Source of the DNA: a bacterium
GTDB taxonomy: Bacteria; Patescibacteriota; Minisyncoccia; Minisyncoccales; CG1-02-41-26
Direction of reading: 5' to 3'
DNA length: 64,000 bases
Assembly: GCA_030619905.1 (NCBI GenBank)
Contig: JAUXAO010000002.1
Coordinates: 65,193 to 129,192, forward strand
Part shown: positions 1-64,000 of the stretch, one piece after another
How the letters are laid out: every line of letters starts with the position of its first letter
Numbering within the stretch: the stretch's first letter is position 1
The notes under the pieces: generated by a model
What the model was told of the DNA's origin: nothing
The model's input: the letters and a program-made list of their open reading frames with translations, nothing else
The model's database searches: none
Translations under genes and position numbers: made by a program

Positions 1-1200
1 ATAAATTACCCAAGTTCTGTCAATTGTTTTTACTAATTTTTCCGAGCTAATTTTGTTTTTCATACCTCCTTTTTCTCTTCCGGCAACATCATAAATGTCA
101 GTAATAATCAATTTATCAACTGGAATCTCTCTAAAAACCCTTATGAAGTCTTTCAATAAATAAAATGTTCTCTGATACTGGTGAGGTTGAAAAACACACC
201 AGATTTTTCTATGCGGAAATTTTTCTCGAGTTGCTTTCAAAGTTGCTTTAATTTCTGTTGGATGATGAGCATAGTCAGATATAATTTCCAATTTTTGATT
301 TCCAATTTTAAATTTACACTTCTCAAAACGCCGCCAAGCACCTTTATATTCTGATAAAGTCTTAAAAGAAACTCTGTCAGGAATTTTTAAAATTCGAGCT
401 GTTTTTAAAGAAGCTAAAGCATTCAAAACATTATGTTCTCCTGGAATTTTTAATATTTCTTTCATTTTTTTTGCTTCTTTTTGTTTTAAGCTAAAACTTT
501 GACTATTGAAATGTAGTTTTAAGATTTGGGCTTTAAGTTTTGAAATATTTTTATCATCTTTATTTATAACCAGTATTCCGTTTTTCGGTAAATGTTTGAT
601 AAACTCTTTATAAGTTTTCAGAATATGTTTTAAATTTTTATAATAATCAAGATGTTCTTTTTCGATATTAGTTAAAACAATAATTTTCGGCCAATAATTT
701 AAAAAAGAAGCATTCCATTCATCTGCTTCAATTATCAAATATCTTCTTTTCCCCATTCGAAAGTTAGAGTTTCCGAATTCTTTAAGTTTTGTTCCTATAA
801 TCACTGTTGGGTCAAAGCCGGCTTTAATCAAAATTAAAGCAATCATGGCAGTTGTTGTACTTTTTCCATGAGTTCCAGAAACAGCAATCGTAAAATATTT
901 TTTAGTTAATTCTCCTAAGGCCTGAGGATAACTTTGAATTTTAATTCCTCTTTTTCTAGCTTCTAAAAGTTCTAGATTGTTTTTTTCCACTGCTGGACTG
1001 TAAATCACTTGTTTGATATCAGGTTTTAAACGATTTTTTTTATGGGAACCTATATAAATTTTAGCTCCTTTTCTCTTCAAAAGAATGGTAATTTCCGAGG
1101 AAACTAAATCAGAGCCACTAACTTGGTAGCCTTTTGATAGATAATATTGGGCTAAAGCTGAAACGCCAATTCCTCCAATGCCGATAAAGTGAATCTTCAT
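1..1200 (-). CDS. murC: UDP-N-acetylmuramate--L-alanine ligase MurC (C-terminal end lies beyond the window)
   Basis: Not in the ORF track because it is open at the window edge. My own translation from the ATG at 1200-1198 has no stop down to position 1: MKIHFIGIGGIGVSALAQYYLSKGY...AVSGTHGKSTTTAMIA...DYAHHPTEI. It shows a MurC-type N-terminus and the Mur-ligase P-loop. Confidence 0.85.
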   Translation of the reverse strand, partial: MKIHFIGIGGIGVSALAQYYLSKGYQVSGSDLVSSEITILLKRKGAKIYIGSHKKNRLKPDIKQVIYSPAVEKNNLELLEARKRGIKIQSYPQALGELTKKYFTIAVSGTHGKSTTTAMIALILIKAGFDPTVIIGTKLKEFGNSNFRMGKRRYLIIEADEWNASFLNYWPKIIVLTNIEKEHLDYYKNLKHILKTYKEFIKHLPKNGILVINKDDKNISKLKAQILKLHFNSQSFSLKQKEAKKMKEILKIPGEHNVLNALASLKTARILKIPDRVSFKTLSEYKGAWRRFEKCKFKIGNQKLEIISDYAHHPTEIKATLKATREKFPHRKIWCVFQPHQYQRTFYLLKDFIRVFREIPVDKLIITDIYDVAGREKGGMKNKISSEKLVKTIDRTWVIY

Positions 1201-1210
1201 ATATATATAA

Positions 1211-1783
1211 TTAAGTTTCAGGTCTTAAGTTACAAGTTTCTAAGATTGCATACTCTGCTCCGCTTCTCTTTAATTGGCTTTCCATAACTTCAACTGAATT
1301 AACTTCAAAATTCAAGGATATATCTTTTTCTATCTCTGGCCTTTCTTCAGGCTCAATTTTTTTCCATTGCCAGGTTCTAATTCTTCCCAGAGTAATATGA
1401 GGATGGAACTCTCTATTATTTGATTCAAAACGAATTCCAGCAGCGACCAAAGATTTTTCTAAATCCTGTTTTAAATCGGCTAATTCTTTTACTTTTTCTC
1501 CTTCTGCCCAAATCATCCGAGGGGGTATTTTTTTAGGGGGACCATAACAAATTTTGTTCAAATTTATAGAAAAAGATCTATATTGGGCAACAATTTCTTT
1601 CGTGGTTCTGCAGATTTCTCCGAGTTTTTCGTTCGGGGTATAGCCAATAAAAATTAAAGTAATATGTAGACTGTCTTTTTTTGTCCATCTAATCGGAAAG
1701 TCAGGCCATTTTGATTGGTAGTCTAAAAAGTCTTTTTTTATCTTTTCTGGCAAATTTATAGCAATAAAAATCCGATGAGGCAT
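1211..1783 (-). CDS. thpR: 2H phosphoesterase family protein (RNA 2',3'-cyclic phosphodiesterase / 2'-5' RNA ligase type)
   Basis: 190 aa with two HxTx motifs (SLHITLIF and HPHITLGR). Confidence 0.8.
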   Translation of the reverse strand: MPHRIFIAINLPEKIKKDFLDYQSKWPDFPIRWTKKDSLHITLIFIGYTPNEKLGEICRTTKEIVAQYRSFSINLNKICYGPPKKIPPRMIWAEGEKVKELADLKQDLEKSLVAAGIRFESNNREFHPHITLGRIRTWQWKKIEPEERPEIEKDISLNFEVNSVEVMESQLKRSGAEYAILETCNLRPET

Positions 1784-1896
1784 ATAAATTTATAATAGCA
1801 AAATGCTAAGAACTTTACAATTTTCTATAATAATGTTATATTTTAAGAAAATTTAAGACATTTGGTTTTTAATTTTAAAAAAAGGAGGTGAATCAA

Positions 1897-2739
1897 ATGT
1901 CAAAAGTTCTTTCACAAAAATCAGATTTAGGATTGAAGAACTATAATGATGTTCTTCCCTCTATTTCACCGCAAGAGCAGAAAAAGTTATTTCAGAAAAT
2001 GGAAAGATATCCCAAGAATAATCTGGAAATAAGAAATGAAATTGTAGAGAAAAACATGGGGTTAATTGATTTTTGGGCAAGGAAGATAAAAAGATCATAT
2101 CCAATTTCTAGTTTGGAGTTTAAAGATATTTATCAAGCAGGAGCTATAGGGTTAATGAGGGCAGTAGATAGATTTAAATGGAGAAAGGGGTACAGATTTT
2201 CCACTTTTGCTATCCACTGGATAAATCAGGCGATGACAAAGACTATTAATAACCAGTCAAATACTATCTCTATTCCTGTTCACAAGACAGAGATAATTAT
2301 TCAATATAAACGGACAAAGAAAGAACTTTGTCAGGAATTGGGACGTTCCCCTTCAATCCAAGAAATTGCGATAAGAATGGATGTTAATATAGCAAAGATT
2401 AATCACTTAGATGAAATCAGAAACCCGCTTTCTTTAGAAATACCGTTTCCTGGAGAAAATGAAAGCAATACTTTAATTGATGTTATAGAAGACAAAAAGA
2501 TAATCCATCCTTTAGTAAGATTAGAAAGAGAAGATTTAAGGAAAGAATTAACAAAAGCTTTATTTTACTTGGATTCAAGAGAGAGAAAAATTTTGATTCT
2601 GCGGTTTGGGTTAAAAAATGGGAAAAGATACACACTAGAAAAGGTGGGAAAAATTATAGGAGGCATTAGTGATGAGAGAGTTCGACAAATTGAGGTGGTA
2701 GCTCTTAGGAAGATCAGAAAAATTCTTGAATCTAAATAG
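1897..2739 (+). CDS. RNA polymerase sigma-70 family factor
   Basis: Region 2 is IYQAGAIGLMRAVDRFKW..FSTFAIHWINQAM. The region 4 HTH is YTLEKVGKIIGGISDERVRQIE. ATG 1897 lies 7 nt after AAGGAGG, whereas the track start 1888 is a GTG inside the SD. Confidence 0.85.
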   Translation: MSKVLSQKSDLGLKNYNDVLPSISPQEQKKLFQKMERYPKNNLEIRNEIVEKNMGLIDFWARKIKRSYPISSLEFKDIYQAGAIGLMRAVDRFKWRKGYRFSTFAIHWINQAMTKTINNQSNTISIPVHKTEIIIQYKRTKKELCQELGRSPSIQEIAIRMDVNIAKINHLDEIRNPLSLEIPFPGENESNTLIDVIEDKKIIHPLVRLEREDLRKELTKALFYLDSRERKILILRFGLKNGKRYTLEKVGKIIGGISDERVRQIEVVALRKIRKILESK

Positions 2740-2805
2740 GCACTTGTTATTCAATAAAGAATAAGAGTGCCTTCTTTTTTTTTCTGATGATGATAAAATG
2801 AAAGA

Positions 2806-3684
2806 ATGAAGGAGGTTTATCTTTATAAAAAACTATCCAATCATAAAGTTCAATGCCAAAATTGTGCTCATTACTGTATTATTGAACATGAAAAAAGAGG
2901 CAAATGTGGCGTGAAAGAAAACAAGAAAGGTAAACTATATTCTTTGGTTTACGGAAAGATTGTTGCTTTAAACATTGATCCCATTGAGAAAAAACCTTTT
3001 TATCATTTTTTACCAGGAACTAATTCTTTATCGCTTGCCACTGTAGGATGTAATTTTAAATGTCTTAATTGTCAGAATTATGGTATTTCCCAAATGCCTC
3101 AGGAAACAGGTCAAATTTTAGGGAAAGATTTAACTCCTGAAAAAATAGTAGAAGTTGCTCTTGAGAATAATTTGCCAAGCATTTCTTATACCTATACAGA
3201 ACCAGCCATTTTTTCTGAATATGCTTTGGATATAATGAAATTAGCCAGGAAAAAGGGATTAAAAAACATTTGGGTTAGCAATGGATTTTGGTCAAAAGAA
3301 CTTTTTGATTTAATTTTTCCTTATTTGGACGCGGTTAATATTGATTTAAAAAGCTCTGAGAATGGTTTCTATGTAAAATATTGCGGAGGAAAATTAAAAC
3401 CAGTTCTAGACACTTTGAAAAGATTAAAAGATAAAAAGATTTGGATTGAGGTTACTACTTTAATTATTCCGGGTTTAAATGATAAAGAAAAAATATTTAA
3501 GGGTATTGCTAATTTTATTAAGAATAAACTAGGTAAAGAAACTCCCTGGCATATCAGTAGATTTTCTGGAGCAATCTCTTGGAAATTTCAAGATTTTCCT
3601 GATACGCCTATTGGAACTTTAAAAAAAGCACAAGAAGTTGGTAAAAAAGCCGGTTTAAAATATATTTATATCGGCAATATCTAA
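2806..3684 (+). CDS. amrS: AmmeMemoRadiSam system radical SAM enzyme
   Basis: Radical-SAM motif CNFKCLNCQNY plus an N-terminal Cys cluster (CQNCAHYC..CGV). It is followed directly by Memo-like and AMMECR1 genes. Confidence 0.8.
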   Translation: MKEVYLYKKLSNHKVQCQNCAHYCIIEHEKRGKCGVKENKKGKLYSLVYGKIVALNIDPIEKKPFYHFLPGTNSLSLATVGCNFKCLNCQNYGISQMPQETGQILGKDLTPEKIVEVALENNLPSISYTYTEPAIFSEYALDIMKLARKKGLKNIWVSNGFWSKELFDLIFPYLDAVNIDLKSSENGFYVKYCGGKLKPVLDTLKRLKDKKIWIEVTTLIIPGLNDKEKIFKGIANFIKNKLGKETPWHISRFSGAISWKFQDFPDTPIGTLKKAQEVGKKAGLKYIYIGNI

Positions 3685-3687
3685 TTT

Positions 3688-4302
3688 ATGATTAAATTTG
3701 CCTCAATTTCTCCTCATCCTCCAATACTTCTTCCTTCTGTAGGTTCAGAACAAGACCGTTTGAAGTTAAAAAAAACAATCGAAAGTTTAGAGTATTTGGC
3801 TAAAAGTTTTAAAAAAGCAAACCCTGATTGTTTGATAATTTCTTCTCCACATCCTGATTGGGGTTTTAAGGTTCCTTTATATTTTATAGCCAATGATTTT
3901 AAAGGTGAAATTGAGTATTTTTTAACTGAGCTTGACCCACCGAAATTTTATTTTGATAAAGGCAAACAATTTTATCTAAATTTAGAAAAAAACAAATCTT
4001 ATGGCTTAATAGCTTCAGGGGATCTCTCTCACTGTTTGAAAGAAGACGGTCCTTATGGATTTTATCCTGATGGGCCAAAATTCGATAAATATTTAATCAA
4101 ATATTTAAAAGAAAAAGATATAGAGAATTTCTTAAAATTGGATAAAATGTTTCCTGAAGCTGGCGAGTGCGGTCTTCGTTCCTTTTCTTTTCTCTTAGGA
4201 ATATTAGAAGAATCAAAACTTGATTGGCAGCCGGAAATTCTTTCTTATCAAGGGCCATTTGGAGTTGGATATCTCGTTGCTTCAATTCAAATCAAAAACT
4301 AA
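3688..4302 (+). CDS. amrB: Memo/LigB-fold protein, AmmeMemoRadiSam system protein B-like (short, 204 aa)
   Basis: N-terminus ISPHPPILLPSVG is typical of class III extradiol dioxygenase/Memo-like proteins. The position between amrS and AMMECR1 supports the call. It is shorter than typical Memo proteins. Confidence 0.5.
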   Translation: MIKFASISPHPPILLPSVGSEQDRLKLKKTIESLEYLAKSFKKANPDCLIISSPHPDWGFKVPLYFIANDFKGEIEYFLTELDPPKFYFDKGKQFYLNLEKNKSYGLIASGDLSHCLKEDGPYGFYPDGPKFDKYLIKYLKEKDIENFLKLDKMFPEAGECGLRSFSFLLGILEESKLDWQPEILSYQGPFGVGYLVASIQIKN

Positions 4303-4835
4303 TGAAAAATTATACAAACCCGTATATTTCACTTGCAAAATCAGCAGTAGAAACTTATATTAATAAAAGGAAGGTTATTAAGGTACCAGATGGCTTACCA
4401 GAGAAAATTACAAGCAAAAAAGCAGGCACTTTTGTAACTATCAAGAAAAATGGAGATTTAAGAGGATGTATAGGCACTTATTTACCAACAAAAAAGAGTA
4501 TTGCTGAGGAGATAATTCAAAATGCTATTACTGCGGCCACTGAAGATTATCGTTTCGGACCGGTTCAAAAACAAGAACTCCCCTATCTCACTTATAGTGT
4601 TTATATCTTAGAAAAACCAGAATTAGTGAAAGATACAAAAGAATTAAACCCTAAGAAATACGGCATTATTATTAAAACTCTTAACCATCCTTTAAAATCC
4701 GCGCTTTTACTTCCTGACTTAGATGGGATAAACACGGTGGAACAGCAGATTTCAGTAACTTGCCAAAAAGGAGGAATTGACCCTTCAAAAGAAAAAACAG
4801 TTATTTATAAGTTTAAAGTAAAAGAACATAGTTGA
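4303..4835 (+). CDS. amrA: AMMECR1 domain protein (AmmeMemoRadiSam system protein A)
   Basis: Carries the LRGCIGT hallmark motif. ATG 4303 immediately follows the upstream stop. The track start 4224 overlaps the upstream gene in another frame. Confidence 0.8.
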
Positions 4836-4859
4836 TTAAACTCTTTAATTCTCAAATTA

Positions 4860-5534
4860 ATGCTTAATAAAAAAATTGTTAAAATATTATACGGGATAGA
4901 AGAATTATTAAAGATAAAAGGAGAAGGGATACCCTATAAACCAAAGGCATATTCTAAAGCGGCTTTGAGTTTGGAAAATTTAGAACAAGATGTTTCTTTT
5001 ATATATAAAAAAGACGGGCTGAAAGGCCTTGAAAAGATTTCTGGCGTGGGTAAAAGCATTGCTAAAAAAATTGAAGAGTATATAAAAAAAGGTAGAATTA
5101 ATTATTATGAAAAATTAAAAGAAGAAACTGCTATTCGTCAGATTGTGACCCATTATTTTAAAACTAAAGGATTAAATCTAGATCAGATAAAAAAAGATGC
5201 TAAAAAAAGAAAGATAATTTATTCAAGATTTACCAGACCAGCAAAACAACTTCTGGAATTGGCTGGTTCAGTTCAAGCAGCCAAAAAAGCCATTAATAAG
5301 GTAGCCGAATGGGCAAAATCAAGAAATCTGGATTACGCTATTGAAACAGTTTTTAAGAAATGGCTGGAACTTGATAGGTTAAAGCCTAAAGAAATCGTTA
5401 AAAAGCCCTTCTATGATGAAGAGCCGATGGTGTGGTCTCAAACCCGTAGAAAATGGTATGTAATTTCAAGAGATGGAGAGTGGCTGGAATTTGTAGGAGA
5501 GGAAAGAGAAATAAAATGGCGAATTATTAAATAA
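4860..5534 (+). CDS. helix-hairpin-helix protein with a Pol X-like N-terminal domain and an unknown C-terminal domain
   Basis: N-terminal ~90 aa (YKPKAYSKAALSLENL..ISGVGKSIAKKIEEYIKKGRINYYEKL) resembles the 8-kDa/HhH module of family X polymerases. No polymerase palm motifs follow. Confidence 0.4.
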   Translation: MLNKKIVKILYGIEELLKIKGEGIPYKPKAYSKAALSLENLEQDVSFIYKKDGLKGLEKISGVGKSIAKKIEEYIKKGRINYYEKLKEETAIRQIVTHYFKTKGLNLDQIKKDAKKRKIIYSRFTRPAKQLLELAGSVQAAKKAINKVAEWAKSRNLDYAIETVFKKWLELDRLKPKEIVKKPFYDEEPMVWSQTRRKWYVISRDGEWLEFVGEEREIKWRIIK

Positions 5535-5540
5535 CCTAAA

Positions 5541-5816
5541 TTATTTTGTAATTTTGATTGCTTTGCCCTCTATTAAGGCCTGGGCAATTTTTTTTCTGGC
5601 TGAAATCAATATTCGACCCAAAGTACTTTGAGAAATTTTCATTTTTTTAGCTGCTTTGGTCTGATCTAAATTTCTTAGATCACAAAGCCGAATAGCTTCT
5701 AATTCATCCACAGCCAAACCTACCTCTTCCAGTACTGAAAGAGGTATACCCCTCGGTTTAAAGTATGTAACATTTGGGTCAAAATAGACTCGCCTTGGTT
5801 TTATTGGTCGAACCAT
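5541..5816 (-). CDS. DUF134 (UPF0251) small DNA-binding protein
   Basis: MVRPIKPRRV..FKPRGIP...DELEAIRLCDL...MKISQSTLGRILISARKKIAQALIEGKAIKI matches the DUF134 pattern. Confidence 0.75.
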   Translation of the reverse strand: MVRPIKPRRVYFDPNVTYFKPRGIPLSVLEEVGLAVDELEAIRLCDLRNLDQTKAAKKMKISQSTLGRILISARKKIAQALIEGKAIKITK

Positions 5817-5827
5817 ATTTAGATATT

Positions 5828-6397
5828 TTAAAATCCTAATTCTTCTGAAATACTTTGCATTGCTAATAAAACGATTTTAATAAAATCTTCTAATTTTAAA
5901 TTTAAGAATTCCTCACATTTAATGATTATTTCCCGGTTGGCTCCTCGAGCAAAAGCCTTTTCTTTAAAACGATTTAGAATATTCTCAGTTTTTAAATCCC
6001 CTATTTTCTTTGATGGCAATACTAAAGTAGCTGCAACAATTAAACCAGTTAAAGGGTCAATACAATACAAAGCCTTTGCCATTAAACTTTGAGGTTTAAT
6101 ATTATGAGATTCATTATGAGTCAAGACAGCTTGGTAAATTTGTTCATCGAATCCTAAATCTTTCAGCATTTCGCTTCCAATCTTTGAGTGCAGATTTGGA
6201 TCCCCTTTTGTTTTCTCGTAGTCAATATCATGTAGAAGTCCGCAGATTCCCCACTCTTCATGGTCTTGTTTAAAATATTTAGCTAATTCCTTCATAGACA
6301 TCTCAACTGCTAAGCAATGTTTAACTAAATTCTGGTTTTTTAGGTTTTCTTTTAACAAATTTAATGCTTCTTCTCTTTTCATATTATTTTTATTCAA
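5828..6397 (-). CDS. HD/HDIG domain phosphohydrolase
   Basis: H..HD metal-binding pattern (VKHCLAVE..GLLHDIDYEK). Confidence 0.75.
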   Translation of the reverse strand: MNKNNMKREEALNLLKENLKNQNLVKHCLAVEMSMKELAKYFKQDHEEWGICGLLHDIDYEKTKGDPNLHSKIGSEMLKDLGFDEQIYQAVLTHNESHNIKPQSLMAKALYCIDPLTGLIVAATLVLPSKKIGDLKTENILNRFKEKAFARGANREIIIKCEEFLNLKLEDFIKIVLLAMQSISEELGF

Positions 6398-6990
6398 TAT
6401 TTGAATTTTTCTAAGATTTTAAAATCCTTTTTTAAAATCTCTTTCATATTTAGATTATAAGTTACTGTAGCCGGGTGGTAAAGAGGGATTAAGAATATTC
6501 CCGGCAAAACCGTTTTTGTTTTAAACACTTTTCCATGGATTTTGCCAATTGGCTCAATCTCATTTTCTAATCCGAATTTTTCCATTAAAAACTGCATAGA
6601 ATACCTTCCTAATGGACAAATAATTTCTGGCTTAATTATTTTAATCTGTCTTTCTAAATAAGAACAACAAGCCTCAATTTCTTCTTTCTGAGGATCACGA
6701 TTATTTGGTGGCTTACATTTGAGGATATTGGAAATATAAACGTTTTCTCTTTTTATATTAACCGATTTTAAAAGTTCATCCAGAATTTTCCCGGCCGCTC
6801 CACAAAAGGGGCGACCGGTTTTATCTTCCTGAGCTCCAGGTGCTTCTCCTATAAACATTATTTTAGTTTTATGATTCCCCTCTCCGATTACAGGATAATT
6901 TCTGCTTTTGTATAAAAGACATTTTTGACATTTCAGAACCTCTTCTTTAATTTCTTTGAGTTTGTCGTCTCTGTTTTTAAGTATTTCCAT
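6394..6990 (-). CDS. uracil-DNA glycosylase, family 4
   Basis: Motifs GEAPGAQED and GRPFCGAAG, plus an N-terminal CxxC. It overlaps the HD gene by 4 nt. Confidence 0.85.
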   Translation of the reverse strand: MEILKNRDDKLKEIKEEVLKCQKCLLYKSRNYPVIGEGNHKTKIMFIGEAPGAQEDKTGRPFCGAAGKILDELLKSVNIKRENVYISNILKCKPPNNRDPQKEEIEACCSYLERQIKIIKPEIICPLGRYSMQFLMEKFGLENEIEPIGKIHGKVFKTKTVLPGIFLIPLYHPATVTYNLNMKEILKKDFKILEKFKY

Positions 6991-7003
6991 ATTTCTGATA
7001 ATT

Positions 7004-7210
7004 TTATCTTTCTCGGGTCATAGAATTACCACATTTAGGACATTTAACTCCATAACAAGGCACTGCTCTCTTGTGAGGTACTTTTTCTCCACATTGAGGG
7101 CATACACAAAAACCTCCGGGCCCTAAACCAAAACCTCCTGGTTGACGACCTCTACCACGTCCTACTATTGGACCTTGACCGGTTGGACCGGTTCCATTTC
7201 TTCTTGGCAT
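7004..7210 (-). CDS. DUF5320-like protein with a C-terminal zinc ribbon
   Basis: The Gly/Arg-rich N-terminus MPRRNGTGPTGQGPIVGRGRG is typical of DUF5320. Two CxxC pairs follow (CPQCG, CPKCG). Confidence 0.6.
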   Translation of the reverse strand: MPRRNGTGPTGQGPIVGRGRGRQPGGFGLGPGGFCVCPQCGEKVPHKRAVPCYGVKCPKCGNSMTRER

Positions 7211-7261
7211 ATTATTTATTATATATTATTTTTTATAAACTATCGACTTTTCTGTTTTAAG

Positions 7262-7289
7262 TATATACCCATAACTATATGTCTGTCAA
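7262..7289 (-). promoter_or_regulatory. sigma-70-type promoter for the 7210-5541 operon
   Basis: Minus strand reads TTGACA (7289-7284), a 16-nt spacer, then TATATA (7267-7262). Confidence 0.45.
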
Positions 7290-7305
7290 CCCCTAAGTAA
7301 TATAA

Positions 7306-7338
7306 ACCAAAAGACCGAGAAAAATCTCGGCCTTTTTT
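7306..7338 (-). terminator. intrinsic terminator after the 7339 gene
   Basis: Minus strand reads GGCCGAGA-TTTT-TCTCGGTC followed by TTTTGGTTT. The plus strand also carries a T-run, so it may be bidirectional. Confidence 0.5.
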
Positions 7339-7596
7339 TTATAATTCTCCCGATAACTCCAACAAACGAATTTTTGTTTTATCTTCTCGTTCTATATATA
7401 TTTTTTGGCACCTATGCTCCTTATCTCCTTCAATGGCATACTTAATGTTCTCATCTTCCAATCTTTCGATAAATTTCATAATGGAACTAGTTGTCTCACC
7501 CCAGCGAAATAATTTAAGAAATATCGGTTTTTTAAGTTTTCCTATCTCAATTTCATTTTTGAATATTCCGCCTTTTTCTTCTCTAAAATTTTTCAT
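7339..7596 (-). CDS. hypothetical protein (85 aa)
   Basis: ORF track. Its start overlaps the upstream stop by 4 nt (ATGA). I recognise no family. Confidence 0.5.
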   Translation of the reverse strand: MKNFREEKGGIFKNEIEIGKLKKPIFLKLFRWGETTSSIMKFIERLEDENIKYAIEGDKEHRCQKIYIEREDKTKIRLLELSGEL

Positions 7597-7838
7597 ATCC
7601 CTTTTATCTTCTCCTCTCTGTAATATTCTCTATTGAGCAGCCATTCAAGAAGTTTTCCGCTTCCTTCCTTTATCTCTTTATTAAATAGCCATCTGAGAAC
7701 TTCTTCTTCCAAATTTTTTGGTATTACTGTTATTAAATCCGGGTCTTGCCGGATCATCAATTGTTTCTTTTTCTTATTGTATACCGCAGTTATTCCCTTA
7801 CCGAGGTCAAGGATTTCTTTCCACTTTTTCTTTTTCAT
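7593..7838 (-). CDS. hypothetical protein (81 aa, Lys-rich N-terminus)
   Basis: ORF track. SD AAAGGAG lies upstream of the ATG. I recognise no family. Confidence 0.5.
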   Translation of the reverse strand: MKKKKWKEILDLGKGITAVYNKKKKQLMIRQDPDLITVIPKNLEEEVLRWLFNKEIKEGSGKLLEWLLNREYYREEKIKGI

Positions 7839-7873
7839 TTTTTTCTCCTTTCTTAAAAATTATTAACTAAAAA

Positions 7874-7978
7874 CTATGTTGTACGCCACATAAAGAAAAC
7901 AGACAGGATAATTATAAAAAATAAAACAATATGTAAAACTTCTTCCGAGGACAACCAGTTCAATAAATTTCTCATCAT
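7874..7978 (-). CDS. possible 34-aa single-TM peptide
   Basis: Own translation: MMRNLLNWLSSEEVLHIVLFFIIILSVFFMWRTT. A G-rich SD (AAGGGGG) lies just upstream. It is the first ORF of the transcript from the 8036-8064 promoter. Confidence 0.3.
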   Translation of the reverse strand: MMRNLLNWLSSEEVLHIVLFFIIILSVFFMWRTT

Positions 7979-8035
7979 CCATTCCCCCTTTTTATTTTCC
8001 TCCTTTTTATTAACGAGCTAGTTAGAACATTCCAA

Positions 8036-8064
8036 ATTATAGCACATTAATTATTATTAGTCAA
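8036..8064 (-). promoter_or_regulatory. strong sigma-70-type promoter
   Basis: Minus strand reads TTGACT (8064-8059), a 17-nt spacer, then TATAAT (8041-8036) preceded by a TGc extended -10. Confidence 0.6.
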
Positions 8065-8084
8065 TATATTTTCAACTAGTATAT

Positions 8085-8116
8085 AAAAAAAAGACTCAGC
8101 ATCGCTGAGCCTTTTT
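8085..8116 (-). terminator. intrinsic terminator after the 8139 gene
   Basis: Minus strand reads GGCTCAGC-GAT-GCTGAGTC followed by a T-run. Confidence 0.55.
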
Positions 8117-8138
8117 AAATTATTAAGCTTGAGATAAA

Positions 8139-8645
8139 TCAAAAAAAGATAACAATCCTTTGTATGAAATTGTCGCCTAACCATAAATTTTGGAAAAGAC
8201 TAACAGTTTGTTCGTTTACTTGTTCGTCTACTGTAATGTCTAATTCCTTAATAGTGAATGCAAGTTCAAATTTTTTCTTATTGTTCCAGCACATAGTTAT
8301 TTTTAATATTTCGTTTTCGTTTTCGATTTCTATTTTTTCGAAGTTAGCATCCATTTGACTATAATATCTTATGTAAGACGCCTTCTTTCCTCTTAGTTTT
8401 TCTTTTTTCTTAATAATTAATCCTAACAATCCCATACAATTATCACTCTTAGCAGCCATTTCCTTATTTTTTACCCTTTCATCAATAATAACTTTCTCCA
8501 AACTGTTCATCTTAAGGCATTTCCAACAAGAATCTGTAGTTAAATAACGGCAAGTTTTTTTTCCTTGCTCCGCCTTGCAGATTTCCATTACATGTTTGTT
8601 TGTCGGAAACTCTGAAAAAACCTTAAAAGGTTCTACTTCTGCCAT
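8139..8645 (-). CDS. hypothetical Cys-containing protein
   Basis: ORF track 8139..8663. I prefer ATG 8645, which is preceded by GGGAG. It contains C..C..CxxC. I recognise no family. Confidence 0.5.
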   Translation of the reverse strand: MAEVEPFKVFSEFPTNKHVMEICKAEQGKKTCRYLTTDSCWKCLKMNSLEKVIIDERVKNKEMAAKSDNCMGLLGLIIKKKEKLRGKKASYIRYYSQMDANFEKIEIENENEILKITMCWNNKKKFELAFTIKELDITVDEQVNEQTVSLFQNLWLGDNFIQRIVIFF

Positions 8646-8850
8646 TTTTTTCTCCCTTCTCATTTCACTTTTTTTAAATTTCCATTAAAATACACAATAC
8701 CAAAAGCCATACTAAAGAAATTTTGACATTATTCTTTTTACCTCACTTTCTTTTTTTAAAGGTCTATAATGAAAAATCTTTAATTATAGGATATTTTTAT
8801 AGAATATTATATGATAAAATATATTTTCTCAATAATCAATCTCAAATTCT

Positions 8851-9249
8851 CTAAAATTTAATTAAAGATTTTACTTTCTCTACTATCGTTAAAAGTTCTT
8901 CAGGGCTAGCCTTTTTTGCTCTGTTTGGATCAAGGTCATTTACTTTATTAACTGGGACAAGATGGATATGAATATGAGGAATAACAAAACCTTCAATAGC
9001 CAGAGCAACTCGTTTTGCTCCCGTAGCCTTTTTCAAAGATTCTGATAATTTCTTAGCTGTTCTAAAAATCTCTGAATATAATGGTTCTTCCAAGTAAAAG
9101 ATATAATCTAAATGCTTCTTGGGAACAAGAATCGTATGGCCGGGATTAATCGGGTTAATATCCAAAAAGGCAAAGAAATTTTCATCTTCCCAAATCTTAT
9201 AACTCGGAATTTCCCCTTTTATTATTTTACAAAATAAACAATCTTCCAT
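8851..9249 (-). CDS. HIT (histidine triad) family protein
   Basis: Histidine-triad motif HIHIHLVP and an N-terminal CxxC. Confidence 0.85.
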   Translation of the reverse strand: MEDCLFCKIIKGEIPSYKIWEDENFFAFLDINPINPGHTILVPKKHLDYIFYLEEPLYSEIFRTAKKLSESLKKATGAKRVALAIEGFVIPHIHIHLVPVNKVNDLDPNRAKKASPEELLTIVEKVKSLIKF

Positions 9250-9367
9250 AATTACATCTTTATCTATTTTACTTTATTTTTTCTTAAAATAAAAACAAAA
9301 GAAAAAAGCGGGTATTGGTAAAAACCTTATTGGCAGAAAATCCCCGCTCTTTTTTAAAAAAAATCAT

Positions 9368-9625
9368 TCATTCAACAATGACTAATAATACCCTATTTGG
9401 AAACTTCCATGATTGCCCCGTTTTGATATCTTTCAGTAAAGTACCTCTTCTAAGGTATTCAAGCAAAAAACCTTTTCCCGACGATTCTTCTTGAAATGGA
9501 ATTTTGTCTTCGGTGTACGGGACAGAAACCCTTGAAATCCCATAGATTCCAGTCTCTTCCTTTACCTTATTAGGAAACACAAATTTGTTTCCTAATCCAA
9601 CCTTATTCAATCTTATCATCCTCAT
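9368..9625 (-). CDS. hypothetical protein (85 aa)
   Basis: ORF track. AGGAGG lies 9 nt before the ATG, and the gene has its own promoter at 9688-9716. Confidence 0.5.
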   Translation of the reverse strand: MRMIRLNKVGLGNKFVFPNKVKEETGIYGISRVSVPYTEDKIPFQEESSGKGFLLEYLRRGTLLKDIKTGQSWKFPNRVLLVIVE

Positions 9626-9687
9626 TTTTAAAGACCTCCTAATTTTTATTTCCTAATTTTTATCAATATCATTAGCATTATACCTGT

Positions 9688-9716
9688 ATTATATAATATT
9701 ATTTAAAATTTGTCAA
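9688..9716 (-). promoter_or_regulatory. sigma-70-type promoter
   Basis: Minus strand reads TTGACA (9716-9711), a 17-nt spacer, then TATAAT (9693-9688). Confidence 0.6.
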
Positions 9717-9816
9717 TCCCGAAATTGTACTACACTTAACTAATGTCAAATGAAAAACCGCTAAAAAGCGATTTTTAAAATCTTTAATAAGCTGATTTAT
9801 ATAACTTATTTTCCTA

Positions 9817-10269
9817 TTATTTCTTTTCTAAACTCATTTTTACTGCTTTAGATAGCCTGGTAAGGATAAAGATAGCAGAAACTTCCAGGGCGACAGTAGT
9901 AATCCTTCCCAAGGATTCTACAAACACACCTTCTGAAGAATAACTAAAATAACTTTTTGTCAAAAAGTTGATAATATATAAAATAACAACTAACGCAATC
10001 CAGACATAGACAAACCATTCCCCTTGCCTTTCTACTTCTTTCTTCTCCAACCATCTCAGTATTTCTTTATGAATAGAATAAAGGAACAAGACCCCGATGT
10101 AGAAAAAATTTATTCCAGAAGGAGGAAAAGTTCCCCGAGCAAAAAATTCTATTACCACCATAGTCATTACTATTAAAGTAATGACAGCACAAATAATAAA
10201 TAGATTTTTATTTATGGCAAGTTCTGCCTTTTTTAACCTTTTTAATTTTTCTTCAGATATTTTAGACAT
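9817..10269 (-). CDS. hypothetical membrane protein
   Basis: ORF track. Several long hydrophobic segments. Confidence 0.55.
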   Translation of the reverse strand: MSKISEEKLKRLKKAELAINKNLFIICAVITLIVMTMVVIEFFARGTFPPSGINFFYIGVLFLYSIHKEILRWLEKKEVERQGEWFVYVWIALVVILYIINFLTKSYFSYSSEGVFVESLGRITTVALEVSAIFILTRLSKAVKMSLEKK

Positions 10270-10355
10270 ATTTCTATTTTAATTTATCCTTTCTTTATTA
10301 TTCTATCACATTTTATTCATTAATCCAAGAAAAGAAATTTTAAAAACTAACCTTA

Positions 10356-10441
10356 ATTATCTACCAAAAAACCGTCTGAATAAAAAGACGATTTTATTTG
10401 CTGCGGATATGAGATAATGTTAGAACCTGTTTTGTGGAGAT
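10356..10441 (-). repeat. copy A of the dispersed 3' element, with terminator and -10-like box
   Basis: The minus strand directly after stop 10442 reads ..ACAGGTTCTAACATTATCTCATATCCGCAGCAAATAAAATCGTCT-TTTTATTC-AGACGGTTTTTTGGTAGATAAT. It is homologous to 14439-14536 and 15033-15130. Confidence 0.6.
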
Positions 10442-11266
10442 TTAGCTTGGTCTAAAAACTAAATCTAAAGAAAAATTATATTTATCGCATAAATTTATAA
10501 CTCTTTTCTTTATCTTTTCATAATACTCATTTGTAAGCCATTCTTGACGATAATTTAAAGCTAAATCTGAATAATATTTATCAAGTACTTTTTTAATTTC
10601 TGACCAATTACCACATTTGATGTTTAATCTATCTAAAAGAATTGTTTTAATCCCCACTTCTTTAAAGAGCCTGAATAACTTCTCTAAATCTTTATCGCTT
10701 ATTCCTGGAATAAAGGGCCCAAGGAAAACTAAAGTAGAAATTCCTGCTTTACTCATTTTTTCTAAAGCCAATAAACGACTCTTAACTGAAGAAGCCCTAG
10801 GTTCAAAATTTTTTGCATCTTTTTCATCTAGACAGATAATAGTAAAGCCAGGTTGAGCCCAACGATTAGAGGTATCAAATCTTTTAATAATATCAATATC
10901 TCTTGTTATTAACGGTGATTTAGTCAACAAAGCAATCTGAAAATTATTCTTTGCTAAAACTTCTAAACAACGACGAGTAATTCTATATTTTGCTTCAACT
11001 GGCTGATAAGCATCTGTTACCGAAGAAATCATTACTAAGCCAGGTTTTAAATACTTAACTTGTTTTTCTAAAACCTCAGGAGCATTTATTTTTACATCAA
11101 CAAATTCGCCCCATTTTTCTTTTCCTTTTCTATAACGACACATAAAACGAGCATAACAATAAACACACCCGTGAGAACAGCCTACATAAGGATTGAAATT
11201 ATAGTCAAACCCTTCTATTTTGCAAGGGTTTAAAACTTTTTTGCATTTAATTTCTTTAATTTTCAT
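10442..11266 (-). CDS. radical SAM protein (SPL / photolyase-like radical SAM family)
   Basis: CSHGCVYCYA CxxxCxxC motif near the N-terminus; 274 aa. Confidence 0.75.
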   Translation of the reverse strand: MKIKEIKCKKVLNPCKIEGFDYNFNPYVGCSHGCVYCYARFMCRYRKGKEKWGEFVDVKINAPEVLEKQVKYLKPGLVMISSVTDAYQPVEAKYRITRRCLEVLAKNNFQIALLTKSPLITRDIDIIKRFDTSNRWAQPGFTIICLDEKDAKNFEPRASSVKSRLLALEKMSKAGISTLVFLGPFIPGISDKDLEKLFRLFKEVGIKTILLDRLNIKCGNWSEIKKVLDKYYSDLALNYRQEWLTNEYYEKIKKRVINLCDKYNFSLDLVFRPS

Positions 11267-11273
11267 ATTCTCA

Positions 11274-11302
11274 ATTCTACCAAAAAACCGCCTTCTTGGC
11301 GA
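11274..11302 (-). promoter_or_regulatory. terminator plus extended -10 module (copy D)
   Basis: Minus strand reads TCGCC-AAGAA-GGCG GTTTTTT GG TAGAAT, 7 nt before ATG 11266. TCGCCA sits 17 nt upstream of TAGAAT. Confidence 0.5.
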
Positions 11303-11405
11303 TATAATATTTTTAAAAAACTAAAAAGATAATTTTAAAGATATAATTGTTTAATCTCTAAAAAAGATGAAATAAAATTGTATCTAATAAATTCTTTTAT
11401 AATAT

Positions 11406-11448
11406 TAGAAAATAAATAGGCCCCTGTTCTTTGAAAGAACAAGGGCCC
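11406..11448 (-). terminator. intrinsic terminator after the UPF0182 gene
   Basis: Minus strand reads GGCCCTTGTTCTT-TCAA-AGAACAGGGGCC followed by TATTTATTTT. Confidence 0.55.
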
Positions 11449-11460
11449 TCTTTTTTGTTT

Positions 11461-14241
11461 TTATAACGAATCGTTAATTCGTTTCAAGATATTTTCCAAT
11501 TCGTTAATCTTTTCAATTGCAGCTTTTATTAATTCTTCTGGAGTAATTTCAACACCTTCTTCTAGAAGATCAGAAGCTTTGATAATTTTTCCCGAATAGA
11601 GATTATTTAAAGCTTCCTCCAGTGTTTTTCCCCAAACAACAGATTGGCTGCCTAAAGCTACTATTACCCGTTTTATCTGAGGCATTTCTCCAGTTTCCGC
11701 TTTTAAATATACGGGCTCAACATAGAGAATGCTGTTCCCAATCGGAATAACTAGTAGATTTCCCCTGATAACGCTAGAGCCAACCTGTCCCCATAGGGTG
11801 AAGTTCTGAGACATCTCGGTGTCTTGATCAATCTTTGCCTCAATCTGATTAGGCCCGTAGATTAACATTTTTTTGGAAAACTTATAGAGAAGCAATTTTC
11901 CATAATTCTCTTCATCACAACGGGCACACATCCAAGCAATCATATTATTTTTTGCTTTAGGGGTGAAAGGCAACATCAAGACAAACTCTTCAAAATCTTG
12001 GCCAGGTAATTTTATTATCACATAGTATGGTTCAACCTGCTGAGAATATTCATAATACTTTTCCTCAGCAATCTCCCACGCATCCTCCTTGTTGTAAAAA
12101 ACTTTTGGGTCATGCATATGATAATCTTTGAGCATTCTTGCCTGGACAGTAAAATAGTCCTCCGGATACCGTATATGCTTTCTAATTGCATCAGGCATCT
12201 CTGACTTAGATTTAAATAACTCAGGAAATATACGTTGGTAAGTCCTGATGATAGGATCGTCTTCATCAAAGATGTAAAGAGAAACATCACCGTTGTAAGA
12301 ATCTATGACTACCTTTACTGAATTTCTCATGTAATTGATTCTATTGAAGTCTTTTAGTGCTTTATCATCGCTATATCTCTCCGAATAAGGAAACTTTTTA
12401 CTCGTAGTATAAGCATCTAAGAGCCAATAAATCTTTCCGTTTTCGATGACAATATAAGGATCTCTATCAAAGATAAGGAATGGTGCAATTCTTTTCACCC
12501 TTTCCATGATATTGCGATAAAGCATTATCCTGCTTTCTCTTGTTATGTACCCAGATAGTAAAAATGGAAAACCACCGCATCTAAGTGCAAAGGAGAATTT
12601 TCTTAGGTATGAACTTAGTTCTATACCTCCTTCTCCTTCATAAGTTGTGTACATGTTTCCATCTCCTTTTGGATAATCAAACTCCTTTTCCGTTGCTTTG
12701 ACAACAATATAATCATTAGACAATTCACTAAAGTAGGCCCTTGGTTGTTCAATTTCTACCTCCTGATATTCTGTTTTTGGAGGCATATCTTTTATTATCA
12801 GATTAGGAAGACCACCCTCAACAAATTCACTCACCGGTGTTGCCGTAACTCCAAACGCATGGGTATAAATAATCTTTTTATTTACAAATGTTTTAGATTT
12901 ACTGAGTAATTTTTCTTTGTTCAATTCGCGCAAAGAAAGCATAATCTGTTTGTATTCTCCACCAATATAGTATCTGTCGATATCAATATCGAAGAACTCA
13001 TAGTAAAGTCTTATAGCCTGAAGCTGATTTATGGTAAGTTTAAGAGCTCTCCAATCCCATAGACGAATATTCTTAATCGTCTTTGAATTTTCCTCCAATA
13101 ATTTCTCGTCGATTTCATCAACATAAGGAAACTCTTGATATTCAATTTCATGGAGATTAAAAGCTGTATTTGTGCCTTTAATATTCCTGACTATATACGG
13201 CTCCTCCAGCACTAGCTCATTAGGAGATACCTTAAAGAATTGAACCAACATAGAAGGTACATAGTTCAAAACCATAAGGACAATTATTAATGCGAGAAAT
13301 CCTAATCCAAGTTTTGTAAAACTTCTTTTTTGTGAAGCAATAAAAACAAGAATTCCCACAATGGCTCCAATCGCACAACAAATAATAATTGTATATATGG
13401 TCATTTGAATATGAACATCTGTATACCCTGCTCCAATAACAATACCTCTTTCAGAATAAACTAAGAAGTACTTACTTAAAATAGTTCGCCAAATACAAGT
13501 TACAGTGAGCCAAGCTATAAGCAGAATGCCTATGTGACGAGAACCAGTTTTCTCTACAGAACTACAGCTGTCTTTCTCTGCTGAAAAATTTCCCCCATAA
13601 ACTATAGAAGTATAAGCTATGGTGAAAGTTGCTATTAAGAATAATAGAGAATACATGATTATCTTAGAAATCAAGTTTTGAAAAGGAATAGAGAATAAGA
13701 AAAAACTAATATCCTTTCCAAAGAGTGGGTCAACTGTTCCAGCAGGGACTTGATTAATCCAAAGTAAGACGACTTGCCATAAATATCTACTGATGACTGC
13801 CAATGCCAGAGCGAAGAATACACCTACAAATTTAAGAATAGTATATGTAGTCTTCAATTCACGTTCCACATACTTATCGATATAAGCTTTTCCTTCTGCG
13901 TTGACCTTTGTAAATGGTTTCCTAGTAAACTTCTCAAACATTCTCAGATTAATCGAGAAAATCAACCAACTTAATATTAGTGTCCCGAAAAACAACATCC
14001 AGCGCCAATAAATTACCTTCCAGAATCTTGCTGAAAATCCGACACTCTGAAACCAAAGAGACTCTGTGAAAATTGAGTTGCCCCAAAGAAGAGAAATGAG
14101 CAGAAAAGAACCAAGAAAAGCAAGACTAAAGCTTATTTTCCAATCTTTCCTTGTCACTTCTGATTCGTTTAACAATCTAATTGACTTAACAATAAGCGGT
14201 ATAAAAAAACAAGCCAATACAATAAAAAGTAAAAATTTCAT
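11461..14241 (-). CDS. UPF0182 family large membrane protein
   Basis: About 925 aa, with N-terminal TM segments and the SLWFQSVGF..W.V...R motif typical of UPF0182. ATG 14241 lies 8 nt after AAGGAG; the track start 14250 is a GTG. Confidence 0.8.
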   Translation of the reverse strand: MKFLLFIVLACFFIPLIVKSIRLLNESEVTRKDWKISFSLAFLGSFLLISLLWGNSIFTESLWFQSVGFSARFWKVIYWRWMLFFGTLILSWLIFSINLRMFEKFTRKPFTKVNAEGKAYIDKYVERELKTTYTILKFVGVFFALALAVISRYLWQVVLLWINQVPAGTVDPLFGKDISFFLFSIPFQNLISKIIMYSLLFLIATFTIAYTSIVYGGNFSAEKDSCSSVEKTGSRHIGILLIAWLTVTCIWRTILSKYFLVYSERGIVIGAGYTDVHIQMTIYTIIICCAIGAIVGILVFIASQKRSFTKLGLGFLALIIVLMVLNYVPSMLVQFFKVSPNELVLEEPYIVRNIKGTNTAFNLHEIEYQEFPYVDEIDEKLLEENSKTIKNIRLWDWRALKLTINQLQAIRLYYEFFDIDIDRYYIGGEYKQIMLSLRELNKEKLLSKSKTFVNKKIIYTHAFGVTATPVSEFVEGGLPNLIIKDMPPKTEYQEVEIEQPRAYFSELSNDYIVVKATEKEFDYPKGDGNMYTTYEGEGGIELSSYLRKFSFALRCGGFPFLLSGYITRESRIMLYRNIMERVKRIAPFLIFDRDPYIVIENGKIYWLLDAYTTSKKFPYSERYSDDKALKDFNRINYMRNSVKVVIDSYNGDVSLYIFDEDDPIIRTYQRIFPELFKSKSEMPDAIRKHIRYPEDYFTVQARMLKDYHMHDPKVFYNKEDAWEIAEEKYYEYSQQVEPYYVIIKLPGQDFEEFVLMLPFTPKAKNNMIAWMCARCDEENYGKLLLYKFSKKMLIYGPNQIEAKIDQDTEMSQNFTLWGQVGSSVIRGNLLVIPIGNSILYVEPVYLKAETGEMPQIKRVIVALGSQSVVWGKTLEEALNNLYSGKIIKASDLLEEGVEITPEELIKAAIEKINELENILKRINDSL

Positions 14242-14383
14242 CACGATCACTCCTTTTTTCTTTCTTTATATTTTAATGAACATAAGTGAACCAAAAATAT
14301 TATCTATTTGTATATCACCTCCTTTTATATAAGACATACTGAATGATAATATTTACACCATTTATTTTAAATGACTATTGATT

Positions 14384-14411
14384 ATTATATCATCTATCTA
14401 TAAAAAGTCAA
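14384..14411 (-). promoter_or_regulatory. sigma-70-type promoter for the UPF0182 gene
   Basis: Minus strand reads TTGACT (14411-14406), a 16-nt spacer, then TATAAT (14389-14384). Confidence 0.5.
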
Positions 14412-14438
14412 GCAAGATTGGTTTGATTTAAATATAAT

Positions 14439-14536
14439 AAAAAACCGCCCGAATAAAAAGACGATTTTTATTTACTGGGCATCGTGGACAACGTTAGAAC
14501 CGTATTTCAGGAATTAGATGAGTATGTTTATATCCC
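14439..14536 (-). repeat. copy B of the dispersed 3' element with terminator
   Basis: Minus strand reads GGGATATAAACATACTCATCTAATTCCTGAAATACGGTTCTAACGTTGTCCACGATGCCCAGTAAATAAAAATCGTCT-TTTTATTC-GGGCGGTTTTTT. It starts 35 nt after stop 14571. Confidence 0.6.
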
Positions 14537-14570
14537 AGACTTAGCTGAATGATGCTAGAAGCTACTTAAG

Positions 14571-15017
14571 CTAAATCTCTTTTCCTTCACGTTCACTATA
14601 AATTATATTGTTTAGAAAAGAATCAATTGCTTGTTTTATATATGGTATTATATTTTGGGGCAAATTATCTAATTCAAACCAACTTAAATCGTCACATTTA
14701 TCGGTTTCCATAATTTTGGGTTTTCCTTGCCATTTTTTAGCTGTAAAGAAAAAGTCTATCCTTTCATCGTCTGGTATCCTTCTGTTCATCGTATGAATTA
14801 GCTCTAAATCTGTTGGGGCTACAACTACATCTATTTCTTCTTTTACTTCTCTTACCATGCCCTGTTTTAATGTTTCATCCTCATCAAGGTGTCCAGCGGG
14901 GAAACTATAGTTACCATCAAAATATCCCGTATTATACCTTCTGGAAAGAAGGATTTTATTGTCTTTTATTAGAACTAAATATACAGAAGCTATTACCTTA
15001 AATCTTTCTTTAGTCAT
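14571..15017 (-). CDS. NUDIX hydrolase
   Basis: NUDIX box GHLDEDETLKQGMVREVKEEIDV. Confidence 0.85.
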   Translation of the reverse strand: MTKERFKVIASVYLVLIKDNKILLSRRYNTGYFDGNYSFPAGHLDEDETLKQGMVREVKEEIDVVVAPTDLELIHTMNRRIPDDERIDFFFTAKKWQGKPKIMETDKCDDLSWFELDNLPQNIIPYIKQAIDSFLNNIIYSEREGKEI

Positions 15018-15032
15018 ATAATTTACTTTAGC

Positions 15033-15130
15033 AAAAAACCGTCTTCTTGGCGAGACGATTGAAATTTACTGCGGGTATGGGACGACGTTAGAACCAGGAC
15101 TGAGGGATCAGCTGAGTATATTTATATCCA
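15033..15130 (-). repeat. copy C of the dispersed 3' element with terminator
   Basis: Minus strand reads TGGATATAAATATACTCAGCTGATCCCTCAGTCCTGGTTCTAACGTCGTCCCATACCCGCAGTAAATTTCAATCGTCT-CGCCAAGA-AGACGGTTTTTT. It aligns without gaps to copy B. By hand count, 57 of 78 positions before the hairpin are identical. Confidence 0.6.
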
Positions 15131-15144
15131 AGATATAGCTCCTC

Positions 15145-15624
15145 CTATTGGACGCGCTTAGAACTGTGTATACGGAGCATTAGTTCTTTTAGTTTATGAA
15201 AATAATGATTTGGATCATCTGAAGCCCACTTTATTTTCTTTATCTCGGTATGACAATTCGTGCAACGTTCAAGTCTATCTGTCCAAGGAAATCTCCAGTC
15301 AAAACTTTTGCACTTATCACAATAAAAGGCTATGCAGCGATAGGGCTCACCACCTCTTTCGTTCCAAACACTTCCCCACGCTTCTTGCCAGAAACCACAA
15401 AACTTACACGCTCTATACTTACGCGTTATTTCTCCTGCGTTATTTACTGTGACTTTTGGACCATAAAATCCAACGGATCGACATTTGGGACACTGTAGCG
15501 AACAACCACTATGAAACCAGTTAGGATGTTGTCCACAAAACTTGTCCAAGCGCATTTCTTCTTCCCACTGCTTTTCAGTATATTCTGTCCCATTAGTTGC
15601 ATCTTCTTTTTTGTCGCTTGTCAT
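15145..15624 (-). CDS. hypothetical Cys-rich (multi zinc-ribbon-like) protein
   Basis: Several CxxC pairs (CPKC, CKFC, CDKC, CTNC). A hand-counted line is about 43% GC, well above the local background. Confidence 0.55.
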   Translation of the reverse strand: MTSDKKEDATNGTEYTEKQWEEEMRLDKFCGQHPNWFHSGCSLQCPKCRSVGFYGPKVTVNNAGEITRKYRACKFCGFWQEAWGSVWNERGGEPYRCIAFYCDKCKSFDWRFPWTDRLERCTNCHTEIKKIKWASDDPNHYFHKLKELMLRIHSSKRVQ

Positions 15625-15731
15625 AATTATATTTTACTTCTTACCTCTTAGTTACTGATTTAATTGATTTTTTTATTTATCTAAAAAAAGAATTGGGTTT
15701 ACTTTTTATATCGTTATTTATAGTTTAATTG

Positions 15732-15802
15732 CTGCGGGGCTTGGACTCGAACCAAGATCAGATCCTCCAAGGGGACCTGTCCTACCATTAGACGACCCCG
15801 CA
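15732..15802 (-). tRNA. tRNA-Gln (anticodon UUG)
   Basis: Hand-folded cloverleaf: TGCGGGG/CCCCGCA acceptor with U1:A72 and G73, D arm GTCT-AATGGTA-GGAC, anticodon arm GGTCC-CCTTGGA-GGATC, T arm CTTGG-TTCGAGT-CCAAG. Position 33 is an unusual C. Confidence 0.75.
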
Positions 15803-15813
15803 ATAGTATGTTC

Positions 15814-16920
15814 TTATTCTTTTTTACTGCAAATCTCTACAATAGATAGTTCCAAAGGTAATTGAACAATTGAAGAATATTTCATTTTATTTTCCGCCTC
15901 CATAAATTTCTCCAGAATTTCATGAATTTCTTCTGAAGAAAGTTTTTTAGCAAATCCTTTTATTTTTTCTTTCTCCTCGCTAGTCAAACTGGAGATTAAA
16001 GAATCCTCAAACTGAGAATCTATTTTCAAAAGCAGAATTTCTCTCAGATAATTATTCAATGCCTTGATAAATTGCTGAAGATTAATTCCTTTGTCAATGG
16101 ATTTGTTCAAAAAAGAAACAGTTTTTTTTACATCTTTTTCTGATAAATATTCCATAAACTGGATAATAAGTTCAGTTTCAATGTTTCCCAGCAGTTCTCC
16201 AACAACTTCTTTTTTAATTGACTTGCCTTTTCCTGAAAAACTTATTATCTTATCCAATAGACTCTCAGCGTCTCTAATTGAACCGGTTGCCTCTCTGGCA
16301 ATAAGGAATAAAGCTGGTTCTTCATATTCTATTTTCTCTTTTTTCAAAATCTTTTCTAATCGTTGAATAATCTCGGGAATCTTTAATTTTCGAAAATCAA
16401 ATGTCTGGCATCTGGAAATAATAGTTGGTATCATTTTATGTATTTCAGTTGTAGCTAAGACGAAAATCGCATGAGCAGGAGGTTCTTCCAGAGTTTTTAA
16501 AAGAGCGTTATTAGCCTCTTTAGTAAGCATATGACATTCGTCAATGATAAATACTTTGTATTTTGATTTAGTGGGTACAAAACGAATTCCCTCTTTTAAA
16601 TTTCTCATTTCATCAATACCTCTGTTAGAAGCAGCATCTATTTCTATAAGATCAATGGAATTTCCTTTGTTGATTTCCTGGCATGATTCGCATTTATTAC
16701 AAGGTTCATATTCCCCTTCTTTCCTGTTCTGACAGTTTAGTGCTTTAGCTAAAAGCCGGCCTAAAGTAGTTTTTCCAGTTCCCCTTGGGCCAGCAAATAA
16801 ATAAGCATGAGAAATCATTCCGGAAGAAATGGCATTGGTCAGGATTTTTACTATGTATTCCTGACCTACAATTTCAGCAAATGTCTTTGGTCTGTATTTT
16901 CTGTATAATACTAGGTTCAT
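15814..16920 (-). CDS. dnaX: DNA polymerase III subunit gamma/tau (short form)
   Basis: Walker A GPRGTGKTT, zinc module C..C..CxxC, DEVHM-like IDECHML and SRC motif ISRCQ. Confidence 0.85.
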   Translation of the reverse strand: MNLVLYRKYRPKTFAEIVGQEYIVKILTNAISSGMISHAYLFAGPRGTGKTTLGRLLAKALNCQNRKEGEYEPCNKCESCQEINKGNSIDLIEIDAASNRGIDEMRNLKEGIRFVPTKSKYKVFIIDECHMLTKEANNALLKTLEEPPAHAIFVLATTEIHKMIPTIISRCQTFDFRKLKIPEIIQRLEKILKKEKIEYEEPALFLIAREATGSIRDAESLLDKIISFSGKGKSIKKEVVGELLGNIETELIIQFMEYLSEKDVKKTVSFLNKSIDKGINLQQFIKALNNYLREILLLKIDSQFEDSLISSLTSEEKEKIKGFAKKLSSEEIHEILEKFMEAENKMKYSSIVQLPLELSIVEICSKKE

Positions 16921-16926
16921 ATAAAG

Positions 16927-17544
16927 TTATTTCTTGAAAACAATGAATTTATATCCTAAAAAGTTCCAGATAAAAGCACAAAGAACACCGATAAAGGCTC
17001 CTATATTTGCCCAGAGCGTCTCTGAGACACCGAATTGAGTACCAATTACATTAACAACAAGCGAAGCAACACCTACATTTAGTAAAAGACTAATTCCAGT
17101 TATTAAATAGAATTGAGAAAATTCTTTTGTTCCAACTTTTGTTTCTTTTTTCTTGAAAGTCCAGAATTTGTTCCAGAAATAGGAGTTTACTGCTGCACAG
17201 GAAAAAGAGATTATCTTGAAAAAAGAAAAGTACCAGCCAGAAGTTATCAAAAAAGCATTCATTAAAAAGTTTAATACAGCAAAATCAATAAAAGTGTTTA
17301 GAGAACCAGTCAGAGTGAATTTAAAGAGCTGAAAAATGGCAGAAAGTTTTTGTTTGAAAAAAGATCCAACAAAAATATAAACAAGAGCCAGAAATGGTAA
17401 AATCAGGGGCAGAAAACGCAGAAACGGATCAAGAATAGAAGGCAACTCAACTTCAATGGTCTTTAAGATAAAGAGTAGAAGCAAGGCATCAGCTTCAGCA
17501 ATAATAAGCGAAGCTATGATATCTGATTTTTTAAAGTTTTTCAT
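16927..17544 (-). CDS. GtrA family membrane protein
   Basis: TM-rich, with FKFTLTGSLNTFIDFAVLNFL and a C-terminal WNFLGYKFIVF, as in GtrA-like proteins. Confidence 0.7.
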   Translation of the reverse strand: MKNFKKSDIIASLIIAEADALLLLFILKTIEVELPSILDPFLRFLPLILPFLALVYIFVGSFFKQKLSAIFQLFKFTLTGSLNTFIDFAVLNFLMNAFLITSGWYFSFFKIISFSCAAVNSYFWNKFWTFKKKETKVGTKEFSQFYLITGISLLLNVGVASLVVNVIGTQFGVSETLWANIGAFIGVLCAFIWNFLGYKFIVFKK

Positions 17545-17633
17545 ATTTATATATTATTAATTATTCGACGTTCAATCATATTATCATAAAACAGAATTTT
17601 TGAAAAGAAGATAAATTATGCTAAAATAAATCT

Positions 17634-19025
17634 ATGCTTAAATTTTACAATACTCTTTCCCGAAAAAAGGAAGTTTTCAAACCTTTAAAGAATAAAAAAG
17701 TGGGACTCTATACATGCGGCCCAACTGTTTATTGGTTTGCCCATGTTGGCAATTTAAGAACATATATTTTTGAAGATATTTTAAAAAGAGTTTTAGAATA
17801 CAACAAATATAAAGTTAAGCATGTAATGAATATTACTGATGTGGGCCATTTAACTTCTGACGCTGATACTGGCGAGGATAAACTGGAAAAAGGAGCAAAA
17901 AGAGAAAACAAGACTGTCTGGCAGATTGCTGATTTCTACACCAAACATTTTAAAAAGGATTTGAAGAATTTAAATATAAAAGAACCAAGTGTCTGGATAA
18001 AAGCAACAGATACAATAAAAGAACAAATAGATTTAATTAAAATCCTGGAGAAAAAAGGATTTACTTACAAGATCAAGGACGGTGTTTATTTTGACAGTTC
18101 AAAACTCAAAAATTACGGACAGCTCTGGGGAAGTAAAAAAAGAGAAATAAAAGCCGGGGCAAGAGTTAAAATGGTAAAAGGAAAGAAACATCCCACTGAT
18201 TTTGCCTTGTGGAAATTCAGTCCCCAAGAAGTCAAAAGACAAATGGAATGGGATTCTCCTTTTGGAAAAGGATTTCCAGGCTGGCACACCGAATGTGTGG
18301 TAATGGGAGCAAAAGAGTTAGGAATCCCATTTGATATTCATTGCGGAGGCATAGATCATATTCAAATCCACCATACCAATGAAATTGCTCAATCTGAAGC
18401 AGGTTTTAATAAAACATTGGCTCGTTTCTGGCTTCATGGTGAGTTTTTAATCCTAAAAAAAGGAAGAATGGGCAAATCCAAAGGTAATATAGTTATTCTA
18501 GACGATTTAATTAAAAAAGGATTTAATCCCCTTTCCTATCGTTATTTGTGCCTCACAGCCCATTATCGTTCTCAATTAACCTTTTCCCTGGAAAACCTAA
18601 AAGCGGCTCAGAACGGCTTAAAAAAGCTCTCTCAAAGGGTAATAGACCTTAAACAGCAGTCTTCTAAGGTTAAATCTCGAGATATTGGACAAAAAGCAAG
18701 AACCTATAAGAAGAGATTCTTAAATCTTGTAAATGATGACTTAAACATGCCAAAAGCCCTGGCTTTATTCTGGAAAATGCTTGATAATAAAAATCTATTG
18801 GAAAAAGAAAAGTATTCTCTTGTTCTGGATTTTGACAAAGTTTTTGGTTTAAATCTGGATAAAAAGAAAGAAAAAATCCCAAAACAAATCCAGGAATTGG
18901 TTAAAAAAAGACAAGAATACCGAGAGAAAAAACAATGGCAGAGAGCTGATGAAATTAGAAAGAAAGTTGAAAAAATGGGTTATAAGATAAAAGACACCAA
19001 AAAAGGGGCAAAGGTAAGTAAATAA
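17634..19025 (+). CDS. cysS: cysteine--tRNA ligase
   Basis: Class I signature CGPTVY..HVGN, a KMSKS-like RMGKSKGN, and a typical CysRS length. Confidence 0.9.
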   Translation: MLKFYNTLSRKKEVFKPLKNKKVGLYTCGPTVYWFAHVGNLRTYIFEDILKRVLEYNKYKVKHVMNITDVGHLTSDADTGEDKLEKGAKRENKTVWQIADFYTKHFKKDLKNLNIKEPSVWIKATDTIKEQIDLIKILEKKGFTYKIKDGVYFDSSKLKNYGQLWGSKKREIKAGARVKMVKGKKHPTDFALWKFSPQEVKRQMEWDSPFGKGFPGWHTECVVMGAKELGIPFDIHCGGIDHIQIHHTNEIAQSEAGFNKTLARFWLHGEFLILKKGRMGKSKGNIVILDDLIKKGFNPLSYRYLCLTAHYRSQLTFSLENLKAAQNGLKKLSQRVIDLKQQSSKVKSRDIGQKARTYKKRFLNLVNDDLNMPKALALFWKMLDNKNLLEKEKYSLVLDFDKVFGLNLDKKKEKIPKQIQELVKKRQEYREKKQWQRADEIRKKVEKMGYKIKDTKKGAKVSK

Positions 19026-19068
19026 TTTGACATTGAGACGCAAAAGATTTAAAATAATATCGTAAATT

Positions 19069-20433
19069 ATGGCAGAACTAAATCCAAAAATATCAAAGGA
19101 GAAACTGCCGCCTCAGAATATAGAGGCAGAAAAATCTCTTTTAGGATGCTTGATGATCGATCCCGAATCTATTTTAAAGGTGGTCGATTTTTTAATGCCC
19201 AAGGATTTTTACAAAGATATTCATAAAAAAATCTATCAGACAATGGTTGAGATTTTTGAAAAAAGAGAACCCATTGACTCTTTAAGTGCTTCTTCGCGAT
19301 TAAAAGAGAAAAAGGAGCTGGAACAAATAGGCGGAGTGGCTTATCTGACCAGTTTGGTGAATTTCGTACCTACTGCTTCTCATGTTTTAAATTATGCCAA
19401 AATAGTCCAGCAAAAAAGAATCTTAAGAGACTTAATCGGAGCAAGTTATGAAATTGGAATGATGGGATATCAAGAAGCAGAAGACGTTGATGTCTTACTA
19501 GACGATGCTGAGAGGAGAATTTTCAGCATTGCCCAGAAATCCTTGACTCAGCGTTTTATCCCGGTCAAAGAAACATTGGAAGAAACCTTTAAAAGAATTG
19601 ATGAACTTTCAAAACATAAAGGAAGTTTACGGGGAATTCCTACTGGTTTCCGAAGCTTAGACAATATTTTAGCCGGTCTTCAAAAATCAGATTTAATTAT
19701 CTTGGCTGGAAGGCCTAGTTTAGGAAAATCTGCTATGGCTTTGGACATTGCTCGGCATGTCGCTTCTGATCATAAAATATCAGTTGGAATTTTTAGTTTA
19801 GAAATGTCTAAAGACCAGATTATTGATCGTTTAATTGCTGCTCAAGCTGATATTGATTTATGGCGGTTGAGAACAGGCCGGCTTTCTGATAAAGGAGAAG
19901 ATAATGATTTTGACAGGATACAAAAAGCAATGGCTACTTTATCCGAAGCCCCTATCTTTATTGATGACGCATCGAGTTCTAATGTTTTGCAAATGAGAGC
20001 TATGGCCAGAAGATTGCAAGCAGATCAGGGGTTAGGTCTTTTAATAATTGATTATCTACAATTAATGGAATCAAGGAATCCAAATGCCACTATGGTTCAG
20101 CAGGTTACTGAAAACTCAAGGGCCCTGAAAGGTTTGGCCAAAGAGCTTAATGTGCCTGTTTTAGTTCTCTCTCAATTATCAAGAGCAGTAGAAACAAGAA
20201 CTCCCCATATCCCAAGATTAGCTGATCTTCGTGAGTCAGGCGCGATAGAGCAGGATAGTGACGTAGTAATGTTTATTCATAGGGAGGACAGATATAAACC
20301 AAATACGGAAAGGAAAAATATTGCTGATATTATCATTGCCAAACACAGAAACGGGCCAGTTGGCAAAATAGAGCTTTATTTTGACGAACCAAGAGTAAGC
20401 TTTAGAGATATAGAAAAAGGATATCAGGATTAA
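19069..20433 (+). CDS. dnaB: replicative DNA helicase
   Basis: PQNIEAEKSLLGCLM N-terminus, Walker A GRPSLGKSA, and a RecA-like C-terminal domain. Confidence 0.9.
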   Translation: MAELNPKISKEKLPPQNIEAEKSLLGCLMIDPESILKVVDFLMPKDFYKDIHKKIYQTMVEIFEKREPIDSLSASSRLKEKKELEQIGGVAYLTSLVNFVPTASHVLNYAKIVQQKRILRDLIGASYEIGMMGYQEAEDVDVLLDDAERRIFSIAQKSLTQRFIPVKETLEETFKRIDELSKHKGSLRGIPTGFRSLDNILAGLQKSDLIILAGRPSLGKSAMALDIARHVASDHKISVGIFSLEMSKDQIIDRLIAAQADIDLWRLRTGRLSDKGEDNDFDRIQKAMATLSEAPIFIDDASSSNVLQMRAMARRLQADQGLGLLIIDYLQLMESRNPNATMVQQVTENSRALKGLAKELNVPVLVLSQLSRAVETRTPHIPRLADLRESGAIEQDSDVVMFIHREDRYKPNTERKNIADIIIAKHRNGPVGKIELYFDEPRVSFRDIEKGYQD

Positions 20434-20435
20434 TT

Positions 20436-21041
20436 ATGTATTCTAAAACTATTCAAAAACTTATTGATTTGTTTTCAAAGTTTCCAACTGTTGGACCCAG
20501 AACCGCTGCCCGGTTCGTTTTTTATTTGATAAAAACTCCAAAACAAGAGATTGAAAATTTAATAGAATCAGTCCAAGAATTAAAAGAGAAGATAAAACTT
20601 TGTTCGCTTTGTTTCCGTTCTTTTGAAGGCGAAAAAGAACTCTGTCCGATTTGTTCTGATTCTAAAAGAGATAAAGATATTATTTGCATTGTTGAAAAAG
20701 AAGTTGATTTAGAATCAATTGAAAAAACAAAGAAATACAATGGACTTTATTTTGTTTTAGGAGGAATTATTTCTGGTTTTAATAAAGATAAAAAGAAACA
20801 AGAGATTAAACAAAGAGTTGAGAAATTAATTGAGCGAATTAAACAAGAAAAGGAAATCAAGGAAATAATTTTGGCTTTAAATCCAACTGCCCAAGGAAAA
20901 ACTACATCTTTATTAATCCAGAGAAAACTGAAAGATTTAGGAATAAAAACCACCCATCTTGGCTGTGGTTTGCCAATGGGTGGAGAATTGGAATATGCTG
21001 ACGAAGAAACTCTTTCCTCGGCTTTAGAAGGCAGGAAATAA
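20436..21041 (+). CDS. recR: recombination protein RecR
   Basis: HhH N-terminus (FPTVGPRTAARF), a C4 zinc finger (CSLC...CPIC) and a Toprim domain. Confidence 0.9.
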   Translation: MYSKTIQKLIDLFSKFPTVGPRTAARFVFYLIKTPKQEIENLIESVQELKEKIKLCSLCFRSFEGEKELCPICSDSKRDKDIICIVEKEVDLESIEKTKKYNGLYFVLGGIISGFNKDKKKQEIKQRVEKLIERIKQEKEIKEIILALNPTAQGKTTSLLIQRKLKDLGIKTTHLGCGLPMGGELEYADEETLSSALEGRK

Positions 21042-21042
21042 T

Positions 21043-21351
21043 TTAACCTATCTTGATAATCTCTACTTCTGTAAAGGGCTGACGATGGCCCTTTTTTACT
21101 TTAGAACGCGTTTTTGGTTTGTATTTAAAAACAATTATTTTCTTTCCTTTCCCCTGCTTTAATATTTTCCCTACTACTTTTGCTCCTTTTACTTTTGGAT
21201 TTCCTATTTCTAATTTACTTCTTTTTTCCAATAACAAAACATCAGTGAAAGTTATTTTTTCCCCATCTTTTTTATCTAGTTTTTCAATTTTTATTTTATC
21301 ACCTGGAGAAACAAGATATTGTTTTCCTCCGGTTCTTATTACTGCAAACAT
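21043..21351 (-). CDS. rplU: 50S ribosomal protein L21
   Basis: MFAVIRTGGKQYLVSPGD... is a classic L21 N-terminus. Confidence 0.9.
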   Translation of the reverse strand: MFAVIRTGGKQYLVSPGDKIKIEKLDKKDGEKITFTDVLLLEKRSKLEIGNPKVKGAKVVGKILKQGKGKKIIVFKYKPKTRSKVKKGHRQPFTEVEIIKIG

Positions 21352-21356
21352 ATATA

Positions 21357-22292
21357 TTATTTTAATTTCTTTTTTTGATTTGGTTCTTCCAATTCCTCCA
21401 GTCTCTCAATCTTTCCCACTAATCTTCCAAATCTGTTCTGGGCCCTTTCTGAAGATGTTTTAGCATGATCAATATGGGAAGTCAATATTGAAAGCTCTCC
21501 TTCAAATTTTAATGCCTCCTGCTCGACTGCTTTCATTCCATTCAAAATCTTTCTTGCTCCTTTTTCAATTCTTGCTCCCTGAAGTCCAATCATAATGATT
21601 TTTAAAAAATAATAAAAAGAATTTGGTGAAATGAAATAGATTTTCTTTTGATAACCGTAATCCAGAATTTCAGGCTGATTTAGGCTAATTTCATAATAGA
21701 TTGGTTCAGAAGGTACATACATTAAGGCAAAGTCAACTGTTCCTTCACTTGGTAAAATGTACTTCTTGGCAATATCATCAATATGCTTTTTTATATCCCG
21801 GACAAAATTCTTTTTAGCCATTTCTTTTGTTTCAGAATCGTTTTTCATCATTATTCTGAAGTTTTCCATTGGAAACTTAGAATCAATTGGAATAATTCCC
21901 TGATTTGTTTTAACAATGGCATCAACAATCTGTCCTTCTTGAAATTGATATTGCAGAGAGAAATTTTCTTTAGGCAACATTTGTTCTAACAAATCTCTTA
22001 AAATCTGCTCTCCGATATTCCCTCTTAATTTTGGCGAGCGGAGGAATTCTTGAAATTCTTTCACTCCCCGGCCCACTTCTTGAACCTTGCCAAGCTCATG
22101 AGCCATTTGGGAATAACCATTTTCAAACTTTTTCCTCAGATTTTCAATATCTTGCTTAATCATTCCCAATGGCATTTCCTCTTTTTGAGATTTCCTTAAT
22201 CTTCCAGTTTCCCTTTTAATATAAAAAACAGAGATAATAATACCTGCTGCAGCAATGAAAAAAACAATTAAGATAAAAACAAAATCAGACAT
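21357..22292 (-). CDS. rmuC: DNA recombination protein RmuC
   Basis: N-terminal TM plus coiled coil, followed by an RmuC nuclease-like core (IPIDSKFP..ALMYVPSE). Confidence 0.8.
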   Translation of the reverse strand: MSDFVFILIVFFIAAAGIIISVFYIKRETGRLRKSQKEEMPLGMIKQDIENLRKKFENGYSQMAHELGKVQEVGRGVKEFQEFLRSPKLRGNIGEQILRDLLEQMLPKENFSLQYQFQEGQIVDAIVKTNQGIIPIDSKFPMENFRIMMKNDSETKEMAKKNFVRDIKKHIDDIAKKYILPSEGTVDFALMYVPSEPIYYEISLNQPEILDYGYQKKIYFISPNSFYYFLKIIMIGLQGARIEKGARKILNGMKAVEQEALKFEGELSILTSHIDHAKTSSERAQNRFGRLVGKIERLEELEEPNQKKKLK

Positions 22293-22313
22293 GTGTTTAT
22301 ATTAATAGATTTT

Positions 22314-23270
22314 TTACCTTATTACAAGTTGAAAAACCACAAAAAGAATATAGATTCCCAATAAAATAATGGCTTCTTTCCTGGTAATCTTCCTGCCTGT
22401 TCTGGAAAAAACACCGAATAATAAACAAGCAGCTATAGTAAATGAAATACCAACAATATATGGAGAAAATTTAACAATCTCTAATGGATGAATTAAAACT
22501 GTCGAGCCTAAAACTAAAGTAGAATTAGTTACTACTGATCCCATTAAAACTCCTAAGACCATATCTTTGCGTCCCATGGCTATTGCTTTTATGCCAAAGA
22601 CAATTTCTGGCAAATTGGTTCCTAAGGCCACAATTAATATTCCAATAACTGCCAAAGAAAGACCAAGAGAGGTTGCCAGAAAAGAAACGCTCCAGACTAT
22701 TCCTTCGGCACTGAGCAGCAGCAAAATTATTCCTCCAAAGAATATTCCTAAATCTTTTAAGAATAGCCTTAATTCAATCCAGTCTCTTTTAAATCCATTA
22801 GTAAAAACTTTACTAAATCTTTTTTGTTCATGGAAAAGATATTTAAAATAGAAAATCAAAATGAAAACCAGGAATAATCCATCTATTCTTGAAATCTCCC
22901 CGTCTAACATTAAAAGAATTGGAAAAAAAGCAATAATAGCGGTGTAGATTGAACTTCGCTGGATTAAAGCTGTTTCACATTTTAATCCTTTAGCCAGCAA
23001 AACCACAATTGCCACTACCAGAGTCAAATTAATAATATTTGAACCAATAATATTACCAAAAGAAAGCTCGGGCTTATAATGAAAAGCCGAGCTGATTCCT
23101 ACAAAGAATTCAGGTAGAGAAGTAACAAAAGCCATTAAGACAAAAGAGACAATAAATTCCTTCCATCCTAAAGATTTAGCAACCCGGGTTAAAGAACTTA
23201 CTACCCAGGTCCCCGACCTTACTAATAAAAGACAGGAAGCAATAAAGATTAAAACATAAAAATAAAACAT
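22314..23270 (-). CDS. Ca2+/Na+ antiporter (CaCA family)
   Basis: Two alpha-repeat motifs, GNIIGSNIINL and GSVVTNSTLVLG. Confidence 0.8.
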   Translation of the reverse strand: MFYFYVLIFIASCLLLVRSGTWVVSSLTRVAKSLGWKEFIVSFVLMAFVTSLPEFFVGISSAFHYKPELSFGNIIGSNIINLTLVVAIVVLLAKGLKCETALIQRSSIYTAIIAFFPILLMLDGEISRIDGLFLVFILIFYFKYLFHEQKRFSKVFTNGFKRDWIELRLFLKDLGIFFGGIILLLLSAEGIVWSVSFLATSLGLSLAVIGILIVALGTNLPEIVFGIKAIAMGRKDMVLGVLMGSVVTNSTLVLGSTVLIHPLEIVKFSPYIVGISFTIAACLLFGVFSRTGRKITRKEAIILLGIYILFVVFQLVIR

Positions 23271-23282
23271 AGATATTAAAGC

Positions 23283-25892
23283 TTAGATATTGGTTTCATG
23301 TCTGACAATAAAATAGTGTTTAGCTGCTTCAATTAATCCCAGTTCGCTTAATCCTAGTCCGAATAAAATTACCCAATCGTAAAATCCTAAAGCAACTGTT
23401 TTAAGCAATGTGTTTAAAATAGGTAAATATAATGTAGCAACAAGAGCAATAATTGACACTACCCAGGCTATTACTAAAAGTTTATTAGAAAAGATATTTA
23501 TATGCCAGATATTTCTTCGCAAACTTCTACAGGAAAAAACATAGAAAAGGGAATCTATACTCAGGGCGGCAAAGATCATTGTTCTGACATAAGTAATATC
23601 ATGGTTTTTATTCCAAAGCCAGAAAAACAATCCCAGAAGCATTAAATCAGTAATCAAGCCAATAATGAAAATGATTACTTTCATTTCCCGGGTTAATAAC
23701 GGAGCCTTATGCCCATAAGGTTTTTGATTCATCAAACCTTTTTCTTTGGGTTCAAAAGCCAAAGCAATGCTTGGAAAACCATCTTCAATCAGATTAACCC
23801 ATAAAATTTGAACAGCAGTAATAGGCAGAGGAAAGCCAGCCATAATGCTTACTCCAACCAAAATAATTTCAGTAAAGCTGTCAGACAATAAATAGGTAAT
23901 TACTTTCCTGATATTATTAAGAATAGACCTTCCCTCTTCAACAGCTGCTACAATTACTGAGAAGTTGTCATTAAGCAGAACAAGGTCTGATACTTCTTTG
24001 GCCACATCAGTTCCCGAACCAAAAGCTATTCCAACATCAGCCTTTTTCAGAGCCGGAGCATCATTAATACCATCACCAGTCATAGCCACAACCTCTTCTT
24101 TATGCTGCCAGCCATGAATAATCCGTAATTTATGCCGAGGTTCAACTCGAGCATAAACATAGATTTTGTTTATTCTTCTTTGGAATTCTCTATATGACAG
24201 CTTATCCAAATCCTTTCCTTGTATGATATTTTCCTCTTTTACCCCTAAACCTAGCTCTTTAGCAACTGCCAAGGCAGTAAGCATATGATCTCCAGTAACA
24301 ATAATCGGCTTCATCCCTGCTTTTATGCAGATTCCGATTGCTTTTTTTGTATCTTTTCTCAGAGGGTCTTTTAAACCAATAAAACCAACAAAGGTTAAAT
24401 TCAATATATCTTTCTTCTTAAGTTTTGTTTGTTTGGTTTTTCTATAAGCAACTGCAATTACTCTTAATCCATTGCCTGTTAATTCTTCTAATTCTTGCTT
24501 CAATCTTAAAGATGTTGTTTTGTTAATTATTTTTTCTTTATTCTTTTCTAGAATCTTTGAACTTAGATTAATGATTTTTTCTGGAGCTCCGGAAACAAAC
24601 AAAAGATTTTCTTTTTTATCCTGACGAAGAGTAGCAATAAATTTATTTTGAGAGTTAAAAGGAATTTCATCGATTTTAGGAAGTTTTTTCTCCAATTCCA
24701 ACTTATGCAAACCCATTTTTTCTCCAAATACAAGAAGGGCTTTATCAGTGGGCCTCCCTATTATTTTCCAAGACTTTTGAGGAGATTCAGGATTTTCAAT
24801 AAAGGCTTCGTTGCAAAGAACAGCGATTTTTGTACAAAAAGCTTTATTCTTGCTTTTTACCTGGCTGACTTCCATTTTTCCCTGAGTCAAAGTCAAGGTT
24901 TTATCCGTACAGATTATGGAAGTACTTCCCAATGTCTCAGCTGCAGATAATTTTCTGACCAGTCCTTTTTTCTTTAAAATTCTCTGCATTCCCAAAGCCA
25001 AGATAACAGTCATTGCCACGGGAAGTCCTTCAGGAATTGATGCTACGGCCACAGCTACTGCTGTGGTGAACATTTCAATAAATCCTGCCCCTTTTATTAA
25101 TCCTTCAAGAAAAATAAAGAAACAAATAAAGATAATAATAATTCCTACAATGCCTGAAAAATAGGATAGTTTCTTTTGATAAGGAGTTTTTTCTTCTCTT
25201 GTTTCTCTGATTAAAAGAGCCACTCTTCCGATTTCTGTATTAAGGCCAGTTCCGGTAATTATTGCTTTCGCTTTTCCTTGTTCAACAATTGTTCCCATGT
25301 AAACCATATTCTCACGATCAGCAATGGGAATTTCTTTTCGTAAGAAGCGAGAATGCTTTGCAGCTGTCAGCCACTCGCCAGTTAAAGCTGCTTCATTAAT
25401 CCTTAGATTTGAACTTTTAATAATCCTTCCATCAGCCGGCACTTTATCTCCAGCTTTTAAAATGATAATATCTCCAGGAACTAAATCTTTTTGGAAAACT
25501 TCTTTTTCTCTTCCGTCTCTGAAACAAATTGCTTTTACTTTTAAAACCTTCTTTAACTCTCTCAAAGCATTTGACGCTTTATTCTCCTGTATATATCCAA
25601 CAACAGTGCTCAGTATGACAGCAAAAAAAATGACCACCATATCGGTCCATTCTTTTAAAATTAATGTTATTATTCCAGAAATTATTAAGATGTAAATCAA
25701 AATACTTCTAAATTGCTCTAGGAATATCTTAATTTGAGATAATGGTTTTTTCTCAGGCAAACTATTGGGCCCAAATTTTCTCTTGCGAAGTATTACCTCC
25801 TTTTCAGAAAGACCCTTTTCTATATTTGTCTCTAAAACCTCAGCTGTTTTTTCAGCTGATAGATTATGCCAATTATAATTTTCAGATTCCAT
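23283..25892 (-). CDS. P2-type (Ca2+-type) cation-transporting P-type ATPase with atypical catalytic motifs
   Basis: Shows the Cation_ATPase_N-like N-terminus, PEGLP in TM4, TGDGINDAPALKKADVG, VTGDH and KDPLR. However, the phosphorylation motif reads DKTLT (not DKTGT) and the A-domain motif reads TGEW (not TGES). Confidence 0.85.
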   Translation of the reverse strand: MESENYNWHNLSAEKTAEVLETNIEKGLSEKEVILRKRKFGPNSLPEKKPLSQIKIFLEQFRSILIYILIISGIITLILKEWTDMVVIFFAVILSTVVGYIQENKASNALRELKKVLKVKAICFRDGREKEVFQKDLVPGDIIILKAGDKVPADGRIIKSSNLRINEAALTGEWLTAAKHSRFLRKEIPIADRENMVYMGTIVEQGKAKAIITGTGLNTEIGRVALLIRETREEKTPYQKKLSYFSGIVGIIIIFICFFIFLEGLIKGAGFIEMFTTAVAVAVASIPEGLPVAMTVILALGMQRILKKKGLVRKLSAAETLGSTSIICTDKTLTLTQGKMEVSQVKSKNKAFCTKIAVLCNEAFIENPESPQKSWKIIGRPTDKALLVFGEKMGLHKLELEKKLPKIDEIPFNSQNKFIATLRQDKKENLLFVSGAPEKIINLSSKILEKNKEKIINKTTSLRLKQELEELTGNGLRVIAVAYRKTKQTKLKKKDILNLTFVGFIGLKDPLRKDTKKAIGICIKAGMKPIIVTGDHMLTALAVAKELGLGVKEENIIQGKDLDKLSYREFQRRINKIYVYARVEPRHKLRIIHGWQHKEEVVAMTGDGINDAPALKKADVGIAFGSGTDVAKEVSDLVLLNDNFSVIVAAVEEGRSILNNIRKVITYLLSDSFTEIILVGVSIMAGFPLPITAVQILWVNLIEDGFPSIALAFEPKEKGLMNQKPYGHKAPLLTREMKVIIFIIGLITDLMLLGLFFWLWNKNHDITYVRTMIFAALSIDSLFYVFSCRSLRRNIWHINIFSNKLLVIAWVVSIIALVATLYLPILNTLLKTVALGFYDWVILFGLGLSELGLIEAAKHYFIVRHETNI

Positions 25893-25981
25893 ATTATTCT
25901 ATTTTAAACAAAAAAGAGCTTTTTACAAAGCCCTAAGAATAAATTCTTTATAATCTCAATTTTAGTAGTAAATTCTTTTTT

Positions 25982-26024
25982 AAAAAAACAGGGTCCCAAG
26001 GAAAACAAATTCCATAAGGGACCC
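25982..26024 (-). terminator. intrinsic terminator after the 26060 gene
   Basis: Minus strand reads GGGTCCC-(20 nt)-GGGACCC followed by TGTTTTTTT. Confidence 0.5.
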
Positions 26025-26059
26025 AGATATAAATGTTGAACTTAACTACTCTTTCCCAA

Positions 26060-26323
26060 CTAGTCTTTTCCAAACCATGTGGACCATGAAGCACGAGCAA
26101 GAATAAATGAACTGCATAAAAAACAAATTACTATCATGCTGAAAATCCATCCATTGGGATATAGAGCTGCCTCAATACCACAGGCAATTGCTGCCATCAT
26201 GCCGAGTTCACCGGTAAAGAATCTAAAAATTTTCGTCTCTCCAAGTTTAGTAGAACACAGATAAAGAAACATAAAGAATGCCACAGTTAGCAATGGAGTC
26301 ACAATTCTTATAGATCCTAACAT
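26060..26323 (-). CDS. hypothetical small membrane protein
   Basis: ORF track; three hydrophobic segments. GGTAGAAT -10 box at 26386-26393. Confidence 0.45.
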   Translation of the reverse strand: MLGSIRIVTPLLTVAFFMFLYLCSTKLGETKIFRFFTGELGMMAAIACGIEAALYPNGWIFSMIVICFLCSSFILARASWSTWFGKD

Positions 26324-26418
26324 TGTTCTGTTCTCCTTTCAGATTATTAAACAACTAAGACTCAACTTAATTATTTTATCCTGTTATTCTACCTTTTTTA
26401 CATCATCCAGAGCTTTTT

Positions 26419-26814
26419 TCATAAGTTTTCTTCTTTTTTCGATAAAACACTTTTTTTCTTGCCGTCAAGAATGTTGTTTGCCCTATCAAACATTGGCTCT
26501 GGTGTGCCCCGATTCTTCGTGTAAACATGATCCCACAGGATAAAGTGACCCTGAGAAATTTTTTCAATGTAGGTTTCGCACTGGCGTCCTTGAGCATAAT
26601 CCATTTCCACCACTATATATCCGCTATCTCTGTGGTCATATGACAAGTTGATGAAACTATTGGCTACCTTGTCAGTCATCTCTTGGTTATCACCGGGACT
26701 AGCGGGGCGTGCGAGTTCAAATGAAGCCTTAACAATGGCACGTAGTACTTCTTGTTCGGTCTCGTCCTTTCCTACATAAACATGAGTGATTCCTTCAAAC
26801 TCTTCATATCGCAT
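26419..26814 (-). CDS. hypothetical protein (131 aa)
   Basis: ORF track. AAGGAGG lies 7 nt before the ATG, and the gene has its own promoter. Hand-counted lines are 38-50% GC. Confidence 0.5.
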   Translation of the reverse strand: MRYEEFEGITHVYVGKDETEQEVLRAIVKASFELARPASPGDNQEMTDKVANSFINLSYDHRDSGYIVVEMDYAQGRQCETYIEKISQGHFILWDHVYTKNRGTPEPMFDRANNILDGKKKSVLSKKEENL

Positions 26815-26885
26815 AATAACTTCCTCCTTTCTTTTAATGTACTATTTTAAACTATTAAAAATAGTTTTATTCAAATTTCAACAAT

Positions 26886-26914
26886 ATTCTAGCGTATTAT
26901 GCCATAGAAGTCAA
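26886..26914 (-). promoter_or_regulatory. sigma-70-type promoter for the 26814 gene
   Basis: Minus strand reads TTGACT (26914-26909), a 17-nt spacer, then TAGAAT (26891-26886). Confidence 0.55.
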
Positions 26915-27011
26915 TGGTTGTCTAGCTTTTTAAAGTTTAAAAAGAAATCCCAATAAATTTTTATAAAGATTAAAATGAAAAAATTTTGTGATTTGACAGC
27001 AAATTTTTTGA

Positions 27012-27049
27012 TTAAAAATGACAAGGGCTTAACATAAACGTTAAGCCCT
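27012..27049 (-). terminator. intrinsic terminator after the 27070 gene
   Basis: Minus strand reads AGGGCTTAAC-GTTTAT-GTTAAGCCCT followed by TGTCATTTTT. Confidence 0.6.
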
Positions 27050-27069
27050 ATAAACAGAGGTGATTCCAA

Positions 27070-27381
27070 TTAGGCGAGCAGGGTTTCCGCTCGTTCTCGG
27101 ATACTTGTCTTTATCTTTGCAATTTTCCCCTTAAGGAATCTTGCAGCAAAGGGCAGATTAGCGGAAAATTCCACCTGTGATGAACATACAATAAGCCTTC
27201 CGGAGACTGAAAAACCCATTACTGTGAAAGAGAATATGTTAGTATTTTCGTTCCACTCTTCTCGAAGATTGCCGATCTTGTCGGCAAACTTATTCTCCAC
27301 TTCTCCGAGAAGTCCCTTGATACGTCTCAGCGCTTCATCTTGGGGAAGACAGTGGTAAATAACCATATTAAGCTTCGGCAT
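27070..27381 (-). CDS. hypothetical protein, possibly of the putative polyhydroxyalkanoic-acid-system protein family
   Basis: ATG 27381 lies 6 nt after AAGGAGG; the track start is 27417. The overall pattern (short N-terminal strand, helix, ..W..NT..FS....G..VSG.I......V.....LPF....FKGKI...I......LLA) recalls that family. This is from memory only. Confidence 0.35.
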   Translation of the reverse strand: MPKLNMVIYHCLPQDEALRRIKGLLGEVENKFADKIGNLREEWNENTNIFSFTVMGFSVSGRLIVCSSQVEFSANLPFAARFLKGKIAKIKTSIRERAETLLA

Positions 27382-27606
27382 CCTGTGCCTCCTTTCGTTT
27401 TGGAATGTTCTATTCACTACGAAATATCGTAGTAAGGATTATTAACCTATTGACCTTAACTAAAAAATTCTAACAAACTCCGCAAGAAAAATCAATAGTT
27501 CCAAGTAGTCCAATAAAAAAAACAGAAATTCCATTGGAACTTCTGTTCCAATATATAAAAATTTTTCTTTTCCCGAAATTAAAATGCAGCTCAAATTTAG
27601 TCACCC

Positions 27607-27660
27607 CCAAAAAACTTGACTCTTGAAGAGTCGTGGACTCCGTGAGATTTAGTTGGAACC
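27607..27660 (-). repeat. diverged copy J of the 3' element with terminator
   Basis: Minus strand reads GGTTCCAACTAAATCTCACGGAGTCCAC-GACTCTT-CA-AGAGTC-AAGTTTTTTGG, 39 nt after stop 27699. Confidence 0.4.
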
Positions 27661-27698
27661 AAATTATACAAGAATTGCTGGTTTGGCAAGAGTTGAAA

Positions 27699-28142
27699 TT
27701 AACTAATTTTACTTAAATCTCCGTTAAGAATAACAGGCCTTACTCCCAATATCTCTTCTTTATAAGATAGTTCTGGAATTTGATTTAAAAGATAAATTTT
27801 CTTTTTTAAGAAAAAGGCGAGACCCATCTCCATTAAAGTGTTACCGCCAATGTAACCCTTAACATCGTTTTTATCGTAATTGGCAACTAAAATAGCATCT
27901 GACCGAGCAACTTTCTCAAAATGCTCAAGAACAACTTCTGCTTTTCTATCCCAAACCCATTTTTCATTTTCGTCAGCTGTCCGTCTTATTTTGTAGTATT
28001 CTTTAGCCGAAATTAATTGTCCTTTTTCATCTCTTAATTTAAGACGCCATATCTCTACTTCGTGTCCCAATTTTTCTAATTTTTCTTTTACAGAAAGCAC
28101 TTCATCTTGAAATGCAATACTGCCACAGATTGTTATTTTCAT
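27699..28142 (-). CDS. hypothetical protein, possibly with a nucleoside 2-deoxyribosyltransferase-like fold
   Basis: MKITICGSIAF..(helix)..LGHEV start and a later GGNTLMEMG resemble Rossmann-like NDT/DNPH1-clan proteins. This is a weak, memory-based call. Confidence 0.35.
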   Translation of the reverse strand: MKITICGSIAFQDEVLSVKEKLEKLGHEVEIWRLKLRDEKGQLISAKEYYKIRRTADENEKWVWDRKAEVVLEHFEKVARSDAILVANYDKNDVKGYIGGNTLMEMGLAFFLKKKIYLLNQIPELSYKEEILGVRPVILNGDLSKIS

Positions 28143-28304
28143 AGTGAAACTAAAAAAGTTAGAGATTATCCTTCTTTATAACCTAGTTGCTTTAACATTT
28201 CAACTATTGTTTCTAATGGATTGCCTCCCAAAAGGTTGTAATAACTTCCTTCTATTTTCTTCACAAACAAAGCACTGTAATGTTTTGTTTGAGAAGATAA
28301 GGGA

Positions 28305-29573
28305 TTACTGGCAGCCAAGTAAATCTTTTATTTGCTCAAAGGTTCTGTATCCAATATATACTTTTTCATCAATAACAAATGTTGGAACTCCTGAAAATTC
28401 ATGCTGAATTGGCCCAATCGTAACATCAACCTGATTCACCTTTACTCCCAATTCTTCAATTCTCTCAATTGTTCCATCGTCTTTTACCTTTTGGCAAGAG
28501 CCACATCCTTCAGAATAATAAAAAACCATCTCTTTAAATTCACATTCCAACTCTTCCAATGGTATCTCTGTAGTTTCTTCTTCTGTCTGGGGCTCTGTTG
28601 TTCTTCTCTCCTGCATTTCTTCTTCTGACAAAGTAGGCGCGGCAGAAGTCGTTACTGTAGTAGTAAAAAGAACAAGAAAACACTCGTCTGGTGTTGTTAC
28701 TCCCGCTTCCCTGCATCTATTTCCAACCGATGAACATATCTCTGGCGTTCCTCCTACTTCCATACAGAAATCCTCAATCTGTTCAAACGATTGAAAACCC
28801 TGAAGAGGAATTTTCTCACAGATCTCTGGTGGTAGTCCTCCCTCCTCTGTACAGAAAAAAGCTTTAAGCGATTCAGAGCTCTGAAGATCATTCACAAGTG
28901 ATGCACATATCTCTGGTGGTGTTCCTTGTTCTATACAGAAAGCTCTAAACCATTCAAAGCGTTGAACCCTCATTTGAATTCTCTCTCTTACCTCTACTGG
29001 AACCTCTATTGGCAGAAGAACTTCTTCTGGAACTTCGCCCAAAGCATTTTGTGCTTTTAATGCCTCAACTGCTTTTTCGTGTCCCTTTACTGAAACCTTC
29101 ATTGCATTTTCAACGGCAGGTTTCGCCTCCTCGGGAACTTTCTCATAAACTTCAGCCAAAACCTCTAAATGAATATGTGTTGTCTTCCCGGCTTTAGCTA
29201 GGACTTCCATAACTTTTTCAGTATTCTCACCTTTAGCCATAGCTTTTTCTGCCCTGGCTATACTATTATTTAATTGCATTTCATATCTTTCCAGGGTTTT
29301 TTCTGCGAATTCTGGCTTTCCTTTATCTACCACAGCTTTTGCTTCAGCCAGTCTTTCAGCAGCTAAAGTAGCATATCTTTCAGCTTTTTTTAGATCGCCA
29401 AAAGTAAAGAAAGTGCCAATCTCTTCGGCAATTATCTCCAGAAAATAGAATAGACTGTCAGGAGTAAGTCCCGGACTTGGAAGTTCTATTCCCTGAGCTA
29501 AAACTCCTGATCCGAGAGAGAATAGAAATATTGAGGTTATTAGTATAGATATTACTTTCATAATTTGCTTCAT
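28305..29573 (-). CDS. secreted DUF5667-like protein with Cys-repeat linker and C-terminal glutaredoxin/thioredoxin-like domain
   Basis: Signal peptide, then PSPGLTPDSLFYFLE (DUF5667-type). Three C..(E/Q/V)GG(L/T)PPEIC repeats follow, then a C-terminal GCGSCQK...GVPTFVIDEKVYIGY. Confidence 0.6.
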   Translation of the reverse strand: MKQIMKVISILITSIFLFSLGSGVLAQGIELPSPGLTPDSLFYFLEIIAEEIGTFFTFGDLKKAERYATLAAERLAEAKAVVDKGKPEFAEKTLERYEMQLNNSIARAEKAMAKGENTEKVMEVLAKAGKTTHIHLEVLAEVYEKVPEEAKPAVENAMKVSVKGHEKAVEALKAQNALGEVPEEVLLPIEVPVEVRERIQMRVQRFEWFRAFCIEQGTPPEICASLVNDLQSSESLKAFFCTEEGGLPPEICEKIPLQGFQSFEQIEDFCMEVGGTPEICSSVGNRCREAGVTTPDECFLVLFTTTVTTSAAPTLSEEEMQERRTTEPQTEEETTEIPLEELECEFKEMVFYYSEGCGSCQKVKDDGTIERIEELGVKVNQVDVTIGPIQHEFSGVPTFVIDEKVYIGYRTFEQIKDLLGCQ

Positions 29574-29605
29574 TGCTTTTTATATTTTGCTGACCTTTTA
29601 TCTTT

Positions 29606-29635
29606 ATTCTATCAAAAAATCGCCTTCTTGGCGAG
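29606..29635 (-). promoter_or_regulatory. terminator plus extended -10 module (copy E)
   Basis: Minus strand reads CTCGCC-AAGAA-GGCGA TTTTTT GA TAGAAT. The hairpin sequence is the same as in copy D. Confidence 0.5.
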
Positions 29636-29721
29636 GGGAGGCGGATTGCGTATAACGTTTCGGGATAAAAGAAGTTGGGCGAAGCGTAGCGAAGCCGTAT
29701 AGCCCCCGTGTTAAATACAAT

Positions 29722-29733
29722 AAAATGCCCCAC
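29722..29733. repeat. left arm of the perfect 12-bp inverted repeat flanking the cupin gene
   Basis: The plus strand AAAATGCCCCAC is the exact reverse complement of 30213-30224. Confidence 0.7.
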
Positions 29734-30176
29734 TATCGAACTATATACTCATTTTCATCAGCTGATGTACTATTAGTCGATGCTAGAACTAATAATAATC
29801 CAGTATTATCTTTAGAAATAACTTTATGTGAGATTCCTGTACGAATATAAATTCCTTTATTATCATTTCCATTCATTGAAATAACTTCTTTTTCTTTTGT
29901 TAAAATATCTTCTAAAAAAAATTCAAAAGAACCTTGCAAAGGAATTAATATTTCTTCTTTTATTTTATGATAATGATTTCCAGACACATTATCCTTTTCA
30001 AGAAATTTTGAAAGATATGAATATTTTACTTGAAATTTAAAAGGAAATCTTTCATCATATATTGGCATAAATAATCTTCCTTTTTTGGAGGCTCTAAAGT
30101 TCAACCAATATATTGTAGACAAATTAGTATCTTCTTGTTTTATTGGTTTTGAATATTGATCTAATGAATTATCCAT
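29733..30176 (-). CDS. cupin-fold protein, WxcM/FdtA-like (sugar ketoisomerase-like)
   Basis: Pattern KGRLF...FPF....Y........GNHYHK..EEILIPLQGSF.....D.....GIYI..G..H.......LLVLAS is typical of WxcM-like cupins. Confidence 0.5.
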   Translation of the reverse strand: MDNSLDQYSKPIKQEDTNLSTIYWLNFRASKKGRLFMPIYDERFPFKFQVKYSYLSKFLEKDNVSGNHYHKIKEEILIPLQGSFEFFLEDILTKEKEVISMNGNDNKGIYIRTGISHKVISKDNTGLLLVLASTNSTSADENEYIVR

Positions 30177-30212
30177 AAATTAGAAGAAATCAAGGTACTA
30201 TTTAAAGTTAAC

Positions 30213-30224
30213 GTGGGGCATTTT
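30213..30224. repeat. right arm of the perfect 12-bp inverted repeat flanking the cupin gene
   Basis: Plus strand GTGGGGCATTTT, followed by more Ts. Confidence 0.7.
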
Positions 30225-30310
30225 TTTACTCTTCGGAATTTTTTGACTTTGTCAAAAACCGTCTTACAGACTATTCCTCGTCCGGGAGTGGAACTCGAAC
30301 CTATAACTTA

Positions 30311-30383
30311 TGGCCCCAACCGGAGTCGAACCGGTATTACCAGCTTGAGAAGCTGAGGTCCTGAACCATTAGACGATAGGGCC
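30311..30383 (-). tRNA. tRNA-Glu (anticodon CUC)
   Basis: Hand-folded cloverleaf: GGCCCTA/TGGGGCC acceptor, D arm GTCT-AATGGTTCA-GGAC, anticodon arm TCAGC-TTCTCAA-GCTGG, T arm ACCGG-TTCGACT-CCGGT, discriminator A. Confidence 0.85.
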
Positions 30384-30433
30384 AAGTTTTTTTATCTTAT
30401 CATAAACAAGAAATAATTAGTAGAGATATTTAA

Positions 30434-32107
30434 TTATTCGTAGTCAGGGGGTATTTGCCACAAATCAATAATGTATTTTGCCAATTTCCCGAATAATGGA
30501 GCAGCTGAATATCCTGAGGTTGTCACTTCTTTTGGATTATTTAATTTTACAAAAATCAAAACTCTGGGATTCATGGCAGGAAAAAAACCCAAAAAACCAT
30601 GTATGGTTTCATCCTCTAGATATCCTCCTTGTTTTGAAGGAACCTGAGATGTTCCTGTTTTTCCAGCAATAAAATATCCATTAACACCTGCTCTTTTCGC
30701 ATATCCATTATCAATTACACTTACCATCATCGAGGTAAGCTTGGCAGCTGTGGTTTCAGAGATAACTTCCCCTTGAACTTCTGGCTGGATTTTAATCTTT
30801 TCTCCATTATCTTTAATTATTTTCTCAACAACGTAAGGTTTCATTAATTTACCTCCATTGGCTATTGCTCCGAAGGCTCTGACCAATTGAATAGGAGTGA
30901 TCTCGACTCCCTGGCCAAAAGAAGCAGTGGCAAAATCTCTGGGATAACCGTTTTTTAAAGTTTCATTTGAAGAAAACTCTTCTCCTTGCAAATCAATTTT
31001 AGTTTTTTCAAAAAAGCCAAATCTTTCCAGATACTTTAAAAAAAGTTTTCCTCCAAGTTCTTGCCCCACGAATACTGCTCCCGTATTAATTGATTTCTCC
31101 AAAACATTTGTCATTGTCTGCTCTCCCCAAACTCTTTTTTCATAATTATAAATAATAGGCCCTCCCACACTTACATATCCCTTATCTTCATAAGTTGTTT
31201 CTGGAGTTATTAAATCTTCTTCTAAGGCTGCAGCCATTGTTATGGCTTTAAAAACTGAACCTGGTTCAAAAAGTCTTTGAACTACTCCATTGCGAAAGAT
31301 TTCAAGATCTGTTTCTTTTTGGTATTCGTTTGGATTAAAACTGGGAAAAGTTGCTAAGCTAATTATCTTCCCGGTTGCTGGCTCCATTACTATTATCTCT
31401 CCTGAATCAATATCCCATTTTTCTTTGGCTTCTTTTAGTATTTTCTCAGAAAAAAATTGGATATTGTAATCCAATGTTAAAACAAGACTGGAACCATGCT
31501 CTGGCGGATTAAGATCGTCTTCTTCAGAAAATGAAGTTAAATATCCTAAAGGAGATCTTTGTCCTTTTTCAAAACCTTGTTTTCCTTTTAATATGTCATC
31601 AAAATAACCTTCAATTCCATATTGGCCATCCCCTTCTTCATTAACAAAACCTATTAGAGAGGCAGCCAAAAAGTTCTCAGCATAGAATCTTTTTTGTATT
31701 TCATCTCCATATACTCCTCTAATATTTTGTTTTCTTAATTCTTCAAATTGTTGATCGCTAACTTCTTTTTTAAAAGTTTTATTCTCCTGCAGGTCAGCCA
31801 GAATTTCTTCTTTGGGCTGATTAAAGATTGTTTCTAAAATCTCAGCTGTTTCCTCTTTGTTCTCTATTTTTTCTGGAAAGACATATATTATATTTTTCTT
31901 GATATTTTGAGCTAAAATCTTTTTTCCGTCTTCCAAAAAAAAATTGCCTCTTTCCCCTATTGATTCTTTTAGAGACAACTGTTGTCCTTTAGCTATTACC
32001 TGCCAATAATCTCCATTTTTGATTTGAAGAAAAAACAATCGGTTCCCAATTATTAACGAGAAAAAACAGAATAAAAAAAATATAAAATAGACTCCTATTC
32101 TTTTCAT
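30434..32107 (-). CDS. ftsI: penicillin-binding protein 2/3-type peptidoglycan D,D-transpeptidase
   Basis: N-terminal TM, PBP dimerisation domain, SxxK (SVFK), SxN (SIN) and KTG (KTGTS) motifs, in dcw context. Confidence 0.85.
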   Translation of the reverse strand: MKRIGVYFIFFLFCFFSLIIGNRLFFLQIKNGDYWQVIAKGQQLSLKESIGERGNFFLEDGKKILAQNIKKNIIYVFPEKIENKEETAEILETIFNQPKEEILADLQENKTFKKEVSDQQFEELRKQNIRGVYGDEIQKRFYAENFLAASLIGFVNEEGDGQYGIEGYFDDILKGKQGFEKGQRSPLGYLTSFSEEDDLNPPEHGSSLVLTLDYNIQFFSEKILKEAKEKWDIDSGEIIVMEPATGKIISLATFPSFNPNEYQKETDLEIFRNGVVQRLFEPGSVFKAITMAAALEEDLITPETTYEDKGYVSVGGPIIYNYEKRVWGEQTMTNVLEKSINTGAVFVGQELGGKLFLKYLERFGFFEKTKIDLQGEEFSSNETLKNGYPRDFATASFGQGVEITPIQLVRAFGAIANGGKLMKPYVVEKIIKDNGEKIKIQPEVQGEVISETTAAKLTSMMVSVIDNGYAKRAGVNGYFIAGKTGTSQVPSKQGGYLEDETIHGFLGFFPAMNPRVLIFVKLNNPKEVTTSGYSAAPLFGKLAKYIIDLWQIPPDYE

Positions 32108-32109
32108 TT

Positions 32110-32451
32110 TTACTCTGTTTTCTTTACTAGATAATCCTGAGAAACAATGATATATCTTACCTCTTCAACTTTTACTAGATTGAGGTTTTCGATTCTCTTT
32201 TCTATATTTTCCAGAGAATTAAGACCAACAGCTTCTATCTCAAGAAAAGAATTATTTCTAGAAACGTCTGTAATCGTCTGCCCATACTTTTCTACCTGAT
32301 ATTCTTTGCTTATAATCGCCTGAACTTGAAAAACATAGAAGCTTAAGGAAAAAACTAACAAAACAATTCCTAGTAAGGCAATCTTTTTAAAATTCAAAGT
32401 TAATGAAGGACAAGTAGGAATTAAAGGAAAATGTAAGATTAAAGAATTCAT
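32110..32451 (-). CDS. ftsL: small bitopic membrane protein in the FtsL position
   Basis: One TM followed by a short extracytoplasmic domain, located between rsmH and ftsI. The call rests on position only. Confidence 0.4.
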   Translation of the reverse strand: MNSLILHFPLIPTCPSLTLNFKKIALLGIVLLVFSLSFYVFQVQAIISKEYQVEKYGQTITDVSRNNSFLEIEAVGLNSLENIEKRIENLNLVKVEEVRYIIVSQDYLVKKTE

Positions 32452-33338
32452 ATTCTAATGCCTGCTCTTAACTTCGCTGACCTCGACCTTTTATTAGTTT
32501 TAATCTCTTCAAAACAAGGCTTAATTGGTTTTTTTGTTTGTATCTTGATAAGTCCTTGTTTTGCTTTTTCTTTTAAAAAGTTTTTAACAATTCTGTCTTC
32601 TAAAGAATGAAAAGAAATAATTACCAATCTTCCCTCTTTTTCTAATATATCTAATGCTTTAGTCAAGCCTTGTTTAATTGTTTCTAATTCATCATTGACA
32701 GTAATCCTTAAGGCCTGAAAAGTTTTGGTGGCAGAATGGATTCTTTTCTTTTGATACCAAGAAGGAGTTGATCTTTTAATAATCTCTACTAGTTGAAAAG
32801 TACTTTTAATTGGATTTTTCTTTCTTGCTTGAATAATTTCTTGGGCAATCTTTCTTGAAAATCTTTCTTCTCCATATTCTTTTAAAATCTGCTCAATTTC
32901 TTTTTCTGGCCATTCATTGATAATATTTTCAGCTGTTAGATGTTTTTGATTTTTGTCGTACCGCATATCCAAGAGTTCGTCTTTTTGAAAACTGAATCCT
33001 CTGCCACTTTCTTCCAGATGTTGGCTAGATATTCCTAAGTCAAACAAGATTCCATTGATCGGTTTAAAATTATGTTCCTCAACAATATTTTTAAGGTTGG
33101 CATAAGAATCATTTACTAAAATCAATCTGTTTTTAAGCTCAATGTTTGATGTTCGAAGTTTGGCGTTTTCTATCTGTGCTGGATCAATATCTATGCCTAG
33201 AACTTTTCCCTTGGGTTTATTTTCTCTAAGGATCAAAGCCGTATGACCTCCCTGTCCAAAAGTAGCATCAATAAAGTTTTCATTCGGTTTAGGATCAAGA
33301 TACTGAATAACTTCCTTTTGGAGAACTGGAATGTGCAT
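32448..33338 (-). CDS. rsmH: 16S rRNA (cytosine1402-N4)-methyltransferase
   Basis: MHIPVLQKEV..DATFGQGGH..DLGISS motifs. Confidence 0.9.
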   Translation of the reverse strand: MHIPVLQKEVIQYLDPKPNENFIDATFGQGGHTALILRENKPKGKVLGIDIDPAQIENAKLRTSNIELKNRLILVNDSYANLKNIVEEHNFKPINGILFDLGISSQHLEESGRGFSFQKDELLDMRYDKNQKHLTAENIINEWPEKEIEQILKEYGEERFSRKIAQEIIQARKKNPIKSTFQLVEIIKRSTPSWYQKKRIHSATKTFQALRITVNDELETIKQGLTKALDILEKEGRLVIISFHSLEDRIVKNFLKEKAKQGLIKIQTKKPIKPCFEEIKTNKRSRSAKLRAGIRI

Positions 33339-33343
33339 ATTTT

Positions 33344-33775
33344 TTATATTCCTAGCTCTTTTAATCTTTCAGCTATATCCCCTGCTTCTTTTTCTGTTTT
33401 CTCCTTATATGTTTCCCATTTCTTCTCATCCCAAATTTCAATTCGATTATATAATCCAGCTACTACTGCTTTCTTACTCAAACAAGCATATTTCTTTAAA
33501 TAATCAGGAACTAAAATTCTACCCAATCTATCTAAATTCACTTCCATTGCTCCAGCCAGCATAATTCTGACAAATCCCCTGGCATCTGCCTGAGCTAAAG
33601 GCAATTGAGAAAGCTTTTTAGCCAGCTTTTCCCATTCCTTGGCAGGATATAAGAATAAACAATTATCAAGGCCGCGAGTAATCACTGCTTTTTTAGCTAG
33701 AGCCTGGCGAAACTTTGTTGGAATAGCTAATCGTTTCTTATTATCGATTGTGTATTTGTATTCTCCTAAGAACAT
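33344..33775 (-). CDS. mraZ: division/cell wall cluster transcriptional regulator MraZ
   Basis: MFLGEY..T.D.K.R..IP..FR plus a second SpoVT/AbrB-like repeat (LD.LGRILVP). Confidence 0.9.
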   Translation of the reverse strand: MFLGEYKYTIDNKKRLAIPTKFRQALAKKAVITRGLDNCLFLYPAKEWEKLAKKLSQLPLAQADARGFVRIMLAGAMEVNLDRLGRILVPDYLKKYACLSKKAVVAGLYNRIEIWDEKKWETYKEKTEKEAGDIAERLKELGI

Positions 33776-33789
33776 AATATTATCAGAAG

Positions 33790-33859
33790 TTATTCACAGG
33801 TTTATTGAGTTATCCCCACATTTATCCACAACTTTCCATCTGCCTCCATTTTCGCTCCA
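33790..33859 (-). promoter_or_regulatory. phased TGGNN / TGTGGATAA-type direct repeats over the mraZ promoter and 5' UTR
   Basis: On the minus strand, TGGAG (33859), TGGAG (33848), TGGAA (33838), TGGAT (33828) and TGGGG (33818) start 11, 10, 10 and 10 nt apart. The last two lie inside TGTGGATAA (33830-33822, a 9/9 DnaA box) and TGGGGATAA (33818-33810, 8/9). TGTGAATAA lies at 33798-33790 (8/9). Confidence 0.55.
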
Positions 33860-33876
33860 TTTCTTACCAAAGTCAA
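33848..33876 (-). promoter_or_regulatory. candidate mraZ (dcw) promoter
   Basis: Minus strand reads TTGACT (33876-33871), a 17-nt spacer, then GAAAAT (33853-33848). Confidence 0.4.
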
Positions 33877-33960
33877 CCCCTTTTAAACCACTTTTAAAAA
33901 CATTGATTTTCGTTGAAAACACTGGGAAAATAAGAAAAAACCTTTTATAAAAGGATATTA

Positions 33961-33980
33961 TTTTCCACAGGTTATCCACA
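33961..33980 (-). promoter_or_regulatory. distal pair of TGTGGATAA-type boxes
   Basis: Minus strand reads TGTGGATAA (33980-33972, 9/9) cc TGTGGAAAA (33969-33961, 8/9). They have the same orientation and an 11-nt period. Confidence 0.5.
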
Positions 33981-34053
33981 GTAGCTAATTAAAACTAAAA
34001 CTGCCTTTAAAAAGACAGTTTTAATCTCAAAAATCTTTTAGAGAATTTTACGC

Positions 34054-35616
34054 TTAAACTATTCCTTGAGTTTTAAGTTGAGTAATTTTTCTCTTTAATA
34101 ATTTGTTTGCTCTATATGCTTCTATTTGTTTTTTCCTCTTTTCTGACCATTCGTCAAATCCAATTAGTTCTGATCTAAAAACCCAAAGAATTGTCAGGGT
34201 TATAATTAATGGAAACAAGATAGAGTTTAAAATTCCATTACTTATACCTGTTGGAACATCAGTAACTCCAGCCACTGCTGTTCTTCTAACTATGACCTTA
34301 CAAGTATCGCTGTCAGAAGTTTCCGTATTATATGCCAGAGCAGTATTAATTAAATTAGTTGTTCCATAACTGAATTCACCTTTAGACTCTACTTTTGCTT
34401 CAAAAGTAATTGTTTTTGTCTGACCAGATGATAAATCTCCTATATTAATTGCCTGAGTGCTAATGTTTTTAGAAGAATAAACATTATTTATTCTCAGATT
34501 ACCCTCATAAGTAATATTATCTGGCAAAGTATCTTTTACCATTACGTCTCGAGCTTTTGTACCTCCTGTTGACTCAATCTCTATTTGAAAGAGTAATCTA
34601 TCAGATGGGTCAGCACTTCTATAAGAGTGATACCATTTAGTATCTCCCCTAGAAAGATTCTTAACTGATTTACTAACATTTAAAGAGACGTTAGAATCAT
34701 TTCTTTCTTTAACCAAAACTCTCATACTATCAGAGTCAGTGCGGCCTTCATTATCAGTAACCGTCAGATGACAAGTGTAATGTCTGTCATAACTCACTGA
34801 TGGAGCATTAAAAGTAGGTCGAGCAGTATATCTATTTGAAAGATTACCTCCACTACAAGACCAATAATAAGTTACTGAATATCCATCAGGATCATAACCT
34901 GAACCATTTAAGGTGACAGATTGATTTTCATAAACATTCTTGTCAGAGCCAGCATCTGCAACCGGAGGATCACCTGAATAAGTACTAACATTAATCATTA
35001 CATTATCGCTTACTGAACCACCAGGACCTGAACAAGTAATATTGTAGGTTTTTGAAGAAGTAAGACTCCCTGTTGATTCGGAACCAGAAGTAGATTTTGT
35101 TCCTGACCAGGCGTTGGAAGCATAACAAGAATCAACATTAGATGAAATCCAGATTAAATTGGCTGAAGTATTGTAAGGAATAGTAATCGGTCCGTCAGAA
35201 CCATTGACCTTAATATCAACACTGAGACCAAAAGTAGTAGTAAAAGTCTTATTCTCGCCATAAGAAGTATCGGCACTGTTTCTGGCTACTGCTCTGTAAT
35301 GATAGGTGGTAGAAGGAGATAATCCAGTGACAGTAATACAATAAAAACCTGTTTGTGTTAAAGTCTTTTCAATTGTTTTTTGTCCATACCCCATTGTTTG
35401 TCCATACTCAAACCAAACAGAAGTTGTCAAATCTCCACCCATATCAGTTAATTCTCCAACAAAGATTACTGTAGTTCCGCTCACAGTAGTATTGGCTGGA
35501 CAACTTTCGGCTAAAGCAAAATTAGCAGAAAACAAACTGGTTCCTATTCCAATAAAAATTCCTAAAAATAACAAAACTTTTAAGAATAAAGTTCTTTTAA
35601 TTTTTTTTCTAAACAT
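34054..35616 (-). CDS. large surface protein (FN3-like N-domain, Ig-like domain, PKD-like domain, DUF11-like repeat, C-terminal TM)
   Basis: Signal peptide. The VWFEYGQTMGYG..Y.YRAVARNSADTSYGENKTFTT domain is shared with the 35637 gene. It also has a PKD-like DPDG..YYWS segment and a DUF11-like VMVKDTLPDNITY segment. The C-terminal end reads VPTG + hydrophobic helix + RS, followed by a 40-aa basic tail. Confidence 0.6.
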   Translation of the reverse strand: MFRKKIKRTLFLKVLLFLGIFIGIGTSLFSANFALAESCPANTTVSGTTVIFVGELTDMGGDLTTSVWFEYGQTMGYGQKTIEKTLTQTGFYCITVTGLSPSTTYHYRAVARNSADTSYGENKTFTTTFGLSVDIKVNGSDGPITIPYNTSANLIWISSNVDSCYASNAWSGTKSTSGSESTGSLTSSKTYNITCSGPGGSVSDNVMINVSTYSGDPPVADAGSDKNVYENQSVTLNGSGYDPDGYSVTYYWSCSGGNLSNRYTARPTFNAPSVSYDRHYTCHLTVTDNEGRTDSDSMRVLVKERNDSNVSLNVSKSVKNLSRGDTKWYHSYRSADPSDRLLFQIEIESTGGTKARDVMVKDTLPDNITYEGNLRINNVYSSKNISTQAINIGDLSSGQTKTITFEAKVESKGEFSYGTTNLINTALAYNTETSDSDTCKVIVRRTAVAGVTDVPTGISNGILNSILFPLIITLTILWVFRSELIGFDEWSEKRKKQIEAYRANKLLKRKITQLKTQGIV

Positions 35617-35625
35617 AGTTTTTTT

Positions 35626-35930
35626 AAGATAATAAATTAATAAGTGACTATTGCCGGTTTAGTGACTACTACCGGTGGATTTGGCGTTACAATTACCGTG
35701 ACCGAATCGGTTCCTGTCTTGATTTCAGTCGCATCTTTACAGGTAAGAGTGAAAGTATATGTCTTTACAGTATTCATTTGAATTGTTTGGGAACCAGAAA
35801 TTGCTTTTGAACCTGACCAATCGCCAGAAGCCTGGCAAGAAACTGAATTTTCTGACGTCCAGGACAAAATGACATTATCCTTGTAAGAAACAGTAATTGG
35901 TCCATTTGAATTATTGGCTTTGATATCTAC
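35626..35930. repeat. 305-bp direct repeat, copy 1 (3' end of the surface-protein gene plus 11 nt of 3' flank)
   Basis: Aligns without gaps to 36378-36682 (offset 752). By hand count there are about 15 mismatches in 305 nt. Confidence 0.85.
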
Positions 35931-36314
35931 GATTATTGGCAGACATTTGGTAGTAAAGGTCTTATTCTCGCCATAAGAAGTGTCGGCACTGTTTTTGGCT
36001 ACTGCTCGGTAATTATAGGCAGTACAAGGATCTAAATTATAGACAGTGGCACAAAAAATACCTATTCCATATTTCGAAGAATGAGGACTTTCAAAACCAT
36101 AGCTCATAGTTTTCCCGTACTGAAACCAAACTTCTAAATTAGGATCTCCCCCGTCATCAATTACTTCACCAACTAAAGTAGCCTGTGTTTCTTCCACTAC
36201 GGTATTCGAAGGACAACTTCCTTGAGCTAATGCAAAATGAACCAATACCAAGCTCGCTGCTAAAAAGATGGTGAAAAATAATATGTTTTTTAATACTGCT
36301 TTTTTTATTACCAT
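35637..36314 (-). CDS. surface protein paralog (FN3-like N-domain plus Ig-like C-domain)
   Basis: Signal peptide. The N-domain is paralogous to 34054..35616 and the C-terminal ~100 aa are nearly identical to 36389..37123. It ends ..TKPAIVTY. Confidence 0.6.
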   Translation of the reverse strand: MVIKKAVLKNILFFTIFLAASLVLVHFALAQGSCPSNTVVEETQATLVGEVIDDGGDPNLEVWFQYGKTMSYGFESPHSSKYGIGIFCATVYNLDPCTAYNYRAVAKNSADTSYGENKTFTTKCLPIIVDIKANNSNGPITVSYKDNVILSWTSENSVSCQASGDWSGSKAISGSQTIQMNTVKTYTFTLTCKDATEIKTGTDSVTVIVTPNPPVVVTKPAIVTY

Positions 36315-36377
36315 AATTTTGTTTGTTTTATTTTTTTTCTCGACTTTATATTTGACTATTTTCTAATTTTTTCTTTA

Positions 36378-36682
36378 AAGATAATAAATTAATAAGTGAC
36401 TATTGCCGGTTTAGTGATTACTACCGGTGGATTTGGCGTTACAATTACCGTGACCGAATCGGTTCCTGTCTTGATTTCAGTCGCATCTTTACAGGTAAGA
36501 GTAAATGTATTTGTTTTTACTTCATTCATCTGAATTGTTTGGGAACCAGAAATTGCTTTTGTTCCTGACCAATCGCCAGAAGCCTGGCAAGAAACTGAAT
36601 TTTCTGACGTCCAGGACAAAATAATATTATCCTTGTAAGAAACAGTAATTGGTCCATTTGAATCATTGGCCTTGATATCTAC
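36378..36682. repeat. 305-bp direct repeat, copy 2
   Basis: See 35626-35930. Confidence 0.85.
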
Positions 36683-37123
36683 TGAAGGAGCTAAGTAGCC
36701 ACAATCCTCTGGGCAATTGAAACTGGTTTCTCCACAACTTGAATTACAAGTTCCATCTCCGCAGTAATAACACTGGCTGTCACAAGATTGCCAAGAAGAC
36801 CATTCATAGCAACAGTCAGAATCATAATTACTACAAGTTCTACCAGAAGTGCCTGAACACTCGTGTTGACCAACATAGGCGCATTCATCAGCACAAGTTG
36901 GAGGATTTGTATACCACTGAGACCATTCATAGCAGCAGTCAGAATCATAATCACCACAAACCCTATAAGAATCCCCTGATGTTTGTGTTTGACCTACATA
37001 AGCACATTCATCGGCACAAGTGCCAGTTACATCAATTAGTGCCAAAACAGAAAACGGCTGGACCAAAAGAAAACCAGCCAAAATAACAGGAAACAGTTTT
37101 TTATTTAATTTATTTAATTTCAC
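36389..37123 (-). CDS. surface protein paralog (two Cys-rich CADECAYVGQ...CCYEWS modules plus Ig-like C-domain)
   Basis: Signal peptide. The internal ~40-aa Cys-rich module occurs twice, and the C-terminal domain is shared with the 35637 gene. The track start is a GTG and there is no nearby ATG. Confidence 0.55.
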   Translation of the reverse strand: MKLNKLNKKLFPVILAGFLLVQPFSVLALIDVTGTCADECAYVGQTQTSGDSYRVCGDYDSDCCYEWSQWYTNPPTCADECAYVGQHECSGTSGRTCSNYDSDCCYEWSSWQSCDSQCYYCGDGTCNSSCGETSFNCPEDCGYLAPSVDIKANDSNGPITVSYKDNIILSWTSENSVSCQASGDWSGTKAISGSQTIQMNEVKTNTFTLTCKDATEIKTGTDSVTVIVTPNPPVVITKPAIVTY

Positions 37124-37156
37124 ACTAATTAAATTTATTTTATTTAGGATAGTTGT

Positions 37157-37185
37157 ATTATAGATTATCTATTCAAAAATGTCAA
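37157..37185 (-). promoter_or_regulatory. sigma-70-type promoter for the 37123 gene
   Basis: Minus strand reads TTGACA (37185-37180), a 17-nt spacer, then TATAAT (37162-37157). Confidence 0.55.
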
Positions 37186-37291
37186 GCTTTTTAGAATATT
37201 TTAATCTTAATCTTTTTTATTTCTTTGTCAATAGAAAAGGCATCATTCCTTATATTAAATATTAAAGAATAATGCCTTTATTTTTCTAGTG

Positions 37292-37804
37292 TTAATACAA
37301 TACTATTTCGGTTATCCTGTAGTCTGGCGACATTTTAATAGGCCCGCCATTGGTTACTTTGTAAAATTCAACCTTATTATTCCAATTATCCCAGACTGCT
37401 GTTATGTAAGTTTCCATCCCGTTTGAATATTTTACATATCCGAATGGAAGTAACCCACACCCTGGCTGTGCATGAAATGTGCTTATTATATCAACTGACA
37501 TAATATTGATATTATTAATTACTTTTTGTGTATCCTCCACACTAGTCAGTTGATAAACCTCCTTGGCCGGCCACCTAGGATAAGCGAACGGTGCAATATC
37601 CCTCATATGATTAATCATCCCCTTCGTTATCTCATTATATGGAGGCTGCCCTACAGGACAACAGGTTATCTCTGTTAATATTTGAGGTTTAAATTGTGGC
37701 TGGGGATAAGGAGGACAAGTAATACAGCAACAACCCCCTAAGAGCATATTAACAGTGACAACGATCATAACAAGTAATCCAAAATTCTTTAGATTCTTTC
37801 TCAT
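37292..37804 (-). CDS. hypothetical lipoprotein
   Basis: Signal peptide ending in the lipobox-like LLGGC, followed by CCITCPPYPQPQ. Confidence 0.5.
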   Translation of the reverse strand: MRKNLKNFGLLVMIVVTVNMLLGGCCCITCPPYPQPQFKPQILTEITCCPVGQPPYNEITKGMINHMRDIAPFAYPRWPAKEVYQLTSVEDTQKVINNINIMSVDIISTFHAQPGCGLLPFGYVKYSNGMETYITAVWDNWNNKVEFYKVTNGGPIKMSPDYRITEIVLY

Positions 37805-37839
37805 CTTTCTCTCCTTTCTTTTTTTATTTCAAACTTTCC

Positions 37840-38466
37840 TTATTCTATTTTTAATTTTAATGTTGACTCCACGGCAATTCTTCTGATATTTTTACCAGGG
37901 GGCCAACAACTAACTAATATTAACATATTATCAGAATTTGTCAAGATATTTTCAGGAATTTCCTCTCCTTTTTCTAAAAAAATCTTTCTTTCTACAGAAT
38001 AATTATATTTTTGATGATTAAAATAAATAAATATCTCATCTCCTTTCTCTAATTCATTAAGAAGGGTAAAAACATTGTCATATTTTATATCTGGCCAATT
38101 AGGAGGAGCACTGTGTCCTAGGATTATAGTTTGGCCTTTTTCTCCAGGTAAAACTGAATCTGGATAATGAACTACCCCAGTATCTAAAGTTTTATGCACT
38201 TTATCTACATCTTCAACAAAAACTAGAGGAGCTAAAACTTCAATCTTAGGAATTTCTAAACTATTTTCTTTTTCAGAATACTCAAATTCTATTGTTTCAG
38301 GTGCATCAGATTCAATAGGAGTATCTTTTTGAAAAAAATTAGATATAGATTCAGAAATCACCCTATAATTAAAAATCCAGGAAATATCATTCCAGTTTAT
38401 AATCAAAAAACTTATCAGAAATATAAAAATAAAAGCCCTATAAAGCCGCTTAATATCTTGTTTCAT
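37840..38466 (-). CDS. sortase family transpeptidase
   Basis: N-terminal TM, catalytic His (IILGHS), the Cys motif LILVSCWP (TLxTC-like) and a downstream Arg (NIRRIAV). Confidence 0.75.
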   Translation of the reverse strand: MKQDIKRLYRAFIFIFLISFLIINWNDISWIFNYRVISESISNFFQKDTPIESDAPETIEFEYSEKENSLEIPKIEVLAPLVFVEDVDKVHKTLDTGVVHYPDSVLPGEKGQTIILGHSAPPNWPDIKYDNVFTLLNELEKGDEIFIYFNHQKYNYSVERKIFLEKGEEIPENILTNSDNMLILVSCWPPGKNIRRIAVESTLKLKIE

Positions 38467-38473
38467 TAAATTT

Positions 38474-39490
38474 TTAATAAATGCCTAAGTTATGCGGAAT
38501 GAGTTGAATTATAAATTCTTTGTTTGCGAGGATGAATAGAATCAATATAGCTGTAAATAAAGCTGTTTTTAAAATTAAATCTTTATGTTGGATGTCAAAT
38601 CTAACAAAGATATTAATAATTAAAGAAATAGTGATTAAAAATAGAGAATAGAATGTGATTTTCTGAACAAGATTATTATAATCTAATACCATAAATTTCA
38701 GGAATTTAAATTTAAACCCATTTTCTTCCTCTGCTGTAAATGGTTCAAGATAAGTTTCTCCTAAAATCTCTCCCTCTAATTTATCTTTTTCAATTTCCTC
38801 TTTTGTCTTCTGAACTAGTTCAGTTGTTTCTTCTTCTTTCTCTTCTTCTTTCTCTTCTTCTACTTGCTCATCTTTAATTTCTTCTTCAGGTTCTTGTTCT
38901 GTTTTAACTGATTCTATCTCTCTTGGAGAACCAAAAAGCTGGACTACTACAATTGTTTCATTGCCTTTAAAATCTCCTTTTAAAACAGCTATACCAATAT
39001 CTTCATATTTTGGATTTACAAGATTAGCTTTATGAGAAGAAGAATCATCCCAGGCCTGATAGATTTCTTCTGAATCCAAAAATCCTATACCTAAATTTTC
39101 TCCAGCCATCTGATAATTATAGCCTACTTTCTGAAACCAATACCAAGGAGTAGTACCAGCTGGACTTTCATGGCTAAAATAACTATAAATTATCATGTCT
39201 TGGGCTTTCAAATAAGCAGCTTCGTTCAATAAACTATCTTCTTTTAAAGAACTGATGCCCAATGACTGTCTTTCTTTATTAGTAAGTTCAATTAAGACTG
39301 AATGTGAGATATCAGTAAAAAATATTGTTTGGGGAAAATAAACTAAAAAAAGAACAACAATTAGCTTTAAGGCAAGTAAAACTATAATATAGCGAAGTAA
39401 AACATTACTTTCTAAAAATTTAGGCCGATAGTTGTTCTCTTGGCAAGGAATAAATATTATTTGAAGTTTTGAAATAAGTCTCTTAAACAT
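38474..39490 (-). CDS. CAP/SCP (YkwD-like) domain protein with Glu/Lys-rich linker and C-terminal TM segments
   Basis: CAP-domain pattern NKERQ..G...L......L...A..KA.DM....YFSH.SP.G..P..W....GY....AGENLG. Confidence 0.7.
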   Translation of the reverse strand: MFKRLISKLQIIFIPCQENNYRPKFLESNVLLRYIIVLLALKLIVVLFLVYFPQTIFFTDISHSVLIELTNKERQSLGISSLKEDSLLNEAAYLKAQDMIIYSYFSHESPAGTTPWYWFQKVGYNYQMAGENLGIGFLDSEEIYQAWDDSSSHKANLVNPKYEDIGIAVLKGDFKGNETIVVVQLFGSPREIESVKTEQEPEEEIKDEQVEEEKEEEKEEETTELVQKTKEEIEKDKLEGEILGETYLEPFTAEEENGFKFKFLKFMVLDYNNLVQKITFYSLFLITISLIINIFVRFDIQHKDLILKTALFTAILILFILANKEFIIQLIPHNLGIY

Positions 39491-39512
39491 ATCTTTTCAT
39501 TTACCGTCTCTA

Positions 39513-39540
39513 ATTATAATGCTTTTTCCTGAAAAGTCAA
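39513..39540 (-). promoter_or_regulatory. sigma-70-type promoter for the CAP-sortase operon
   Basis: Minus strand reads TTGACT (39540-39535), a 16-nt spacer, then TATAAT (39518-39513). Confidence 0.55.
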
Positions 39541-39542
39541 GG

Positions 39543-39567
39543 AAAAAGGGCTACAAGAAGCCCTTTT
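39543..39567 (-). terminator. intrinsic terminator after the 39592 gene
   Basis: Minus strand reads AAGGGCT-TCTTGT-AGCCCTT followed by TTTCC. Confidence 0.55.
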
Positions 39568-39591
39568 CAATATTATCTGCAAATAGGATTA

Positions 39592-40581
39592 CTATTGGAT
39601 TAAATCCATGGATTGTCCTAATAATTCAGAAACTGGAAAAATTTCCTCAATTGATTTGACATTTTCAGGAATCTCAATGTTTATTTCCTGATCAAAATCA
39701 GACAAATTACAATTAACAGTTATTTTGGCTGTTTCTCCTTCAGTGGTAATTTCCTCTTCCATTTTAAATCTATAAAGTAAATAATCTTTTGTCCCAACCC
39801 ATAATTCAAAATCCATTTCCTTTATTTTTTCAGATGATTCTCTGAAATTTTCTATAAATTCTTCTTTATTAATTTCAGAGAAAGTTCCATACTCATCGTA
39901 TTTAGATAAAATGTCAAAAAGATCAGGAAGCAGGTCTTCTATAACTTCTACATTTAAAGAAACCAAAAAATGATAAACTTTTTTATCTCCTATCTTATCA
40001 TCAGGAAACTTCTCATTTATTTTTAGGAATTCTTTTTCCTCAAATAATTCTGCTATCTCTTCCAACATCTTTTCGCTCTCTGCTATTTTCTCTTCAGAAA
40101 GATCTGACATTTCTCCTACATCAAGTTCTATCCACTGGTTTTCCATTTTGCTGATATCTAAACCAAAGGCTCCTAAAAAAGCAGTAATCGGTGCAGGAAT
40201 AGTAACTATTTTATAATATGCCTTTTGTTTAGAACTTATTAATTCTGCTTTTAGAGACATATCCATTCCTTGAAGGCTTAATCTTATTTCTAAATCAGCT
40301 TTTGACTTTGGATTTTCAGCATCGCTATTATCAACATCCCCTACTATTCTTAAATTAATTCCTTCTAAACCTAAGCTATTTAATGAAGAGGACTCTACCT
40401 GTTCGAATTTTACTGCTAAATCATAATGCAATGTTTTTACTTCTCCCATTTTGGTAAACATTCTGGAAAGCACCTCTTGATCAGAAAGAGCAAAAGGATA
40501 CCAACCCTGGATATAAGAAAGAACACCTAATCCTGCTATTCCGATTAAAACAATGATAGATATCAATGCTATTTTCTTCAT
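39592..40581 (-). CDS. hypothetical exported protein (N-terminal TM/signal anchor)
   Basis: ORF track. It begins 8 nt after the AAA+ gene stop, so it is probably co-transcribed. Confidence 0.5.
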   Translation of the reverse strand: MKKIALISIIVLIGIAGLGVLSYIQGWYPFALSDQEVLSRMFTKMGEVKTLHYDLAVKFEQVESSSLNSLGLEGINLRIVGDVDNSDAENPKSKADLEIRLSLQGMDMSLKAELISSKQKAYYKIVTIPAPITAFLGAFGLDISKMENQWIELDVGEMSDLSEEKIAESEKMLEEIAELFEEKEFLKINEKFPDDKIGDKKVYHFLVSLNVEVIEDLLPDLFDILSKYDEYGTFSEINKEEFIENFRESSEKIKEMDFELWVGTKDYLLYRFKMEEEITTEGETAKITVNCNLSDFDQEINIEIPENVKSIEEIFPVSELLGQSMDLIQ

Positions 40582-40589
40582 AAGATAAA

Positions 40590-43304
40590 TTAACTGATTA
40601 TTAACTCAAAATTTTGGGGTTCGACTTTTACTTTATCTCCTTTTTTCAATTTATCGCTTAAAATGGCATTTGCCAAAACATTTTCAACATTATTCTGAAT
40701 TGCTCTTTTCATTTCCCGAGCTCCAAAGATCGGAGAATATCCCAGTTCTACAATTTTTTCTTTTAAATCTTCGGTAATTTCAAATTCTATTCCCTTGTCC
40801 AAGAGATTTTTGCTAAGTTTTTTCAACATAAGCTGGGAAATGTCTAAGAGGCTCTTTTTGGTTAAAGGTTTAAAAACAACAACAGCGTCAAATCGATTGA
40901 TAAATTCAGGTCGGAAAATAGCTTGCCTAAAAAGATAATCAAGAAGTTCAGTTTTTATAATATCTAATTTCTTGTTTTCTCTAATGTCCTGTCGGATAAC
41001 TTCTGCACCAGCGTTTGAGGTAGCAATAATTATGGCCTGTTTGAAATTAACCTTTCGTCCTAAACCATCTGTTAACATTCCTTCGTCCAAAACTTGTAGA
41101 AACAAATTTAAGATATTGGGATGCGCTTTTTCAATCTCATCGAGAAGAATCAAAGAAAATGGATCTTCTCGAACAGCAGTTGTTAAAAGACCATCTTGTT
41201 GAGCAGAACCAATCAACCGAGGAATATCATTAATGCTTTGGAATTCTGACATATCTATTCTTATCATTTTTTCCTCTTTACCAAAATATATCTCTGTCAA
41301 TGCTTTTGAAGTCTCTGTTTTTCCGACTCCAGTTGGTCCTAAAAACAGAAATGTTCCTATTGGTTTTGTTCTTGTTTGAACTCCGGCTCTGGCCCTTCTC
41401 AGGGCTGATGCTGTTTCTTTAACTGCTTCATCTTGATTGATAATCCTTTTATGAATTAAACTCTCTAAATTAAGTAAAACTTCTTTTTCTTTAAACTCTA
41501 TTTTTCCAATCGGTATTTCTATTTTTTCCGAGATTATATGATTTACATGCTCTGGTAAAACCAAAGAACTGGTTGTTGAATGACTAACATAAACCATAAC
41601 CTCATCTAAAACATTAATTGCTTTTTCAGGAAAGGGAGCATCCTGGATGTAAAGAGAGCTTAATCTGACAATTTCCCTTAAAGCAGGATAAGTAATGAAT
41701 TTTTTGTATTTCTCCTCAAAAGACCCTACATAATTTTCTAAAAACTGCAAAGTCTGCTCTGAGGAAATTTCAGATATTTCAACTTTTTCAAAAAGACTCA
41801 AAATACCGGGTTTTCTCTCAATAACTTTATGAAGTCCTTCAAAACTTGTAATAGCTATGACCTGAAAGGTTGATAAGTGCAGATAACGAGATAAAATTCC
41901 GGAAATATCAATTTTTCCTAAGCCTGAAGATTCTTGAAGGAAATTTGAGAATTCCTCAAGAATTAAAATTACATTCCCTGCTTTAACTGTTTCTTTAAAA
42001 CATTCGTCTAAAATAGCTTCGGTTTCCTCAAAAGAAGTTACTTGGGAAACAAGACTACTAAGATTAATTTTTAAAAATCTTTTGTAATTTACAGATGAAG
42101 AACTTTGTCCCAGAAAGGCTTTCTGAGCTACCCCCTCAATAACGCTCTTTCGACCACTCCCTGAATCACCTATTAAAAGGACATTGTTTAAAACTTCTCT
42201 TTCTAATACTCTTTCTACTCGTTCAATTTCCTTTTTATGTCCAACAACAAGTCTAAACCCGTTTTTGCTTATTTCCTTTCTTAGATCAAAAGAATATTGA
42301 TCAAGAGTTATGGTAAAACCTGAGGCCCAATCTCTACCTAAAAATCCTCGTTTTAGCAGGTTCTTATATTCCCAGAATTTTTTTGCTTCAGAGATTTCTT
42401 TTTCTAATCTTTCAAACCAAAAAACTAGATTTTTGATATCTTCTTTTTTAAGATCATTTTCTATTAAGATTTTCTGGAAATAAGTACTATTTTGGGCAAA
42501 ACTGATTAAAATGTCACCAGCATTAATAATTTCTTTCCCTTTTTCTCTAGCAATTTTCCCTGCTTCAGATATTATTTGCTTCGCGCTAAGATCACCTTCG
42601 TACTTATTTTCTTTAATCTCTCTTTTTAATGTTTTTTCAATTTCTTTAAAATTAAAATATCCCCTGTTAAAGATAAAAATTACTTGTTTGATTTTACTTT
42701 TCAAAAGGAAATGAAGAAGAATTTTTTCAGAGACGACAATTTTTCTTCTTTTAGCAAAATTCTCAGCTTTAGATAAAACCCTTCCTGTTTCATAATTTAA
42801 ATTATATTTCTGTTTAGTTTTTCTTTTTCTCTCTTTTGAAAAACCATTAATCACAAAGAATATAATTACTAAATTAAAGATCAAAATTATTGCACCTGAG
42901 CTATAATCAATAATCAAAAGTCTTAAACTCAGATAAAAAGATATGATTAGCAAGATTGGCAGAAAGATCCAAATTAAAAATGCAACTATCCCAGTAATAA
43001 AAATAAAGACCTCAAATATAAGGCCTACTAAAATTATGACTGTTCTTACTATTGCTCCCAAAATTCTGGAAGTTGAATTAAAAATAAACGCTTCCAGATA
43101 TCTTTTGAGATCAAACCCCCTTCCATAAGATTCTTTGTATCTCCGCCAGGGAGTAAAAAAGGTTTTAAGCAAAAAAGGAACTGAAAAGTAATTAAAATTA
43201 AAAAGCAAAAAGCCTTTAAAGATTCTCAATATATTCTTTGGTACTCCTATAAAATGCCAAACTAGCCATTGGGAAAGCATATTTTTGGTTAGAAAACTAG
43301 TCAT
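40590..43304 (-). CDS. membrane-anchored Clp/Hsp100-family AAA+ ATPase (two NBDs, with NBD1 atypical)
   Basis: The N-terminal ~170 aa carry several TM helices. NBD1 Walker A reads GDSGSGRKS (Arg at the canonical Lys position). NBD2 is canonical: GPTGVGKTE, LILLDEIEKAH, RPEFINRFD. Confidence 0.8.
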   Translation of the reverse strand: MTSFLTKNMLSQWLVWHFIGVPKNILRIFKGFLLFNFNYFSVPFLLKTFFTPWRRYKESYGRGFDLKRYLEAFIFNSTSRILGAIVRTVIILVGLIFEVFIFITGIVAFLIWIFLPILLIISFYLSLRLLIIDYSSGAIILIFNLVIIFFVINGFSKERKRKTKQKYNLNYETGRVLSKAENFAKRRKIVVSEKILLHFLLKSKIKQVIFIFNRGYFNFKEIEKTLKREIKENKYEGDLSAKQIISEAGKIAREKGKEIINAGDILISFAQNSTYFQKILIENDLKKEDIKNLVFWFERLEKEISEAKKFWEYKNLLKRGFLGRDWASGFTITLDQYSFDLRKEISKNGFRLVVGHKKEIERVERVLEREVLNNVLLIGDSGSGRKSVIEGVAQKAFLGQSSSSVNYKRFLKINLSSLVSQVTSFEETEAILDECFKETVKAGNVILILEEFSNFLQESSGLGKIDISGILSRYLHLSTFQVIAITSFEGLHKVIERKPGILSLFEKVEISEISSEQTLQFLENYVGSFEEKYKKFITYPALREIVRLSSLYIQDAPFPEKAINVLDEVMVYVSHSTTSSLVLPEHVNHIISEKIEIPIGKIEFKEKEVLLNLESLIHKRIINQDEAVKETASALRRARAGVQTRTKPIGTFLFLGPTGVGKTETSKALTEIYFGKEEKMIRIDMSEFQSINDIPRLIGSAQQDGLLTTAVREDPFSLILLDEIEKAHPNILNLFLQVLDEGMLTDGLGRKVNFKQAIIIATSNAGAEVIRQDIRENKKLDIIKTELLDYLFRQAIFRPEFINRFDAVVVFKPLTKKSLLDISQLMLKKLSKNLLDKGIEFEITEDLKEKIVELGYSPIFGAREMKRAIQNNVENVLANAILSDKLKKGDKVKVEPQNFELIIS

Positions 43305-43644
43305 TTATTTTTAATAATCTGATTCCAATAACTGCTAATTTTTCACCTCCCATAAACAAAATTATAGCAAAAATTGACCAACTCATTAAATTAAAGAGTT
43401 TAATCAGAAATTCAGGGGGGAACATTTCTTGAAACTGTTCTTTGATTATTTGCTGTATTTCTTCTTGCGTTTCTGTTTCAATACTCCCTCCTTCTTTTTT
43501 CAAAGAAACATCTTGAGTTGTTGAAAGTTTAAAAATCTCATAAACCGGTCTTTGGGCAGTAAAAATCTCAAAAGAAGTCCAAATTACCCAGATTATTATT
43601 AAAACCCCTATTACTAAGAGAACCCAGCCAAATATTTTTTTCAT
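43297..43644 (-). CDS. hypothetical two-TM membrane protein
   Basis: ORF track. It overlaps the AAA+ gene start by 8 nt. Confidence 0.5.
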   Translation of the reverse strand: MKKIFGWVLLVIGVLIIIWVIWTSFEIFTAQRPVYEIFKLSTTQDVSLKKEGGSIETETQEEIQQIIKEQFQEMFPPEFLIKLFNLMSWSIFAIILFMGGEKLAVIGIRLLKIND

Positions 43645-43720
43645 AATCCTATAAATTACGAATATTTACAGATTACACATAGTGTAAATTTAACCTTTAT
43701 TTAATTTTACCATTTTCAAC

Positions 43721-43968
43721 AAAAAAGGAAAAGGAGAGGAGGAGGAAATCTTTTGATTTCAGAATGAAACTAATAAGTTAGTTTCAAAACTGAAAAGATT
43801 TCTCCCGACTCTCCTTTAGGTCATATATGAAATATGACTTGTTAAACTTGTTAATGTGCTATTGATAATCCTTTTCCCAAAATTACCTGAGCCCCAGTTC
43901 CATTTAAGAGATTACTCTTTTAGGAACTGGGAAAGACTATCAGGAAAGATACCTCTCTTTATCCTTCC
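43721..43968 (-). ncRNA. candidate ~248-nt structured non-coding RNA or leader of unknown class
   Basis: It lies between a consensus promoter (43975-44003) and a U-tract (43721-43726). Hand-found helices are GGAAGGATA/TATCTTTCC, CCCAGTTCC/GGAACTGGG (with nested AAGAG/CTCTT), GTCATAT/ATATGAC, and a ~40-bp terminal hairpin AAGGAGAG..GGAG.AAATCTTTT / AAAAGATTT.CCTCC..CTCTCCTT. It has no ORF longer than 6 codons. Confidence 0.5.
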
Positions 43969-43974
43969 ATCTAT

Positions 43975-44003
43975 ATTATAACAAAGTAATTTGTCTCTGT
44001 CAA
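43975..44003 (-). promoter_or_regulatory. consensus sigma-70 promoter
   Basis: Minus strand reads TTGACA (44003-43998), a 17-nt spacer, then TATAAT (43980-43975). Confidence 0.65.
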
Positions 44004-44048
44004 GCCAAATAGGATTAGATTTGGATTAGAGAACCACAATAATATCTG

Positions 44049-44120
44049 TGGGCAATGCAGGATTTGAACCTGCGACCTTCCGCATGTGAAGCGGACACTC
44101 TACCACTGAGCTAATTGCCC
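44049..44120 (-). tRNA. tRNA-Val (anticodon CAC)
   Basis: Hand-folded cloverleaf: GGGCAAT/ATTGCCC acceptor, D arm GCTC-AGTGGTA-GAGT, anticodon arm TCCGC-TTCACAT-GCGGA, T arm GCAGG-TTCAAAT-CCTGC, discriminator A. Confidence 0.85.
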
Positions 44121-44186
44121 ATATTTTTATTTTATCATTTTTGTGCTTATAATAGAATAGATAATAGATAAAACGTTTAAGTAATT

Positions 44187-44999
44187 ATGCAAATTTTTGA
44201 ATTTCTTTTTAATCCTGATTCTCCTTATGTAGTTTATGATACTTTTTGTTTTGAACCAGAAAATGAAAAAGAGAAAAGGCTGGGAAATCTTTATATAGCT
44301 GGGGAAATAAAAAACTCCATACCTCAAAACCGACATCTTTTGTCTTCCCTGACTGATATTATAAAGAAAGAATACTACAGAAATTACGATACTTCTCCAG
44401 AAGAAAGCTTTAAAAAGAGTTTAGAAAAGGCAAATGAATTTTTATCATCCCAAATAAAAAACAATGAAGTAGATTGGTTGGGAAATCTTAATTTGGTTGT
44501 TCTTACCATTAATTATTCTTACTCATTAAATCTTACAAAAGTTGGTAATCTCAGAGTTTTTATTTTAAAAAATGGAGAAGTACTAAATATAGGACAAGAT
44601 GCAAATCTGCTACAGCAAGCTGGTACATCTAAAATCTTTCAAAATGTTATTACAGGAAGCTTAGATTCAGAAGATAAGATTTTGATAACAACAAAAGAAA
44701 TTGCTGATTTACTTGAAAAAGAAAAAATATTAGAATATTTGACAAAAGCTAAAGAAAAAGAAATCAAGAAAATTTTTAAAATAGAAAGAAAGTTATTTGA
44801 AAGTCTCTTTGGTTTTTGTCTGCTAATTAGTTTAAAATCTAAAAAAAGAAAGGTTTTAAGAATCTCTTTTTCTAAAATTCGTTTTCCTTTTCTCAAGAGA
44901 TTAATTCCCGAATTATCAAGAGAAAGATTCAAAAAAAGCTTAATCTCTATTCTAATTCTAGCAATCTTGCTTTTTCTGGGCTCGCTTCTTTTTAAGTGA
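44187..44999 (+). CDS. hypothetical membrane-anchored protein, possibly a degenerate PP2C/SpoIIE-like fold
   Basis: The pattern GNLYIAGEI...NLVVLTIN...LTKVGNLRVFILKNGEV recalls PPM-type phosphatases, but I do not see the catalytic Asp motifs. It has a C-terminal TM. Confidence 0.3.
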   Translation: MQIFEFLFNPDSPYVVYDTFCFEPENEKEKRLGNLYIAGEIKNSIPQNRHLLSSLTDIIKKEYYRNYDTSPEESFKKSLEKANEFLSSQIKNNEVDWLGNLNLVVLTINYSYSLNLTKVGNLRVFILKNGEVLNIGQDANLLQQAGTSKIFQNVITGSLDSEDKILITTKEIADLLEKEKILEYLTKAKEKEIKKIFKIERKLFESLFGFCLLISLKSKKRKVLRISFSKIRFPFLKRLIPELSRERFKKSLISILILAILLFLGSLLFK

Positions 45000-45063
45000 A
45001 AAACAAGCAGAATTAAAAACAGCGCTACAAAAATAGTACTGTTTTTAAAATTCTAAAACGTAT

Positions 45064-45555
45064 TCATTTTAATTCAACTTTTGCTCCAGCTGCCTCAAAT
45101 TTCTTTTTTATCTCCTCAGCCTCTTCTTTTTTAACATTCTCTTTAATCATTTGAGCTTCTTTTTCAGCTGCATCAACTAAATCTTTTGATTCTTTCAATC
45201 CTTTACCCATAACATCTCTTACAGCTTTTATTACATCTATTTTCTTTTCTCCCACCCCGGTTAATTCAATATTGAAAACTGATTTTTCTTCGGTTCCTGC
45301 CTCAGCTCCTTGAGCTGGTCCAGCCCCTGCTATTGCTTGAACAGCTACTGGAGCAGCAGCTGAAACACCAAATTTCTTTTCCAATATCTTAACCAATTCT
45401 GCCAGATCAACAACTTGCATTTTTTCAATCTCTTCAACAAGTTTCTTAAACTTCTCTGGCACCTTCACTTCTTTTGATTTTTCTTCTTTGCCAGTTGAAG
45501 TCTTAGTTGGGGTAGGTTTTTTTTCTTCCTTTTCGGAAGTTTTTTCTTCTGCCAT
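45064..45555 (-). CDS. rplL: 50S ribosomal protein L7/L12 with an N-terminal Lys/Glu-rich extension
   Basis: The core [29 protein letters not shown]...[31 protein letters not shown] is classic L12. About 35 extra residues lie at the N-terminus. Confidence 0.85.
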
Positions 45556-45587
45556 ATTTTTGTTAATTATTACTTTGATTATCTTTA

Positions 45588-46118
45588 TTATTTGACCTTT
45601 TCTTTTAGAATGAAAACAAAGTTTCTTAAATTTCCCTTCAAGGCACCTACAAAATTCGTTACAGGAGCATTCAGAGTGCCTATTAATCTTGCAAAAACTT
45701 CTTCTCTTGAAGGAAGCAAAGCTAAATCAATAACCTCTTGAACAGTCAAGAATTTGTATTCCTTATCTTTGACTATACCTCCTAAAATCTTGAGGTTTTC
45801 ATTTTCCTTTGAGAATTGATAAATAATCTTTGATGGTACAATTTCATCCTTAAGACCAAAAACCAATGCCAATTCCCCTTGCATATTATTCACTTCCTTT
45901 TTTAAAGAAGGTTCTTTCAAAGATTCAAAAACCAATTCTAATAATGTTTTTTTAGCTACTTTTAAAAAACAATCTGCTTGTTTAAGATTATTTCTTAATT
46001 CAGAAAGTGTTTTGGCACCTAAACCTTGAAAATCAACAAAAACTACTGCTTTTTGATTTATCAGGTTTTGTTTCAAATCTTCTATAATTTCTTTTTTTTG
46101 AAGTTTAGTTTTTGCCAT
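45588..46118 (-). CDS. rplJ: 50S ribosomal protein L10
   Basis: The pattern K.EIIEDLK......[11 protein letters not shown]....L.ELR is typical of L10, and the gene lies upstream of rplL. Confidence 0.85.
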
Positions 46119-46231
46119 ATTAATTAAAAAAACTGTGGTTTCCCACAGACAATAGTTTTGGTAACTAAATTAATCCTGAGTAGGATTTAACCCCGCATAT
46201 TTGCAGGAACCTACTGTCTATGGATATTGCA
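46119..46231 (-). promoter_or_regulatory. rplJ leader with terminator-type attenuator (L10-leader-like)
   Basis: 113-nt 5' UTR with an AGTAGG...CCTACT helix. A CTGTGG-GAAA-CCACAG hairpin plus T7 sits directly before the rplJ ATG. The position matches known L10 leaders. Confidence 0.45.
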
Positions 46232-46260
46232 ATCTTAATTTATTATTAAAGTCTTGTCAA
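46232..46260 (-). promoter_or_regulatory. sigma-70-type promoter for rplJL
   Basis: Minus strand reads TTGACA (46260-46255), a 17-nt spacer, then TAAGAT (46237-46232). Confidence 0.5.
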
Positions 46261-46264
46261 GGCT

Positions 46265-46852
46265 TTATTCTCCAAGAGCTCTGAGAATAGTTTCTCCAAA
46301 CTTCCTGGCTGCCTGAAAACCGTTTGCCGTTATAATATTTCCATCCTGAACAATCTGGCTATCTTCAAAAATTGCTCCCTCTTCTTTTAAAATCTTAACT
46401 GCTGATTTATCTAAAGGCGAAGACCAAACCGTTGCTTTTTTACCAGATAATATCCCTGCTCTGGCCAAAATAACAGGACCTATACAAATTGCCCCTAAAA
46501 CCTTGTTTTTTAGAACTGACTCTTTGGCTATTTTCCAGCAAGTTTCATCTTCTGTATATTTTAGAGCTCCTGAACCTCCTACAAAGATTATAATATCAAA
46601 ATCATCAACTTTGAGTTTATCTAAAGTTATGTCAATATTTACTTCGCCCCCATAAATCCCAATAGCCTTGCCTAATTCAGAACTTACCGTGGTTATTTTG
46701 CTTCCTCCACTTTTTAAAACCTGTTTGGGAATAAAGTATTCTTCATCCCGAAAATCTTTAAAAGCAATAATCATGGCTGCCCTTTTTTCCTTCATTTCTT
46801 TTTTAATTTCAAACTTAGTTTCTGGTTTTTGTTTTAATGCTTGATCAGTCAT
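46265..46852 (-). CDS. DJ-1/PfpI family protein
   Basis: Nucleophile-elbow motif AICIGPVILA and IIFVGG. Confidence 0.8.
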   Translation of the reverse strand: MTDQALKQKPETKFEIKKEMKEKRAAMIIAFKDFRDEEYFIPKQVLKSGGSKITTVSSELGKAIGIYGGEVNIDITLDKLKVDDFDIIIFVGGSGALKYTEDETCWKIAKESVLKNKVLGAICIGPVILARAGILSGKKATVWSSPLDKSAVKILKEEGAIFEDSQIVQDGNIITANGFQAARKFGETILRALGE

Positions 46853-46862
46853 AAGAAGAAAT

Positions 46863-47924
46863 TTATTTTAACAAATATAGAGATTTTGCTTGATTATGTT
46901 CTTCTAAGGTCTTACTAAATATTGTTTCCCCGTTTGTAGACGACAAATAATACCAAAACTCACTACTTTCAGGATATATGGCGGCTAAAATACTGTCAAG
47001 TCCGGGATTACAAATAGGGCCAAGCGGCAATCCTCTGTATTTGTAAGTATTATAAGGAGAATCAATCTCAAGATCTTGTTTGGGAATTTTTGTTGTATTT
47101 TTACCGGTTATGTAAGTTATTGTAGCGTCAACCTGCAAAGGAATGCTGTTTTCTATTCTTTTCCAAAGGATACCACAGACTAATTTCTTGTCTTCAATAC
47201 TTTTTACTTCTTTCTCAAGAAGAGAAGCCATTTTTATCACTTCAAAAATAGTTTTTTCCTGCTTGTTAATTTCTTGTCTCAAACTTAAACTCAATTTCTT
47301 ATCAAAATTTATTAGCATTCTCTCTATGATTTCTTCAATGCCCTCCCCTCTGTTTATTTCATAAGTATCAGGAAAAAGATAACCTTCCAATCCTAGATTT
47401 TTTGGTTTGTCTTTTAAAAAACTGAATTCATCTGAAAAATCTTTGGGCTTAGGTAAGTCTTTTGTTTTTGAATAATCAGCTTTTGGAAAACCAGTAATTT
47501 CAAAGATTTCTTCAGCTTGGAACATTCCTCTATTTTCAAAATACCAAGCAACGTCTCTCATGTCCCAGCCCTCAATTATAGTAATTTTTTCTTTGATGAC
47601 TTGTCCTTTAACAAATTTTCTCGTAATTTCAGGGATTGTTTGGCAAGAAGAAATTAAATACTCTCCAGCCTGAATTTTCTTTACATCTCCTGTTAAAAAA
47701 ATATATGAAATAAAGAATATATCATCTTTAATTAAATTCTGACTCTCCAGATTATGAGCAATCTCTCTTAGGCTTTCTCCTTTTTCAATTAAAAACATTT
47801 CTTCTTGTGCAGAACTGTTTTTTGGCAAATAAATTCCTTGCCAAATGTAAATCAAAAAACAAAACACAAAGAACAAAAAACAGAGAATAATCAATGTTGA
47901 CCAATTTGTTTTCTTAATATTCAT
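46863..47924 (-). CDS. mltG: endolytic murein transglycosylase MltG (YceG-like)
   Basis: N-terminal TM, YceG domain with ASLLEKE and the LQVDATI..Y / SPYNTYKYRGLPLGPI motifs. Confidence 0.85.
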   Translation of the reverse strand: MNIKKTNWSTLIILCFLFFVFCFLIYIWQGIYLPKNSSAQEEMFLIEKGESLREIAHNLESQNLIKDDIFFISYIFLTGDVKKIQAGEYLISSCQTIPEITRKFVKGQVIKEKITIIEGWDMRDVAWYFENRGMFQAEEIFEITGFPKADYSKTKDLPKPKDFSDEFSFLKDKPKNLGLEGYLFPDTYEINRGEGIEEIIERMLINFDKKLSLSLRQEINKQEKTIFEVIKMASLLEKEVKSIEDKKLVCGILWKRIENSIPLQVDATITYITGKNTTKIPKQDLEIDSPYNTYKYRGLPLGPICNPGLDSILAAIYPESSEFWYYLSSTNGETIFSKTLEEHNQAKSLYLLK

Positions 47925-47928
47925 ATAT

Positions 47929-48543
47929 CTATTTACTGACTAAAGGAACAAAAACAAAACCAGGATATTCTTTTTCTTCAAATTGCTCAGAAGATTTTTT
48001 AATAAAAAACCAGATTGACGAGCCAATCGGAGTTACTATCCTTCCTCCGATTTTCAACTGGCTTTTCCAGGCCTGAGGAACTTCTTTTGCCTCAGCTGAA
48101 CATAAAATCTTGTCAAAAGGGGCTTCTTTTTCATACCCTTTGGAGCCATCAGCGCAAATAAATTCAGCAATTCCTTTTTCTATAAAATTATACTTGGAAA
48201 TGTTTTTTCTTCCAAATTCTACTAACTCTGGGATTATTTCTATGGCTATTACTCTGCCTTTATCTCCAACAATCTCGGAAAGAAGAGCGCTGGTCCATCC
48301 AGAACCAGCACCAATATCTAAAACTTTTTCTCCTGGTTTGAGGTCTAAAAGCTCCAACATAAAAGCTACTACCAAAGGCTGAGAAATTGTCTGGCCATAA
48401 CCAATTGACAAAGCTTCATTAAGTTCTGCCAAATCCTTCATGTCTTCAGGCAAGAAATCTATTCTCTTTATTTTCCTAAAAGCCTCAATAATTCTTGGAG
48501 TTTTCAGCCATTCTTGTTTAATTAAAGAATCTACAAGAGCCAT
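47929..48543 (-). CDS. pcm: protein-L-isoaspartate O-methyltransferase
   Basis: QTISQP and SAM motif VLDIGAGSGW. Confidence 0.85.
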   Translation of the reverse strand: MALVDSLIKQEWLKTPRIIEAFRKIKRIDFLPEDMKDLAELNEALSIGYGQTISQPLVVAFMLELLDLKPGEKVLDIGAGSGWTSALLSEIVGDKGRVIAIEIIPELVEFGRKNISKYNFIEKGIAEFICADGSKGYEKEAPFDKILCSAEAKEVPQAWKSQLKIGGRIVTPIGSSIWFFIKKSSEQFEEKEYPGFVFVPLVSK

Positions 48544-48545
48544 AT

Positions 48546-49772
48546 TTATTCATAACTTCTCAATGCTTCAACAGGTTTTAATCTTGCTGCTCTTCTGGCC
48601 GGGAAAAACCCAGAAATAGAGCCAGTTAAAACTGAAAATGCTAAACCGAATAAAATTAAACCTGGCGATATAGAAATAGAAAAGTAAAACAAAGGATTAG
48701 CCTGGGTATATAATTCAACAATTTTTGCACAGATAATTCCTAATACTATACCTCCAGTACCTCCAACCAAACCGATAATTCCAGCTTCAATTAAGAAAAT
48801 TGTCAGAACAGCTGAATTCTTGGCTCCAATGGCCTTCATAATGCCTATTTCTCTTGTTCTTTCCCGAATAGAAGTAAACATTGTATTTGTTATACCAATT
48901 CCACCAACAAGAATAGCAATGCTGGCGAAAAGTATAATAGCAGTTTGAATAATGCCTAAAATATTGTTTGTTACTCCAATCATTTTTTCAGAAGTGATAA
49001 CTGCAAAATCAGCTGTATCTTCTCCAAACCTTCTTTTTCTTGTCTCTCGAAGACTCTCTTTTATATCTTCTGCTACTTTATCAGGAGATAATCCTTGTTC
49101 AATCTTCACCATAGCCATTCTGGCTGAACCCTTTTTTTCTCCAGTTAAGTCCTGATAAAGACCTATATCTAAATAAATATTACTATCATCCGACTTATTG
49201 CCCAGAGAATTCAATATCCCTACTACTTTGAATTTTCTTCCTTTCATAACTATTTCTTGATTTACTTTGATTTTTTCTTTAAATATATCAATGACCCATT
49301 GCTTGCCAACTGCAACTTCCCTTTTTCCAGGAACAGGCCATCGGCCCTCAAGTAAGTTCCAACCCTGATATCTTTCCAAAAGTTCTAAGCTTTCATCCCA
49401 GGGCAGTCCAGTTAAAAATACCATTTTGGCTTCTTCTTTATATCTGGCTACAATTCCTCGGTAAGACATAATTAAAACACTCTCAACTCCCTTTGTTTTC
49501 TCTATGGCAATAATATCTTGCTTTTCTAACACTTCTCCCCCTACCATCATTCCCATTATATTTTCTTCGCTCCCAGGCATAACCATAATCATGTCTCCAC
49601 CCATTGCCTCCATTTGCTCATTAATAGCTTTTTTAACTCCCTCGCTTAAAGAAAGTAAACTAATAATCAAGAAAATACCAATAACAATACCTAAAATAGT
49701 TAGCCAACTTCTTAAAGACCTGGTTCTCAGATTTCTTAAAGCTATTTTAAAATATTCGTTTATTTGCTCCAT
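48546..49772 (-). CDS. ABC transporter permease (MacB/FtsX type)
   Basis: MacB_PCD-like periplasmic domain and a C-terminal FtsX domain (REIGIMKAIGA). Confidence 0.85.
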   Translation of the reverse strand: MEQINEYFKIALRNLRTRSLRSWLTILGIVIGIFLIISLLSLSEGVKKAINEQMEAMGGDMIMVMPGSEENIMGMMVGGEVLEKQDIIAIEKTKGVESVLIMSYRGIVARYKEEAKMVFLTGLPWDESLELLERYQGWNLLEGRWPVPGKREVAVGKQWVIDIFKEKIKVNQEIVMKGRKFKVVGILNSLGNKSDDSNIYLDIGLYQDLTGEKKGSARMAMVKIEQGLSPDKVAEDIKESLRETRKRRFGEDTADFAVITSEKMIGVTNNILGIIQTAIILFASIAILVGGIGITNTMFTSIRERTREIGIMKAIGAKNSAVLTIFLIEAGIIGLVGGTGGIVLGIICAKIVELYTQANPLFYFSISISPGLILFGLAFSVLTGSISGFFPARRAARLKPVEALRSYE

Positions 49773-50476
49773 AGAACTTCGCCTCTTTGTTTATGATTAA
49801 CAATTATCTCACCATCCTTAATATTCACTATCTGTTCGCTGTAATCTGCAATATGAGGGTCATGAGTAACTACAACTATAGTTTTCCCTTCTTTTTTATG
49901 AAAATCTGTTAAAATCTCCATTATCTTTTTCCCGGTAGTTGAATCTAAATTCCCAGTAGGCTCATCAGCAATAACCAACTCCGGATCATTAGCAAAAGCT
50001 CTGGCAATAGCAACTCTTTGACGCTCTCCACCTGAAAGTTCAGCTGGTTGATGAGAAATTCTCTTTTCTAACCCAACTGATATTAAAAGGTCACGTGCTC
50101 TTTTTTTTCTTTCTTCAAGGAGTATTCCTTGAAAAATCATGGGCAGCATCACATTTTCTAAAGCATCAAGATTAGGTAAAAGATTAAACTCCTGAAATAT
50201 GAAACCAACGGTTTTACCTCTGAGTTGAGATAATTGGTCTTCGGAAAGTAAAGAAGTATCTTTTCCTTTCAAAACTACATTTCCCTGGCTAGGAGAATCC
50301 AGACAGCCTATCATATTTAAAAGAGTGGACTTCCCCGAACCGGAAGCACCCATAATAGTAACAAAATCATCTGGAGCAACCTCCAGACTTATTTCTTTAA
50401 GCGCAATTAGTTCAACTTTACCTAATTGATAAATCTTCCAGACATTTTTCAATTCTACTATTTTTTCTGTTTTCAT
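49760..50476 (-). CDS. ABC transporter ATP-binding protein (MacB/LolD type)
   Basis: Walker A GASGSGKST, signature LSGGERQR and Walker B VIADEPT. Confidence 0.9.
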   Translation of the reverse strand: MKTEKIVELKNVWKIYQLGKVELIALKEISLEVAPDDFVTIMGASGSGKSTLLNMIGCLDSPSQGNVVLKGKDTSLLSEDQLSQLRGKTVGFIFQEFNLLPNLDALENVMLPMIFQGILLEERKKRARDLLISVGLEKRISHQPAELSGGERQRVAIARAFANDPELVIADEPTGNLDSTTGKKIMEILTDFHKKEGKTIVVVTHDPHIADYSEQIVNIKDGEIIVNHKQRGEVLWSK

Positions 50477-52077
50477 TTTAAGATTACTTTTTCTCCTTCT
50501 AAAACACCGGAAATAACTTCTACCATATCATCACTTCCTTCTAAACCAACCTCTACTTCCTTCTCTTCAACAACATTATCTTTTAAAATCTCAACTATTG
50601 TTTTGTCGTCTTTTTCTTGGATTGCATCTTCAGGAATAATCAATACATTCTCTCTGAAAGCAGTTTTAATAATTAAATCAGCTGTCATTCCTGGTTTAAC
50701 CTCATCTGGTAACTCTTCAAGACTAATCTTTACTTGATAGTAAACTACTCCTTCAACTAGTTTTTCAGTCGGATCAATTGAAATTATCCTACCTTCAAAA
50801 ATCTTGTCTGGAAAAGCAACCAAGGAAATATCAACTGGATTATCTATACTTATCTTTATTATATCCTCTTCATAAATATCTACCTCTATTTGAAAGGGAT
50901 CTGCTGGTGAAAAAACAATTATTTCATTTACTGATGAAACCATCTCGCCCACTCTTTTCTTGATTTCAATTACCTGGCCATCAACTGGAGCATAAAGATA
51001 TGATTCCTTAATCTGATTTTCCAAATACTCAACTTGAGATTGAGCTTTTGTCACCTGAGCTTCGTATAAGTCTACATCTGCTTTCTGGGGAGAAGCAGTG
51101 GTCAGAGCTAATTCATCTTCAGCTGCGGTTAAAGATCCCTCAGCAGTAGAAACTGTAGTTTGAGCAGTATTAATATTTGATTCATTAGTTAACTTAGTAG
51201 AAGAAATGGTCTGCTGAGAATTAGCAATATTAGTTAAAGCAGTGTTAATATTTGTTCTTTGAGTATCCAGAGAAGTTTTGTTAGTTGAAGAAACTTCGCT
51301 GGAATAACTGGGTTCTTCACACATATCTCGAATAATAATCAAAGCACTAGAAACCTGGGAAAGTAATTCTTTAATTTCAGAAATAGCTAAATCAATATTT
51401 TCATGACTTGGATCTCCTTGAGCAGTATCCAGATAAGATTTTGATTCATCACTTGCTGTTTTTATTATTTCTTCATTCTCTCTTACCTTAATACTTTCTT
51501 GGTCATAATAATAAAAATATGTTTCTTGAACTGAATCTACGACTAAAAAAGCATTATAAATCTTTAAATAAGAACCATCTAAAACATTTAAAGCGTCTTC
51601 ATAAGCAGCGTTTAAGTCTTCCTCTGATTCAGCCCTTACATCTATTAAGTTCTGTTGAGTATTTCCAAGAGAAACTTGGGCATTAGAAACAGCGGTTTCA
51701 ACTTTTTGGATTTCTTCTGGGCTGGCACCTACTAATAATTTGTCTAATTTTGCCTGATATATTGCCAAATCAGATTTTGCTTGCTGAAGCTGGATTTCTA
51801 ATCCCTTTGTATCCATTTTCGCTAAAGTAGTCCACTTTTTTATTTCATCTCCGACATTAACATATATTTTTTCAATCCTACCTGAAGTTTTAAAAGCAAG
51901 GTTTATTTCTTCGCCCTTTTTTAACTGGCCAACTTCTGAAACTTCTTGATAAACATTTCCCCTGACTACTTCAAATAAATCAAAAACTTCACTCTCTTTT
52001 TTCACATTTAATTGATAAAAAATTACTATCAATAATAAAGTGAGACCAACGATTAATAAAATTATTTTTTTACTCAT
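50473..52077 (-). CDS. efflux membrane-fusion (HlyD/MacA-like) adaptor protein with a long coiled coil
   Basis: N-terminal TM, lipoyl-like/beta-barrel segments around a ~250-aa coiled coil, in an operon with the MacB-type ABC pair. Confidence 0.75.
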   Translation of the reverse strand: MSKKIILLIVGLTLLLIVIFYQLNVKKESEVFDLFEVVRGNVYQEVSEVGQLKKGEEINLAFKTSGRIEKIYVNVGDEIKKWTTLAKMDTKGLEIQLQQAKSDLAIYQAKLDKLLVGASPEEIQKVETAVSNAQVSLGNTQQNLIDVRAESEEDLNAAYEDALNVLDGSYLKIYNAFLVVDSVQETYFYYYDQESIKVRENEEIIKTASDESKSYLDTAQGDPSHENIDLAISEIKELLSQVSSALIIIRDMCEEPSYSSEVSSTNKTSLDTQRTNINTALTNIANSQQTISSTKLTNESNINTAQTTVSTAEGSLTAAEDELALTTASPQKADVDLYEAQVTKAQSQVEYLENQIKESYLYAPVDGQVIEIKKRVGEMVSSVNEIIVFSPADPFQIEVDIYEEDIIKISIDNPVDISLVAFPDKIFEGRIISIDPTEKLVEGVVYYQVKISLEELPDEVKPGMTADLIIKTAFRENVLIIPEDAIQEKDDKTIVEILKDNVVEEKEVEVGLEGSDDMVEVISGVLEGEKVILK

Positions 52078-52079
52078 AT

Positions 52080-52388
52080 TTATTTTTCTTCTTTTGGATA
52101 AAACGACGACTTTTTAATAATGATTTTATAAATGTTCTCAATAAAATCTCCGCCTGCATAACCAATAATAAAACTTAAAGCTGGGTTGAAACTCTCAGCA
52201 AAAGTGAAACCAATTTCTTTGATTGATGCCACTGCCAAGAGACCAATCATTCCTGAAAGGAAAGCCATACCAAAAAAATAAGGAAATTTAAAAGAAACAT
52301 TTTTATAAGCAAATTGATGCTTTATAAAACCTACTAATCCTCTTATTACTCCCCCACTGAATCCGGCAATTAAAATATAAAAATACAT
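52080..52388 (-). CDS. hypothetical small membrane protein
   Basis: ORF track; three hydrophobic segments. Confidence 0.45.
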   Translation of the reverse strand: MYFYILIAGFSGGVIRGLVGFIKHQFAYKNVSFKFPYFFGMAFLSGMIGLLAVASIKEIGFTFAESFNPALSFIIGYAGGDFIENIYKIIIKKSSFYPKEEK

Positions 52389-52494
52389 ATTTTTTAAATT
52401 ATTTAGTTATGTTGTAAGGGCTTCTACGACAAACCAAAGAGCAATCATAAAGAAAGTCGTTACAACTATGAAATCAATAATTTTTACTGAAGTA

Positions 52495-53538
52495 TTAGCC
52501 ATGTTTTATTTCAATAACATCACCATCTTGAAGAACATAGTCCTGGCCGACTTCTCTTAATATGCCTTTTTCATGACAGCCTTTCCAACTTCCAGTTTCA
52601 ACAAGCTCTTTCCAGTTCACGGCTAAGGCCATAATGAATTTCTCGGCAAAATCATTATGAATCATTCTTGCTCCCTCAATGATTTTTGTCCCTGATTTTA
52701 TAGGCCAAGCTCTTGTTTCTGTATCGCCTATTATAGTAAAAAAAGTTATTAAATTCAAGGTCTGATAACATTTTTCGATTAATTCTTTCATTTTAGAAGC
52801 GCCAAGTCCAAACTCTTTTCTTTCTTTTTCTTCAAGTTCGGAAATATCTAATTCTTCTCTGAGATTCATCAGAAAATAACTAATATTTTTCTTTTTAAAT
52901 TCTTCTTCAAGATCAGGCTCAATTTTCTCAGACGAAGAGTTTAAAAGATAAATCTGAGGTTTTGCTGTTAGTAAAAACAGATGAGAAGGAGGTAAAAAAG
53001 AAATGGCCATTTCGCCATTTTCTAAATTCTTCCTAAGATTTTCTAAATTTTCAATTTCTGTTTCTGCTTCTTTTTTTTGGTCTTTCTTCTCCTTTTCAAT
53101 TTTTTGGATTCTTTTTTTAACAGTTTCCAAATCTTTTGAAATTAACTCTTGATTAACTATCTCAATATCTCTTTTTGGATTAATGTCTTTTTCAATATGA
53201 CTGACATTTTCAGCTTCAAAACAACGAACCATATGTAAAATTACATCAACTTCTCTGATATGGGCTAAAAACTGGTTTCCTAATCCCTGACCTTCAGCCG
53301 CTCCTTTAACAAGACCAGCAATATCAACAAATTTAATTACTGCTGGAACAACCTTTTTAGCTTTTGAAACTTTAACTAATAACTTTAATCTTTCATCAGA
53401 AACTTCTACTATGCCAACATTTGGTTCAATTGTACAAAATGGGTAATTAGAAATATCAACTGGATTTTTGGTTAGAGCCCTAAACAAAGTTGATTTTCCC
53501 ACATTCGGCAAGCCAACAATGCCGATGGAAAGAGACAT
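52495..53538 (-). CDS. ychF: ribosome-binding ATPase YchF
   Basis: GIVGLPNVGKSTLF G1 motif and a TGS-like C-terminus. Confidence 0.9.
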   Translation of the reverse strand: MSLSIGIVGLPNVGKSTLFRALTKNPVDISNYPFCTIEPNVGIVEVSDERLKLLVKVSKAKKVVPAVIKFVDIAGLVKGAAEGQGLGNQFLAHIREVDVILHMVRCFEAENVSHIEKDINPKRDIEIVNQELISKDLETVKKRIQKIEKEKKDQKKEAETEIENLENLRKNLENGEMAISFLPPSHLFLLTAKPQIYLLNSSSEKIEPDLEEEFKKKNISYFLMNLREELDISELEEKERKEFGLGASKMKELIEKCYQTLNLITFFTIIGDTETRAWPIKSGTKIIEGARMIHNDFAEKFIMALAVNWKELVETGSWKGCHEKGILREVGQDYVLQDGDVIEIKHG

Positions 53539-53544
53539 AAAAAA

Positions 53545-54000
53545 TTATTTAATTTTAATTATCTTGTATTTAACTTTGCCTCCTGGTGTTTTAACTTCAA
53601 TTATATTGCCTTTACTTTTATTTAAAAGATTTTTTCCCAAAGGTGAATCATAAGAAATTCTTCCCTGAAGAGGGTCAGCTTCTTCTGGATCAACAATCTT
53701 AAAATCTATTTTACCTCCTGAGGATTCTACCAATACCGTGGAACCAACCTGAACATAATCAGTTTTCCGAGGCTTTTTAACAACTATTGCTTCTTCTATC
53801 TTTTTTTTCAATTCCAAAATCTTTCTTTCTAAAAGTTCTTTAGATTCCCTAGCTTGCTGATAAGCTGCATTCTCTGTAAGATCGCCAAAACTGGCAGCTT
53901 CTCCAAGCTGCTTTGCAATTTCTTTCCGTTTTACAGTTTCCAAATACTTTAACTCTTTCTTTAATTTTTCTAGAGTTTCTTGATTAAGATATTTTGGCAT
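53545..54000 (-). CDS. greA: transcription elongation factor GreA
   Basis: Coiled-coil N-domain with the acidic tip (FGDLTENAAY) and a C-terminal FKBP-like domain. Confidence 0.9.
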   Translation of the reverse strand: MPKYLNQETLEKLKKELKYLETVKRKEIAKQLGEAASFGDLTENAAYQQARESKELLERKILELKKKIEEAIVVKKPRKTDYVQVGSTVLVESSGGKIDFKIVDPEEADPLQGRISYDSPLGKNLLNKSKGNIIEVKTPGGKVKYKIIKIK

Positions 54001-54066
54001 ATATTACTGTCAATTAAGGAGATTTCTCAATTTTACTCTTTTTAATTAATCTGTAAAGCCCTTTCT

Positions 54067-54100
54067 AAAAAAAACAGGGTGTTCTCAAAAGAGTTCACCC
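54067..54100 (-). terminator. intrinsic terminator after the GDPD gene
   Basis: Minus strand reads GGGTGAACTC-TTTT-GAGAACACCC followed by TGTTTTTTTT. Confidence 0.6.
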
Positions 54101-54131
54101 GGAGAAATTATTTTTCATTTTAGATTTATCC

Positions 54132-54803
54132 TTATAGTCTATCTGGATAATCGGTTGTGATAGCATCCACTCCCATTCTCTTCATCTTTGCTATGTCTTT
54201 CTTTTCATTAACCTCCCAAGCATCAATAAATAAGCCACTCTTATGGACTTCTTTAACTAGTTTCTCAGTTATTATTGAGTGATGAGGACTAATAAAATCT
54301 GCTTTTGCATTTTTTGCTCCTCTTATAATTTTTTCTGCTTTTATTCTTTTTCTTATGCCTCCTAATTCTACTTTCAAATCAGGGCAAATATTTTTGACTT
54401 TCCTGGCAACTGAGAAAAAATCTGTTGTAATTATTACTCTTTTCTCTAGATGTCTTTGTTTTATAAATTTAATGACCTTTTCTTCTATCCCTTTTTCTTT
54501 AAGATGAATTTTATAAACGCAACTATGGTTTAAAATTTTTAGTGCATCTTTTAAGGTAAGAATATCTTCTCCGTCTTTTTGTTTTATCTTTCTTATTTGT
54601 CTCAAAGTCAAATCTTTTACCAAATCGCTGTTATTCGCCACCCTCTTTAAATCTTCATCATGAACCACTACTATTCTTTTATCTTTGGTAAGACGCACAT
54701 CAAATTCAACCCCTTCAGTATTCAATTTAAGAGCTTCCTTAAATGATTTTTTTGTATTTTCTAATATATGGCCGGAAGCACCACGGTGAGCAATCTTCAG
54801 CAT
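54132..54803 (-). CDS. glycerophosphodiester phosphodiesterase
   Basis: IAHRGASG..ENT...F..A......GVEFDVRLTKD...VV.HD motifs. Confidence 0.85.
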   Translation of the reverse strand: MLKIAHRGASGHILENTKKSFKEALKLNTEGVEFDVRLTKDKRIVVVHDEDLKRVANNSDLVKDLTLRQIRKIKQKDGEDILTLKDALKILNHSCVYKIHLKEKGIEEKVIKFIKQRHLEKRVIITTDFFSVARKVKNICPDLKVELGGIRKRIKAEKIIRGAKNAKADFISPHHSIITEKLVKEVHKSGLFIDAWEVNEKKDIAKMKRMGVDAITTDYPDRL

Positions 54804-54821
54804 GTATTTCTAGTCCTATTG

Positions 54822-54850
54822 AAAATAAAAACTCAAGAGGAGAACTCTCG
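54822..54850 (-). terminator. terminator-like hairpin inside the 5' UTR of the GDPD gene (possible attenuator)
   Basis: Minus strand reads CTCGAGAG-TTCTC-CTCTTGAG followed by TTTTTATTTT. It lies about 60 nt downstream of the 54909-54936 promoter and 20 nt before ATG 54803. Confidence 0.4.
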
Positions 54851-54908
54851 AAGTTAAATTTTCCATCTTAGTAAAAGAAACAGTGATGAATTTTTAATTT
54901 GTTATATT

Positions 54909-54936
54909 ATTATATTTCCTCTGAATAGCTTGTCAA
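54909..54936 (-). promoter_or_regulatory. sigma-70-type promoter for the GDPD gene
   Basis: Minus strand reads TTGACA (54936-54931), a 16-nt spacer, then TATAAT (54914-54909). Confidence 0.55.
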
Positions 54937-54972
54937 GTCCCTTTAGAAGAAATTCAACAAATAACTTCTCGA

Positions 54973-55773
54973 TTAACTAAAAACAAGATCATATGTTTTT
55001 GAACAAGGACTACAAATAAAAAAATCTCCTTTCAACCTTTTAGCTCCAAATCCTTCTATTGCTTTTAGTGCTTTATTGTAAGATGTAAATCCGGCAAACA
55101 CTGTTGGCCCACTGCCAGACATACCAAATTCATTAGATATGGAAGAAAAGTAAGAATAAAGTTTTCCAACATCCGAACAAATCTCTTTGGCTAGATCAAG
55201 AAAAGTTTTGCCTTTTTTATCAAATAACGAATACATTTCTGACGTGTTAATTCTTTTATATGGTACAGCTAAAATATAAAATTTAGAGTGTTTTTTCTTC
55301 TCTGGTTTTATTTTTTCTCCAATTCCTTCAACTAAAGCAGTTCCTATATTTGAAATAAAAAAAGGCACATCTGCTCCGACTTTAGTGCCTATTTTAATAA
55401 GTTCATTCAAACTCAGATTCAATCCATAAAGTTTATTTAAACCAATTAAAGTTGCTGCTGCATTACTGGACCCGCCTCCTAATCCTGCACTAATTGGAAT
55501 ATTTTTAGTTAAATGAATTTTACAAGGAAGGTCCTTTTTTGTAAAAGCCTCCAATGCCTTTTTGGCTCTGGTTACCAAATTTTCTTTAGTTGGACAAATT
55601 TCAGGACTGATTAAACAAAATTCTTTTTCTTCTCTAGAAATTGAAACTATGTCGTAAAGATCAATTGCTTGAAATACTGAACGGATTCTATGATAGCCAT
55701 TGCTTAGTTTACCTAAAATCTCAAAACTAAGATTAATCTTGGCGTAAGCTTTAATTTCCAATTTAGTTATCAT
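54973..55773 (-). CDS. ispE: GHMP kinase, 4-(cytidine 5'-diphospho)-2-C-methyl-D-erythritol kinase-like
   Basis: AYAKINLSFEILGK..NGYH.I.SVFQAIDLYD N-terminus and the GHMP motif PISAGLGGGSSNAAA. Confidence 0.7.
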   Translation of the reverse strand: MITKLEIKAYAKINLSFEILGKLSNGYHRIRSVFQAIDLYDIVSISREEKEFCLISPEICPTKENLVTRAKKALEAFTKKDLPCKIHLTKNIPISAGLGGGSSNAAATLIGLNKLYGLNLSLNELIKIGTKVGADVPFFISNIGTALVEGIGEKIKPEKKKHSKFYILAVPYKRINTSEMYSLFDKKGKTFLDLAKEICSDVGKLYSYFSSISNEFGMSGSGPTVFAGFTSYNKALKAIEGFGAKRLKGDFFICSPCSKTYDLVFS

Positions 55774-55778
55774 TTTAA

Positions 55779-56120
55779 CTAACAGGTTAAGTGTAGAAAA
55801 GCTACAACTTTTTTACCTTCTTTCTTGACTTGATTATAATTCTCTATTGCCTTGTCAGTTGATTCAATAATCATCTCAATACCTAAGCCTCCAAGAAAAT
55901 CTTCTAACTCCTCAGACAATTTAGCTATTCCTTGTTCTCCGGTTCCAAAGATTACTGTCTCTGGCTTCTTGTCTAGAAATGATTCGACGTCTTTCTTTTG
56001 AAAAAGATGGGATTTCTCACGCCACCAAGAACTTACTTTATCATCCAAATCAATAAAAACATCTTTCTCAAATTTTTGACCATTGATTTTAATCAGACCA
56101 AAATGATAATCTTCAATCAT
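55779..56120 (-). CDS. Mth938-like (DUF498) domain protein
   Basis: F.YG.I.INGQ.F..DV.I start and overall size match Mth938-domain proteins. Confidence 0.55.
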   Translation of the reverse strand: MIEDYHFGLIKINGQKFEKDVFIDLDDKVSSWWREKSHLFQKKDVESFLDKKPETVIFGTGEQGIAKLSEELEDFLGGLGIEMIIESTDKAIENYNQVKKEGKKVVAFLHLTC

Positions 56121-56139
56121 ATTTTTGAGGTTTTGATGT

Positions 56140-56538
56140 TTAACCCTGAAAAATTTTAATTATTACATCTCGAGTTCTTGGTCCATTTAATTCAACTAAA
56201 AATATCTTTTGCCAAGTTCCTCGAATTAGTCTTCCATTTTCAACAATCAAGGTTTTCCCTTGGCCAATTAAACCAGAAAGAATATGAGAGTCAGCGTTGT
56301 TGTCAATTTGATTATGAAGAAAATCAAAATCAGAAACTAATTTTTTTAAAACTTTTAACCAGTCCTCTTTTAAACCTGATTCATCTTCTGTTAAAACAAT
56401 GCCTGCTGTGGAATGAGGAATAAAAACTAGAATCAAGCCATTTTTGATATCGCTTTCTTGAACTATTTTTTCCACTCTTTCGGTAATATCTATCAATTCA
56501 TATCTTTCCTTAGTGGAAATATTAAATTCTTTAAGCAT
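56140..56538 (-). CDS. yjbQ: YjbQ/UPF0047 family protein (secondary thiamine-phosphate synthase type)
   Basis: HSTAGI.LTEDESGL, NADSHI and TWQ.IFLVE motifs. Confidence 0.8.
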   Translation of the reverse strand: MLKEFNISTKERYELIDITERVEKIVQESDIKNGLILVFIPHSTAGIVLTEDESGLKEDWLKVLKKLVSDFDFLHNQIDNNADSHILSGLIGQGKTLIVENGRLIRGTWQKIFLVELNGPRTRDVIIKIFQG

Positions 56539-56565
56539 TGAATGATGTTTCTTTCCTTAACACTT

Positions 56566-56751
56566 TTACTCAAGCTTTCTCCAAACTCTATCCCAAAATG
56601 TTTTCCAATAATAGTGTTTAAGAAAAAGATACAAGCCAAAGGCAACTAAAGCCATTGGCCAAATAACTCCCCAAACATCTCCGCTGATAATGCCTAGATT
56701 CCTGAGTAGGAAAACAACTCCAATAATAACAAAAAGAGAAGCAATAAACAT
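56566..56751 (-). CDS. small two-TM protein (DUF5668/LiaF-TM-like)
   Basis: FLLRNLGII...W..IWP..LV..GL pattern. Confidence 0.4.
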   Translation of the reverse strand: MFIASLFVIIGVVFLLRNLGIISGDVWGVIWPMALVAFGLYLFLKHYYWKTFWDRVWRKLE

Positions 56752-56829
56752 TTTATTATTTGTTAAAAGGTTTTAACTTTCAACAAGATTATCCGAATTC
56801 GACCTTTTCAATTATCTTTTTTTGATTTA

Positions 56830-57777
56830 CTAAAATAGATTAAACAGCTTGGCAATGAACAAAATGTAAATGAGTAAATACATTGCTCCTTCCCATTTAT
56901 AGATTTTTCGGGTAATACCGGAGATTACATATAAAAGTGTTGCCGCAATAAAGAAAGGAATACCAACTGATAAAATTATCGGGGTAACATCTAAGGTTTT
57001 AATCAAAGCAGGAATCCCAAGCACCACAAACCCGTTAAATAAATTAGAACCAAAAATATTTCCTAAAGCTAATGCATCATTTCCTTTCCTGGCAGCCGAA
57101 ATAGAAACAAAAATCTCTGGTAAAGATGTTCCAACAGCAACAGCGGTCAAAGCAATCACAGCCGTACCGATATTCAAGATTTCGGATATTTTAACAACTG
57201 ATTCAATTGCATAATTTGCTCCGTAATAAATAAAAATAGCTCCAAAAACAAGCCCCAGAATTATTTTCAAGTTCAGTTTTTCTTTTTTGGCTTTTTCTTT
57301 CTCTTTTTCTTTTCTTTCTTTATGTTTCAACGTATAGTGAAGATAAACAAAATAACCAGCTAAAGCTATAATACCCTCCCAAAACGTAACCTTGCCGTCC
57401 CACAAAAACATGAGCATCAATATTATTGATCCTCCAGCCAGCAAAGGTAAATCAAGATTTATAAGGTTTCTGGTAACTTGTAATCTTCCTTTTTTTGATA
57501 AAACAGCTGCCAGTCCTACTACTAATAAAATATTAGCGATATTAGAACCAACAACATTCCCAGCCACTATCTCTGTTGCTCCCTTTAAAACAGCAGAAAT
57601 AGAAGAAGCCAGTTCTGGCAAGGATGTTCCAATACTAACAATAGTTACTCCGATAATAAACGGAGATAATCCGAAAAAGCGCCCTACTTTTCCAGCAGAA
57701 TTAGTAAAACAGTCGGCTGCCTTAATCAAAACAGCTAAACTAATAAAGAAAGCACCTATCCAAAAAAGTAAAGACAT
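56830..57777 (-). CDS. Ca2+/Na+ antiporter (CaCA family), second copy
   Basis: Alpha repeats GNVVGSNIANILLVVG and GNIFGSNLFNGFVVLG. Confidence 0.8.
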   Translation of the reverse strand: MSLLFWIGAFFISLAVLIKAADCFTNSAGKVGRFFGLSPFIIGVTIVSIGTSLPELASSISAVLKGATEIVAGNVVGSNIANILLVVGLAAVLSKKGRLQVTRNLINLDLPLLAGGSIILMLMFLWDGKVTFWEGIIALAGYFVYLHYTLKHKERKEKEKEKAKKEKLNLKIILGLVFGAIFIYYGANYAIESVVKISEILNIGTAVIALTAVAVGTSLPEIFVSISAARKGNDALALGNIFGSNLFNGFVVLGIPALIKTLDVTPIILSVGIPFFIAATLLYVISGITRKIYKWEGAMYLLIYILFIAKLFNLF

Positions 57778-57845
57778 AAATTATATTTATTTAAAACAGT
57801 CCTCAATTAATTTTTTCTTAATCTAAGATTAAATTCAATTCTTTG

Positions 57846-58046
57846 TCATTTATGAGAATTCTGTTCTCTAATAAAATTCTCAATCGAGCGGTCATAAGTT
57901 TTTTCAGCTTCTTTTGAAAAAAGACAAGCTGGTAATTCCCCTCTCCCCCAGTGATATTTGATACAATCACAACAAAGTCCTTTTCTCGGACAATCAGACC
58001 AAGTGCAAGGACAATCTTTTAAGTTTTGTTCCTGTTTACATTCCAT
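57846..58046 (-). CDS. small Cys-rich protein (DUF6485-like)
   Basis: MECK....L.DCPCT...CPRKG.CC.C..YH...GELPAC.F pattern. Confidence 0.5.
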   Translation of the reverse strand: MECKQEQNLKDCPCTWSDCPRKGLCCDCIKYHWGRGELPACLFSKEAEKTYDRSIENFIREQNSHK

Positions 58047-58048
58047 AA

Positions 58049-58270
58049 TTATTCATTTCCTTGAACTAGATTTCTCGCCTTTTTCTTACTAAAGATAAAG
58101 ATATAAAGAATCTCTAAAATAGCCAAGGTGTTAATTACTAAAATGGCAATGAACCACCACTTACTGTTGTTCTTAGCTGCTTTCCATAAAGCCACTCCTT
58201 TCCAAGGTAAAGTCCATAAAAGAATCAACAAAATAATCCATTGATTTTCTAATAAAAATTCTTCCGTCAT
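58049..58270 (-). CDS. DUF5652-like small membrane protein
   Basis: LPWKGVALWKAAKNN.KWWFIAILVINTL.ILEILYIF pattern. Confidence 0.6.
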   Translation of the reverse strand: MTEEFLLENQWIILLILLWTLPWKGVALWKAAKNNSKWWFIAILVINTLAILEILYIFIFSKKKARNLVQGNE

Positions 58271-58422
58271 ATTTTTACTTTTTTATTACTTCTTTAATAC
58301 TTAACTGACCTTTTTAAAAATCTTCCAATTGTTTTATTATACCTAAAACAAGCAAAAAGAAAAATAGAGAAGCGCCTTTAAAGTTTAAAGACGCTTCTTT
58401 TATATCCGAGGGCCGTTGTTTT

Positions 58423-58764
58423 TTAAGACTGGGGAGACGGAGATTTCACTATAGCGAGAATCTGTTTTAAAGCCACAATCAATCCTGCTGCAGCAACAAA
58501 AGCAATAAAGTTATTTAAAATTGACACCACTACTGTTGTTAATTTTCCGAGCTGCATACCGGCAATTCCAATAACAAGTAAAGCAATTACCGCTACCAAG
58601 AAGGGAGTACTTTCCCTTTCTGCAATATTAAGAAAACCAACAATTAAACCAAGAATAAAAAGAAAAATCGGTAAAGATGGAACAGCAGCAAAGCCAGCAC
58701 CAGCCACGACAGCTAATACTATTCCAAGAATCAAGGCCCAACGTCCGATAACCATGGAATCCAT
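58423..58764 (-). CDS. hypothetical membrane protein
   Basis: ORF track. Four hydrophobic segments, and more GC-rich than its neighbours. Confidence 0.5.
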   Translation of the reverse strand: MDSMVIGRWALILGIVLAVVAGAGFAAVPSLPIFLFILGLIVGFLNIAERESTPFLVAVIALLVIGIAGMQLGKLTTVVVSILNNFIAFVAAAGLIVALKQILAIVKSPSPQS

Positions 58765-58960
58765 ACTTTTATTTCTTTTAATATATTATTTATTTGATTC
58801 GACTTTTAATAAGAAAGTGGTTCTATTTTGTTAGATCACCTTCTTGTTGTTATTATTACAATTATATCAGTAAAATTTTTTCTATCAAGTCAATAGCAAA
58901 TAAAATACTCTCTAAAAACTGATTCTCCCTATCGGCATTATATACAAAGGTAATATTTCT

Positions 58961-59983
58961 TCATTTTTCAAGAACCGTTTCTGAATATTTTTTCAAAGCT
59001 TCAAGCGCTAAAGCAGTTGTCAATTCTTCAGAGCCAAAATAAGGACCTGATTCTGTCAGATCTATTCCCCTGCAAAACGCTGCCTTTCTTTTCCAAGAAC
59101 CATCTTTTTGTTGATTTTCTAATAAATTGATAAGGCTTGATTCTATTTCATTCCCTGAATAGTTAAAATTTAAAAGTGTGGTTAAGCCAAAAGCTGTTTC
59201 TAATTCATTGCCAAAAGAGCCGTCTTTATTTTGATGGTTTAAAATATAATTAATAATTTCATCTTTGCTCTTGTCAAAGCAGGTAATATTATTTTCGAAT
59301 GCTCTCGAAACCATATAGAAAAATGATAATTTTCCCAGATAATATACAGAGCAGGACTCATCTGATTTAATTGCCTCATTAATATAAGAACATACAGAGG
59401 GATTATTTTCACCTAAATACAATAAAACATTAGCGTTGACAACGCAATCAACATCATTTCTCTCTTTACCTGAATATAACCAAGTAAAAAATAGATTGTC
59501 ATCATTTACATTTTCCTTTATCAACTGATAGTTATCGTCAATATCTATACCATTAGTCTTCAGAATAAAGGAAATAGTAGATATATCATCCAGGTCAGGT
59601 GATATTTTCTTATCATTTCTAGAAGACCAATATCTCCAAATTCCCCCTTCTTCCTGCTCGTTTAATAAAAAATCTAAAGCTTTTTCAGTCATAATCTCTA
59701 CTTTTTCACCTTCCATATTATTGAAAAAATACAAAACAAAAGTTGTAACAAAAGGAGAACTATCAAAAAGGCATTCTTCTAAATCTTTATCATCGCAAAT
59801 GTATGTTTTAAATTCACCATAATCTAATTGATTCTCATATAAAAAATCTATCCCTTTACTTATAGAATTATTTATTCTTTCTAAGGTTGGAACATTTTCT
59901 AAAGGATTAAAAATATAGATTTTTATTAGTAAAGCAACAATAACTAATAAAAATATTAATACAATTAATAATACTTTTTTCAT
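58961..59983 (-). CDS. exported prenyltransferase/terpene-cyclase-like (alpha-alpha toroid, QW-type repeats) protein
   Basis: N-terminal TM. Repeated Q...DG.F/W motifs (NQLDYGEF, EQEEGGIWRYW, HQNKDGSFG, NQQKDGSWK). Confidence 0.55.
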   Translation of the reverse strand: MKKVLLIVLIFLLVIVALLIKIYIFNPLENVPTLERINNSISKGIDFLYENQLDYGEFKTYICDDKDLEECLFDSSPFVTTFVLYFFNNMEGEKVEIMTEKALDFLLNEQEEGGIWRYWSSRNDKKISPDLDDISTISFILKTNGIDIDDNYQLIKENVNDDNLFFTWLYSGKERNDVDCVVNANVLLYLGENNPSVCSYINEAIKSDESCSVYYLGKLSFFYMVSRAFENNITCFDKSKDEIINYILNHQNKDGSFGNELETAFGLTTLLNFNYSGNEIESSLINLLENQQKDGSWKRKAAFCRGIDLTESGPYFGSEELTTALALEALKKYSETVLEK

Positions 59984-60028
59984 AGAATTGACTTAACAGA
60001 TTTTTATTAATTTTGTGTATATTTTTCT

Positions 60029-60050
60029 ATTCTATCAAAAAACCGCCTCT
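60029..60050 (-). promoter_or_regulatory. U-tract plus extended -10 module (copy F)
   Basis: Minus strand reads CAGAGGCGG TTTTTT GA TAGAAT. It ends the 60037-60279 transcript and precedes the 59983 gene. Confidence 0.45.
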
Positions 60051-60279
60051 GCTAAAAGAAAAAGAGAGAAGAATGTTAGTTTATACAAGCTATAAGAGGT
60101 TAAATAAAATGGAAGCTTGTGTATCCTTCTCTCTTTGAAGTACTGTGTAAGCTTTGCGCTTACAAAGGTTTGCTTATATAAGCAAAGAGGTTAGTTTTTG
60201 CTTATAAGCCGCTCCGCTCTCTTTACGGATAAACCTTGGCAGTTCCTGCCCAGCACGAGGTTTTTTACTTTTAATGTGC
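60037..60279 (-). ncRNA. candidate ~243-nt structured non-coding RNA of unknown class
   Basis: It has a promoter at 60286-60313 and a U-tract at 60037-60042. Hand-found helices are a closing stem CCTC..CTG/CAG.AGG, GGCAG-GAA-CTGCC, GCTTATAAGCAAA/TTTGCTTATA(TA)AGC, TGTAAGC-GCAAA-GCTTACA, and AAAGAGAGAAG.../...CTTCTCTCTTT with an inner ACAAGCT/AGCTTGT. Loops carry an AACCTC motif twice. Confidence 0.5.
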
Positions 60280-60285
60280 ATTTTA

Positions 60286-60313
60286 ATTCTACTAAATATT
60301 ATCTTTTTGTCAA
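60286..60313 (-). promoter_or_regulatory. sigma-70-type promoter
   Basis: Minus strand reads TTGACA (60313-60308), a 16-nt spacer, then TAGAAT (60291-60286). Confidence 0.6.
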
Positions 60314-60430
60314 GAGACTTCATTCAATTTTACTAAATTTCGGCAATTTCAAAGATTTTATTTCTTTCTCTAAATTCCTTAATCAATCTTATTTTTGACT
60401 CAGGAATTTTTAAAATTAGATTTTAAGATA

Positions 60431-60919
60431 TTAATATAAAATAGATTTGTCGTAAATCTGACTTGCCCAAAACATTTTTTTGTCTTTTAACCACTTTAGT
60501 AAAGCCTTTTGCAATACAATAGGTAAAATCTCTTCTTTGAAAAATCTATCAATATCCATGAATAAAAAATCAATATGGTCTTCTTCGCTTTTATCGCTTA
60601 CATTCTCAGCTTCTACGTTAAAAACCAAATCAAGTTCATGATGATGCTTACCATTCTGAATAAAAACATTCTCCACTGCTCCAATAAAAGAATATTTCTT
60701 AATTGATATATTTAACTCTTCTTTTAGTTCCCGAGAAAGTGCTTGTTTTGCGCTCTCACCAAACTCAATATGGCCTCCTGGGGTAAAATAATGATCATTA
60801 TCTTTTTCGTAACAAACCAAAATCTTGTCATTATTTTGAATTATGGCTCTTGCACAAATTTCAAAATTATTATTCTTATTTTTATCCATTTTTTTATTAT
60901 AACTATCTATTATCTCCAT
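60431..60919 (-). CDS. NUDIX hydrolase
   Basis: NUDIX box GGHIEFGESAKQALSRELKEELNI. Confidence 0.8.
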   Translation of the reverse strand: MEIIDSYNKKMDKNKNNNFEICARAIIQNNDKILVCYEKDNDHYFTPGGHIEFGESAKQALSRELKEELNISIKKYSFIGAVENVFIQNGKHHHELDLVFNVEAENVSDKSEEDHIDFLFMDIDRFFKEEILPIVLQKALLKWLKDKKMFWASQIYDKSILY

Positions 60920-61232
60920 CCCCGGAAAGCTTATTTCTTTCTTGGCGAGAACTTAATTTCTCAATGTTAAAACAAGCAATATCATCCAAGGATAAATCTA
61001 GCTCTGTTGCAATTTGAGAAAGATACCATAAAACATCACCAAGTTCCTTTTTTATTTCTTGTCTCTTCAAATCATCAATAATTCCGTTGTTGTTACTTAA
61101 AACTTTCTTAATCTTCTCGGCTACTTCCCCTGCTTCTCCGGTAAGACCTAGTGTTGGATAAATAAAATTATTATCCTTGTCAGGATAAATTGCAGTCTTT
61201 CTTGAAAGTTTTTGATATTCTTCAAAAGTCAT
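60903..61232 (-). CDS. MazG-like nucleoside triphosphate pyrophosphohydrolase (all-alpha NTP-PPase)
   Basis: LGLTGEAGEVAEKIKK and ELGDVLWYL metal-binding motifs (E..E...E..D). Confidence 0.8.
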   Translation of the reverse strand: MTFEEYQKLSRKTAIYPDKDNNFIYPTLGLTGEAGEVAEKIKKVLSNNNGIIDDLKRQEIKKELGDVLWYLSQIATELDLSLDDIACFNIEKLSSRQERNKLSGDGDNR

Positions 61233-61261
61233 ATGATTTTTTAATTTTTATCTACTGTTCT

Positions 61262-61303
61262 ATTCTACTAAAAAATCGCCTTTGTTGAAAGTCGAATTGG
61301 CGA
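61262..61303 (-). promoter_or_regulatory. terminator plus -10 module (copy G)
   Basis: Minus strand reads GTCGCC-(loop)-GGCGA TTTTTT AG TAGAAT, after the rarA stop and before the 61232 gene. Confidence 0.45.
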
Positions 61304-61322
61304 CAAGTTCTTGATGAATTGC

Positions 61323-62450
61323 TTATTTTAGATATTTCTTCCCTTTTAATTTATCTGGTAGTAAATCTTCTTTAGTATATTTCTCATATCCTTTTCCATA
61401 ATCTAATTTCTTCATAAGTTTTGTAGGTGCATTACGTAATAATAAAGGAATTGGCAAGTTTCCATATTTCTTTACATCTTCCATTGCTTTCATATAAGCC
61501 TCGTAAGCACTTCTGTCTTTTTTGCTTTTACATAAATAAACTACTCCATGAGCTAGATTAATACCACATTCTGGCAATCCAATGATTTCCACGGCCCTGA
61601 ATACATCATTTGCCACTACCAAAGCTGTGAGTTGGATTATTCCAATGTCTTCTGAGGCAAAAATAACCATTCTTCTTGCTATAAACTTAGGATCCTCTCC
61701 AGAATCAATCATTCTGGCCAGATAATATAAAGCAGCATCTGGTTGAGAAGCTCTCATGCTTTTAATAAAAGCGGAAATAGTATTATAATGTTCATCTCCT
61801 TGTTTATCATACCTTAGAAACTTTGATTGAAGAGTATTTTTTAAAGTTTCTACGGTAATTTTATTATAAAGCTTGGATGTGCTTTCTAACATGGCAATTG
61901 TTTGTCTTGCATCTCCATTTGCCATAGCAATCAACCAATCCTTTGCTTTTTTATCCATTTTAAATCCAGTTCGTTTGATAATGGCTAGCATTTCTTTTTC
62001 TGAAAGTTCATTTAAAACAAAAACTCTGCATCTTGAAAGCAGAGGCGAAATTACTTCAAAGCTTGGGTTCTCTGCAGTAGCTCCAATAAGAGTTATTTCT
62101 CCTCTCTCTACAATTGGAAGTAAGAAGTCTTGTTGAGCTTTATTAAAGCGATGAATTTCGTCTAAAAACAAGATTTTAGGTTGTTCTCCAGTATCTTCAG
62201 CTACTATCTTTTTAATATCTGTTTTTCCTGCTGAAACAGCAGATAATTCGTAAAAACGTGCTTTTAAACTATTAGCATATATCTTGGCTAAAGTAGTTTT
62301 TCCTGTTCCTGGAGGACCCCAGAGAATAAAAGAAAATAGATGCTTTTGTTTTATAGCAATATTTAAAGGCTTGCCTTCCCCTGCTAGATGTTCTTGTCCT
62401 ACAAATCCTTTTAATGTTTTTGGCCTTATCCTTGAAGCTAATGGTTCCAT
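61323..62450 (-). CDS. rarA: replication-associated recombination protein A (MgsA/RarA), without the N-terminal zinc finger
   Basis: LASRIRPKTL, Walker A GPPGTGKTT, FLDEIHRFNK and the C-terminal MgsA_C pattern (YDKQGDEHYN.ISA..KS.R.S.PDAALYY..RM). Confidence 0.9.
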   Translation of the reverse strand: MEPLASRIRPKTLKGFVGQEHLAGEGKPLNIAIKQKHLFSFILWGPPGTGKTTLAKIYANSLKARFYELSAVSAGKTDIKKIVAEDTGEQPKILFLDEIHRFNKAQQDFLLPIVERGEITLIGATAENPSFEVISPLLSRCRVFVLNELSEKEMLAIIKRTGFKMDKKAKDWLIAMANGDARQTIAMLESTSKLYNKITVETLKNTLQSKFLRYDKQGDEHYNTISAFIKSMRASQPDAALYYLARMIDSGEDPKFIARRMVIFASEDIGIIQLTALVVANDVFRAVEIIGLPECGINLAHGVVYLCKSKKDRSAYEAYMKAMEDVKKYGNLPIPLLLRNAPTKLMKKLDYGKGYEKYTKEDLLPDKLKGKKYLK

Positions 62451-62489
62451 TGGATTATTAATAGATAAGATTGATTTTATGCCTTTTTT

Positions 62490-62517
62490 ATTCTACCAAA
62501 AAACTGCCTATTTTTTG
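62490..62517 (-). promoter_or_regulatory. A/U hairpin plus extended -10 module (copy H)
   Basis: Minus strand reads CAAAAAA-TAGGCAG-TTTTTTG G TAGAAT, directly after stop 62518 and before rarA. Confidence 0.4.
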
Positions 62518-62883
62518 TTAATTAAATATAACTACCAATGCTAAAATTACAATATGTAAAACTTGATCAATTACAGTGAGTAACATTATCCAAGAAAATT
62601 CTGACGTGTTTTCCCTAGTCGTTCTCTTGAAATTCTCTAACAACCAAACTTCAAATTTTCGTCTATCAAGAATAACATGAGAGACAAACAGTAAAATTAA
62701 CCAAGCTAAATCAATTCCATATATCAAAAACACTGGAATAAAACCTACTGTATAAACTGTACAATGAAAAAATAAAGGCAACCATTTTTTAGATTTATTC
62801 GCCGCCTCCCACTTCCATTGAAATATCCAATCTACTACGAAGTGGGTAACCAGTAATGCTTCAAAAAGTGTTAATTCGTACAT
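62518..62883 (-). CDS. DUF3307-like membrane protein
   Basis: THFVVDWIFQ...A..K......FFHC..Y pattern with several TM helices. Confidence 0.55.
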   Translation of the reverse strand: MYELTLFEALLVTHFVVDWIFQWKWEAANKSKKWLPLFFHCTVYTVGFIPVFLIYGIDLAWLILLFVSHVILDRRKFEVWLLENFKRTTRENTSEFSWIMLLTVIDQVLHIVILALVVIFN

Positions 62884-62918
62884 ATTTTTTAATTTTCCTT
62901 AACTTCGGACTAAATTTA

Positions 62919-63284
62919 CTATAATTCGTCTCTTGGGGTATCTCCTATCTCTTTTTCAAATTTGGCTTCTTCTTTGGATATCTCTTTTATTTCTTTACTA
63001 TCAATCACTGTAAAATACCTTATCGGTTTATTCTCTTGTTTGGCAATCTTAATTTCAGCTAAAACACCATTGCTTATCTCTCCAAAAACCCATAACTCAT
63101 CTGCTTTTTCAACCAAATTGTTATTTGCCTCTCTAATTCTATCTTTATCAATAGCATCCAACATAAAATATTCAAAAAGCATAAAGGGATTCAAGGGAAT
63201 ACAATCTTTTTCTAAGACAAATTTAGAAATATGCATTCTGAAATAGAATAACTTTTTTGAAATCGCTGTATAAACTAATTTCAT
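62919..63284 (-). CDS. hypothetical protein (121 aa)
   Basis: ORF track. The ...ADELWVFGEISNGVLAEI.. segment may indicate a Rossmann-like nucleotide-processing fold, but I cannot name a family. Confidence 0.4.
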   Translation of the reverse strand: MKLVYTAISKKLFYFRMHISKFVLEKDCIPLNPFMLFEYFMLDAIDKDRIREANNNLVEKADELWVFGEISNGVLAEIKIAKQENKPIRYFTVIDSKEIKEISKEEAKFEKEIGDTPRDEL

Positions 63285-63288
63285 ATTT

Positions 63289-63594
63289 TTATATATCCTT
63301 TGTTCGAGTGACCACTCCGTTTATCTTTTGGTATTCTCTTTCTTTATTCTTTTCAATTTTTTTCAAAATTTCCTTCTCTAAATCAATTTTTAATATTTCT
63401 GAAAGTCCTAAAAGATAAATTGCGACATCTGCTAATTCTTCTCCTAGATCCGGTGACTTTTTGCGGTACGCATGAAAAGCTTCATTGATCTCTCCATAGA
63501 TTAGATTGAATTCAAGATTAACATCTTCTATATTAAAACCTTTGGCTTTTTTATTTTCGAATATTTCCTTTTGAAGCTTCTTTAAATCAATCAT
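63289..63594 (-). CDS. MazG-type nucleotide pyrophosphohydrolase domain protein
   Basis: YGEINEAFHAY and GEELADVAIYLL motifs (all-alpha NTP-PPase). Confidence 0.7.
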   Translation of the reverse strand: MIDLKKLQKEIFENKKAKGFNIEDVNLEFNLIYGEINEAFHAYRKKSPDLGEELADVAIYLLGLSEILKIDLEKEILKKIEKNKEREYQKINGVVTRTKDI

Positions 63595-63649
63595 AAATTT
63601 CTATTTTAAATTATTTCTCTTTTATTATACATCAAAACCCTAAAACTTA

Positions 63650-64000
63650 TTAAGTCAGAAGTAACTTTATAGCAAGGGCAATGGCAACAATAACAAACAA
63701 TATTTTTACAAACTTATTTCCCTTTTTAATTGCAATTGAAGAACCAACCCAGGCACCCATAGACTCACTTATAAAGAGAACTATTCCTATGGGCCAGTTA
63801 ATTATTCCATAAAATGCGTAGATAGAGATAGAGACCAATGCACCAATTAAATTAGGTATCCTCCGTGTTGCTGCGCTCTCTAAAAATGTTAATCCAAATA
63901 TAGAGATTAAAATATAGGTTTGAATAGTTCCACCTCCACCCCCTATAAATCCTCCATAAATAGCAACAATAAAAAATAGAAATGCCCCGATTATCCAATT
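63650..64000 (-). CDS. TauE/SafE (DUF81) family membrane transporter, N-terminal part beyond the window
   Basis: The frame stays open from 64000. Own translation: NWIIGAFLFFIVAIYGGFIGGGGGTIQTYILISIFGLTFLESAATRRIPNLIGALVSISIYAF.... The track start 63838 is an internal TTG. Confidence 0.7.
   Translation of the reverse strand, partial: NWIIGAFLFFIVAIYGGFIGGGGGTIQTYILISIFGLTFLESAATRRIPNLIGALVSISIYAFYGIINWPIGIVLFISESMGAWVGSSIAIKKGNKFVKILFVIVAIALAIKLLLT

What the first reader, a model, noticed from the sequence alone, without database searches (positions are those of the whole stretch)
10365..15130. Dispersed family of conserved non-coding elements fused to terminators right after stop codons of unrelated singleton genes
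On the minus strand, the DNA after the stops of the radical SAM gene (10442), the NUDIX gene (14571) and the Zn-ribbon orphan (15145) is homologous: GGATATAAAyATACTCA.CT.AT.CCT...GGTTCTAACGTyGTCC....CmGCAGTAAAT...AATCGTCT-loop-AGACGGTTTTTT. Copies B (14439-14536) and C (15033-15130) align without gaps over 98 nt, with 57 of 78 positions before the hairpin identical by hand count. Copy A (10365-10427) keeps the 3' two-thirds. A diverged copy (GGTTCCAAC..hairpin..T6) follows the 27699 gene at 27607-27660. GTTCTAAC also occurs at the start of the 8036-promoter transcript (plus strand GTTAGAAC at 8021-8028). The elements are non-coding. The genes they trail are functionally unrelated, mostly monocistronic, and partly GC-atypical. 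Possible explanations are 3'-UTR-derived small RNAs, a binding platform for an RNA or DNA-binding protein, or the conserved end of a cassette-like mobile unit.
Basis: seen in the sequence. Interest (0 to 1): 0.6.

Follow-up and report, generated by a model that had tools for sequence, protein, structure and literature searches.

The report
Serine-integrase scars downstream of tRNA-Gln
The three repeated "non-coding elements" are attachment-site scars (attR type) left by a large serine integrase that inserts mobile DNA at the end of the tRNA-Gln gene, and they mark a variable gene-cassette island found at the same spot in many CPR (Patescibacteria) genomes.

Summary
Copies A, B and C are real and homologous (nhmmer E 1e-9 to 1e-10 against a profile built only from other genomes). 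Copy D and the GTTAGAAC at 8021 are chance matches.

All three lie on the minus strand just downstream of tRNA-Gln(UUG) (15731-15802).

- **Core:** the 27-nt core GGTTCTAAC..GTCC......C.CAG occurs 247 times in 133 loci fetched from other, mostly CPR, genomes and metagenomes. Copies are always co-oriented, with a median spacing of 729 nt. In 25 of the 26 loci that hold a tRNA-Gln, they lie downstream of it.
- **Relation to the tRNA:** the core is the tRNA-Gln 3' end (GGTTC...CAG) with exactly 5 extra bases. This is the known attP-versus-attB half-site offset of large serine recombinases (LSRs).
- **Relation to the LSR gene:** the reverse complement of the core encodes the conserved "LL..DDVRT" near the C-terminus of an LSR family. 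A circular 9.9-kb element carries the intact site.
- **Four-site relation:** attP = P+P', attL = tRNA+P', window A/B/C = P+B', tRNA + trailer = B+B'.
- **Flanks:** the "fused terminator" is the tRNA-Gln trailer. The 5' part of B and C is the displaced 3' end of the LSR gene.

No RNA structure is supported. How arrays without any integrase gene are built remains open.

The parts
15731..15802 (-). tRNA-Gln(UUG), the anchor of the island. Its T-loop-to-3'-end segment GGTTCGAGTCCAAGCCCCGCAG (15753 to 15732) is the inferred B half-site of attB.
   Evidence: ARAGORN and Rfam. Fourth-best hit of the independent core profile, E = 0.003. 26 of 36 tRNAs in the fetched loci are tRNA-Gln, and 25 of those 26 lie upstream of the cores on the same strand. 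Alignment A4.
15145..15624 (-). Cargo 1: a 159-aa orphan ORF with no Pfam match. Its stop codon lies inside the degenerate outer core copy of element C.
15033..15164 (-). Element C, an attR-type scar. It has four parts: a degenerate outer core copy (about 15164-15131); a displaced LSR C-terminal tail (15140-15096; the antisense reads ..DDVRTRTEGSAEYIYIQDIAPPIGRA*); the P half-site core GGTTCTAACGTCGTCCCATACCCGCAG (15095-15069); and the B' trailer with terminator hairpin and T-run (15068-15033).
14571..15017 (-). Cargo 2: a NUDIX hydrolase gene. Distant NUDIX cassettes lie between cores in L046 and L097.
14439..14562 (-). Element B, an attR-type scar. It has four parts: a degenerate outer core copy (14562-14546); an LSR tail (14546-14502; the antisense reads ..DNVRTVFQELDEYVYIPDLAE*); the P half-site core GGTTCTAACGTTGTCCACGATGCCCAG (14501-14475); and the B' trailer with terminator (14474-14439).
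10442..14250 (-). Cargo 3: a UPF0182 membrane protein gene (11461-14250) and a radical SAM gene (10442-11266), each with its own terminator.
10365..10451 (-). Element A, a decayed attR-type scar. The P half-site core GGTTCTAACATTATCTCATATCCGCAG (10427-10401) departs from the family at near-invariant positions 13 and 16 and has an in-frame antisense stop. Its tail is of the short 'VRTC..*' type. The B' trailer with terminator spans 10400-10365 and matches the tRNA-Gln trailer of relative L029 (blastn 95.7% over 46 nt).
9817..10269 (-). A 150-aa ORF downstream of A. Its homologue in L122 (58% aa identity) also directly follows a core, so it is probably a further cassette. The far edge of the island is not defined.

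Best explanation
Elements A, B and C are attR-type junctions (P half-site + crossover + B' half-site) of a large serine recombinase (LSR) whose chromosomal target, attB, is the 3' end of tRNA-Gln plus its trailer.

In the mobile form, attP sits inside the 3' coding end of the LSR gene itself, on the opposite strand. The core GGTTCTAAC..GTCC......C.CAG is the reverse complement of the codons for LL..DDVRT. Integration therefore has three consequences:
1. It leaves the tRNA intact.
2. It fuses the LSR body to tRNA-antisense codons (attL).
3. It deposits the last 3-30 LSR codons plus the 25-bp P half-site in front of the old tRNA trailer (attR).

Each window element thus reads, 5' to 3' on the minus strand: displaced LSR tail, then P half-site, then crossover (about C-CA-G), then tRNA-Gln trailer including the tRNA's own intrinsic terminator. 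The terminator now ends transcription of the cargo gene upstream of it.

The three scars, with no recombinase gene in the 64-kb window, delimit a 5.4-kb island of accessory genes.

**Shown here:** homology, tRNA-Gln anchoring, the four-site relation, the 5-bp register shift, a circular element with an intact attP, and variable cargo in relatives.

**Inferred:** the exact crossover dinucleotide, that this LSR catalyses the reaction, that the terminators function, and how several LSR-less cassettes accumulate.
For: 1. **Spread and arrangement.** Pattern scans found the core in 8 genome loci (mostly CPR MAGs) and 120 metagenome loci. nhmmer counts 247 cores in 133 loci. All 54 loci with two or more cores have them on one strand, with a median spacing of 729 nt.
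2. **tRNA-Gln anchoring.** 26 of 36 tRNAs in those loci are tRNA-Gln, and 25 of the 26 lie upstream of the cores on the same strand. The window has the same layout.
3. **Five-base offset.** GGTTC to CAG spans 27 nt in cores and 22 nt in tRNA-Gln, so the alignment shows a 5-nt gap. Rutherford et al. 2013 (PMC3783163) show that the zinc-ribbon-domain motif sits 5 bp closer to the centre in attB than in attP, and that attP half-sites are 25 bp.
4. **The recombinase.** The L080 ORF abutting tRNA-Gln is a bona fide LSR with Resolvase, Recombinase and Zn_ribbon_recom domains. Its ORF reads into the tRNA antisense (..LPIRDSNPN). Of 117 CPR-type homologues, 57 end in tRNA-antisense tails. At least 10 end in P-type tails (..LDEVRT...), including the short 'VRTCVMT*' type seen in A and the '..SPFAFVRSW*' type seen in arrays.
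5. **A free circular form.** P0128, with an intact tail, lies on 9,915-bp contigs from 4 samples. These are rotations of one another with 30-nt end overlaps, so the element is circular. Its attP is a pseudo-palindrome with 25-bp arms: TACTGGA....GTT.G.AC on both sides, 14 of 24 positions identical.
6. **Four-site relation.** In alignment A4, attP and attL share P' (CACT.CTGGATTTTGTTCGCA). L080 attR, window A/B/C and the L029 tRNA-Gln trailer share B' (CAAAT.AAAATCGTCTTTTTATTCAGGCGG).
7. **Coding origin of the tails.** Tails of B and C stay open for 16-20 antisense codons and are conserved as peptide (..EYIYIPDL..) in 11 loci, with a modest excess of third-position variation: entropy 0.80/0.72/1.03. 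One such tail is joined to an LSR-like remnant, P0245.
8. **Variable cargo.** Eight loci share dnaX-tRNA-Gln with the window, but their first core lies 303-7457 nt downstream and the cargo is unrelated.
Against: - No recombinase gene lies in the window (tblastn). The source genome is not in the collections, so activity in this organism cannot be judged.
- Canonical LSRs recombine only attP with attB, so repeated insertion at one tRNA is not explained by textbook rules.
- Only 6 of 128 array loci hold any LSR-like sequence. This is hard to reconcile with simple decay of whole elements.
- No full-length LSR with the EYIYIPDL tail of B and C was found.
- The window's own tRNA-Gln trailer matches the B' consensus only for the first 8-10 nt.
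- The circular element also encodes a tyrosine integrase.
- The codon-position signal in the tails is weak.
Confidence: 0.82

Rival explanations
1. Active, integron-like or SCC-like cassette system. Each unit (B' trailer, gene, tail, P half-site) is a mobilisable cassette that an LSR supplied in trans inserts and excises precisely at tRNA-Gln. On this reading the P+B' junctions are working sites, not dead scars. This extends the best explanation rather than excluding it.
For: - Junctions are uniform P+B' with clean edges, and LSR remnants occur in only 6 of 128 loci.
- Gene-sized spacing and strict co-orientation.
- The same cassette sits in different array positions with different neighbours, for example L033 1560-1951 and L082 800-1191.
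- Ends of homology blocks are enriched at cores.
- Cargo resembles integron cargo: toxin-antitoxin pairs in L008 (identified by eye from the translations), and methyltransferase, NUDIX, cupin, CYTH and histidine phosphatase genes confirmed by Pfam.
- L095 shows five tail+core junctions followed by an intact LSR gene at a P+P' junction.
Against: - No small circular cassette was found among the 128 array loci (L001-L128).
- Canonical LSR synapsis rules forbid attB x attR recombination (PMC3783163).
- Element A is degenerate at near-invariant core positions.
- Conservation of tails beyond the 25-bp half-site suggests each scar came fresh from a functional LSR gene.
- Homologous recombination between the roughly 100-nt repeats could produce the same pattern.
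Confidence: 0.3
2. A structured RNA element or 3'-UTR-derived small RNA that is conserved for an RNA-level function, such as stability, processing or protein binding.
For: Position right after stop codons with a terminator, and conservation across genomes.
Against: - RNAalifold finds 0 base pairs in 13 homologues.
- Single-sequence folds of tail + core are no better than shuffles, z +0.6 to +1.0.
- No Rfam family matches, even at E up to 10.
- Only 53 of 240 cores are followed by a terminator-like site.
- The conservation is explained by the recombinase site and the coding tail on the other strand.
Confidence: 0.03
3. att scars of a tyrosine integrase, the classical type of tRNA-targeting island, rather than of the LSR.
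For: tRNA genes are the usual targets of tyrosine integrases (Islander, PMC4383910). The circular 9.9-kb element also encodes a Phage_integrase protein.
Against: - The site lies inside the LSR gene's 3' end and co-varies with LSR tail type.
- attP is a 2 x 25-bp pseudo-palindrome.
- attP and attB share only about 5-8 contiguous bases at the centre plus a motif shifted by 5 bp, which is the LSR signature. Tyrosine-integrase islands typically carry a long identical segment that regenerates the tRNA.
- L080 has the LSR, not a tyrosine integrase, abutting the tRNA.
Confidence: 0.04
4. Leftovers of a local segmental duplication with no wider meaning.
For: Three copies lie within 5 kb.
Against: 247 related cores occur in 133 loci from many genomes. 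The genes between the window's copies belong to unrelated families, and repeat-finding recovers only the elements themselves, not the intervening genes.
Confidence: 0.01

Closest known systems
Large serine integrase attachment sites (A118/Listeria, Bxb1 and phiC31 type; Rutherford et al. 2013, PMC3783163)
   Same: - Short sites made of two half-sites around a central dinucleotide.
- attP half-site of 25 bp, with a pseudo-palindromic attP.
- The outer motif lies 5 bp closer to the centre in attB than in attP.
- Hybrid attL and attR products.
- The enzyme has Resolvase, Recombinase and Zn-ribbon domains.
   Different: - The target is a tRNA gene end.
- attP lies inside the integrase's own 3' coding region, so integration swaps the protein's C-terminal tail.
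- The enzyme is at most 27% identical to any LSR in the phage and plasmid collections searched.
- Many attR-type sites accumulate in one array.
Tycheposons and tRNA-seeded genomic islands of Prochlorococcus (Hackl et al., bioRxiv 10.1101/2020.12.28.424599)
   Same: Streamlined genomes with variable islands seeded at tRNA genes. Successive integrations push older elements further in. Partial tRNA repeats and integrase fragments are scattered through the island.
   Different: - 910 of 937 of those elements use tyrosine recombinases.
- Their repeats are true partial tRNAs.
- Here the repeat is the P-type half-site with a 5-nt register shift plus a recombinase tail.
- Here units are often single genes and recombinase remnants are nearly absent.
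Staphylococcal cassette chromosome (SCC) composite islands at rlmH (for example bioRxiv 10.1101/336396; PMC6222049 for enterococci)
   Same: LSR-mediated (Ccr) insertion at the 3' end of one conserved gene. Tandem arrays include recombinase-less pseudo-SCC units, each bounded by direct att repeats.
   Different: - The target there is a protein-coding gene, not a tRNA.
- SCC units are kilobases to tens of kilobases long.
- Ccr genes are not split by their att site.
- That SCC att sites support tandem insertion because Ccr is promiscuous is my recollection and was not checked here.
Integron gene-cassette arrays
   Same: Co-oriented, gene-sized units, each ending in a conserved recombination site, next to a fixed platform. 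The cargo is small accessory enzymes and toxin-antitoxin pairs.
   Different: - There is no IntI tyrosine recombinase.
- The site is not an attC: there is no R''/L''-L'/R' imperfect palindrome and no GTTRRRY partner 50-140 nt downstream (read from the sequence).
- The platform is a tRNA gene.
SSV-type archaeal integrases whose attP lies inside the int gene (from my own knowledge; no paper read here)
   Same: The attachment site is embedded in the recombinase gene and matches a tRNA gene, so integration partitions the gene and leaves int fragments next to tRNA-like repeats.
   Different: Those are tyrosine recombinases that are split into two large parts. Here a serine recombinase loses only its last 3-30 codons and probably stays functional.

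Membership tests
Large serine recombinase attachment sites (attP/attB/attL/attR) | An LSR gene (Resolvase + Recombinase + zinc-ribbon domains) is physically associated with the site. | tested here: met
   Pfam on the L080 ORF. attP lies inside the LSR genes of L129 and L133. The association is not met inside the window itself, which has no LSR.
Large serine recombinase attachment sites (attP/attB/attL/attR) | Four-site relation: attP = P+P', attB = B+B', attL = B+P', attR = P+B'. | tested here: met
   Alignment A4 of the circular attP, L080 attL and attR, window A/B/C, and tRNA-Gln with its trailer.
Large serine recombinase attachment sites (attP/attB/attL/attR) | Pseudo-palindromic attP of about 50 bp, with the outer (ZD) motif 5 bp closer to the centre in attB. 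| tested here: met
   Arms TACTGGA....GTT.G.AC, 14 of 24 identical, 25-bp half-sites. 27 nt against 22 nt from GGTTC to CAG. Rule taken from PMC3783163.
Large serine recombinase attachment sites (attP/attB/attL/attR) | Recombination is catalysed at a central dinucleotide by this enzyme. | not testable with these tools
   This needs an in vitro or in vivo assay. The crossover is placed at about C[CA]G only by symmetry and by where the sequences switch.
tRNA-anchored genomic island | Located immediately 3' of a tRNA gene, with the same anchor but different content in relatives. | tested here: met
tRNA-anchored genomic island | A displaced direct repeat of the tRNA 3' segment marks the far end of the island. 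| tested here: inconclusive
   The repeat is tRNA-like (E = 0.003) but is the P-type version with 5 extra nt, not a true partial tRNA. True B-type duplicates exist in L017, L118, L061 and L029 but not in the window.
Integron (attC cassette array) | attC imperfect palindrome with R'' (RYYYAAC) and R' (GTTRRRY) ends, and an IntI integrase with attI. | tested here: not met
   The repeats are direct. No GTTRRRY partner lies downstream. No conserved hairpin is found. No Phage_integrase domain was found among the window ORFs scanned against Pfam.
Structured non-coding RNA / Rfam family | Conserved secondary structure with covariation, or a match to a curated model. | tested here: not met
Intrinsic terminator (the 3' part of each element) | G+C-containing hairpin followed by a T-run at the end of a gene. 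| tested here: met
   B, C; A: -9.3 kcal/mol, z = -2.3. Function in vivo was not tested.

The most novel reading that the evidence does not exclude
CPR bacteria, usually seen as poor in mobile elements, may carry a phylum-wide cassette platform at tRNA-Gln that works like an integron or SCC island. It would be run by a previously uncharacterised clade of large serine recombinases whose attP is embedded in their own 3' coding end. Single-gene cassettes bounded by P+B' sites would be inserted, excised and exchanged by the LSR acting in trans. For example, a circle carrying an attR-type site could be captured at attL, and released again by attB x attP recombination in cis. This would make the window's elements B and C working recombination sites rather than fossils.
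Probability: 0.3. Interest if true: 0.75.

Novelty: new variant of a known kind. Interest (0 to 1): 0.5.

Why it matters
- **Annotation.** It explains a conserved 'orphan' intergenic element in CPR genomes and gives a simple marker for accessory-gene islands in fragmented MAGs: GGTTCTAAC.T.GTCC......C.CAG downstream of tRNA-Gln.
- **Gene calling.** It shows that some small 'genes' called there (for example P0241-P0245) are displaced integrase tails.
- **CPR biology.** It points to a main route of gene gain in very small genomes.
- **Tools.** It supplies a natural set of attP, attB, attL and attR sites for a divergent LSR clade. These may be useful as orthogonal integrases, and the tRNA-derived attB suggests how such enzymes evolve their targets.
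- **Open question.** If the cassettes prove mobile in trans, this would be a serine-recombinase counterpart of the integron.

Tried and rejected
- **Rfam:** gathering thresholds and E up to 10 gave only tRNAs plus noise.
- **Source genome:** exact look-ups of the NUDIX and orphan proteins were not on record.
- **Viral contigs:** neither core pattern matched. An LSR alignment was too divergent for the search for related loci.
- **Ideas considered on first sight and dropped:**
  - CRISPR-like repeat-spacer-repeat: the 'spacer' is conserved between genomes, so it is not a spacer.
  - DGR variable/template repeats: mismatches are not adenine-specific and there is no reverse transcriptase nearby.
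  - REP/MITE: the repeats are direct, clustered and co-oriented.
  - attC: no palindrome partner.
  - dif/Xer site: no 11-6-11 symmetry.
  - tRNA-like processing signal: no T-arm pairing, position 57 of the would-be T-loop is a pyrimidine, and no fold is supported.
- **Copy D and the 8021 motif:** rejected as chance.
- **Full-length LSR with the EYIYIPDL tail:** the search found only small ORFs.
- **Small circular cassettes:** none found among the 128 array loci (L001-L128).
- **Codon-position test on the core:** no periodicity (0.44/0.20/0.20), so the core looks constrained as DNA, not only as codons.
Full report
**1. The observation.**
On the minus strand, the DNA after the stops of the radical SAM gene (10442), the NUDIX gene (14571) and the 159-aa orphan (15145) is indeed homologous. 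A keeps the 3' two-thirds. A profile built from A, B and C finds only these three copies at significant E-values in the window. A second profile, built solely from 172 cores of other genomes, finds C, B and A at E = 4e-10, 9e-10 and 9e-9.

Copy D (27607-27660) and GTTAGAAC at 8021 are not recovered (E above 40). GGTTCTAAC with one mismatch is not enriched: 14 matches against 11.0 +/- 3.4 expected. No Rfam family matches.

**2.
A tRNA-Gln(UUG) gene (15731-15802, minus strand) sits directly upstream of the first unit. The order on the minus strand is:

- dnaX
- tRNA-Gln
- orphan gene
- element C
- NUDIX gene
- element B
- UPF0182 gene
- radical SAM gene
- element A

The fourth-best hit of the independent core profile in the whole window is the 3' end of this tRNA (E = 0.003).

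**3. The element elsewhere.**
A pattern from the invariant core positions found 8 loci in the species-representative genome collection. Six of the eight record titles name CPR/Patescibacteria lineages (Nomurabacteria, Paceibacterota, Saccharibacteria bins, Patescibacteria group); the other two say only 'bacterium' (two records) or Gammaproteobacteria (one bin).

- In these 128 loci plus five later ones, nhmmer counts 247 cores in 133 loci.
- All 54 loci with two or more cores have them on one strand. The median spacing is 729 nt, with an interquartile range of 521-1263 nt.
- The consensus is AaacaGGTTCTAAC.TcGTCCA...ccC.CAGCaaa.
- ARAGORN finds 36 tRNAs in the loci. 26 are tRNA-Gln, and in 25 of those 26 loci the tRNA lies upstream of the cores on the same strand. 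The loci were selected on the core alone, so this association is not built in.
- Eight loci share dnaX-tRNA-Gln with the window (68-77% nucleotide identity). Their first core lies 303-7457 nt downstream, and their cargo is unrelated to the window's.

**4. What the parts are.**

*(a) The terminator.* In relative L029 the tRNA-Gln gene is followed directly by AAATTAAAATCGTCTTTTTATTCAGGCGGTTTTTTGGTAGAAT. This is the sequence that follows the core in window A and B (blastn 95.7% over 46 nt for A). In other genomes a different tRNA-Gln trailer, CAGTC..GCTCGGTATCGAGAGACCGAG, follows both the tRNA and some cores. The 'fused terminator' is therefore the tRNA's own downstream flank, carried along with the site.

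*(b) The core.* From GGTTC to CAG the core has 27 nt and the tRNA 22 nt. The two align with one 5-nt gap.

*(c) The opposite strand.* The reverse complement of the core reads TTG CTG CGG GTC GTG GAC GAC GTT AGA ACC, which translates to LLRVVDDVRT. A family of large serine recombinases has exactly this motif near the C-terminus.

- The full-length L080 ORF has Resolvase, Recombinase and Zn_ribbon_recom domains. It abuts tRNA-Gln convergently and reads on into the tRNA antisense (..VLPIRDSNPN).
- Database homologues number 1634 for the L095 type and 2663 for the L080 (CPR) type.
- Of 117 CPR-type proteins, 57 end in tRNA-antisense tails, which is the integrated (attL) state. At least 10 end in ..LDEVRT plus a tail. 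These include 'VRTCVMT*', the short type of window A, and '..ITGSSAFAFMKAW*', a type seen at many array junctions.

*(d) The 5' part of B and C.* Read on the antisense strand, it stays open for 16-20 codons and is conserved as peptide (..VRT.[FI]Q...EY[IV]YIPDL..*) in 11 loci. Third-position variation is modestly in excess, with entropies of 0.80, 0.72 and 1.03. It is a displaced C-terminal tail. One such tail is still joined to about 50 LSR-like codons (P0245).

**5. The mobile form.**
P0128, an LSR with an intact tail, lies on 9,915-bp contigs from four samples. These are rotations of one another with 30-nt end overlaps, so the element is circular and about 9.9 kb. It also encodes an HTH_17 protein (possibly a directionality factor; this is inference), a tyrosine integrase, a DEAD/ResIII helicase and an N6_N4 methyltransferase.

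Its attP, taken here from the L133 copy, is GGTTCTAACTTCGTCCAGTACCCC[CA]GCACTACTGGATTTTGTTCGCACA. It is a pseudo-palindrome. The left arm read outward is GGGGTACTGGACGAAGTTAGAACC and the right arm is GCACTACTGGATTTTGTTCGCACA. They share 14 of 24 positions, in the blocks TACTGGA and GTT.G.AC. This gives 25-bp half-sites.

Rutherford et al. 2013 (PMC3783163) report a 25-bp attP half-site, with the zinc-ribbon-domain motif 5 bp closer to the centre in attB. That matches the 27-nt against 22-nt difference seen here.

**6. The four-site test.**
Alignment A4 places together the two circular attP sites, L080 attL, L080 attR, window A/B/C, and the tRNA-Gln ends of L029 and the window.

- Left arms fall into the P type (attP, attR, window A/B/C) and the B type (tRNAs, attL), which has the 5-nt gap.
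- Right arms fall into P' (attP and attL: CACT.CTGGATTTTGTTCGCA) and B' (attR, window A/B/C, L029 tRNA trailer: CAAAT.AAAATCGTC...).

This is the relation attP = P+P', attB = B+B', attL = B+P', attR = P+B'. Window A, B and C are attR-type. The switch point is in C.CAGCA, and symmetry puts the central dinucleotide at about C[CA]G. That lies in the last bases of the tRNA, so the tRNA is not damaged by integration. The position is inferred.

**7. RNA-level rivals.**
RNAalifold on 13 tail + core homologues predicts no pairs. The pre-terminator parts of A, B and C fold no better than shuffles, with z from +0.6 to +1.0. Only 53 of 240 cores are followed by a terminator-like site, so the terminator is a property of one trailer type and not of the element.

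**8. What remains unexplained.**
Arrays are almost free of recombinase remnants: LSR-like sequence occurs in only 6 of 128 loci. Junctions are uniformly P+B'. The same cassette occurs in different positions with different neighbours. Ends of homology blocks lie within 60 nt of a core in 16.6% of cases, against 5.9 +/- 1.3% for random positions.

Canonical LSR rules allow only attP x attB recombination, so they do not give repeated insertion at one tRNA. Three routes are possible, all inferred:

- Capture of circles carrying an attR-type site at an attL, in an excision-type reaction, with release by attB x attP recombination in cis. L095 shows the predicted array ending in an intact LSR at a P+P' junction.
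- A promiscuous, Ccr-like enzyme.
- Homologous recombination between the roughly 100-nt repeats.

No cassette circles were found.

In the window, A is degenerate at near-invariant core positions 13 and 16 and has an antisense stop. B and C fit the consensus.

**9. Comparison with known systems, and novelty.**
The kind is known: integrase att scars in a tRNA-seeded island. The closest comparators are Prochlorococcus tycheposon islands (bioRxiv 10.1101/2020.12.28.424599), Islander-type tDNA islands (PMC4383910) and SCC composite islands (bioRxiv 10.1101/336396).

The variant features are:

- a serine rather than a tyrosine recombinase at a tRNA;
- attP inside the recombinase's own coding end, with a tail swap on integration;
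- gene-sized units without a recombinase, in arrays spread widely across CPR genomes.

The enzyme is at most 27% identical to any LSR in the INPHARED and PLSDB collections. A recent survey of Patescibacteria genomic islands does not contain the words tRNA, integrase or recombinase (PMC12455944). My literature searches found no description of this system, but the library searched is partial.

**10. Verdict.**
The elements are LSR attR-type junctions at tRNA-Gln (confidence about 0.8). Whether they are still active cassette sites is open (about 0.3).

Noticed in passing
window 11263-11303, 29595-29634 and 61251-61290 (minus strand): A compact intergenic module: terminator hairpin, T-run and a 'TGGTAGAAT' extended -10-like box, all within about 10-25 nt of the next ATG. 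The same module forms the tRNA-Gln trailer of relative L029, and the terminator parts of elements A, B and C belong to the same repeat families.
   Followed up: partly
window 35073-36670: Repeats of about 710-750 nt (95% and 82% identical copies) that overlap ORFs 34054-35616, 35637-36314 and 36389-37123. They look like tandemly duplicated genes or domains.
   Followed up: no
L056:2110-2805, L036:4628-5317, L062:1756-2448, L077:2107-2802, L005:463-1242: An ORF sits between dnaX and tRNA-Gln. In L056, L036, L062 and L077 it is one ~230-aa family with no Pfam hit at E<=0.001; an 'AEGSK' motif read by eye suggests LAGLIDADG. The separate 259-aa ORF in L005 has a sub-threshold LAGLIDADG_3 hit. A homing-endonuclease-like gene may thus lie at the same hotspot. 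It is absent from the window.
   Followed up: partly
L017, L118, L061 and L029, 30-40 nt downstream of tRNA-Gln: Extra B-type (22-nt register) copies of the tRNA-Gln 3' end follow a conserved hairpin. They may be secondary attB sites or footprints of earlier events.
   Followed up: no
L005:1320-1350, also L069, L077, L088, L062, L111 and after some cores (L006:2088, L005:6741): A conserved hairpin trailer, CAGTC..GCTCGGTATCGAGAGACCGAG, follows tRNA-Gln in several genomes. It contains an ATCGAG motif at roughly the distance expected for a B' half-site. Its role was not examined.
   Followed up: no
L129-L132 (9,915-bp circular element) and L133: A circular element of about 9.9 kb encodes both a large serine recombinase and a tyrosine integrase, plus an HTH_17 protein, a DEAD/ResIII helicase and an N6_N4 DNA methyltransferase. 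It was recovered in four samples with different start points.
   Followed up: partly
L080:13237-13248, L129:4503-4514, L133:7040-7052: A second GGTTCTAAC lies about 95 nt from the attP core inside the LSR genes and encodes the conserved 'RLEP'. Whether it is an accessory binding site or a coincidence of coding is unknown.
   Followed up: no
window 61323-62450 and 28305-29573: Homologues of these two window genes lie right next to cores in other genomes (after a core in L021 and L107; before a core in L001), although no core is detectable beside them in the window.
   Followed up: partly
P0241-P0245 (small called ORFs of 39-81 aa in metagenome assemblies): Gene callers annotate the displaced LSR tails (..IVDNVRTIIQRQNEYIYIPDL..) as small proteins. 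These are probably annotation artefacts.
   Followed up: partly
window 11418-11448 (minus strand): A 14-bp, almost perfect G+C-rich hairpin terminator follows the UPF0182 gene. It is far stronger than the other terminators in the region.
   Followed up: no

Follow-up and report, generated by a model that had tools for sequence, protein, structure and literature searches.

The 278-bp spacer between a surface-protein gene and mraZ carries repeats that spell the DnaA box and at the same time follow the spacing of an MraZ operator, which raises the question of whether MraZ, DnaA or both read them. We analyzed this spacer in a stretch of 64,000 nucleotides (the window), in which mraZ opens the operon mraZ-rsmH-ftsL-pbpB/ftsI, the same four-gene mra operon as that of Bacillus subtilis. 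A preliminary description had placed two perfect and three 8/9 DnaA boxes upstream of mraZ, all in one orientation, and our re-scan reproduced their coordinates exactly. On the plus strand, TTATCCACA occurs at 33822-33830 and 33972-33980, the only two perfect copies in the 64 kb, and the 8/9 variants are TTATTCACA (33790-98), TTATCCCCA (33810-18) and TTTTCCACA (33961-69). All five are co-oriented and TGTGGATAA-like when read on the mraZ strand. The first distal box (33972-33980) extends to the 11-mer CTGTGGATAAC, which is the same 11-mer as that of E. coli R1/R4. The features of the region are collected in Table 1.

Table 1. Features of the mraZ control region and operon, in window coordinates
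Feature	Coordinates	Strand	Remarks
Upstream surface-protein ORF	34054-35616	-	PKD/DUF11 domains
Terminator-like hairpin of the upstream surface-protein gene	33990..34029	-	-17.9 kcal/mol, z = -7.3; bounds the mraZ control region on its upstream side
Distal box pair CTGTGGATAAC-CTGTGGAAAA	33961..33981	-	11-bp period (9+2 bp)
AT-rich DNA, 84 bp	33960-33877		Between distal pair and -35
Phased (A/G)TGG array	33794..33891	-	Spans -35, -10, presumed transcription start and 5' UTR
TGG cores	33890, 33869, 33859, 33848, 33838, 33828, 33818	-	
-35 hexamer TTGACT	33876-33871	-	Sigma-70-like promoter
-10 hexamer GAAAAT	33853-33848	-	17-nt spacer from -35
Proximal box TGTGGATAA	33822..33830	-	Perfect DnaA 9-mer; contains MraZ core GTGG
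Box TGGGGATAA within GTGGGGATAAC	33810..33818	-	GTGG 10 bp past the preceding GTGG
Leader box TGTGAATAA	33790..33798	-	15 nt 5' of ATG (33775)
mraZ	33344..33775	-	First gene of mraZ-rsmH-ftsL-ftsI operon; presumed repressor; Pfam MraZ, E = 2.8e-41
Remainder of operon (rsmH, ftsL/DivIC-like gene, class B PBP)	30434..33338	-	Pfam
rsmH	32448-33338	-	Pfam match
ftsL/DivIC-like gene	32110-32451	-	Pfam match
Class B PBP (ftsI-like)	30434-32107	-	Pfam match

The five TGG repeats of the preliminary description start exactly where it had placed them, but the array had been undercounted. There is a sixth core at 33869, and the array begins upstream of the -35 hexamer and comprises 8 to 9 units, to which the distal pair is added. 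The unit at 33890 reads GTGG and is in phase with the array. After the core at 33818, one unit is skipped and TGTGA follows at 33798-33794, with its TG in phase at 33796. The two perfect and three 8/9 boxes are clustered beyond chance: five same-strand boxes with at most one mismatch lie within 191 bp, as opposed to a maximum of 3, and usually 1 to 2, in 200 simulated Markov-1 windows. The chain of 6 TGG units at 10- to 11-bp spacing is the longest on either strand of the window, and the simulated maximum was 4. Chance is excluded as the source of the box cluster and the TGG chain by these simulations together with the conservation in relatives described below. A search of the spacer for structured RNA gave sub-threshold Rfam matches only, which fell on the upstream terminator, and the palindrome CCTTTTATAAAAGG, which separates the promoter from the distal pair, folded weakly (-2.5 kcal/mol, z = -0.6).

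Relatives of the window MraZ number in the thousands in Patescibacteria, at 65-97% identity (labels Nealsonbacteria, Gribaldobacteria, Staskawiczbacteria and Paceibacterota), and we compared the upstream DNA of 80 related Patescibacteria genome loci. The boxes passed the conservation check proposed in the preliminary description, since they are kept upstream of mraZ in these relatives. In the 250 nt preceding the gene, the mraZ strand carried 12.2 boxes/kb with at most one mismatch to TGTGGATAA, versus 0.25/kb in the remaining 370 kb, and 244 boxes lay on the mraZ strand versus 7 on the opposite strand. For perfect boxes, the densities were 3.97/kb upstream of mraZ and 0.03/kb elsewhere, and nearly all of the latter still sit upstream of mraZ, in loci with a long leader. 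At least two boxes were present in 69 of the 80 loci. The genes upstream belonged to 44 unrelated families in 74 loci, whereas rsmH followed mraZ directly in 77/80, and the element therefore belongs to mraZ. The leaders of 80 to 280 nt that separate the operator from the ATG in 16 relatives matched no Rfam family and aligned poorly.

The same layout was found upstream of mraZ in 77 of 81 related loci, regardless of the upstream gene. It consists of a TTGAC -35 element, an A/T-rich -10 element, a phased (A/G)TGG array that runs from the -35 into the 5' UTR, and the core GTGGATAAnnGTGGGGATAAC. Another CTGTGGATAAC box completes it, in many cases together with a distal pair in phase. When the sequences were aligned on the anchor GTGG(A)(T/A)AAnnGTGG, present in 77/81, TTGAC stood ~47 nt and the A/T-rich -10 (TAAAAA, TATAAA or TAAAGT) ~24 nt upstream of it. 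The aligned matrix showed TGG at -50, -40, -30, -19, -9, +1, +11 and +33, which corresponds to one unit per 10.4 bp across eight helical turns. The spacings between [AG]TGG pairs in the 80 loci likewise peaked at 10 (132 pairs), 20-21, 30-32 and 41, as opposed to the flat distribution in coding DNA. The three best-kept units read TGTGGA(T/A)AA, TG(G/T)GGA(T/A)AA(C)(T) and, after the skipped unit, (C)TGTGGA(T/A)AA(C)(T). At the position of the proximal box, TGTGGATAA was found in 31/77 loci and TGTGGAAAA in 13/77, and TGGGGATAA or TGGGGAAAA was commonest at that of the following box (35/77). The homologue of the leader box is CTGTGGATAAC in most relatives, often abutting the ATG. In one sub-lineage (L027, L037, L040 and L047), the array is a plain 4 x GTGG-N6 that lacks the ATAA tail, and MraZ has the same reading residues, so that GTGG at 10-bp intervals is the invariant feature.

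In the window MraZ, all residues known to take part in DNA reading are retained. In an alignment to M. genitalium MraZ (9qlr), the window MraZ keeps D11, K13, R15, D82 and R86, which belong to the two DXXXR motifs D11-N-K13-K-R15 and D82-R-L-G-R86, and both motifs are conserved in relatives. These five residues read the box in the cryo-EM structure, and in M. genitalium K13, R15 and R86 read the bases and transcription starts within box 1 (PMC12957436). Known MraZ operators are made of GTG(G/T) boxes 6 nt apart, located at or after the mraZ promoter (PMC12957436; bioRxiv 10.1101/2022.02.09.479790), and the repeat of B. subtilis MraZ is GTGG[A/T]G (bioRxiv 10.1101/2022.02.09.479790). The 5' UTR of E. 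coli Pmra reads GTGGGaaattGTGGGgcaaaGTGGGaataa, which agrees in period and place and has an A-rich spacer behind its core. The window combines a promoter-overlapping site upstream of mraZ, at least three gene-oriented direct repeats of ~10 bp and a cognate MraZ with the reading residues. The region is thus very probably the promoter-operator of the mraZ-rsmH-ftsL-ftsI operon of Patescibacteria (Paceibacteria-type), with a predicted MraZ operator. The operator geometry proposed in the preliminary description is borne out by the 10.4-bp phasing, the position at the promoter and the conserved MraZ residues, and on these three lines the prediction is well supported.

We compared the predicted operator with three known MraZ operators: E. 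coli Pmra (3 x GTGGG), the MBRs of B. subtilis (3 x GTGG[A/T]G) and the repeats of M. genitalium (4 x AAAGTG[T/G]). It shares with them gene-oriented direct repeats with a GTG(G/T)/TGG core and a ~10-bp period, a location at or just 3' of the mraZ promoter, and a cognate MraZ with DXXXR motifs and K13/R15/R86. However, it has 8 to 9 phased units as opposed to 3 to 4, and these cover the -35 and -10 elements too. The units are also extended to a 9- to 11-mer, (C)TGKGGAWAA(C)(T), which is a DnaA box, and 90 to 165 bp upstream there is an additional distal pair, spaced by 11 bp and in helical phase. Judged by its sequence, the predicted operator is therefore of an extended kind, with 8 to 9 phased units and a phased distal pair, and the strongest of its units match the DnaA-box consensus as well.

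An MraZ oligomer, which forms a ring of 8 to 12 subunits in the solved homologues, would bind one face of the DNA through the phased (A/G)TGG array. The bound protein would extend from just upstream of the -35, over the -10 and the start site, into the 5' UTR, and would thereby block RNA polymerase and autorepress the operon. The distal pair, yTGTGGAwwAnCTGTGGAAAA, has a fixed 11-bp period and was found in ~38/77 relatives. In the 26 loci whose distal pair passed a stricter pattern, its distances to the array were 86, 97-99, 105-108, 117, 128, 138, 148-150 and 161 bp. These distances gave a Rayleigh R of 0.77 at a 10.6-bp period (16 distinct distances; uncorrected for relatedness or for the scanning of several periods). 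The quantized distances suggest that the pair contacts the promoter complex through a loop, on the same face of the DNA. The distal pair, which lies ~150 bp upstream and in helical register, would probably serve as an auxiliary operator through looping.

Some properties of the boxes fit MraZ alone less well. The conserved unit is 9 to 11 bp long, as opposed to the 3 to 4 bases known to be read by MraZ, and the offset from GTGG to ATAA varies between 4 and 6 nt. Single or inverted full-consensus boxes occur outside the arrays in L016, L022, L041 and the L027 group. The leader box TGTGAATAA matches the relaxed DnaA consensus TGTGNAWAA and not GTG(G/T). The leader-box variants TGTGAATAA, TGTGCATAA and TGTTAATAA all break GTG(G/T) and fit TGTGNAWAA, and the same variants are found beside dnaA. 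In addition, a T before GTGG is associated with AWAA after it (odds ratio 8.8, p = 5e-22, uncorrected for phylogeny), as though selection acted on the entire 9-mer. Such observations suggest a second reader beside MraZ, rather than the absence of MraZ.

To see whether the likeness to DnaA boxes has meaning, we collected dnaA loci of the phylum. A scan of metagenomes with an AT-biased Walker-A pattern yielded 96 dnaA loci, almost all from outside Patescibacteria. One of these loci, wrongly labelled Verrucomicrobiae (L204), proved to be Doudnabacteria-type, with a short monoderm-type YidC adjacent. Diverse Patescibacteria DnaA proteins, including those of Moranbacteria, came from a search among representatives and a subsequent profile search, and a scan of viral contigs for the DnaA motif found no DnaA. 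The resulting set comprised nine Patescibacteria origin regions, from classes or orders other than that of the window's genome, in which rpmH-rnpA-(yidD)-yidC diverges from dnaA-dnaN-(recF/dciA). In the intergenic DNA flanking dnaA, boxes with at most one mismatch occurred at 5.0/kb versus 0.42/kb elsewhere (12-fold), and perfect boxes at 1.8/kb versus 0.03/kb (62-fold), with 4 perfect boxes in L231 and 3 in L234 (Moranbacteria, CP175956.1). These boxes lie in both orientations with irregular spacing. Several variants with their 3' flanks are common to the oriC and mraZ boxes, namely cTGTGGATAACt, TGTTAATAACT, TGTGAATAAGT, TGTTGATAACT, TGTAGATAA, TGTGCATAAGT and ACTGTGGGATAACT. Equivalents of E. 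coli R399, P423, D433, H434, T435 and H439 are conserved in each of the nine DnaA proteins; we take these residues to be the base contacts in the crystal structure of DnaA domain IV with DNA.

The presence of the same 9-mer beside dnaA in this phylum indicates that the DnaA-box identity at mraZ is genuine at the level of sequence, and the earlier equation of the repeats with the DnaA-box consensus thus holds. Recognition of this consensus by DnaA of the window's lineage is supported by proxy, through the nine dnaA-flanking regions of other Patescibacteria and the invariant contact residues. Since the boxes are shared, the DnaA residues are kept and the distal box is the R1/R4 11-mer, DnaA should be able to bind at least the perfect boxes. 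The best-kept units of the lineage, (C)TG(T/G)GGA(T/A)AA(C)(T), have the spelling of high-affinity DnaA boxes, and DnaA is therefore very probably capable of binding them as well. On balance, we expect that DnaA does bind some of the mraZ boxes.

Consensus DnaA boxes packed this densely in AT-rich intergenic DNA could in principle mark the chromosomal origin or its remnant, and GC skew had been proposed as the check. The skew keeps its negative sign between 6 and 64 kb, where the cumulative curve is monotonic and passes 33.9 kb without a switch. Neither Pfam searches of every ORF of 150 aa or more (49 in number) nor tblastn with E. coli DnaA found dnaA, dnaN, rpmH or gyrB in the window, whereas the same scans did find dnaB, dnaX and recR. 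The boxes stay with mraZ while the neighbors change between genomes (the 44 upstream families), and the true origins of the phylum lie between rpmH-rnpA-yidC and dnaA-dnaN. An origin at mraZ is ruled out by the skew, the absent origin genes and the variable neighbors, and we give this reading, remnant included, practically no credence.

The boxes could also be DnaA sites only, forming a regulated promoter or a datA-like titration locus to which MraZ does not bind. The boxes are indeed denser in relatives (12/kb) and here (5 in 191 bp) than in most of the oriC regions sampled from the phylum. However, tail-less TGG units, without ATAA, continue the 10.4-bp register over the -35 and -10, the plain GTGG-N6 sub-lineage dispenses with the DnaA-box tail, and the location is the canonical one of an MraZ operator. 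The substitutions also differ from those at oriC. GG is retained in 96-97% of mraZ boxes, whereas the oriC boxes of the phylum vary at GG. The frequent mraZ variant TGGGGATAA breaks a core position of the DnaA consensus and keeps TGG, and TGGGG was never seen at oriC (0/25). The pattern at mraZ appears to protect the MraZ core TGG, unlike that of the phylum's oriC boxes. A role for DnaA alone is consequently very improbable.

A third possibility combines the predicted MraZ operator with DnaA: the full-consensus units would be selected as DnaA boxes and MraZ boxes at once, and DnaA would repress the operon or compete with MraZ. DnaA would probably do so in the form of an ATP-DnaA oligomer, seated on the leader boxes and on the distal pair with its 11-bp spacing, and the expression of ftsL/ftsI would then depend on the status of the replication initiator. 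In this phylum the DnaA box is this 9-mer, with its enrichment in nine dnaA regions and its shared variants and 3' flanks, and the base-contact residues are kept in all nine proteins. The R1/R4 11-mer in the distal box of the window, the 9+2 bp pair spacing and the single or inverted distal boxes of some lineages are in line with a selected DnaA function, as are the leader variants that fit TGTGNAWAA, the T/AWAA association and the varying GTGG-ATAA offset.

There are precedents as well. In B. subtilis, the yllB(mraZ)-ftsL promoter is reported to be bound and repressed by DnaA (PMC2533591, PMC8203912, bioRxiv 10.1101/2022.02.09.479790). The mraZ leader of Gemmiger formicilis, on a contig of 61% GC, has GTGG repeats followed by TTATCCACAgagTTATCCACA in the opposite orientation and contains two perfect DnaA boxes. 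At the E. coli mioC promoter, a DnaA box and an MraZ site overlap (Eraso et al. 2014, cited by PMC4446571).

Other observations weigh against dual control. TGGGGATAA (TTATCCCCA), the commonest second box, and the distal variant TGTGGAAAA are both absent from the 25 oriC boxes of the phylum; 18% of mraZ boxes have the G of the former at the position concerned and 25% the A of the latter. This oriC sample was drawn from lineages of Patescibacteria other than that of the window's genome. The A-rich spacer after GTGG is also found in the E. coli MraZ operator, and much of the resemblance could therefore stem from the grammar of the MraZ box alone; GTGG followed by A(T/A)AA already gives eight of the nine DnaA-box positions without DnaA. 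Furthermore, DnaA needs neither a strict single orientation nor 10-bp phasing. We regard dual control as less likely than not, and that DnaA binding is a selected regulatory input can be proposed only tentatively. Co-regulation of the operon by DnaA is plausible by analogy with the B. subtilis precedent. The MraZ repeats are spelled like DnaA sites in this lineage, and the division genes may therefore answer to both proteins. The broadest form of the idea is that the units are bifunctional across Paceibacteria-type Patescibacteria, with DnaA and MraZ competing or cooperating on the same bases and so gating ftsL/ftsI; we consider it rather doubtful.

The precedents differ from the window in several respects. 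The B. subtilis yllB(mraZ)-ylxA-ftsL-pbpB operon has the same four genes and DnaA boxes at its promoter (Goranov et al. 2005, cited by PMC2533591 and PMC8203912), and provides a link from replication to division through the unstable FtsL. DnaA binding there is reported from ChIP, whereas in the window it is predicted from the boxes. In Gemmiger formicilis, the DnaA and MraZ sites are adjacent and in opposite orientation, while in the window they would occupy the same bases. The E. coli mioC site resembles the window in that one stretch of DNA is readable by MraZ and DnaA (Eraso et al. 2014, cited by PMC4446571), because GTGG is embedded in TGTGGATAA. That site is a single overlap beside oriC, as opposed to repeated sites at mraZ that are conserved across a large lineage. 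The arrays of E. coli oriC, with 2-bp gaps, and datA also have close co-oriented 9-mers, and the distal pair of the window is exactly 9+2 bp. In contrast to oriC and datA, the window array is tied to a promoter and set in helical register, with no skew switch and no dnaA; its proximal units are 10 bp apart, and some of its forms are not among the oriC boxes of the phylum.

The preliminary description had regarded a coupling of the division genes to DnaA as an interesting link. This connection is not as new as that may suggest, because binding of DnaA to the yllB/mraZ promoter of B. subtilis had been reported before (PMC2533591, PMC8203912). In the library that could be searched, no paper was found that relates Patescibacteria to MraZ operators or to DnaA boxes at mraZ. 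Few bacterial regulators are as conserved as MraZ, and its operators have been characterized in few model species. A large uncultivated phylum here appears to have an unusually long phased operator, whose units are letter for letter the high-affinity DnaA box found at its own origins. If DnaA binds these units, septum synthesis (FtsL/FtsI) would be wired to replication initiation in a way that is both compact and conserved over a wide range. If the units are truly bifunctional across the Paceibacteria-type genomes, they would amount to a built-in replication-division checkpoint in genomes without most other regulators, and MraZ may in turn sit on DnaA boxes at oriC. If DnaA does not bind, the MraZ box of Patescibacteria is still defined, and there is also a warning for origin finders that count DnaA boxes: they would be misled in these genomes, in which the mraZ leader is often denser in boxes than the true oriC.

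In the mraZ leader of a Firmicute metagenome contig with 61% GC (OGJJ01002274.1, L174:6390-6580), which an exact protein look-up assigned to Gemmiger formicilis, GTGG repeats (GTGGgtaattGTGGtgag...GTGGttaagcGTGGgtag) are followed directly by TTTTCCACG-TTATCCACA-gag-TTATCCACA, which is oppositely oriented. The MraZ boxes and DnaA boxes of Gemmiger formicilis are separate but adjoining.

Among the sampled Patescibacteria dnaA regions (L226 to L237), consensus DnaA boxes were few or absent in the origin regions of L226, L227, L229, L232 and L233. The densest DnaA-box cluster in genomes with such box-poor origins may be the mraZ leader, and this could lead astray origin finders that count boxes. 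A small dciA gene was found 3' of dnaN, or of dnaN-recF, in six distinct Patescibacteria dnaA regions. The window itself holds a replication-gene cluster (dnaX, cysS, dnaB and recR) containing a local strand switch, where the GC skew is locally reversed; the 89-bp spacer at the switch lacked a DnaA-box cluster.

A DnaA (metagenome contig L204, and NCBI HYE22543.1) is labelled 'Verrucomicrobiae bacterium'. Its gene adjoins a short monoderm-type YidC, and the protein shares 85-90% identity with DnaA of Candidatus Doudnabacteria. This label probably reflects a mistake in binning or in taxonomy.

An extra 80-280 nt separated the box array from the mraZ ATG in 16 of the 77 related loci (L001, L005, L015, L017, L030, L033, L043, L047, L049, L050, L052, L054, L056, L061, L073 and L077). 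The ten long leaders tested gave no Rfam match, and conservation was poor in an alignment of four of them (L043, L052, L054 and L056). In the mraZ spacer of the window, between the -35 element and the distal box pair, there is a perfect palindrome with a T-run after it. The RNA folding of this palindrome was weak (-2.5 kcal/mol), and it may serve as a protein site or mark a bend.

Features of the window outside the box array
Feature	Position	Strand
Radical-SAM, LigB/Memo-like and AMMECR1 genes, in a row	2806-4835	+
dnaX; cysS, dnaB, recR	15814-21041	-; +
Strand switch	17545-17633	
14-bp palindrome CCTTTTATAAAAGG	33942-33955	-
Three consecutive secreted-protein genes (520, 225, 244 aa)	34054-37123	-
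Sortase gene	37840-38466	

The secreted proteins encoded upstream of mraZ have near-identical modules in common, exemplified by '...NSADTSYGENKTFTT...' and, for a second module, 'DIKAN[DN]SNGPITVSYKDN[IV]ILSWTSENSVSCQASGDWSG[ST]KAISGSQTIQMN'. They appear to be cell-surface proteins belonging to one paralogous family; a sortase gene is also present in the window. Elsewhere, the radical-SAM, LigB/Memo-like and AMMECR1 genes match the AmmeMemoRadiSam trio, and the ORFs of the latter two overlap by 79 nt.

Follow-up and report, generated by a model that had tools for sequence, protein, structure and literature searches.

What is transcribed between a tRNA-Val gene and an operon encoding a small membrane protein and a ClpB-like AAA+ protein, and does the product serve that operon or act elsewhere? 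The interval lies in the 64-kb stretch of DNA analysed here (64,000 nt in all, hereafter the window). The original prediction placed in it a highly structured non-coding transcript that might be a 6S-like or lineage-specific small RNA or, failing that, a terminator-containing regulatory leader of the operon. Relatives that carry the locus or parts of it are denoted by L numbers.

The transcript and its fold

The tRNA-Val gene, the RNA gene and the operon all lie on the minus strand (Table 1). The RNA gene had been credited with a perfect TTGACA-17-TATAAT promoter, and indeed the sigma-70 hexamers are matched at 12 of 12 positions, with a TG two bases 5' of the -10 box in addition. Three perfect TTGACA-N17-TATAAT sites are found in the 64-kb window, where 0.04 would be expected. 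The predicted transcript begins at a G near 43968 and has its predicted termination point near 43722; measured to the end of the T-run at 43721 it is about 247 nt long, close to the 248 nt first proposed. Its longest sense ORFs have six codons from an ATG, the maximum claimed earlier, and nine from a TTG. An antisense coding role for a plus-strand ORF of 41 codons with a GTG start was considered and rejected, as 1-nt indels break this ORF in L208. Pattern and profile searches found no second copy of the RNA in the 64-kb window.

Table 1. Features of the locus, in the order of transcription (window coordinates)
Feature	Position	Strand	Basis or remark
tRNA-Val extended -10 promoter, TGATAAAAT	44137-44129	minus	Promoter box search
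tRNA-Val(CAC)	44120-44048	minus	Rfam, 75.1 bits; ARAGORN; upstream neighbour given as context, outside the RNA
RNA gene promoter	TTGACA 44003-43998; TATAAT 43980-43975	minus	17-nt spacer ending in TGT
H1, 9-bp hairpin	43968-43943	minus	Folds; begins at the predicted 5' end
Three-way junction domain	43942-43863	minus	Fold; same structure in relatives
Junction outer stem	43942-43932 with 43873-43863	minus	Fold
Hairpin 2a, UAAA/UAAAU internal loop	43931-43893	minus	Fold
Hairpin 2b	43891-43876	minus	Fold
Unstructured linker, AUAGCACAUUAACAAGUUUAACAA	43862-43839	minus	No fold; contains the deletion junction
H3, 7-bp hairpin	43838-43820	minus	Homologous to the last hairpin but one of the cassette 3' region
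Long interrupted hairpin, 88 nt, about 35 bp	43817-43730	minus	Fold; T-run 43733-43721
Extended -10 promoter, AAAATGGTAAAAT	43716-43704	minus	Box TGGTAAAAT at 43712-43704; outside the RNA
115-aa membrane protein	43644-43297	minus	ORF
904-aa ClpB-like AAA+ protein, N-terminally membrane-anchored	43304-40590	minus	Pfam AAA_2, ClpB_D2-small, AAA_lid_9

The RNA folds with a minimum free energy of -90.8 kcal/mol (z = -7.4), and none of 200 shuffled sequences was equally stable, which answers in its favour the comparison with shuffled sequence named among the refuting conditions of the original prediction. Folded separately, both halves remain significant (z = -6.6 and -8.4), and folding favours the minus strand over the plus strand by about 10 kcal/mol (-87.6 versus -77.9 kcal/mol). 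The minimum-free-energy and centroid structures both comprise four independent domains, namely H1, the three-way junction, H3 and the long terminal hairpin, in agreement with the four or more helices proposed; the ends of the RNA are not paired together. H1 is likely to be a 5'-terminal stabiliser stem-loop. Like the ompA-type stabilisers, it is a hairpin that starts at +1 to +3.

The terminal hairpin (-36.6 kcal/mol, z = -6.5) also answers to its first description as a long hairpin ending in a U-tract, although its stem is interrupted. Its 3' arm ends in ...CCUCCUCCUCUCC and is followed directly by the U-tract UUUUCCUUUUUU, so that it has the stable stem-loop and adjacent U-tract of an intrinsic terminator. 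It differs from ordinary intrinsic terminators in its unusual length and in being conserved in sequence across genomic contexts, and a consensus terminator scanner missed it because the limits set on loop and stem size were exceeded. All relatives with the long hairpin have a new promoter directly 3' of it and none of the relatives without the hairpin does, a co-occurrence that lends indirect support to the predicted termination at this point.

Other readings of these hairpins were tried and rejected. The base of the long hairpin, AAAGGAGAG...CUCUCCUUU, lacks the RYYYAAC...GTTRRRY cores of an integron attC site when read directly from the sequence, and a MITE or REP mobile repeat is not indicated by a single copy in the 64-kb window. 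Hairpin 2a was not taken for a DNA palindrome or operator, since relatives swap C-G for U-G pairs, which keep the pairing of the RNA and break the symmetry of the DNA. A search for a regulon sharing a hairpin 2a-like motif found nothing beyond chance within the 64-kb window.

The RNA belongs to none of the families searched. At the Rfam gathering threshold the tRNA was the sole match between 43600 and 44150, and at E <= 10 only sub-threshold chance matches of miRNA-like or hairpin-like kind appeared, on the long hairpin. No riboswitch class, T-box, ribosomal protein leader, RNase P RNA or SRP RNA in Rfam matched the window RNA, and ARAGORN found no tmRNA; the original judgement that RNase P RNA, SRP RNA and tmRNA could be set aside was sound. 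Full-length relatives and the GC-rich insert gave only tRNAs and, in two relatives, an L10 leader. The idea of a 6S-like or lineage-specific small RNA survives in its second half: the locus is predicted to give a lineage-specific non-coding transcript, and this is not 6S. Like 6S RNA (RF00013) it is a structured bacterial RNA of about 200-250 nt running from promoter to terminator, but it has no match to the 6S covariance model (E <= 10), and where 6S is a rod with a central bubble and paired ends, the window RNA is a string of independent domains. In viral contigs the leader pattern had no matches; the pattern for the terminator arm had at least 120 chance matches, too unspecific to use, and none of the matches listed fitted the profiles. 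As a feature of the sequence, the promoter-to-terminator unit of a predicted structured transcript is confirmed.

Relationship to a small-protein cassette

The source of the RNA emerged from a homology search in related genomes, as had been recommended at the outset. Related Parcubacteria carry the leader and the terminator as parts of a cassette that consists of a promoter, a structured leader (H1 and the three-way junction), a ribosome-binding site (RBS), a small ORF termed ORF A and a structured 3' region of about 270 nt, closed by the long terminator hairpin that the window RNA also has. In L017, L019 and L021, whose ClpB-like protein is 80% identical, the cassette stands at the same locus as in the window with the same promoter and leader, which are followed by an RBS, an ORF of 72-75 aa, about 130 nt of structure, H3 and the long hairpin. 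Where the window has its linker, relatives have 400-560 nt inserted, including the ORF.

ORF A encodes a protein of about 72 aa for which AlphaFold models three helices (pLDDT 83). ORF A represents a genuine protein family, with 19 clusters recovered by one search and 75 by a second; the L017 and L019 alleles share 54% protein identity. It has no significant match in Pfam, PHROGs, PADLOC, NCBIfam or the PDB sequence profile, its model has none in the PDB by Foldseek, and its longer homologues are not fused to any informative domain.

At least five distinct genomic contexts contain ORF A along with the 3' region. The full leader of H1 and three-way junction recurs in L080b, L081 and L203, and the junction structure is found in these and in L208. 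Nearly all copies for which upstream sequence is available have a consensus or near-consensus promoter (the type is found in L017-21, L068, L070, L079-L082, L205 and L206, with one-base variants of the -10 in L077 and L082). H3 varies in length and is present in every full-length copy examined. The long hairpin is common to most copies and is conserved with compensatory changes, located in its middle stem and tip, in 9-10 homologues; its sequence is kept across contexts in which ORF A shares no more than 63-83% identity with the L017 allele. Pairing in the 5' domain (H1 plus junction) is likewise preserved: 94.4% of the cells are paired, whereas sliding the partners gives no more than 58%, and in H1 four of the nine pairs have changed on both sides across five homologues.

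The window retains the promoter, the whole leader, H3 and the long hairpin with its U-tract. Its leader matches the leader profile at E = 1.8e-29 (nhmmer), and H3 with the long hairpin matches positions 166-274 of the profile for the 3' element at E = 3e-23. The RBS AGGAGGTGA and the ORF of about 72 aa are missing (no ORF in the RNA exceeds nine codons), as is the first 3' domain, a multi-branched structure of about 130 nt (GGGAGAAGGCAAGG...CCUCCCUUCUCCC), the profile match beginning only at position 166 of 275. ORF A was not detected by tblastn elsewhere in the 64-kb window, nor in 20 kb of L208 sequence. The gene would have arisen by an internal deletion that removed the RBS, the roughly 72-codon ORF A and the first, approximately 130-nt 3' domain, and fused the complete 5' leader through a short linker to the last two 3' hairpins. 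The earlier description of a non-coding transcript holds; what it missed is this origin, in which the 5' UTR of an ORF A cassette is joined to the end of its 3' UTR.

Conservation and the competing explanations

The ORF-less gene is also present in L208, L209 and L210, with a ClpB-like protein 92% identical in amino acid sequence, the same junction and a homologous linker. L208 belongs to the scaffold set ERZ23499000. Two distinct ORF-less alleles were found, and the test for selection is one pairwise comparison. Between the window and L208 the RNA is identical at 220 of 245 positions (89.8%) compared with 380 of 476 four-fold sites (79.8%; Fisher p = 7e-4), four-fold sites being an imperfect neutral proxy. 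The helices are the most conserved parts and the linker is the least conserved, with several substitutions and indels of 7, 4 and 1 nt. Hairpin 2a has no substitutions over about 41 nt; at the four-fold rate such invariance has a probability of about 1e-5 to 1e-4 (1.3e-5 for 50 nt). Of 82 base pairs, 67 are unchanged, 10 have changed on one side and 1 on both sides with pairing kept, and 4 are broken. All three differences in H1 keep the pairing. Wobble pairs weaken hairpin 2b of the window, and in L208 this hairpin has lost two pairs.

Two other influences bear on the identity of the RNA. Recent recombination or transfer between the lineages of the window and L208 would likewise raise it, and promoter and terminator function alone accounts for part of the conservation.

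An identity above that of four-fold sites, together with changes that preserve structure, points to a maintained non-coding RNA rather than fresh debris, and the ORF-less gene is probably still working. Our preferred explanation, to which we give a probability of roughly 55%, is that internal deletion of an ORF A cassette has left a stand-alone non-coding RNA gene that is still used, probably as a protein-binding or decoy RNA. Transcription would proceed from the intact near-consensus sigma-70 promoter, from about 43968 to about 43722, and the RNA would still be both made and used. Its functional part would be the invariant hairpin 2a with the three-way junction. As to function, protein binding or decoy activity is our best guess: the RNA would most likely offer a docking site to a protein, perhaps ORF A or a partner of it encoded elsewhere, and would be a trans-acting decoy or regulator rather than a base-pairing small RNA or a leader. 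The terminator would in addition insulate the membrane protein/ClpB-like operon, which would start from an extended -10 promoter of its own.

A bolder version can be put forward tentatively, and we consider it rather doubtful. The motif GGUUCC-UAAAAGRGUAAU, found in the junction and hairpin 2a, recurs in the first 3' domain of the cassette. It may mark a specific module for binding a protein or ligand, in which case the ORF A mRNA would have a dual function and the RNA of the window and L208 would have been kept as a trans-acting regulator that sequesters protein.

That the RNA is instead a non-functional relic, its ORF deleted too recently for decay to have advanced and with a continuing need for the terminator and downstream promoter at most, strikes us as unlikely. 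The alleles at the locus do form the series that decay would produce. The full cassette of L017, L019 and L021 gives way to the ORF-less gene of the window and L208, to the long hairpin only in L001 and L030, to a short hairpin in L027 and to nothing in L022-L026 and L028. The ORF-less state, however, is older than the split between the window and L208, which have diverged by about 20% at four-fold sites, and over that time the RNA has stayed about 90% identical (p = 7e-4) with hairpin 2a invariant. The absence of coding capacity, the lack of an ORF A nearby and the weakening of hairpin 2b would all suit a relic; set against them, 11 of the 15 changed pairs are still paired, and the promoter hexamers remain perfect despite a diverged spacer, being identical in L017-L021 and L208. 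The alleles of L001, L030 and L027 do indicate that the locus is capable of further decay, down to the terminator alone.

A leader acting in cis, with a strong promoter, the junction as sensor and a conditional terminator controlling read-through into the membrane protein/ClpB-like operon, is improbable. The terminator ends only about 75 nt before the start codon at 43644, and the suggestion of a riboswitch or attenuator grew from the impression that no obvious second promoter lay in between. There is one, the extended -10 box TGGTAAAAT, invariant in the window, L001, L017, L019-L021 and L208; the 64-kb window has two such boxes where 0.12 would be expected, and the second one drives tRNA-Val. 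A conserved promoter between terminator and operon makes a regulatory leader unlikely. The RNA gene does remain beside the operon in L208, where tRNA-Val is 7.7 kb apart, but in other genomes this leader and terminator accompany ORF A, and the genes that follow them are unrelated ones (MurD, AbiEii-type and others), and in L022-L026 and L028 the orthologous operon follows directly from tRNA-Val without the element. Pyrimidine-rich segments of the leader (CUUUCC) are conceivable competitors for the terminator's purine-rich 5' arm, yet the minimum-free-energy and centroid structures both form the terminator and neither shows an alternative fold, and no known riboswitch class is matched. An exact look-up of the 115-aa membrane protein returned no record; its homologues in closer relatives, P0095-P0099, are 87-94% identical to it.

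A trans-acting small RNA that pairs with mRNAs through a seed in the linker or a loop is very improbable. The RNA does have the classic small-RNA plan, with a promoter to itself, hairpins, 24 nt of unstructured sequence and an intrinsic terminator, but in comparison with L208 the linker is the least and the helices are the most conserved part.

Comparable systems and significance

For a non-coding RNA gene derived from the ORF A cassette, the nearest parallels are dual-function RNAs that lack their ORF in certain lineages, SgrS without sgrT being an example. In both cases some genomes have a transcript coding for a small protein and relatives have a conserved ORF-free RNA, with promoter, conserved structured parts and terminator retained. 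The window RNA differs in that the ORF was cleanly removed from within, joining the 5' UTR to the end of the 3' UTR, rather than lost through point mutations, and in coming from an uncultivated Parcubacterium; it resembles neither SgrS nor RNAIII in sequence or structure. UTR-derived small RNAs, whether from 3' UTRs, sharing the terminator of the mRNA, or from riboswitches and 5' UTRs, offer a second parallel, as the window RNA consists entirely of former mRNA UTR and uses the promoter and terminator of its parent. In the known cases the parent ORF is still present alongside the small RNA, which is produced by processing or from an internal promoter; the window has lost the parent ORF outright, and the two UTRs have been joined.

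To our knowledge, almost nothing is known of regulatory RNAs in the Patescibacteria (CPR). The genomes of these bacteria are tiny, and a non-coding gene of about 280 bp with a perfect promoter is therefore not expected to be kept for nothing. Even if the RNA should prove inert, the locus would be a clean case of cassette decay beside a tRNA gene, and would teach that structured transcripts running from promoter to terminator need a check of orthologous loci before they are labelled small RNAs.

The 5' junction domain and the conserved 3' element define an uncatalogued structured RNA family tied to a new family of small proteins, and the ORF A protein and the hairpin 2a motif form a candidate pair of partners. 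The natural series of alleles (full, ORF-less, terminator only and empty) shows a route by which an mRNA can give rise to a non-coding RNA gene. Should the dual-function reading be true, this would be a new class of CPR regulatory RNA, caught as an mRNA turned into a non-coding RNA gene.

Promoter, fold and family assignment

Beginning 44 bases downstream of tRNA-Val(CAC), the minus strand of the window carries a perfect TTGACA-17-TATAAT promoter (score 12/12). Perfect sites of this kind number three in the 64 kb, against 0.04 expected (the genome has 32% G+C); the one at 37185 lies directly 5' of a protein gene and looser consensus sites precede RBS-like sequences, so the promoter type is used in this genome. 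With its predicted start at ~43968 (a G) and its T-run ending at 43721, the transcript would measure ~247 nt. The promoter-to-terminator structured transcript of ~248 nt in the original prediction is thus confirmed from sequence, together with its perfect promoter, its four or more clean helices and its terminal hairpin with a U-tract. Counted on the sense strand, the longest ORF has 6 codons with an ATG start and 9 with a TTG start.

The predicted fold consists of four independent units: hairpin H1, a three-way junction, hairpin H3 and a hairpin of 88 nt. Its energy of -90.8 kcal/mol is clearly lower than that of shuffled sequence (z = -7.4; 0/200 shuffles equally stable), and the halves are significant separately (5' z = -6.6, 3' z = -8.4). 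The minus-strand fold is 10 kcal/mol better than that of the plus strand, which loses H1, the outer stem and hairpin 2b. The internal loop of hairpin 2a (5'-CC UAAA AG / CU UAAAU GG-3') may resemble an expanded 11-nt GAAA-tetraloop receptor (CCUAAG/UAUGG).

Features of the RNA gene in the window and of the corresponding loci in relatives (L-numbers)
Feature	Position or locus	Strand	Description
tRNA-Val(CAC)	44120-44048	minus	upstream neighbour of RNA gene (Rfam, ARAGORN)
RNA-gene promoter	TTGACA 44003-43998; TATAAT 43980-43975	minus	17-nt spacer; TG before TATAAT
H1	43968-43943	minus	hairpin, predicted fold
Three-way junction	43942-43863	minus	outer stem, hairpin 2a 43931-43893, hairpin 2b 43891-43876
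Linker	43862-43839	minus	24 nt, unstructured
H3	43838-43820	minus	hairpin, predicted fold
Long interrupted hairpin	43817-43730	minus	88 nt; 3' arm CCUCCUCCUCUCC, then UUUUCCUUUUUU
Downstream promoter	43716-43704	minus	AAAATGGTAAAAT right after T-run; contains extended -10 box TGGTAAAAT
Interval, no hairpin	L022-L026, L028		membrane ORF 13-15 nt past tRNA; no promoter
Interval, short hairpin	L027		short hairpin and TGATAAAAT
Interval, long hairpin	L001, L030		long hairpin, U-tract, AAAATGGTAAAAT only
Interval, ORF-less gene	window		promoter, leader, H3, long hairpin
Interval with ORF A	L017, L019, L021		ClpB-like 80% identity; window-type promoter, H1, hairpin 2a, RBS AGGAGGTGA, ORF A (72-75 aa), ~130 nt extra structure, H3, window-type long hairpin
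Interval, ORF A replaced	L020 538-895		flanks as in L017/L019/L021; two unrelated small ORFs
ORF A context 1			after PaaX_M gene
ORF A context 2			between MurL and MurD
ORF A context 3			beside HTH_38 gene
ORF A context 4	L080 223-883		after pair of small ORFs adjoining another tRNA gene
ORF A context 5	L082 791-1662		at tRNA-Val, then DUF6922/AbiEii

Searches of Rfam 15 at the gathering level returned only tRNAs in the window. No family matched the RNA gene even at E <= 10: at that level all hits within 43600-44150 were sub-threshold chance matches of a miRNA-like or hairpin-like kind to the long hairpin, and models of 6S, RNase P, SRP, riboswitches, T-boxes and leaders were not among them. 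ARAGORN found no tmRNA. The reported lack of RNase P, SRP and tmRNA signatures therefore stands, and the suggestion of a 6S-like RNA does not, since the fold is not a 6S-type rod either. Hairpin 2a scores 15.7 bits against TMV_UPD-PK3 (21.7 bits in the relative L081; gathering score 34), probably by chance. The L10 leader (RF00557) is detected in relatives (L022 425-545, L027 353-471); it is not found at the gathering level before the window's own L10 gene (46118-45588; region ~46119-46260).

Origin from a small-protein cassette

Orthologous loci were retrieved with the neighbouring 904-aa protein, a ClpB-like AAA+ protein with an N-terminal membrane anchor; all of them (16 genome and 51 metagenome loci) are from Patescibacteria/Parcubacteria. 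The interval between tRNA-Val and the membrane ORF passes through a graded series of states across these relatives (Table). Where the ORF closely follows the tRNA without a promoter, a tRNA-mRNA co-transcript is implied; this ORF also has no obvious Shine-Dalgarno sequence (e.g. L022 2636-2655). The two ORFs of L020 (53 and 71 aa, each preceded by AGGAGGTGA) are flanked on the 5' side by the same promoter and a truncated leader, on the 3' side by the closing stem, H3 and terminator of the other loci, and this swap within conserved UTRs indicates a frame that hosts exchangeable small genes. A conserved G+C-rich insert of ~230 nt (..CCCCAGCACCAAUUUUGCGAGG..) separates the extended -10 promoter from the membrane ORF in L019 (1897-2125) and L021 (938-1181) and occurs also at the start of L018, in L070 (838-991) and in L072 (646-799); the copy in L070 is a related one that lies after the ORF A cassette, 5' of or overlapping a called MurD-like gene. 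The insert is absent from the window and has no Rfam match at E <= 1; a mobile element or a further structured RNA are possible readings.

Judged from its sequences, ORF A is a genuine small-protein family. A first search gave 19 clusters (63-100% identity); a second, over 1.8 billion representatives, gave 75 at the 50% level, almost all of them stand-alone and 65-100 aa long. The L017 and L019 alleles share 54% protein identity. No relative of known function was detected for ORF A: the AlphaFold model has three helices (pLDDT 83), and nothing significant was found in Pfam, PHROGs, PADLOC, NCBIfam, the PDB sequence profile search or Foldseek against PDB. Contigs encoding family members place ORF A in at least five unrelated genomic contexts. 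Its neighbours include accessory/defence-type genes (DUF6922 and AbiEii in L082, the pair of small ORFs by a tRNA in L080), as would suit a cassette that resides in variable regions close to tRNA genes.

Nearly every copy with enough contig is a unit of its own promoter, RBS, ORF A and a conserved 3' region of ~270 nt. The promoter is of the type TTGACA-17-(TGn)TATAAT; in L077 and L082 the -10 hexamer deviates by one base. The 3' region comprises domain 1 (closed by GGGAGAAGG/CCUUCUCCC, with compensatory changes in its inner hairpins), a variable H3 and the long hairpin with its U-tract, except that L079 ends in a short terminator. In the 89-aa P0012 (L206 344-613, L207 410-679) the usual stop codon is lost and translation would enter domain 1, ending at a UAA within conserved GGGUAAUUG. 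The long leader (H1 and the three-way junction) occurs in the window, L080b, L081 and L203. It is conserved: the share of paired cells over five homologues is 94.4% and falls to 58% or less with the partners slid, both sides have changed in seven pairs, and the covariation score (0.323, against 0.244 in shuffles) was reached by 0/500 shuffles.

The leader profile matches the window at 43967-43852 (E = 1.8e-29) and positions 166-274 of the 275 in the 3'-element profile match 43825-43722 (E = 3e-23), neither having a further match within the window. The element in the window thus corresponds to a cassette that lacks RBS, ORF A and domain 1. Since whole cassettes are present at unrelated loci, a loss in the lineage of the window explains the pattern far more economically than an ORF inserted again and again.

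Probable maintenance of the ORF-less gene and its relation to the operon

A closer relative, represented by L208, L209 and L210, was found through the membrane protein (88% identity; 92% for the ClpB-like protein). It has the same ORF-less gene: a TTGACA-17-TATAAT promoter precedes H1 and the three-way junction, the linker (AAUAGCAC...UUUAACAA) is homologous, H3 is longer, and the long hairpin is followed by the U-tract and AAAATGGTAAAAT. The deletion is therefore older than the split of the two lineages. In L208 the RNA gene is still with the operon, and inserted genes place tRNA-Val 7.7 kb away. Besides a 1760-aa A2M/Big_5/Hint-domain protein, this insertion (1966-9638), absent from the window, encodes a Memo-like protein and one of 317 aa.

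Between window and L208, the single pair of ORF-less alleles compared, the RNA is identical at 220/245 positions (89.8%) and four-fold degenerate sites of four flanking genes, an imperfect neutral proxy, at 380/476 (79.8%; Fisher p = 7e-4). The ~41 nt of hairpin 2a are free of substitutions and differ only by one extra loop base; at the rate of the four-fold sites such an outcome would have a probability of roughly 1e-5 to 1e-4 (1.3e-5 for 50 nt). Both RNAs have the same fold architecture (-87.6 and -90.1 kcal/mol): of 82 window pairs, 67 are unchanged, 10 have changed on one side and one on both while still pairing, and four are broken, two of them in hairpin 2b. Against the more distant L017, identity is 52% at four-fold sites, 87% in the leader 2a region and 91.5% in H3 and terminator. 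In L081 and L203 a U-G replaces a C-G, keeping RNA pairing and breaking DNA symmetry, so the constraint acts on RNA. These comparisons favour a maintained non-coding RNA gene rather than debris. Promoter and terminator account for some of the constraint, and recombination is a possible source of the excess identity between window and L208.

The original prediction saw no obvious second promoter before the gene at 43644, but an extended -10 box follows the T-run directly. It is invariant in every relative with the long terminator hairpin; L027 has the variant TGATAAAAT. A box of the same type, TGATAAAAT, precedes tRNA-Val by 9 nt (44137-44129), a position at which the whole clade conserves it. 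Exactly two copies of the 13-mer AAAATGRTAAAAT occur in the window (0.12 expected), at 44141-44129 and 43716-43704, bracketing the tRNA and the RNA gene, so the downstream promoter may be a duplicate of the tRNA promoter made when the terminator arrived. Where a relative lacks the hairpin, it lacks this promoter too and its operon adjoins the tRNA; the co-occurrence of terminator and promoter argues that the hairpin terminates and that the operon has its own promoter. Regulated read-through from the RNA gene into the operon may occur. A dedicated riboswitch or attenuator leader of the AAA+ operon, the other reading first offered, is unlikely given that invariant promoter, its presence or absence together with the terminator, and the ORF A cassettes 5' of unrelated genes elsewhere.

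Possible role and significance

The alignments indicate a conserved three-way junction, with hairpin 2a conserved in sequence as well as structure. H1 is predicted to be a 5'-terminal hairpin of the transcript-stabilising kind, the terminator a conserved intrinsic one and the promoter strong; the RNA would be abundant and stable, and would act through the junction and hairpin 2a. The invariant parts are helices and internal loops, and conservation is lowest in the single-stranded linker; this pattern suits binding of a protein or ligand better than base pairing of the seed type. A strand of hairpin 2a, GGUUCC-UAAAAGAGUAAU, resembles GGUUCC-UAAAAGGGUAAUUG of domain 1 in the full cassette, and both copies vary in parallel (UAAAAG in the window and L017, UGAAAG/GUGAAAG in L081). 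This suggests that one factor, possibly ORF A itself, recognises both sites; in ORF-less genomes the RNA could, hypothetically, be a decoy for it. Searches of the 64 kb of the window and of 20 kb of L208 found no ORF A.

Dual-function RNAs that have no ORF in some lineages, and UTR-derived sRNAs, would be the nearest functional analogues; the 5' stabiliser hairpin is ordinary and the intrinsic terminator unusually long. The element is limited to a narrow clade, and of the options first offered we keep that of a lineage-specific small non-coding RNA gene, a member of no Rfam family. To our knowledge, regulatory RNAs have hardly been studied in Patescibacteria. Neither this RNA family nor that of ORF A has been described, and the origin of this RNA gene from an mRNA is unusually well documented.
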